Assembly: GCA_001794905.1 (NCBI GenBank)
Contig: MGLW01000033.1
Location: forward strand, 1-13,523
Reading direction: 5' to 3'
Length of the DNA: 13,523 nucleotides
Origin: Chlamydiae bacterium RIFCSPHIGHO2_12_FULL_49_11
GTDB taxonomy: Bacteria > Chlamydiota > Chlamydiia > Chlamydiales > 2-12-FULL-49-11
Below the pieces are notes generated by a model that worked only from the letters and a program-made list of their open reading frames with translations, was not told the DNA's origin and ran no database searches. How positions within the stretch are numbered: the stretch's first letter is position 1; each line of letters begins with the position of its first letter. A program made the position numbers and the translations under genes. Positions 1 to 13,523 of this stretch are shown here, piece by piece.

Positions 1-40
1 GAGTTCTTTGGTAAATTGAAACAAAATTTCCTCAGTTCGG

Positions 41-568
41 TTACTCACAACATATTCGACGATTTACGCAACAATGCCGTGCCGAAGTGAGATAGATAGT
101 TCCCCACAGGCCTACCTCGTTTCTGGTTTTGATCAGATAACCGACGCGCGCCCTCAGTTGTGACAGGTTGGGATCTAAACCGAACGCACCGAAGTTTTGG
201 TTGACCATCCAGTCGTAGTCGATCCCGACATTGAAACCGCCGGAAGAGGGAGTATGACGGTAGAGACCAACGGTAAAAAAACCTTCGCCTTCGGGACTTG
301 TGGAGCTATTTGAAATACCGGAACCGCTGCCGTACCAGTTGTAAATTCCGTACGAGCCTGCCAGTTGTAATCCGCATCCTTCCGCATGACAAGGAGAAGA
401 AAGGGCGACATTGAAACCGCCGAAAAGGCCGGTATTCCCCGACCAGCTGCCGTTTGGAATCCCGCGGAAGTACTCGTAACCAGCAAGAACTTCCGCGCCG
501 ACACAAATGTTAGGTATCGCACTCCAAATGCGTGATAGTAAGAAACACAAGGTTAAAAGCGCTCTCAT
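41..568 (-). CDS. Secreted outer-membrane beta-barrel-like hypothetical protein (DUF6666/inverse-autotransporter-barrel-like), probably C-terminally truncated
   Basis: Signal-peptide-like N-terminus (MRALLTLCFLLSRIWSA). Gly/aromatic amphipathic strands (GLQLAGSYGIYNW, GFFTVGLYRH, GFNVGIDYDWM, QLRARVGY, NEVGLWGT). Ends abruptly in an atypical Cys-rich tail, RHCCVNRRICCE. Confidence 0.6.
   Translation of the reverse strand: MRALLTLCFLLSRIWSAIPNICVGAEVLAGYEYFRGIPNGSWSGNTGLFGGFNVALSSPCHAEGCGLQLAGSYGIYNWYGSGSGISNSSTSPEGEGFFTVGLYRHTPSSGGFNVGIDYDWMVNQNFGAFGLDPNLSQLRARVGYLIKTRNEVGLWGTIYLTSARHCCVNRRICCE
226..422. repeat. Exact 17-bp direct repeat CGACATTGAAACCGCCG at 226-242 and 406-422
   Basis: Read directly from the sequence. 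The copies are 180 bp (60 codons) apart and both encode GGFNV in the minus-strand CDS. Confidence 0.85.
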
Positions 569-614
569 CGCTTTTAGCTATAACAATATCAATATTTTTT
601 TTACAATCCAGAAT

Positions 615-1565
615 ATGCCTTTCTGGATTCTATTTCCCGTATTGCTTTTGTGTGGCGAAAGGATTTCAGATATTGTGCAGCTCACTTTCCCCGGCATGGG
701 ATTTAGCCGCGCAGGAGAGCCGTATTTTTCCCCCGACGGGCTTACGGTTGCATTTCAGGCGACCCTGTTTGGGGAAGAAAGTTACCAGATATATGTAATG
801 GGCCTTGCGGAGTTAATACCTCGCCGAATCAGTACCGGAAGCGGCACATGCACCTGCGCCTACTTTAGGCCTGACGGGAAAAAAATCATCTTCGCATCGA
901 GTCATTCCGCTCCCGAAGCTGCATCGCTGTCCCCCTCCTCGGTCACAAACGGGAGATACAAGTGGCATTTTACTCCATACATGAATATTTACGAGTCGAA
1001 TTCCGACGGGAGCGAGATGAGGCCCCTTACTAGGGGAGCGGCCTATTCGGCAGAGTGCTCATATGCTCCCGACGGCACGAAGATCGTATTTGCAAGCAAT
1101 CGGGACGGGAACATGCATATTTATGTGATGGATGGAGACGGCGGCCATGTGCGGAGGCTGACCCGAAAAGAGGGGGTGTATCACGGCGGCCCTTTCTTTT
1201 CGCCGGACGGTACGAAAATCGTGTTTCGTGCCGATTATGATGCACCCGATCGATTGCAACTGTACATCATGGACGCCGACGGGTCCAATCTCGAAAAACT
1301 TTTCGATGACCCCTATATTAATTGGGCGCCGACGTGGCATCCGCGCGGCAATCATATCATCTACACCACGTCTAGGCATGGTCACGACAGGTATGAGCTC
1401 TATTTGCTTGATCTATGTACAAGACAGCAATACAGGGTGACCGATAGTCCCGGTTTTGACGGTCTTGCCTCGTTTAGTCGGGACGGCACAAAGCTCGTGT
1501 GGACGTCAAAACGCAGTAGCGGCGCCTCACATATATATCTTGCAACCATCGAGGTCCCTCCATGA
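615..1565 (+). CDS. TolB-like / PD40-repeat beta-propeller protein with N-terminal signal peptide
   Basis: Repeated PD40 motifs (FSPDGLTVAF, FRPDGKKIIFAS, YAPDGTKIVFAS, FSPDGTKIVF, WHPRGNHIIY, FSRDGTKLVW) with IYVMDxDG linkers. Start moved to ATG 615 (MPFWILFPVLLLCG), because the 507 start overlaps the divergent gene. There is no TolB N-terminal domain and no tol-pal context, so it is not called tolB. Confidence 0.85.
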   Translation: MPFWILFPVLLLCGERISDIVQLTFPGMGFSRAGEPYFSPDGLTVAFQATLFGEESYQIYVMGLAELIPRRISTGSGTCTCAYFRPDGKKIIFASSHSAPEAASLSPSSVTNGRYKWHFTPYMNIYESNSDGSEMRPLTRGAAYSAECSYAPDGTKIVFASNRDGNMHIYVMDGDGGHVRRLTRKEGVYHGGPFFSPDGTKIVFRADYDAPDRLQLYIMDADGSNLEKLFDDPYINWAPTWHPRGNHIIYTTSRHGHDRYELYLLDLCTRQQYRVTDSPGFDGLASFSRDGTKLVWTSKRSSGASHIYLATIEVPP

Positions 1566-2956
1566 GAACATTATTTTTTTTCTTTTGTATGTATCTGCAT
1601 GCACAAAACCAGACCGATGCTTATTCCGATATTCTCGGTTCGGAGGCCGTTCCCTTCACGCTGAGCTTGGAAGCGGCTTCGTTCACTCTTGCTTCGGGAG
1701 TGCATAGTTATGTGCGTGCTGTGTATGACGGCAAGTGGATTCTGATAGGGGGAAGGACAAACGGACTTCATGGGTTTCAGGATAGTGGAAATTTTCCCGC
1801 ATCTTCGCAAAACGATCTTGTGCAAGTGGTAGACCCCTCGACCGGTACCGTTTGGAGCCGGCTCTTGACTGATCCCTCTTCCGGCCTCACACCCGAACAA
1901 ATTTATACGTTGAACGTGACGGCTGCACAAGGGTTTCAAGATAGTGATATGCTTTATATGATCGGGGGTTACGGGTACGATCCCGGACGGAATGAAAATT
2001 CGACGAAGTCTACGCTGTCTGTAATCCGTCTACCAGGACTGATCAAGTGGGTGATGAATACCGATCCGAGCGAGACGTTTGCAAATAATTTGCGCCAAAC
2101 AACGCATCCCCTATTGAAGGTGGCGGGGGGCCATCTGACGCGTGTAAACAAGCACAAGCCGGTTCTTCTCATTTTCGGGCAAGATTTTGACGGCAACTAC
2201 CTCGTCTCCTCAAACGGAGCCTATACACAGCAGGTTCGTGCTTTTCATGTGATTGATAACGGAAAAAGCCTGTATATCAAACCTTGTCCCATAGAGGCCC
2301 CTAATGCAAACTACCGGCGGCGGGATTTTCCTGTTGGGCCGATCATTTCGCAAAACGGTAAAGCACTCGATCCTTCGGTTGTTGTATGGGCAGGGGTCTT
2401 TACCACCATCGGGGATGGCTACTGGACCGTTCCCGTGTCTATCCTTCCGCATGGTGTGACGGCCATGGCTGATCCGAACGGAAGCACCACGTTCCGGCAA
2501 GGGATGAATATTTATAATGCGGCGACCTCGGGACTATTTTCCAAAAGTGAAAGGGCGATGTACCAAATATTTTTCGGGGGCATTTCGTATGTGACTGTCA
2601 GCGACTCTATGTTTTCGACCGATTCGGAGTTTCCTTTTATCAATACGGTGACGGCGACCCGTATCGATAAGAGCGGCAGTGTCACGCAACACCTGCTCTC
2701 TTCATTCCCGACAATCTTGCAAACAACCGTTTTTCCCGGGCAGCCGTTCCTCTTCGGAGCAGAAGCCTGGTTTTTTCCTGCCTCCGGGGTGCAACTCTTT
2801 CCGAGTGGCGTCATTTCCCTGGACGATCTAGGAGCCGGCCCGGTCGTTGTAGGCTATGTGGTAGGAGGAATACAGTCAAGGGTCCCCAACACGAGTTCTA
2901 TGTCCGAATCGGCCGCCTCTGCTTTCGTTTTCCGTGTGACAGTGGAGAAGAATTGA
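1562..2956 (+). CDS. Secreted hypothetical protein, Kelch/galactose-oxidase-like beta-propeller
   Basis: 464-aa ORF with a signal peptide (MRTLFFFFCMYLHA-Q). Recurring hydrophobic-GG motifs (WILIGGR, LYMIGGY, KVAGG, IFFGG, YVVGG). ATGA overlap with the upstream stop suggests translational coupling. Confidence 0.7.
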   Translation: MRTLFFFFCMYLHAQNQTDAYSDILGSEAVPFTLSLEAASFTLASGVHSYVRAVYDGKWILIGGRTNGLHGFQDSGNFPASSQNDLVQVVDPSTGTVWSRLLTDPSSGLTPEQIYTLNVTAAQGFQDSDMLYMIGGYGYDPGRNENSTKSTLSVIRLPGLIKWVMNTDPSETFANNLRQTTHPLLKVAGGHLTRVNKHKPVLLIFGQDFDGNYLVSSNGAYTQQVRAFHVIDNGKSLYIKPCPIEAPNANYRRRDFPVGPIISQNGKALDPSVVVWAGVFTTIGDGYWTVPVSILPHGVTAMADPNGSTTFRQGMNIYNAATSGLFSKSERAMYQIFFGGISYVTVSDSMFSTDSEFPFINTVTATRIDKSGSVTQHLLSSFPTILQTTVFPGQPFLFGAEAWFFPASGVQLFPSGVISLDDLGAGPVVVGYVVGGIQSRVPNTSSMSESAASAFVFRVTVEKN

Positions 2957-3101
2957 TCGGCCACTTTTTTTCTGCTCCGAGTCAGAGGCTCTAACTACTT
3001 TGCTTAAATTTTTTTCATCTCATGAAGATTGACTCTTAAAATGGTCCATTTTGCTTATTGTAAAAAAATCTAAACACCGTGTAAGATCTTTGGCTAATTA
3101 A

Positions 3102-5192
3102 GTGGAGGATCGTGAAGCCTTGAATACAAAATCAAAATATAAAGTCATTCTTACTTGTATCTGGTCTCTTTTATTTTCAACTTCTTTTTGTGCGCAGAAT
3201 ATCTTGAATCACCTTGATTTTTCTTGTTATCAAGTGGCTTCTCATATTCCAGGAATTGATGCAGTGTTTGTTATTCAGCTTGAAGAGAATGAAAAATTAT
3301 CTGCGTTGCACGAAGAACTGCAACAACATGACGTTCAGGTGTTTGATTACAACAAATTTCAGAAAATCCCGGAAATAGTGCTGACGTCCTATTGCTCTTC
3401 TATTGTCTCTCCTTTTTTATTGACGGAGATTTTAAGTCATTTATCAATTTATCAATATTGTTTAAATCAGGGTATTAACCGAGTGCTGATTTTAGAAAGC
3501 CATGCCTCTCTTATGAAGGATCCCAGAGAACTATCTCAGTTATTAACTACACTTAATGAAAAAACACGAGGATACTGGGATGTTTTGTATACAGACAGCG
3601 ATTTTCACCACCCACAAACCGGATTACCTATTGTACCTAACCTTCATTATATACCTAAGAACAAGAAGGCATTTTTGCCGGGTATTTCCAAAGTTTTTTG
3701 TCGCTATGGCGCTGCTTCATTCGTTATTTCCAAATCAGGCATGAAGAAAGTGTTACAGTACTTTCAAACCCGATGGGACAATCTTCCATTTGATCAAATA
3801 TTGTTTCGAATTCCCCGTCTCTATATTTATGGAGTGGATACGGATATTATTACCAATCGGTATTCTACAAAGCCTTCTGAAAATGTCCATCTAGAAAAAC
3901 TTAAAAAAAAGGAAAAACTTTATCAGACAGGAAATGAATTTTGGATAGATCCGGTTCATCTTCTTACACATGATAGATTCGATGCTGCGGCTAAATATAT
4001 TTATGCCAAATACCAATTAAAGCACTATCGAACGCAATGGCATGTTGATTTATATAAAAAGCATCTTGAAAACTGGATCAGTTTCTATAATACAGAGCCC
4101 TTAAAAATAGGATTCCCGGCATTTCTTTCTGCTTTTAACACACTTATAAAAAGTTTGCAGAACAAAAGGTTTGATCCAACTTATCCTATTGATATCAACA
4201 ATCTTGGACTTGCTTGCAACGGCTCTCATAGAATTGGCACTTGTTTGGCTATGCAAATCCCTGTAAAAGTCCGTGTGGAAAGTGGAGAAGGATCTCCTTC
4301 AATGACGGCTTCTGCTTTTAGAAACTTGTATTCCTTAGAGGAAAAATATTTGGACCATATGGCTTATGAATATGCCAAACTCAAAGACAATACAGTTATT
4401 GTAAGCCTTTTTCCTGCAGGATATCAGTTTCGTAAAGAGGTTGAAAATATTCTTAACAAGTACGGGACAGTAGTACATGATAAAGATATTTGGTTAACTG
4501 AGAGCGGTTGTCTAGAATATATACGTCTTGTGTATAATGGCGAGTGGTGGACTGGTTCTTATTTGGATAATTTCCAACATAGCAAAGCGAAGGCGGCTTT
4601 GTGCTTTCCTCGAGATCTTAGGGAGAACAGCCCTGTAAAAGTGTATCTCTATGAGTGCGAAACTGAAGCGATAGCAAGAGTTGCAAAAGAGGCGGTGCGC
4701 ACCCTATGTAATTATGGAAATGAGTCTGTTCATATTAACAATAATCATAATCAGACAAAAATTATTGCTGCTTCCGTATTTAATGAAAACAGCATTGCCT
4801 TTATGAACAAAAAGAAGCTGAATATACATCCTCAATTCCATCAGTATATGAAAAATCTTCATGCATTTATTGGGGAAAATCCTATTGATCCCGAAGAGAT
4901 CTGTATTGATACCGGCTGTGTATTAGCAGCATATGGGCTTAGAGATACTAAAGATATTGATGTTATACATAAGTGTCCTTTACCGTCTACTTATCAATCT
5001 TATAATGTAGATTCTCATAATCCTCATTTGCATCATCATAGTAAACCTTTAGATGAGATCTTGTTTAATCCTGAGAATCATTTTTATTACCAAGGGATCA
5101 AATTTGTTTCTATAGATCTTGTAAGAAAAATGAAGTGGGATCGGCATTCAGAAAAGGATCTCGTAGATATAGAACTGATAGACGCTCTTTAA
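3102..5192 (+). CDS. Multidomain protein: degenerate GT25-family glycosyltransferase + ParB/Srx-like domain + middle alpha/beta domain + C-terminal Pol-beta-type nucleotidyltransferase-like domain
   Basis: GT25-like motifs: IDAVFVIQL, LSHLSIYQ, RVLILE, WDVLY, RYGAASFVISKSGMKKVL, LPFD. ParB/Srx-like NGSHR at 4218-4232. NTase-like TGCVLAAYGLRDTKDID at 4911-4961 and terminal KDLVDIELI. The true start may be TTG 3120, 11 nt after GGAGG (3104-3108), giving the signal-like MNTKSKYKVILTCIWSLLFSTSFCA. Confidence 0.75.
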   Translation: MEDREALNTKSKYKVILTCIWSLLFSTSFCAQNILNHLDFSCYQVASHIPGIDAVFVIQLEENEKLSALHEELQQHDVQVFDYNKFQKIPEIVLTSYCSSIVSPFLLTEILSHLSIYQYCLNQGINRVLILESHASLMKDPRELSQLLTTLNEKTRGYWDVLYTDSDFHHPQTGLPIVPNLHYIPKNKKAFLPGISKVFCRYGAASFVISKSGMKKVLQYFQTRWDNLPFDQILFRIPRLYIYGVDTDIITNRYSTKPSENVHLEKLKKKEKLYQTGNEFWIDPVHLLTHDRFDAAAKYIYAKYQLKHYRTQWHVDLYKKHLENWISFYNTEPLKIGFPAFLSAFNTLIKSLQNKRFDPTYPIDINNLGLACNGSHRIGTCLAMQIPVKVRVESGEGSPSMTASAFRNLYSLEEKYLDHMAYEYAKLKDNTVIVSLFPAGYQFRKEVENILNKYGTVVHDKDIWLTESGCLEYIRLVYNGEWWTGSYLDNFQHSKAKAALCFPRDLRENSPVKVYLYECETEAIARVAKEAVRTLCNYGNESVHINNNHNQTKIIAASVFNENSIAFMNKKKLNIHPQFHQYMKNLHAFIGENPIDPEEICIDTGCVLAAYGLRDTKDIDVIHKCPLPSTYQSYNVDSHNPHLHHHSKPLDEILFNPENHFYYQGIKFVSIDLVRKMKWDRHSEKDLVDIELIDAL

Positions 5193-5247
5193 ACATGGCC
5201 TTTTTTAGAGGGGGCAGGGCAAGGTCAAACTATATGAGTTTTGTTCA

Positions 5248-5285
5248 AAAAATTACCAGAATTCCTATAAATGCTGGGAATTTTT
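5248..5285. promoter_or_regulatory. Imperfect inverted repeat AAAAATTACCAG-N14-CTGGGAATTTTT (possible operator or weak terminator)
   Basis: The arms at 5248-5259 and 5274-5285 are complementary at 11 of 12 positions. It lies in the intergenic gap between the fusion gene and the kinase. Confidence 0.3.
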
Positions 5286-5370
5286 AGCAGTTTTGCATTC
5301 AGGTTTTATAACCCATTGCAGATAATCGGAAAATCGGGGATTGTTGGGATGGTAAAGGGAAGGCAGGGTA

Positions 5371-6396
5371 ATGGAGCCGATCTCATGGATAGGTGCCGGC
5401 GAAAGAAGTCGGGCGGTGGTTCCTCAGACGAGGGCGGCGGGGGAAGAATATTGTGAAGCGCTCGCAAGGCGCTCTTTAGCCTTGTGGAGAACGGAGGCGC
5501 GGACGTTGGCCCGCGCAGCACCGGTGACGATCATCCAAGGCACGTCGTCTGTCGGGAAATCTTCGCTGATTGCTGCGATGCGTGCGAGTAACGCAGAGTT
5601 GCGGGAGCTTGGAGTGGATATTTTGGGCCATCAGAGAGATTTGGACTATATTAAGACCCAACATCCCCAAACTTATGCCCTCTTGGATGCGCTCCTGATT
5701 CCAAAGGAAAGGCAAATGCATATCCTCCACGCAGTACGAGGTGGGGTATTCCACTTCAAGCCAACCGTAACAAAGAGCGAAAGAGAGGATACGGAGCGGC
5801 GAGCGAGCATAATAGCAGATGAAGTGGCGCGGGCAGCAGGCATAGGGAAAGAGGATATCGACCATGTCATGCTGGATAAGGCTATGACATATGCATTGGG
5901 AAATATCTCCGTCGTTTTCGACATTTTAAATATTGAAAGAGTGTTTGCGCATCATTTGGGTAGGATACCTCTCTGCATCGCGCTTATCTTCTGTCCCCTC
6001 GATACGCTAGTGGCCCGTATTCAAAGAAGGAACCGGGAGGCGCTACGCCAGCAGGATATGAGTGAAATCCGTCCCGACGAATCGCCCCTGTTACAGCTGG
6101 GAAAGATTTTTCGTCCCAAAACGGCGCCGGATGAGAAGATCCTCTTTTCCATCACGCGAAAACAATTGATCGAGGCATTCAATGTCCTTTTCGAGGAAGG
6201 GGCAAAGATAATCCATGCTTCATACAGTGCTGGCGAGAGAGAAGAAAGACTCGATAAAGTCATGCGTGCGCTTGGCTTCATCAATTCATCCATCAAAGAG
6301 TTACACTACACCCCGCGCTTCAACGGCTACGATTATGTCATCGATACGAGTGTGACAGATGTAAGGGGCGCTGCAACAATTCTTGTCAGAAAATAA
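5371..6396 (+). CDS. P-loop small-molecule kinase, chloramphenicol phosphotransferase (CPT)-like / NMP-kinase fold, with insertions
   Basis: Walker A IIQGTSSVGKS at 5530-5562 (CPT-type GxSSxGKS), lid motif IFCPLDTLVARIQRR and C-terminal YDYVIDTS, all typical of CPT-like kinases. Purine-rich sequence upstream of the ATG. Confidence 0.7.
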   Translation: MEPISWIGAGERSRAVVPQTRAAGEEYCEALARRSLALWRTEARTLARAAPVTIIQGTSSVGKSSLIAAMRASNAELRELGVDILGHQRDLDYIKTQHPQTYALLDALLIPKERQMHILHAVRGGVFHFKPTVTKSEREDTERRASIIADEVARAAGIGKEDIDHVMLDKAMTYALGNISVVFDILNIERVFAHHLGRIPLCIALIFCPLDTLVARIQRRNREALRQQDMSEIRPDESPLLQLGKIFRPKTAPDEKILFSITRKQLIEAFNVLFEEGAKIIHASYSAGEREERLDKVMRALGFINSSIKELHYTPRFNGYDYVIDTSVTDVRGAATILVRK

Positions 6397-6545
6397 TTTA
6401 CTATCTGAGATCCCATTGAAAAAGAGCAAATGAAAGAAAAGGGTCACGCAGAAGAAGCTATTGCTTCAGAATCTTCTGGAGTCGCAAAATCTTTTTCAGA
6501 GACTTGGGTTAAATAGATATCAGCCCCCACTTTGATCTTAACGTC

Positions 6546-8342
6546 CTAGAAATATTTTCCGATACGAAATAGACCTTCGTTTGTGACCGATTGAACTCCG
6601 TAAAACCCTTGATAAAGAAGAGAAAGCGACCAGTTATTGTTAAAGATAAAATCGATTTCAAATAAAGGCACAATGAAATTTTGTACACGTGTCAATGTTT
6701 CGACGGTAATGGTTCCGGTTGCTCCCGACAAACCGGCTGTGATTTTTCCGGTATTGAAGGGGGCTACGTTTTGATAGCTGAGCCCTTCTTTGACAATCAA
6801 AAGACCTATTTTTTTATAGTGGGTTTGATAACAAACGATTCCTGCTTGCGAAATCAGCATCGACGCGAATTTTTTCTTTACTTCATAATCGAATGCATTG
6901 GTTCCATGTTCATCGTAGGCTGGCTGAAACGTGAGGACGTAATCGAGCATTACAAAAGGTTCGATTCTGCCCCAATCAAAATTCAGGTCAACGCCTCCTC
7001 CGATGTGCGGGGTAAGAGATCCAGATACGTAGCGGCTCTTGGTTGTTCCCGAGTATCCTAAAAAGGAAATGTTGCGTTGGGTTTCCGTTTGGTTCGCAGT
7101 AGCCCAGAGCTGACCTTCGAAAAACCCGTATTTGAAACACATTTGACCATAGAGGGATGCGGCATACATATTAATGAAGCTTTTCCCCTGGCAGTCCTGG
7201 TTATGCACCGTGTTATACAAGTAGGCAAAAGAAATGCCGCCTTGTGCTTTGCGACTTAAGAAATAGTCGTAACCTAAAAGACCGCCTGCAGTAATAGTGT
7301 TAAATCCCGGATCTCCTTCCTGCGGATTTTGATAGGAAAATTCCGAAAGGGCGCTTGACCAAACGCCACGATGGGTATTTTCGCCCATTGGAGCAAACCG
7401 CAGAGACGATTTTTTTTCATAGCCGGTCGATGCACTTGTCCGGTTTGCTTTGTTATCTAAAAACGCCGATTTTGAAGAATGTTCGTACGGAGAATGTGAA
7501 AAAGTGCGCCCGGGCGAGAAAACATAGCGGGACTCTTCCAGAAGTGCAGTAGCTGCCGTATTGTAATTTGCAGCCCAGTTTAGAAGCCTCTCGTCGCCCA
7601 TATAATTCGATACTGTAGTGGCAAGCAGCTGCATCGCGCTTTGTGCCGTGTAGGTTGCAAATTCATTGCGGGAAGGATTGATGCGTTGTGCAGCAACGGT
7701 AAGGCTCGGATCCCACATGTTTGCTAGCAGCCCGTACACAGACCGTAAAAAGACGGTACCTCTATTTTCGATGATGTGTAAAAGCGCGCTGAGTGCATTT
7801 GGTGCATATTGTGCTGAATCGTGCAAAGTTATTATGAAGGAGTAACCATAATTTGTGTTACCTGTAATTGCGCCGGTAGCAAAAAAACCGGGAATGAGTG
7901 TTGATGAAGTGTCCCATTCGTATACATTGTATGTCAGTTTGGATTCATCCCCGTAGATCCCATAGAGGGCGGTTACGAGGATATAGCTAAAGCTCAGATT
8001 GTTACCGTAGTTCGAGCCGGAACTTAGGTCGAATGCACTCGACGTGCTGATCACAATCGTACCGCCATTAATTATGAAGGTGAACCCGGGATTGAGAAAC
8101 AAACTTGATGTATTGGCAACATAGCCGGAGGGGGCGACGGGCCAAGCCGTAGAATTCACCCACATAGTGGAGTTGGAATCCATTGTGATATTCTGGCTCC
8201 ATTCGAAAGTTTCAAAGGGATCAGCATCATACGTGAAGAATATGGGATAATACAGGCCATCAAAGTATGCGCCCGTTAAAAAATAATCCCATGCTGAAAG
8301 ATGGCATGCTATGATAATAAAAAAAATTCTCAGATATTTCAA
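6546..8342 (-). CDS. Autotransporter (type V) outer-membrane protein with short passenger and C-terminal beta-barrel
   Basis: Signal peptide MKYLRIFFIIIACHLSA-W (TTG start). Ser/Thr/Asn-rich passenger. Barrel motifs GVWSSAL, GGLLGYDY, YAASLYG, TQRNISF, IEPFVMLDY and a C-terminal beta-signal ending RIGKYF. Confidence 0.85.
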   Translation of the reverse strand: MKYLRIFFIIIACHLSAWDYFLTGAYFDGLYYPIFFTYDADPFETFEWSQNITMDSNSTMWVNSTAWPVAPSGYVANTSSLFLNPGFTFIINGGTIVISTSSAFDLSSGSNYGNNLSFSYILVTALYGIYGDESKLTYNVYEWDTSSTLIPGFFATGAITGNTNYGYSFIITLHDSAQYAPNALSALLHIIENRGTVFLRSVYGLLANMWDPSLTVAAQRINPSRNEFATYTAQSAMQLLATTVSNYMGDERLLNWAANYNTAATALLEESRYVFSPGRTFSHSPYEHSSKSAFLDNKANRTSASTGYEKKSSLRFAPMGENTHRGVWSSALSEFSYQNPQEGDPGFNTITAGGLLGYDYFLSRKAQGGISFAYLYNTVHNQDCQGKSFINMYAASLYGQMCFKYGFFEGQLWATANQTETQRNISFLGYSGTTKSRYVSGSLTPHIGGGVDLNFDWGRIEPFVMLDYVLTFQPAYDEHGTNAFDYEVKKKFASMLISQAGIVCYQTHYKKIGLLIVKEGLSYQNVAPFNTGKITAGLSGATGTITVETLTRVQNFIVPLFEIDFIFNNNWSLSLLYQGFYGVQSVTNEGLFRIGKYF

Positions 8343-8432
8343 ATCGCAGCCGGTATGAAAAATAAGGCTATTATGATACTATCTAAAAAAAATGCAAATC
8401 AATTTTTCAAGTTGCGAAGGGGCGGGCGTAGT

Positions 8433-8819
8433 ATGTCGTTGAAATTCAAAATGTGTGTCGGATCGATGGCGCTCTCCATGCTGGCGGCAGATGCCTTGCA
8501 ACGCTATGGTATGGTGATCCGCGTAAAACCGGAGATGGTCGCGGAGTATAAAAGGCTGCACAGTGACGTATGGCCTGAGGTGCTTTCTATCCTGGCTAGG
8601 CATCATGTGCGAAATTATTCCATTTTCCTGGCCGGCGGCCTCCTGTTCGGGTACTTGGAATACGATGGAGAAAATTATGCTCGTGACATGAAGGAAATTG
8701 CGGACGAAGAAATCACAAAAAGCTGGTGGAAATTAACCGATCCTTGCCAGGAGCCGTTCGGCTCGGTGAAGGGTAAGGAATGGTGGGCCCCCATGGAAGA
8801 AGTGTTTCATATGGACTAA
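8433..8819 (+). CDS. rhaM: L-rhamnose mutarotase family protein (RhaM/YiiL)
   Basis: Family signature EYKRLHSDVWPEV...RNYSIF...LFGYLEY...WW...MEEVFHMD. The start is uncertain (ATG 8433, ATG 8451 or TTG 8496). The 8301 start overlaps the divergent autotransporter and is rejected. Confidence 0.88.
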   Translation: MSLKFKMCVGSMALSMLAADALQRYGMVIRVKPEMVAEYKRLHSDVWPEVLSILARHHVRNYSIFLAGGLLFGYLEYDGENYARDMKEIADEEITKSWWKLTDPCQEPFGSVKGKEWWAPMEEVFHMD

Positions 8820-8882
8820 ATACCGAGTGCTTGATAAAAAATTCCGAATCCAATAACTGTCAGGTAAAGTACGGAGTAATTC

Positions 8883-9257
8883 ATGAAATCGAAAAAACGT
8901 TTGCATGTTGTAAAAGTTGTTCTCAGGGTGATCTCCATCCTCTTGATGGTATCGGGAACTGTCCTTTTCATCCTTGCTCTTACCATTTCAGGTCAAGTGG
9001 AAGAGGGGAAAGGAAAAGCGGATAAGGCGCAGAAGAATGTGAATACGGCAAGGCAGATCACATCCTCGAGTAGCTATACGAAAGATATCGGAGAAGCGGC
9101 AACAGACCCGATTCAACAGAAGATCAATGCGGGACGCCGCGACATTAAAAAATATGGCCAATTGGTACAAGTTTTTTACATCGTCGCCATCTGTACGGTC
9201 GGAACGGGCGTGCCCCTCTTTATCATCAGCTTTTTTCCCCGAAGAAAGAGAAAATAA
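8883..9257 (+). CDS. Small hypothetical membrane protein with two TM helices
   Basis: GGAG SD at 8873-8876. Basic N-terminus, TM1 (VISILLMVSGTVLFILALTI), charged helical loop, TM2 (VFYIVAICTVGTGVPLFIISFF) and basic tail RRKRK, consistent with the positive-inside rule. Confidence 0.75.
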   Translation: MKSKKRLHVVKVVLRVISILLMVSGTVLFILALTISGQVEEGKGKADKAQKNVNTARQITSSSSYTKDIGEAATDPIQQKINAGRRDIKKYGQLVQVFYIVAICTVGTGVPLFIISFFPRRKRK

Positions 9258-9280
9258 CTCGAAATTAGGCATTTCTTGAG
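9258..9280. terminator. Weak hairpin between convergent genes
   Basis: CTC-GAAAT-taggc-ATTTC-tt-GAG with A-rich flanks, which read as a U-rich tract after the stem on the minus strand. The stem is weak. Confidence 0.2.
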
Positions 9281-9300
9281 AAAAAGAAAATGACCGGATA

Positions 9301-9576
9301 TTATGGGTTTCTTGCTTGAGCGAAAAATCCGAGGGCAATGCTCACGGTCCATCCGCTCAGAGTGATGCTTTCTTCCCAGCTATGCCCTTGATATTGAGTG
9401 AGAGAGTACGTTGCTGCTCCCAAAAAGCAGCTTACGGTAAAATGAAAAACTTCGACAATGACATCATCAGAGCAGTGGTGCACAGCGTGAATCACACTTC
9501 GACCGGTATCGGACAGAGTCCTCTCCATCCGAAGGATGTGATCATAAATCCAAGACATAGGGTGAACCATTTCCAT
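9301..9576 (-). CDS. Small hypothetical protein with two hydrophobic C-terminal segments
   Basis: 91-aa ORF that fills the gap without overlap. Preceded by a promoter-like TTGCAA-17-TATATT ending 7 nt before the ATG. No family recognised. Confidence 0.5.
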   Translation of the reverse strand: MEMVHPMSWIYDHILRMERTLSDTGRSVIHAVHHCSDDVIVEVFHFTVSCFLGAATYSLTQYQGHSWEESITLSGWTVSIALGFFAQARNP

Positions 9577-9583
9577 GGCGAAA

Positions 9584-9612
9584 AATATACTTGATTTTCA
9601 TGCTTTTTGCAA
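9584..9612 (-). promoter_or_regulatory. Putative sigma70/sigma66 promoter TTGCAA-N17-TATATT
   Basis: -35 at 9612-9607, -10 at 9589-9584, ATG at 9576, no SD. Confidence 0.45.
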
Positions 9613-9615
9613 GAG

Positions 9616-10005
9616 TTAACATCCAGAGCCTGAGATAAGCACGGAGGGAACGAGGTCATCCGTGTTCAGGATGTAGGTGGTATCAGGGGCGATCTGAATC
9701 CAGCTTGTGTGCAGATCCGGGCTTTCTGAATCTTTTGTCCAAACCAGTACGCGGAAGTAGGCTGCTTTCAAAGTAGATGAAATGGGGACTTTTCCCCGGG
9801 TCTGAACCGGTTGCAGGGAGTCGGGGTTTTGCTTCATGCCGTGCATGAGGGCAATGTTATCGTCTTCCACTTCTTTGGCAGTGCCGGCCCATTGGATTGC
9901 CATTTCCGACTTTGGGTCGGGAGAAGGATACGCGGTCCGGTTGTCGAGAACGATGTTTTGTGCAAGACAGAGTGAGGTTGCCAGGAGAAGTAGCAGCATT
10001 TTCAT
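9616..10005 (-). CDS. Small secreted hypothetical protein (beta-rich)
   Basis: Clear signal peptide MKMLLLLLATSLCLA-Q. ATGA overlap with the amidase stop at 10002-10005. Confidence 0.7.
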   Translation of the reverse strand: MKMLLLLLATSLCLAQNIVLDNRTAYPSPDPKSEMAIQWAGTAKEVEDDNIALMHGMKQNPDSLQPVQTRGKVPISSTLKAAYFRVLVWTKDSESPDLHTSWIQIAPDTTYILNTDDLVPSVLISGSGC

Positions 10006-11189
10006 TCGAGGGTTTTTCCTTCTTGAGGGGTGCAGCGGGCATTTTCATTAATTTTGGGAGGTGTAAGAGGGTACTTTCCGCCGGCGCATAAAGTTTGTGT
10101 TTTGCCAACGCCGAGGAACGCTTTTTTGGGGATGTGGACGGTGACATTTTTAATCACGTTGACCGCTTCGGCAATCTCGAACTTGCCGATCATGCTCAGA
10201 AACTGGTAACTTTCCTGGGGGGACAACCCTTGGGTGCGCCCCAAGAAATCAATGGCATTTCGTGCTGCGATTTTCATTGCTTCAAAGAGGTCGCTGTGAA
10301 GCCCGGTGATCATCCAGTGGGTCGCATTTTCAATGATCGGCCATGTAAAGGCGTCGGTGCCGTTTCGCTTTGTTTTGTCGAGAACTCCTTGGGCTTTCAG
10401 GTCTTTATGAACAAAAAATTGCAGAACGATGGCTTCATAGGCGGTTTCCAGGGCGGTGACGTCGATTTCTCCCTCGCTTTGCATCGCGTGGGAATCACCC
10501 GTCCAGACCAGGGCTCCTTTGTGGAAAACGGGAACGAAAAGTACAGAGCCTGCCTGGAGTTCTGGTTGGTCCAGATTGCCGGCAAAGGGACCGGGCGGCA
10601 CCGAATTAAACTCTCCGTCGACCGGTCGGCCCATCACTTTTGGCAGATCTACAGGCCATTCGTTTGGCCAATCCGGGGGAGGGCAGGTAGCAATGATGCC
10701 CGGGAAGGGTTTGAGATGGAAGCAGACACCTTTTGCAAATTCAGTCGTGTTGTTTTTTTTATCGAACTTGAAATATTTGATTCTGGGCTTTGTAAATTCG
10801 GTTAAAATCCCTTGCGTTGGACTGAGGAAGTTATAACCCCAGTCGCTTAACCTGATTTCAAGCACGCGGATTTCGAGCACATCGCCGGGCTCTGCGCCTT
10901 CGATATACACGGGCCCGGTGAGGGAATGCATTCCGCGCCTTTTTTGAATGTCGTGCTTGATATAAAATTGTGCTATGTCGGCCGGAGTGGTTTTGTTGAA
11001 CACCATGGCGTGCAAACAACTGTTCCATGTTTCCAGAGATACCGTATCGCCGGAGTGGATTTTTACCACCGGCGGCTTGTTGACGGTGAAAAGGCCGAGC
11101 GTTGTCGTTTCGGAAGTTGCGGGCACGCGAAACGTTTCTCCGACAAGAAATGCGATCGGCATAACGAAGAAGAAAATACGTCGATCCAT
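10002..11189 (-). CDS. Acetamidase/formamidase (FmdA/AmdA) family protein with N-terminal export signal
   Basis: Family motifs HSLTGPVYIEGAEPGDVLEIRVL, PFPG, PPGPFAGNLD, GSVLFVPVFHKGALVWTGDSHAMQSEGEIDVTALE, AMKIAARNAIDFL. AGGAG SD just upstream of ATG 11189 favours this start over 11201. Confidence 0.9.
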   Translation of the reverse strand: MDRRIFFFVMPIAFLVGETFRVPATSETTTLGLFTVNKPPVVKIHSGDTVSLETWNSCLHAMVFNKTTPADIAQFYIKHDIQKRRGMHSLTGPVYIEGAEPGDVLEIRVLEIRLSDWGYNFLSPTQGILTEFTKPRIKYFKFDKKNNTTEFAKGVCFHLKPFPGIIATCPPPDWPNEWPVDLPKVMGRPVDGEFNSVPPGPFAGNLDQPELQAGSVLFVPVFHKGALVWTGDSHAMQSEGEIDVTALETAYEAIVLQFFVHKDLKAQGVLDKTKRNGTDAFTWPIIENATHWMITGLHSDLFEAMKIAARNAIDFLGRTQGLSPQESYQFLSMIGKFEIAEAVNVIKNVTVHIPKKAFLGVGKTQTLCAGGKYPLTPPKINENARCTPQEGKTLE

Positions 11190-11228
11190 TGCTCCTCTCA
11201 TATATTTTTGAGGAAATATGATGCAAGA

Positions 11229-12479
11229 TCAAAATAACGCAATGAGTCGCATTGTAAGGGCGGATGTGTTGGAGACGGTAGGGGCATTTCCGGGATTGGG
11301 AATGTAACTGAGCACAAATTGAAAGTAGGTCGATTTGTGGAGCTGTCCCTGGTAATAACTTTGTACCATGAATTCGGAGCGTCTTTCAAAGAGGCGGTGA
11401 TTTAGTTTTGACCATGCCATTCCCAACCCGAGCGAGTCATTGGGCCGTTTCGGGATGATAGCAAACGCGGTCAGGCCAAGGCCTCCGTAAAGAGTCACAT
11501 CGAGTGTTTTCGAATTGTTCCAGCCAAACTGGAAAAAGCCGGACAGGTTTCCCTGATTCACAGAGGAAGAATCTCCGGTCCAGAGGGCTTCTGAGCCGAA
11601 GGAGTAAATGCCGCCCGTACCGTTTTCCTGCTGCACTCCGGTTTGCAATCGTCCCGATTGGTACCATCCTCCCACGGCAAAAATGCCGGGTTTACGTCCG
11701 GCCCAGCCATGGCCGACTTCCATGATGGAAAAATAGTACCCGTTAAAATGGGGTCCGGTCAGTCCGGTTTGAACGCCGCGTGCCACGTTGCCGTCAAAAA
11801 AGCCGATGTTGACATAGTCTTGCCTTTTTGGGGCAATCGTAGCAACAACTCCGCAAACCGAGTTATAATAGCCTCCGATGGCACCGAGCAGGGTGGAGTT
11901 AACGAAGATCGGCGTATAAATGAGCCCGCTCACCGATGGGATTGAAACAGCCGGATGCATTGTCGGCACCGGTTTGGAGACGTTGTTGAAGTGGTATGTG
12001 GGCACGGTTTTCCCGATGCGGATGCTCAGCTTGTCATCGAAAAATCCTTGTCGAATCCAGAGTTGATATAGTTCCGAACGGTTTAGGGGAGGATCGCCCG
12101 GAAGGCTGTTATAGCCTTGGACAAGACCCGCATCGGCATTTGTCGGCTGCCCGTTAAATTGGAGAAATTCCATGCCGAAAAAACCGCCTTGCCACCGGAA
12201 AGCTTTGTTTAAATCAAGGGATAAATCAAGAATCAGAAGGCTATTGCCCGTCCAATGACCCTTTGCTACGGCCCCGTGTATGAGGGCGTTGCAGTCGCCC
12301 ATCCAAAGGCCGCCCAGACGGAAACCTGACGGGGGAGGTAGGTGTAAAAAGTTGCCGAGTGCTCCGGTACCGACGAGGACGTTTACGGCGCCCGGGTTTC
12401 CGCTGATGCCGTAACTCGACTCTTCAGCAGGCAGGAAACTTGCCGTCCATAGTAAGAAAAAAATAGCCGAAGCTTTCAC
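11229..12479 (-). CDS. oprB: Carbohydrate-selective porin, OprB family
   Basis: Signal peptide (GTG start). Motifs LDLSLDLNKAFRWQGG, ELYQLWIRQGFFDDKLSIRIGK, RPNDSLGLGMAW, EFMVQSYYQ, QFVLSYIPNPG, and a terminal Phe. Confidence 0.85.
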   Translation of the reverse strand: MKASAIFFLLWTASFLPAEESSYGISGNPGAVNVLVGTGALGNFLHLPPPSGFRLGGLWMGDCNALIHGAVAKGHWTGNSLLILDLSLDLNKAFRWQGGFFGMEFLQFNGQPTNADAGLVQGYNSLPGDPPLNRSELYQLWIRQGFFDDKLSIRIGKTVPTYHFNNVSKPVPTMHPAVSIPSVSGLIYTPIFVNSTLLGAIGGYYNSVCGVVATIAPKRQDYVNIGFFDGNVARGVQTGLTGPHFNGYYFSIMEVGHGWAGRKPGIFAVGGWYQSGRLQTGVQQENGTGGIYSFGSEALWTGDSSSVNQGNLSGFFQFGWNNSKTLDVTLYGGLGLTAFAIIPKRPNDSLGLGMAWSKLNHRLFERRSEFMVQSYYQGQLHKSTYFQFVLSYIPNPGNAPTVSNTSALTMRLIALF

Positions 12480-12540
12480 AACACATTATCTAAAATTATA
12501 ATTCTTTTTTCTACAATCGAAAACGTCTTTTACCGTGACA

Positions 12541-12569
12541 TTGACGAAGAAGTGGCATTCAGGTATCCT
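12541..12569 (+). promoter_or_regulatory. Putative sigma70/sigma66 promoter of rlmN, TTGACG-N17-TATCCT
   Basis: -35 at 12541-12546, -10 at 12564-12569, ATG at 12579, no SD. Confidence 0.55.
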
Positions 12570-12578
12570 TTTTCCATC

Positions 12579-13523
12579 ATGGATAGATTGCTTGCTTTTG
12601 ACCTGGCTCTTACCGATTGGGAAACATGGGTTCTCAAGGAAGGCTTTCCCCGCTTTCGTGCCAAGCAGATTTTTGAATGGATCTATCAAAAAAATGTTCT
12701 CGATCCCGACTCTTTCACTAATCTTTCTTTGCAAGACAGAAAAAGGTTGAAAGAAGCTTTTTCCTGGGAACCTTTTACCATTGATTCGGAGCTTCTCTCT
12801 CAAGACGGTAGCCGGAAAGTTCTTTTGAAAACAAGGGATAACCTCCTTATTGAAATGGTGATCATGCCGTACCACAACCGTATTACGCTGTGCTTGAGCA
12901 GTCAGGTGGGGTGCAAGATGGGGTGTACCTTCTGCCAGACCGGGAGGATGGGGTTGAAACGGAACCTTTCCTCGGGAGAAATTGTAGCCCAGATACTCAT
13001 TGCCAACCGCCTCCTCGAGGACCTCAAGATCACGAACGTCGTTTTTATGGGGATGGGGGAACCGCTCGATAACTATGATGCGACGATTAAAGCTTGCAGC
13101 ATCATGATTGACCTGGAAGGGCTCGGTCTTTCCAAAAATAAAGTAACGATCTCCACTTCGGGTCTTGTTCCCGAGATCGAGCGGCTCGGCCGGGAACTTC
13201 CGGTCCGCCTTGCCATATCATTGCACAATGCAGACAATGAAAAACGGAGCAAGCTGATGCCGATAGGGCGAAAGTACAGTCTGGATGCCTTGAAAAAAGC
13301 GCTTCTGAAGTATCCTGCCTCTGTGCGCTACGGCATTACTTTTGAATACGTTCTCATTGAAGGTGTGAATGACGCTCCCGAAGATGCAAAAAATCTGGTC
13401 CTGTTTTTGCACGGTTTGCCGGCCAAAGTGAACTTGATTCCGGTGAATGCTTTCCCGGGGGTCGATATCCGCCCTCCCACCGATGAGCGTATCCGTACTT
13501 TCCAAAGCTATTTGTCCGAGCGT
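12579..13523 (+). CDS. rlmN: Dual-specificity 23S rRNA (A2503-C2)/tRNA methyltransferase RlmN, radical SAM; 3' end lies outside the window
   Basis: Translated by hand (absent from the ORF track): MDRLLAFDL...FRAKQIFEWIYQK...TLCLSSQVGCKMGCTFCQTG (CxxxCxxC)...NVVFMGMGEPLDN...TISTSG...LAISLH...TFEYVLIEGVND...KVNLIPVN. The frame stays open to the window end. Confidence 0.95.
   Translation, partial: MDRLLAFDLALTDWETWVLKEGFPRFRAKQIFEWIYQKNVLDPDSFTNLSLQDRKRLKEAFSWEPFTIDSELLSQDGSRKVLLKTRDNLLIEMVIMPYHNRITLCLSSQVGCKMGCTFCQTGRMGLKRNLSSGEIVAQILIANRLLEDLKITNVVFMGMGEPLDNYDATIKACSIMIDLEGLGLSKNKVTISTSGLVPEIERLGRELPVRLAISLHNADNEKRSKLMPIGRKYSLDALKKALLKYPASVRYGITFEYVLIEGVNDAPEDAKNLVLFLHGLPAKVNLIPVNAFPGVDIRPPTDERIRTFQSYLSER

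Follow-up and report, generated by a model that had tools for sequence, protein, structure and literature searches.

Multi-domain proteins that join a transferase to a tailoring domain are familiar among the enzymes of glycan assembly. WbdD of Escherichia coli O9a, an O-antigen chain terminator composed of a kinase and a methyltransferase, is described as phosphorylating the terminal sugar and then methylating it (PMC3482155). ParB/Srx folds are described as serving as ATP-binding kinase modules in SerK, SbnI and Srx (PMC12704722). The gene reported here was found in an environmental bacterium of the Chlamydiota and lies in a stretch of DNA of 13,523 nucleotides, referred to as the window. It encodes a GT25 glycosyltransferase domain, followed by a putative tailoring unit of a different kind (the module).

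The gene and its GT25 domain

The open reading frame (ORF) has 19 full-length relatives, at 39–61% identity. The in-frame TTG at 3120 is likelier to be its start codon than the GTG at 3102, because a GGAGGA sequence lies at 3104–3109, 10 nt upstream; the predicted product would then comprise 690 residues, with the N-terminus MNTKSKYK. Residues are numbered here in the 696-aa protein (Table 1). The ORF and every motif that an earlier note had quoted from it were found in place. The neighbourhood of the ORF within the window holds no further glycan gene, and no synteny of the window's neighbour genes with the other module loci compared was found. A quick tree built from 76 rows, without giant-virus sequences, places the module inside a Chlamydiota clade (SH-aLRT 98), and a recent transfer of the module from outside the Chlamydiota is unsupported.

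Table 1 Features of the ORF and its surroundings (nucleotide positions in the window; residues of the 696-aa protein)
Feature	Position	Strand	Residues and details	Basis
Whole ORF	3102..5192	+	696 aa from GTG 3102; stop codon 5190–5192	
Low-G+C stretch	2950..5300	.	about 0.35–0.37 versus about 0.45–0.52 in the flanks; coextensive with the single gene 3102..5192	
Predicted Sec-type signal peptide or signal anchor	3102..3194	+	aa 1–31 (...YKVILTCIWSLLFSTSFCA followed by QN)	hydrophobicity
GT25 (GT-A fold) glycosyltransferase domain	3249..3866	+	aa ~50–255; DxD = D165-S-D167	Pfam, Foldseek
Lobe 1, ParB/Srx-like	3927..4385	+	aa 276–428; RFDAAAKYIY 292–301; RFDxxAK (R292, D294, K298); Y318/H321; PIDI 362–365; NGSHR 373–377 (G374, H376, R377); YLDxMAxEY (D418)	motif conservation, weak alignments
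Lobe 2, NDK-like	4386..4817	+	aa 429–572; Y478, K529, R533, H544, N563; KEAVRTLCNYGNESVHINN 529–547 (H544)	Foldseek pdb, BFVD, hhalign, conservation
Lobe 3, minimal nucleotidyltransferase-like	4818..5189	+	aa 573–696; T-G-C...YGLR...D618-I-D620; TGCVLAAYGLRDTKDID 604–620 (D618, D620); H639; D651; K678...K685-D686...D689; KDLVDIELI 685–693	motif, conservation, AF2 alpha-beta-alpha-beta order

The N-terminus is hydrophobic, with a Kyte–Doolittle value of 2.0 in a 13-aa window at aa 15, and a signal-peptide-like hydrophobic segment is present in 20 of 20 chlamydial fusion homologues in the alignment. The segment would be cleaved after aa 31.

The GT25 domain, which the earlier note had recognized from motifs in aa 50–253, matches Pfam PF01755 over aa 70–233 with an E-value of 1.2e-7 and a score of 32.2 bits (cut-off 24), covering profile positions 20–198 of 199. 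Searched in Foldseek, the full-length model gave 28 matches at E<=1e-3, with GT-A enzymes ranked at the top, the best being COLGALT1 (9evj, E 3.4e-8) and a beta-1,4-galactosyltransferase (8xlz, TM by target 0.65). Among 19 sequences, the first aspartate of the DxD motif, D165, is invariant and D167 is conserved in at least 90%.

A C-terminal unit of three lobes

The earlier note had divided the protein into four modules: GT25, ParB/Srx-like, NDK-like and nucleotidyltransferase (NTase). This architecture is essentially right, but the three C-terminal modules are one obligate unit of about 415 residues rather than independent domains, because homologues always align to aa ~282–695 as a single block, end to end. 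The AF2 model of aa 271–696 has a pLDDT of 95.4 and a pTM of 0.94, and its secondary structure gives the approximate lobe limits of Table 1.

At E<=1e-3 the module family comprises 1987 cluster representatives, and at the stricter E<=1e-30 still 614; the best 150 include 79 standalone and 64 fused members, and the RefSeq label of its members is 'hypothetical protein'. Three catalytic-looking residue sets, one in each lobe, are conserved at 94–98% over 170 non-chlamydial members: G374 (162 of 170), H376 (163) and R377 (160) in lobe 1, Y478 (166), R533 (165) and H544 (164) in lobe 2, and D618 (164) and D620 (163) in lobe 3. Judged by this conservation, the three motif sets are more than chance; the GxHR and DxD motifs, whose absence from homologues the earlier note had named as fatal to its reading, are retained in 160–163 and 163–164 of the 170, respectively.

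At E<=1, Pfam detects no family in the whole protein besides GT25, and NCBIfam gives no match; nor does PHROGs with aa 271–696. Pfam and NCBIfam at E<=10 reveal no family common to the 47 members of the module alignment. Sequence searches of the PDB yielded chance tankyrase matches at E>1 with the protein, and nothing with a profile of the 47-member alignment, while a PDB fold search with the module model gave no match at E<=1e-3. A literature search found nothing relevant on an architecture of GT25 plus tri-lobed module. The earlier statement that no characterized protein has this architecture thus stands in profile, PDB and literature searches. The fold searches used the full-length model, whose list GT-A enzymes filled, and the whole-module model, whose list NDKs filled.

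The best supported fold call of the three is that of the NDK-like lobe, which the earlier note had considered its weakest. The PDB fold matches listed for the module model comprise 32 chains named NDKs, two of RP2 and six of axonemal complexes (40 in total), all of them weak, with E-values from 6.6e-3 to 6e-2 and a TM by target of at most 0.60; an NDK-like match in BFVD reaches a TM by target of 0.68. Aligned by hhalign to ten NDKs (E 4.3e-4, probability 34%), the module places H544 in the column of the invariant NDK histidine, R533 in that of the 'GTLR' arginine and Y478 in that of the NDK tyrosine, whereas the probability against E. coli Ndk alone is only 1.3%. The proposal that H544 lies in an NDK-like histidine segment is borne out by this alignment, although in the NxxHxSD context asparagine replaces aspartate: the ORF reads HINNNHNQT where the family reads HINDTHEET, and position 547 is aspartate in 162 of 170 members. 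The lobe is NDK-like, and is not an NDK, since the NDK lysine (of 'IIKP') aligns with F437, a 10-column gap precedes the arginine in the shortened Kpn-loop region, and Pfam NDK matches neither the protein nor the 47 module members.

In lobe 1, NGSHRIGTC at 373–381 has the form of the GxxR/DGxHR motif, in which the motif follows a beta strand and precedes a helix starting xAA. In hhalign, the conserved NGxHRxAA is laid on 'ILDGSRRRASA' of P1 ParB with an E-value of 5.4e-3 and a probability of only 6.7%. A weak BFVD match to a 'ParB-like nuclease domain' (E 2e-3, low TM) and one UniRef name (P0171) point the same way, and an Atlas structure row pairs aa 277–431 with C2185-like_N (TM 0.34/0.48). 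Pfam ParBc (PF02195) matches neither the protein nor, at E<=10, any of the 47 members. The conserved motif and these weak alignments speak for the earlier ParB/Srx-like call. The main text of a survey built on that model contains no occurrence of glycosyltransferase, NDK or nucleotidyltransferase.

Pol-beta nucleotidyltransferases carry the signature hG[GS]-x(9-13)-[DE]h[DE]h. Lobe 3 fits it with T-G-C...D618-I-D620, and the family consensus is [SG][SGA]-x12-DhD; this motif is the sole basis on which the lobe is called a putative NTase, as the earlier note had done. The pattern itself holds up well across the family, but no profile or fold match ties it to a known NTase. At E<=10, one of 47 members matches DUF6036 (E 0.01) and no other NTase profile of Pfam or NCBIfam is matched, hhalign detects no similarity to the kanamycin nucleotidyltransferase ANT(4')-Ia (probability 0.1%), and no NTase appears among the listed PDB and BFVD fold matches of the module.

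Fusion partners and genomic context

The module is fused to GT2, GT10, GT25 and GT4 glycosyltransferases and to FkbM methyltransferases, which answers the question, raised by the earlier note, of which transferases its homologues join. Among 36 multi-domain carriers scanned, GT2 occurs in 22, FkbM methyltransferase in 19, GT10 in nine and GT25 in one; 20 contain a methyltransferase. P0018, a close chlamydial relative, has PF13578 (Methyltransf_24) besides GT25, and the module is also found in TPR-rich megaproteins.

Related loci were searched for with a 10-sequence module alignment, and most of those examined were hand-picked (27 of 79 fetched, with long contigs and named organisms favoured). 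Glycosyltransferase genes lie beside the module in 27 of these 29 loci, in keeping with the possibility, raised by the earlier note, that homologues of the C-terminal part sit in capsule or LPS loci. ABC-transporter loci account for five of the 29; the remaining 24 have no ABC transporter. In three of these five (L018, L059 and L073), an ORF with a Wzt_C domain comes immediately before the module gene; in L059 and L073 that ORF also carries the ABC ATPase domain. This position is the slot of wbdD in E. coli O9a. A methyltransferase is fused or adjacent to the module in eight of the 29 loci and none is in view in 21.

The module occurs in gene sets for O-antigens, for exopolysaccharides and for giant-virus glycans. 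In BFVD, proteins of Catovirus (A0A1V0SAX2), Yasminevirus (A0A5K0UAL1) and Mimivirus LCMiAC01 (A0A481Z0W0) have predicted structures that match the tri-lobed unit over its whole length, with E-values from 1.8e-15 to 4.5e-13. A possible relationship with the Campylobacter MeOPN transferases was set aside, since MeOPN pathway genes appeared in none of the loci.

Possible function and comparison with known systems

Because the module travels with genes that build sugar chains, the protein probably acts, in an undescribed way, in the tailoring of a sugar chain of the bacterial surface or of the host. We tentatively favour a glycan-tailoring phosphotransferase, working through a phospho-His544 intermediate, over a pathway that makes a donor. 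What the data show is how the domains are arranged, that the three motif sets are conserved, how large the family is and which partners and neighbours it has; NTP use, the phosphohistidine, a glycan acceptor and export are what we infer. The product would be an exported two-part enzyme, a GT25 domain joined to the rigid tri-lobed unit of about 415 residues. The GT25 domain would use a UDP-sugar to attach a hexose to a glycan. In the module, the ParB/Srx-like lobe would bind an NTP through GxHR, H544 of the NDK-like lobe would accept the phosphate, and the DxD of the NTase-like lobe would hold Mg2+ at the acceptor site. Phosphate would pass from the NTP through phospho-His544 to a hydroxyl of the glycan freshly made by the neighbouring transferase, leaving a phosphate-containing cap or side group. 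This group would in many relatives be the next substrate of a methyltransferase fused to the module or encoded beside it. The position of the module next to Wzt and methyltransferases looks like that of a glycan-tailoring or capping function. Also in favour of the relay are the single rigid unit, the NDK-type catalytic residues and the two other motif sets kept across the family, the ATP-binding kinase modules among ParB/Srx folds, the glycosyltransferases and methyltransferases fused to or near the module, and the precedent of WbdD.

Against such a relay count the replaced NDK lysine (F437), the shortened Kpn loop, N547 of the ORF and the lack of a solved structure matching the unit, as well as the NTPs and UDP-sugars that an exported enzyme would need outside the cytoplasm. 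The 24 loci lacking an ABC transporter, the 21 with no methyltransferase in view, the hand-picking of loci, and the ORF's own surroundings, which are free of other glycan genes and not syntenic with another locus, weigh on the same side. In addition, the conserved NTase-like DxD lobe, needless for a simple kinase, may mean that nucleotidyl transfer is the real chemistry.

The earlier note had proposed a pathway of phosphorylation, activation and transfer within one protein. Set out by lobes, a small molecule or free sugar would be phosphorylated in the ParB/Srx lobe and converted to an NDP-derivative in the NTase lobe, with NTP supplied or regenerated by the NDK-like lobe, and the fused glycosyltransferase would transfer the product, so that one protein would combine a salvage route to the donor with the enzyme that uses it. 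We consider this unlikely, although three nucleotide-handling motif sets are all conserved, free-serine kinases are described among ParB/Srx folds (PMC12704722), and a general donor supplier would be expected to be fused to or placed beside many glycosyltransferase families, as the module is. In loci such as L031 and that of Ilyobacter, genes for the entire GDP-fucose route are already present next to the module, and in the loci examined no transporter, uptake or biosynthesis gene for a special small substrate recurs. The commonest two-domain partner is a methyltransferase and not a transferase, D618 is lost while GxHR is kept in six of 18 close chlamydial homologues covering the site, and the position beside Wzt and methyltransferases resembles tailoring or capping. 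The module is moreover self-contained and not tied to GT25, being found both as a standalone protein and in fusions with GT2, GT10, GT4 or methyltransferases. Known sugar-1-phosphate nucleotidyltransferases also have another fold.

Less probable still is a mechanism like that of LicD, fukutin or Stealth proteins, in which the NTase-like lobe would be catalytic and use an NDP-linked donor to attach a phospho-sugar or phospho-alcohol to the glycan as a phosphodiester, the nucleotide moiety or the acceptor being bound by the other two lobes. The conserved DxD, R614, H639 and D651 of lobe 3 would suit it, as would the association with GDP-sugar genes and GT10 (L031, L029, L065, L075, L023 and Ilyobacter) and a LicD-family protein encoded two genes downstream of the module in L045. 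However, hhalign detects no similarity to that LicD protein (probability 0.4%), the LicD profile PF04991 matches neither the protein nor the 47 module members, and no NTase family is detectably similar; the conserved NDK-type histidine is left unexplained and some chlamydial paralogues no longer have the NTase site.

ParB folds are described as working as NTP switches in ParB CTPases (PMC12704722), and the module, which adjoins Wzt in the three loci above and occurs in the TPR-rich megaproteins, could by analogy set chain length or gate neighbouring transferases and the exporter; we regard this as very unlikely, since three separate catalytic-looking residue sets so strongly conserved are more than a switch needs. 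Action on nucleic acids or nucleotides, such as DNA or RNA end modification in phages with only a secondary link to glycan genes, is highly improbable: Atlas clusters of standalone members are mostly labelled viral, one BFVD match is named mRNA capping enzyme and nucleotides are the common ligands of the ParB, NDK and NTase folds, but tblastn found no match in 50,697 deposited phage genomes, 27 of the 29 bacterial loci are glycan loci and the module is fused to glycosyltransferases.

Extending the phosphoryl-relay reading, we suggest with considerable doubt that the tri-lobed unit might be a new glycan-tailoring class, a histidine phosphorelay onto finished chains and a second, unrelated solution to the capping or terminating job of WbdD, spread over some 2000 clusters in bacteria and giant viruses; in the Chlamydiota, joined to GT25 and a signal peptide, it would act outside the bacterial cytoplasm, in the periplasm, inclusion lumen or host. 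The family is large, yet outside every profile library and solved structure searched. Given the gene sets in which the module occurs (O-antigen, exopolysaccharide, giant-virus glycan), what it makes would be a recurring, unannotated feature of microbial surfaces and would matter for serotyping, for phage receptors and for glycoengineering. If H544 serves as a carrier of phosphate, an NDK-type histidine would be employed in polymer modification. The chlamydial version also raises the question of how an intracellular bacterium might carry out glycan chemistry beyond its own cytoplasm, for which glycogen synthesis in the C. trachomatis inclusion (PMC4829429) is a possible precedent.

The ORF resembles GT25 proteins, such as human COLGALT1 and the bacterial LOS beta-1,4-galactosyltransferases, in its Pfam match, GT-A fold and DxD motif. 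However, its GT25 domain is only 16–17% identical to solved members, and it adds a signal-peptide-like N-terminus and the 415-aa C-terminal unit, which the solved proteins lack. Compared with SerK, SbnI and sulfiredoxin, in which the ParB/Srx fold serves for ATP binding and catalysis (PMC12704722), lobe 1 has NGxHRxAA at the expected place but escapes the Pfam ParBc model. The middle lobe has the fold of a nucleoside diphosphate kinase, with aligned histidine, arginine and tyrosine; it differs in the lysine, in a shorter pre-histidine loop and in never standing alone, being always part of the tri-lobed unit. The Catovirus, Yasminevirus and Mimivirus LCMiAC01 proteins, two of the three named glycosyltransferases, have predicted structures alike over the whole module at only 15–18% identity, and are themselves uncharacterized; their transferase partners are other ones (GT8 and Exo_endo_phos in Atlas clusters). 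With WbdD, the analogy is one of function only: the module is a putative nucleotide-dependent tailoring unit coupled to a methyltransferase and, in three loci, placed after a Wzt_C ORF. Most module carriers lie outside ABC-transporter loci, kinase activity of the module is a prediction, and the fold is unrelated to that of WbdD, which is described as having a eukaryotic-type protein kinase domain (PMC3482155).

The gene, its start codon and its surroundings

The reading frame comprises 696 open codons from a GTG, and each motif quoted in the earlier note occurs in its product at the residue named there. The annotated-style GTG overlaps a GGAGGA ribosome-binding site, which precedes an in-frame TTG by 10 nt. 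Initiation at this TTG yields 690 residues, and it is probably the true start, because the resulting N-terminus, MNTKSKYK, resembles those of the homologues. In all 20 chlamydial GT25 fusions, a short basic stretch is followed by a hydrophobic segment ending in small residues, which is read as a predicted Sec-type signal peptide or signal anchor. Among the standalone proteins of other bacteria, most begin directly at the first conserved block, and only 8 of 46 reach equal hydrophobicity.

Coordinates of features in the window
Feature	Position	Strand	Remarks
464-aa protein	1562-2956	+	hydrophobic signal-like N-terminus, MRTLFFFFCMYLHA...
Low-G+C region	2950-5300
GT25 and tri-lobed unit, from GTG	3102-5192	+
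GGAGGA	3104-3109
In-frame TTG	3120
341-aa protein	5371-6396	+	Walker-A motif; downstream of the GT25 gene
Autotransporter	6546-8342	-	divergent from the following gene
L-rhamnose mutarotase	8301-8819	+

The neighbouring genes encode a PD40 propeller, an unknown secreted-looking protein, a P-loop protein, an autotransporter, RhaM, a formamidase, an OprB porin and RlmN; none is a glycan gene, and there is no synteny with any other locus. The 464-aa protein has no match in Pfam or PHROGs. The 341-aa protein has a sub-threshold match to a chloramphenicol-phosphotransferase-like P-loop kinase (E 3.4e-4, 20.9 bits versus a cut-off of 22), and no counterpart adjoins the homologues at other loci. The longest ORFs of the autotransporter and mutarotase genes share 42 nt at their starts, so one of the two starts is probably mis-set.

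The G+C content is ~0.35-0.37 exactly over the GT25 gene, versus ~0.45-0.52 elsewhere in the window, and is no evidence for recent import from beyond Chlamydiota. The protein has 19 full-length relatives (39-61% identity), a Simkaniaceae MAG protein among them. A quick tree built from 76 non-viral module sequences groups it with loci L001, L002, L003, L004 and L048 (SH-aLRT 98), four of the five being named Chlamydiota. The gene is therefore at home in Chlamydiota, which are split over three places in this tree. Proteins named after Chlamydiales MAGs share 70% and 64% identity with the adjacent RlmN fragment, and one from a Chlamydiota MAG shares 60%; one 64% match carries the name Verrucomicrobia. 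The Simkaniaceae locus L004 is a dense cluster (1-11745) with two GT25-module paralogues (1149-3182 and 6167-8143), at least three further GT25, four Methyltransf_24 and one weak FkbM-like gene.

Architecture of the protein and its tri-lobed unit

The GT25 assignment of the earlier note is borne out by a PF01755 match (32.2 bits versus a Pfam cut-off of 24) and by the AF2 model of the full-length protein (pLDDT 86.9), for which GT-A enzymes rank first among 28 PDB fold matches at E<=1e-3 (Foldseek), the foremost being human COLGALT1 (E 3.4e-8) and a bacterial beta-1,4-galactosyltransferase (TM by target 0.65). Within the domain, D165 is invariant and D167 nearly so.

The C-terminal 415 aa form a single unit. 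A full HMMER scan with residues 271-696 matched 1987 cluster representatives at E<=1e-3 (614 at E<=1e-30), and nearly all matches listed span query residues ~12-425 as a single continuous segment. Among the best 150 of the 1987, 79 are standalone, 7 partial and 64 carry further domains (22 C-terminally, 15 N-terminally and 27 on both sides). A model of the unit made with 46 standalone relatives has a pLDDT of 95.4 and a pTM of 0.94, and from it rigid packing of the three lobes is predicted. In the window's protein the unit is matched by no model of Pfam, NCBIfam or PHROGs, Pfam and NCBIfam give no consistent family match over 47 members, and PDB sequence searches with the protein and the family profile did not match it. 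Its members are named 'hypothetical protein' in RefSeq; a single UniRef name reads 'ParB/Sulfiredoxin doma...'. The architecture of GT25 domain plus tri-lobed unit is assigned with high confidence; nothing relevant to it was found in literature outside subscription journals.

In the first, ParB/Srx-like lobe, NGSHRIGTC aligns to ILDGSRRRASA of P1 ParB (hhalign E 5.4e-3, probability 6.7%), BFVD gives a ParB-like nuclease match at E 2e-3, and residues 277-431 are weakly related to a C2185-like_N cluster of the Atlas.

The fold search with the module model gave no PDB match at E<=1e-3; the 40 matches listed comprise 32 named NDKs, two NDK-like RP2 and six axonemal-complex chains, and a phage 'NDK-like domain' model in BFVD reaches a TM by target of 0.68. 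Against an alignment of 10 NDKs, taken from E. coli and from plasmid records, hhalign aligns 109 columns of the middle lobe (E 4.3e-4, probability 34%). H544 coincides with the invariant histidine of NGTHGSD, whose D corresponds to N547 (D in the family); R533 and Y478 fall on the GTLR arginine and the NDK tyrosine. The NDK lysine is aligned to F437, and ten columns are absent ahead of the arginine. The lobe is therefore NDK-like, with the phospho-histidine context retained, but not an NDK.

The third lobe, read in the earlier note as a Pol-beta minimal nucleotidyltransferase, has the signature of such an enzyme and, in the AF2 model, its order of strands, but nothing else favours that assignment: hhalign probabilities are 0.1% against ANT(4')-Ia and 0.4% against LicD, and one of 47 members matches DUF6036 (E 0.01).

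Across 170 non-chlamydial members, the GxHR and DxD motifs are conserved, R377 least (160; G374 162, H376 163) and D618 and D620 in 164 and 163. Comparable counts hold for Y478 (166), K529 (168), R533 (165), H544 (164), D547 (162) and N563 (164) in the middle lobe, and G612 (169), K667 (167), K678 (167) and D689 (166) in the third. At positions 547, 548, 550 and 551 the window's protein carries N, N, N and Q in place of the family's D, T, E and E. D618 is missing from six (P0012, P0014, P0015, P0017, P0018 and P0019) of the 18 close chlamydial homologues that span the site; D620 is missing as well from three of the six, and all six keep GxHR. The six have deletions around H639 in their alignment (A1), and the NTase-like lobe seems to be degenerating within part of the chlamydial clade.

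Fusion partners, gene neighbourhoods and viruses

In a Pfam scan of 36 multi-domain carriers, the partners are GT2 (22), FkbM methyltransferase (19), GT10 (9), GT25, GT7C and polysaccharide deacetylase (one each) and GT4 and TPR (several); two have no Pfam domain. Further fusions involve radical SAM and GT-D-like domains. Unusual partners (radical SAM, GT-D-like domain, polysaccharide deacetylase) occur in L069:6906-9113, L074:6962-9277 and P0041.

Neighbourhoods were compared in 29 loci, namely 27 of 79 fetched, picked for long flanks and named organisms, and two plasmid records. Glycosyltransferase genes adjoin the module in 27 (exceptions L021 and L045). Methyltransferases are fused to or adjoin it in eight, and five have ABC transporters (L018, L059, L065, L073 and L075), the module gene lying directly downstream of a Wzt_C-domain ORF in L018, L059 and L073. 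GDP-fucose genes or GT10 are present in L023, L029, L031, L065, L075 and Ilyobacter, and compact GDP-fucose sets (gmd, manC or fcl, GT10 or other transferases, FkbM) enclose the module in Neobacillus kokaensis (L031, 4332-10323) and Ilyobacter polytropus (L090, 2863-10419). This hints at a link to fucosylated or 6-deoxyhexose glycans.

Atlas clusters of standalone members mostly bear viral labels, and BFVD holds giant-virus matches to the whole unit (E 1.8e-15 to 4.5e-13); a tblastn search of 50,697 deposited phage genomes gave no module match. A phage-type integrase and a C5 DNA methylase lie beside the module in L029 (2651-6452), an rve integrase in L038 (4226-5482) and a T7 tail-fibre N-terminal domain in L074 (9735-10712). 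Mobile-element genes beside the loci may explain the Atlas labels.

A candidate phosphoryl relay and its rivals

The unit is rigid, carries three conserved sets of nucleotide-type motifs and accompanies glycan-building and methylating enzymes; the module very probably has a role in glycan assembly. NDK histidines are phosphate carriers, and DxD nucleotidyltransferase sites hold Mg2+ at the hydroxyl acceptor. ATP is bound by ParB/Srx folds in SerK, SbnI and Srx (PMC12704722). From these three properties we infer a relay in which an NTP phosphate would pass to H544 and from there onto a hydroxyl of the glycan. The product would be a cap or branch that contains phosphate, and methyltransferases could then modify it. 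Such phosphoryl transfer to a glycan is a plausible but tentative reading of the motifs.

The pathway of the earlier note, in which the module would phosphorylate and NDP-activate a donor for GT25, is unlikely. LicD-like phospho-sugar transfer is less likely still. A regulatory switch is improbable, and a nucleic-acid role very improbable.

The chlamydial form, if exported as predicted, would need substrates present outside the cytoplasm. A possible precedent is the reportedly UDP-glucose-dependent synthesis of glycogen within the inclusion of C. trachomatis. The main text of a 2025 survey of ParB-CTPase fusions contains no mention of glycosyltransferase, nucleotidyltransferase, NDK or polysaccharide; its supplements could list such fusions. 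In WbdD, the terminal mannose is phosphorylated and then methylated (PMC3482155); although its fold is unrelated to that of the module, WbdD provides a functional precedent for the proposed relay.
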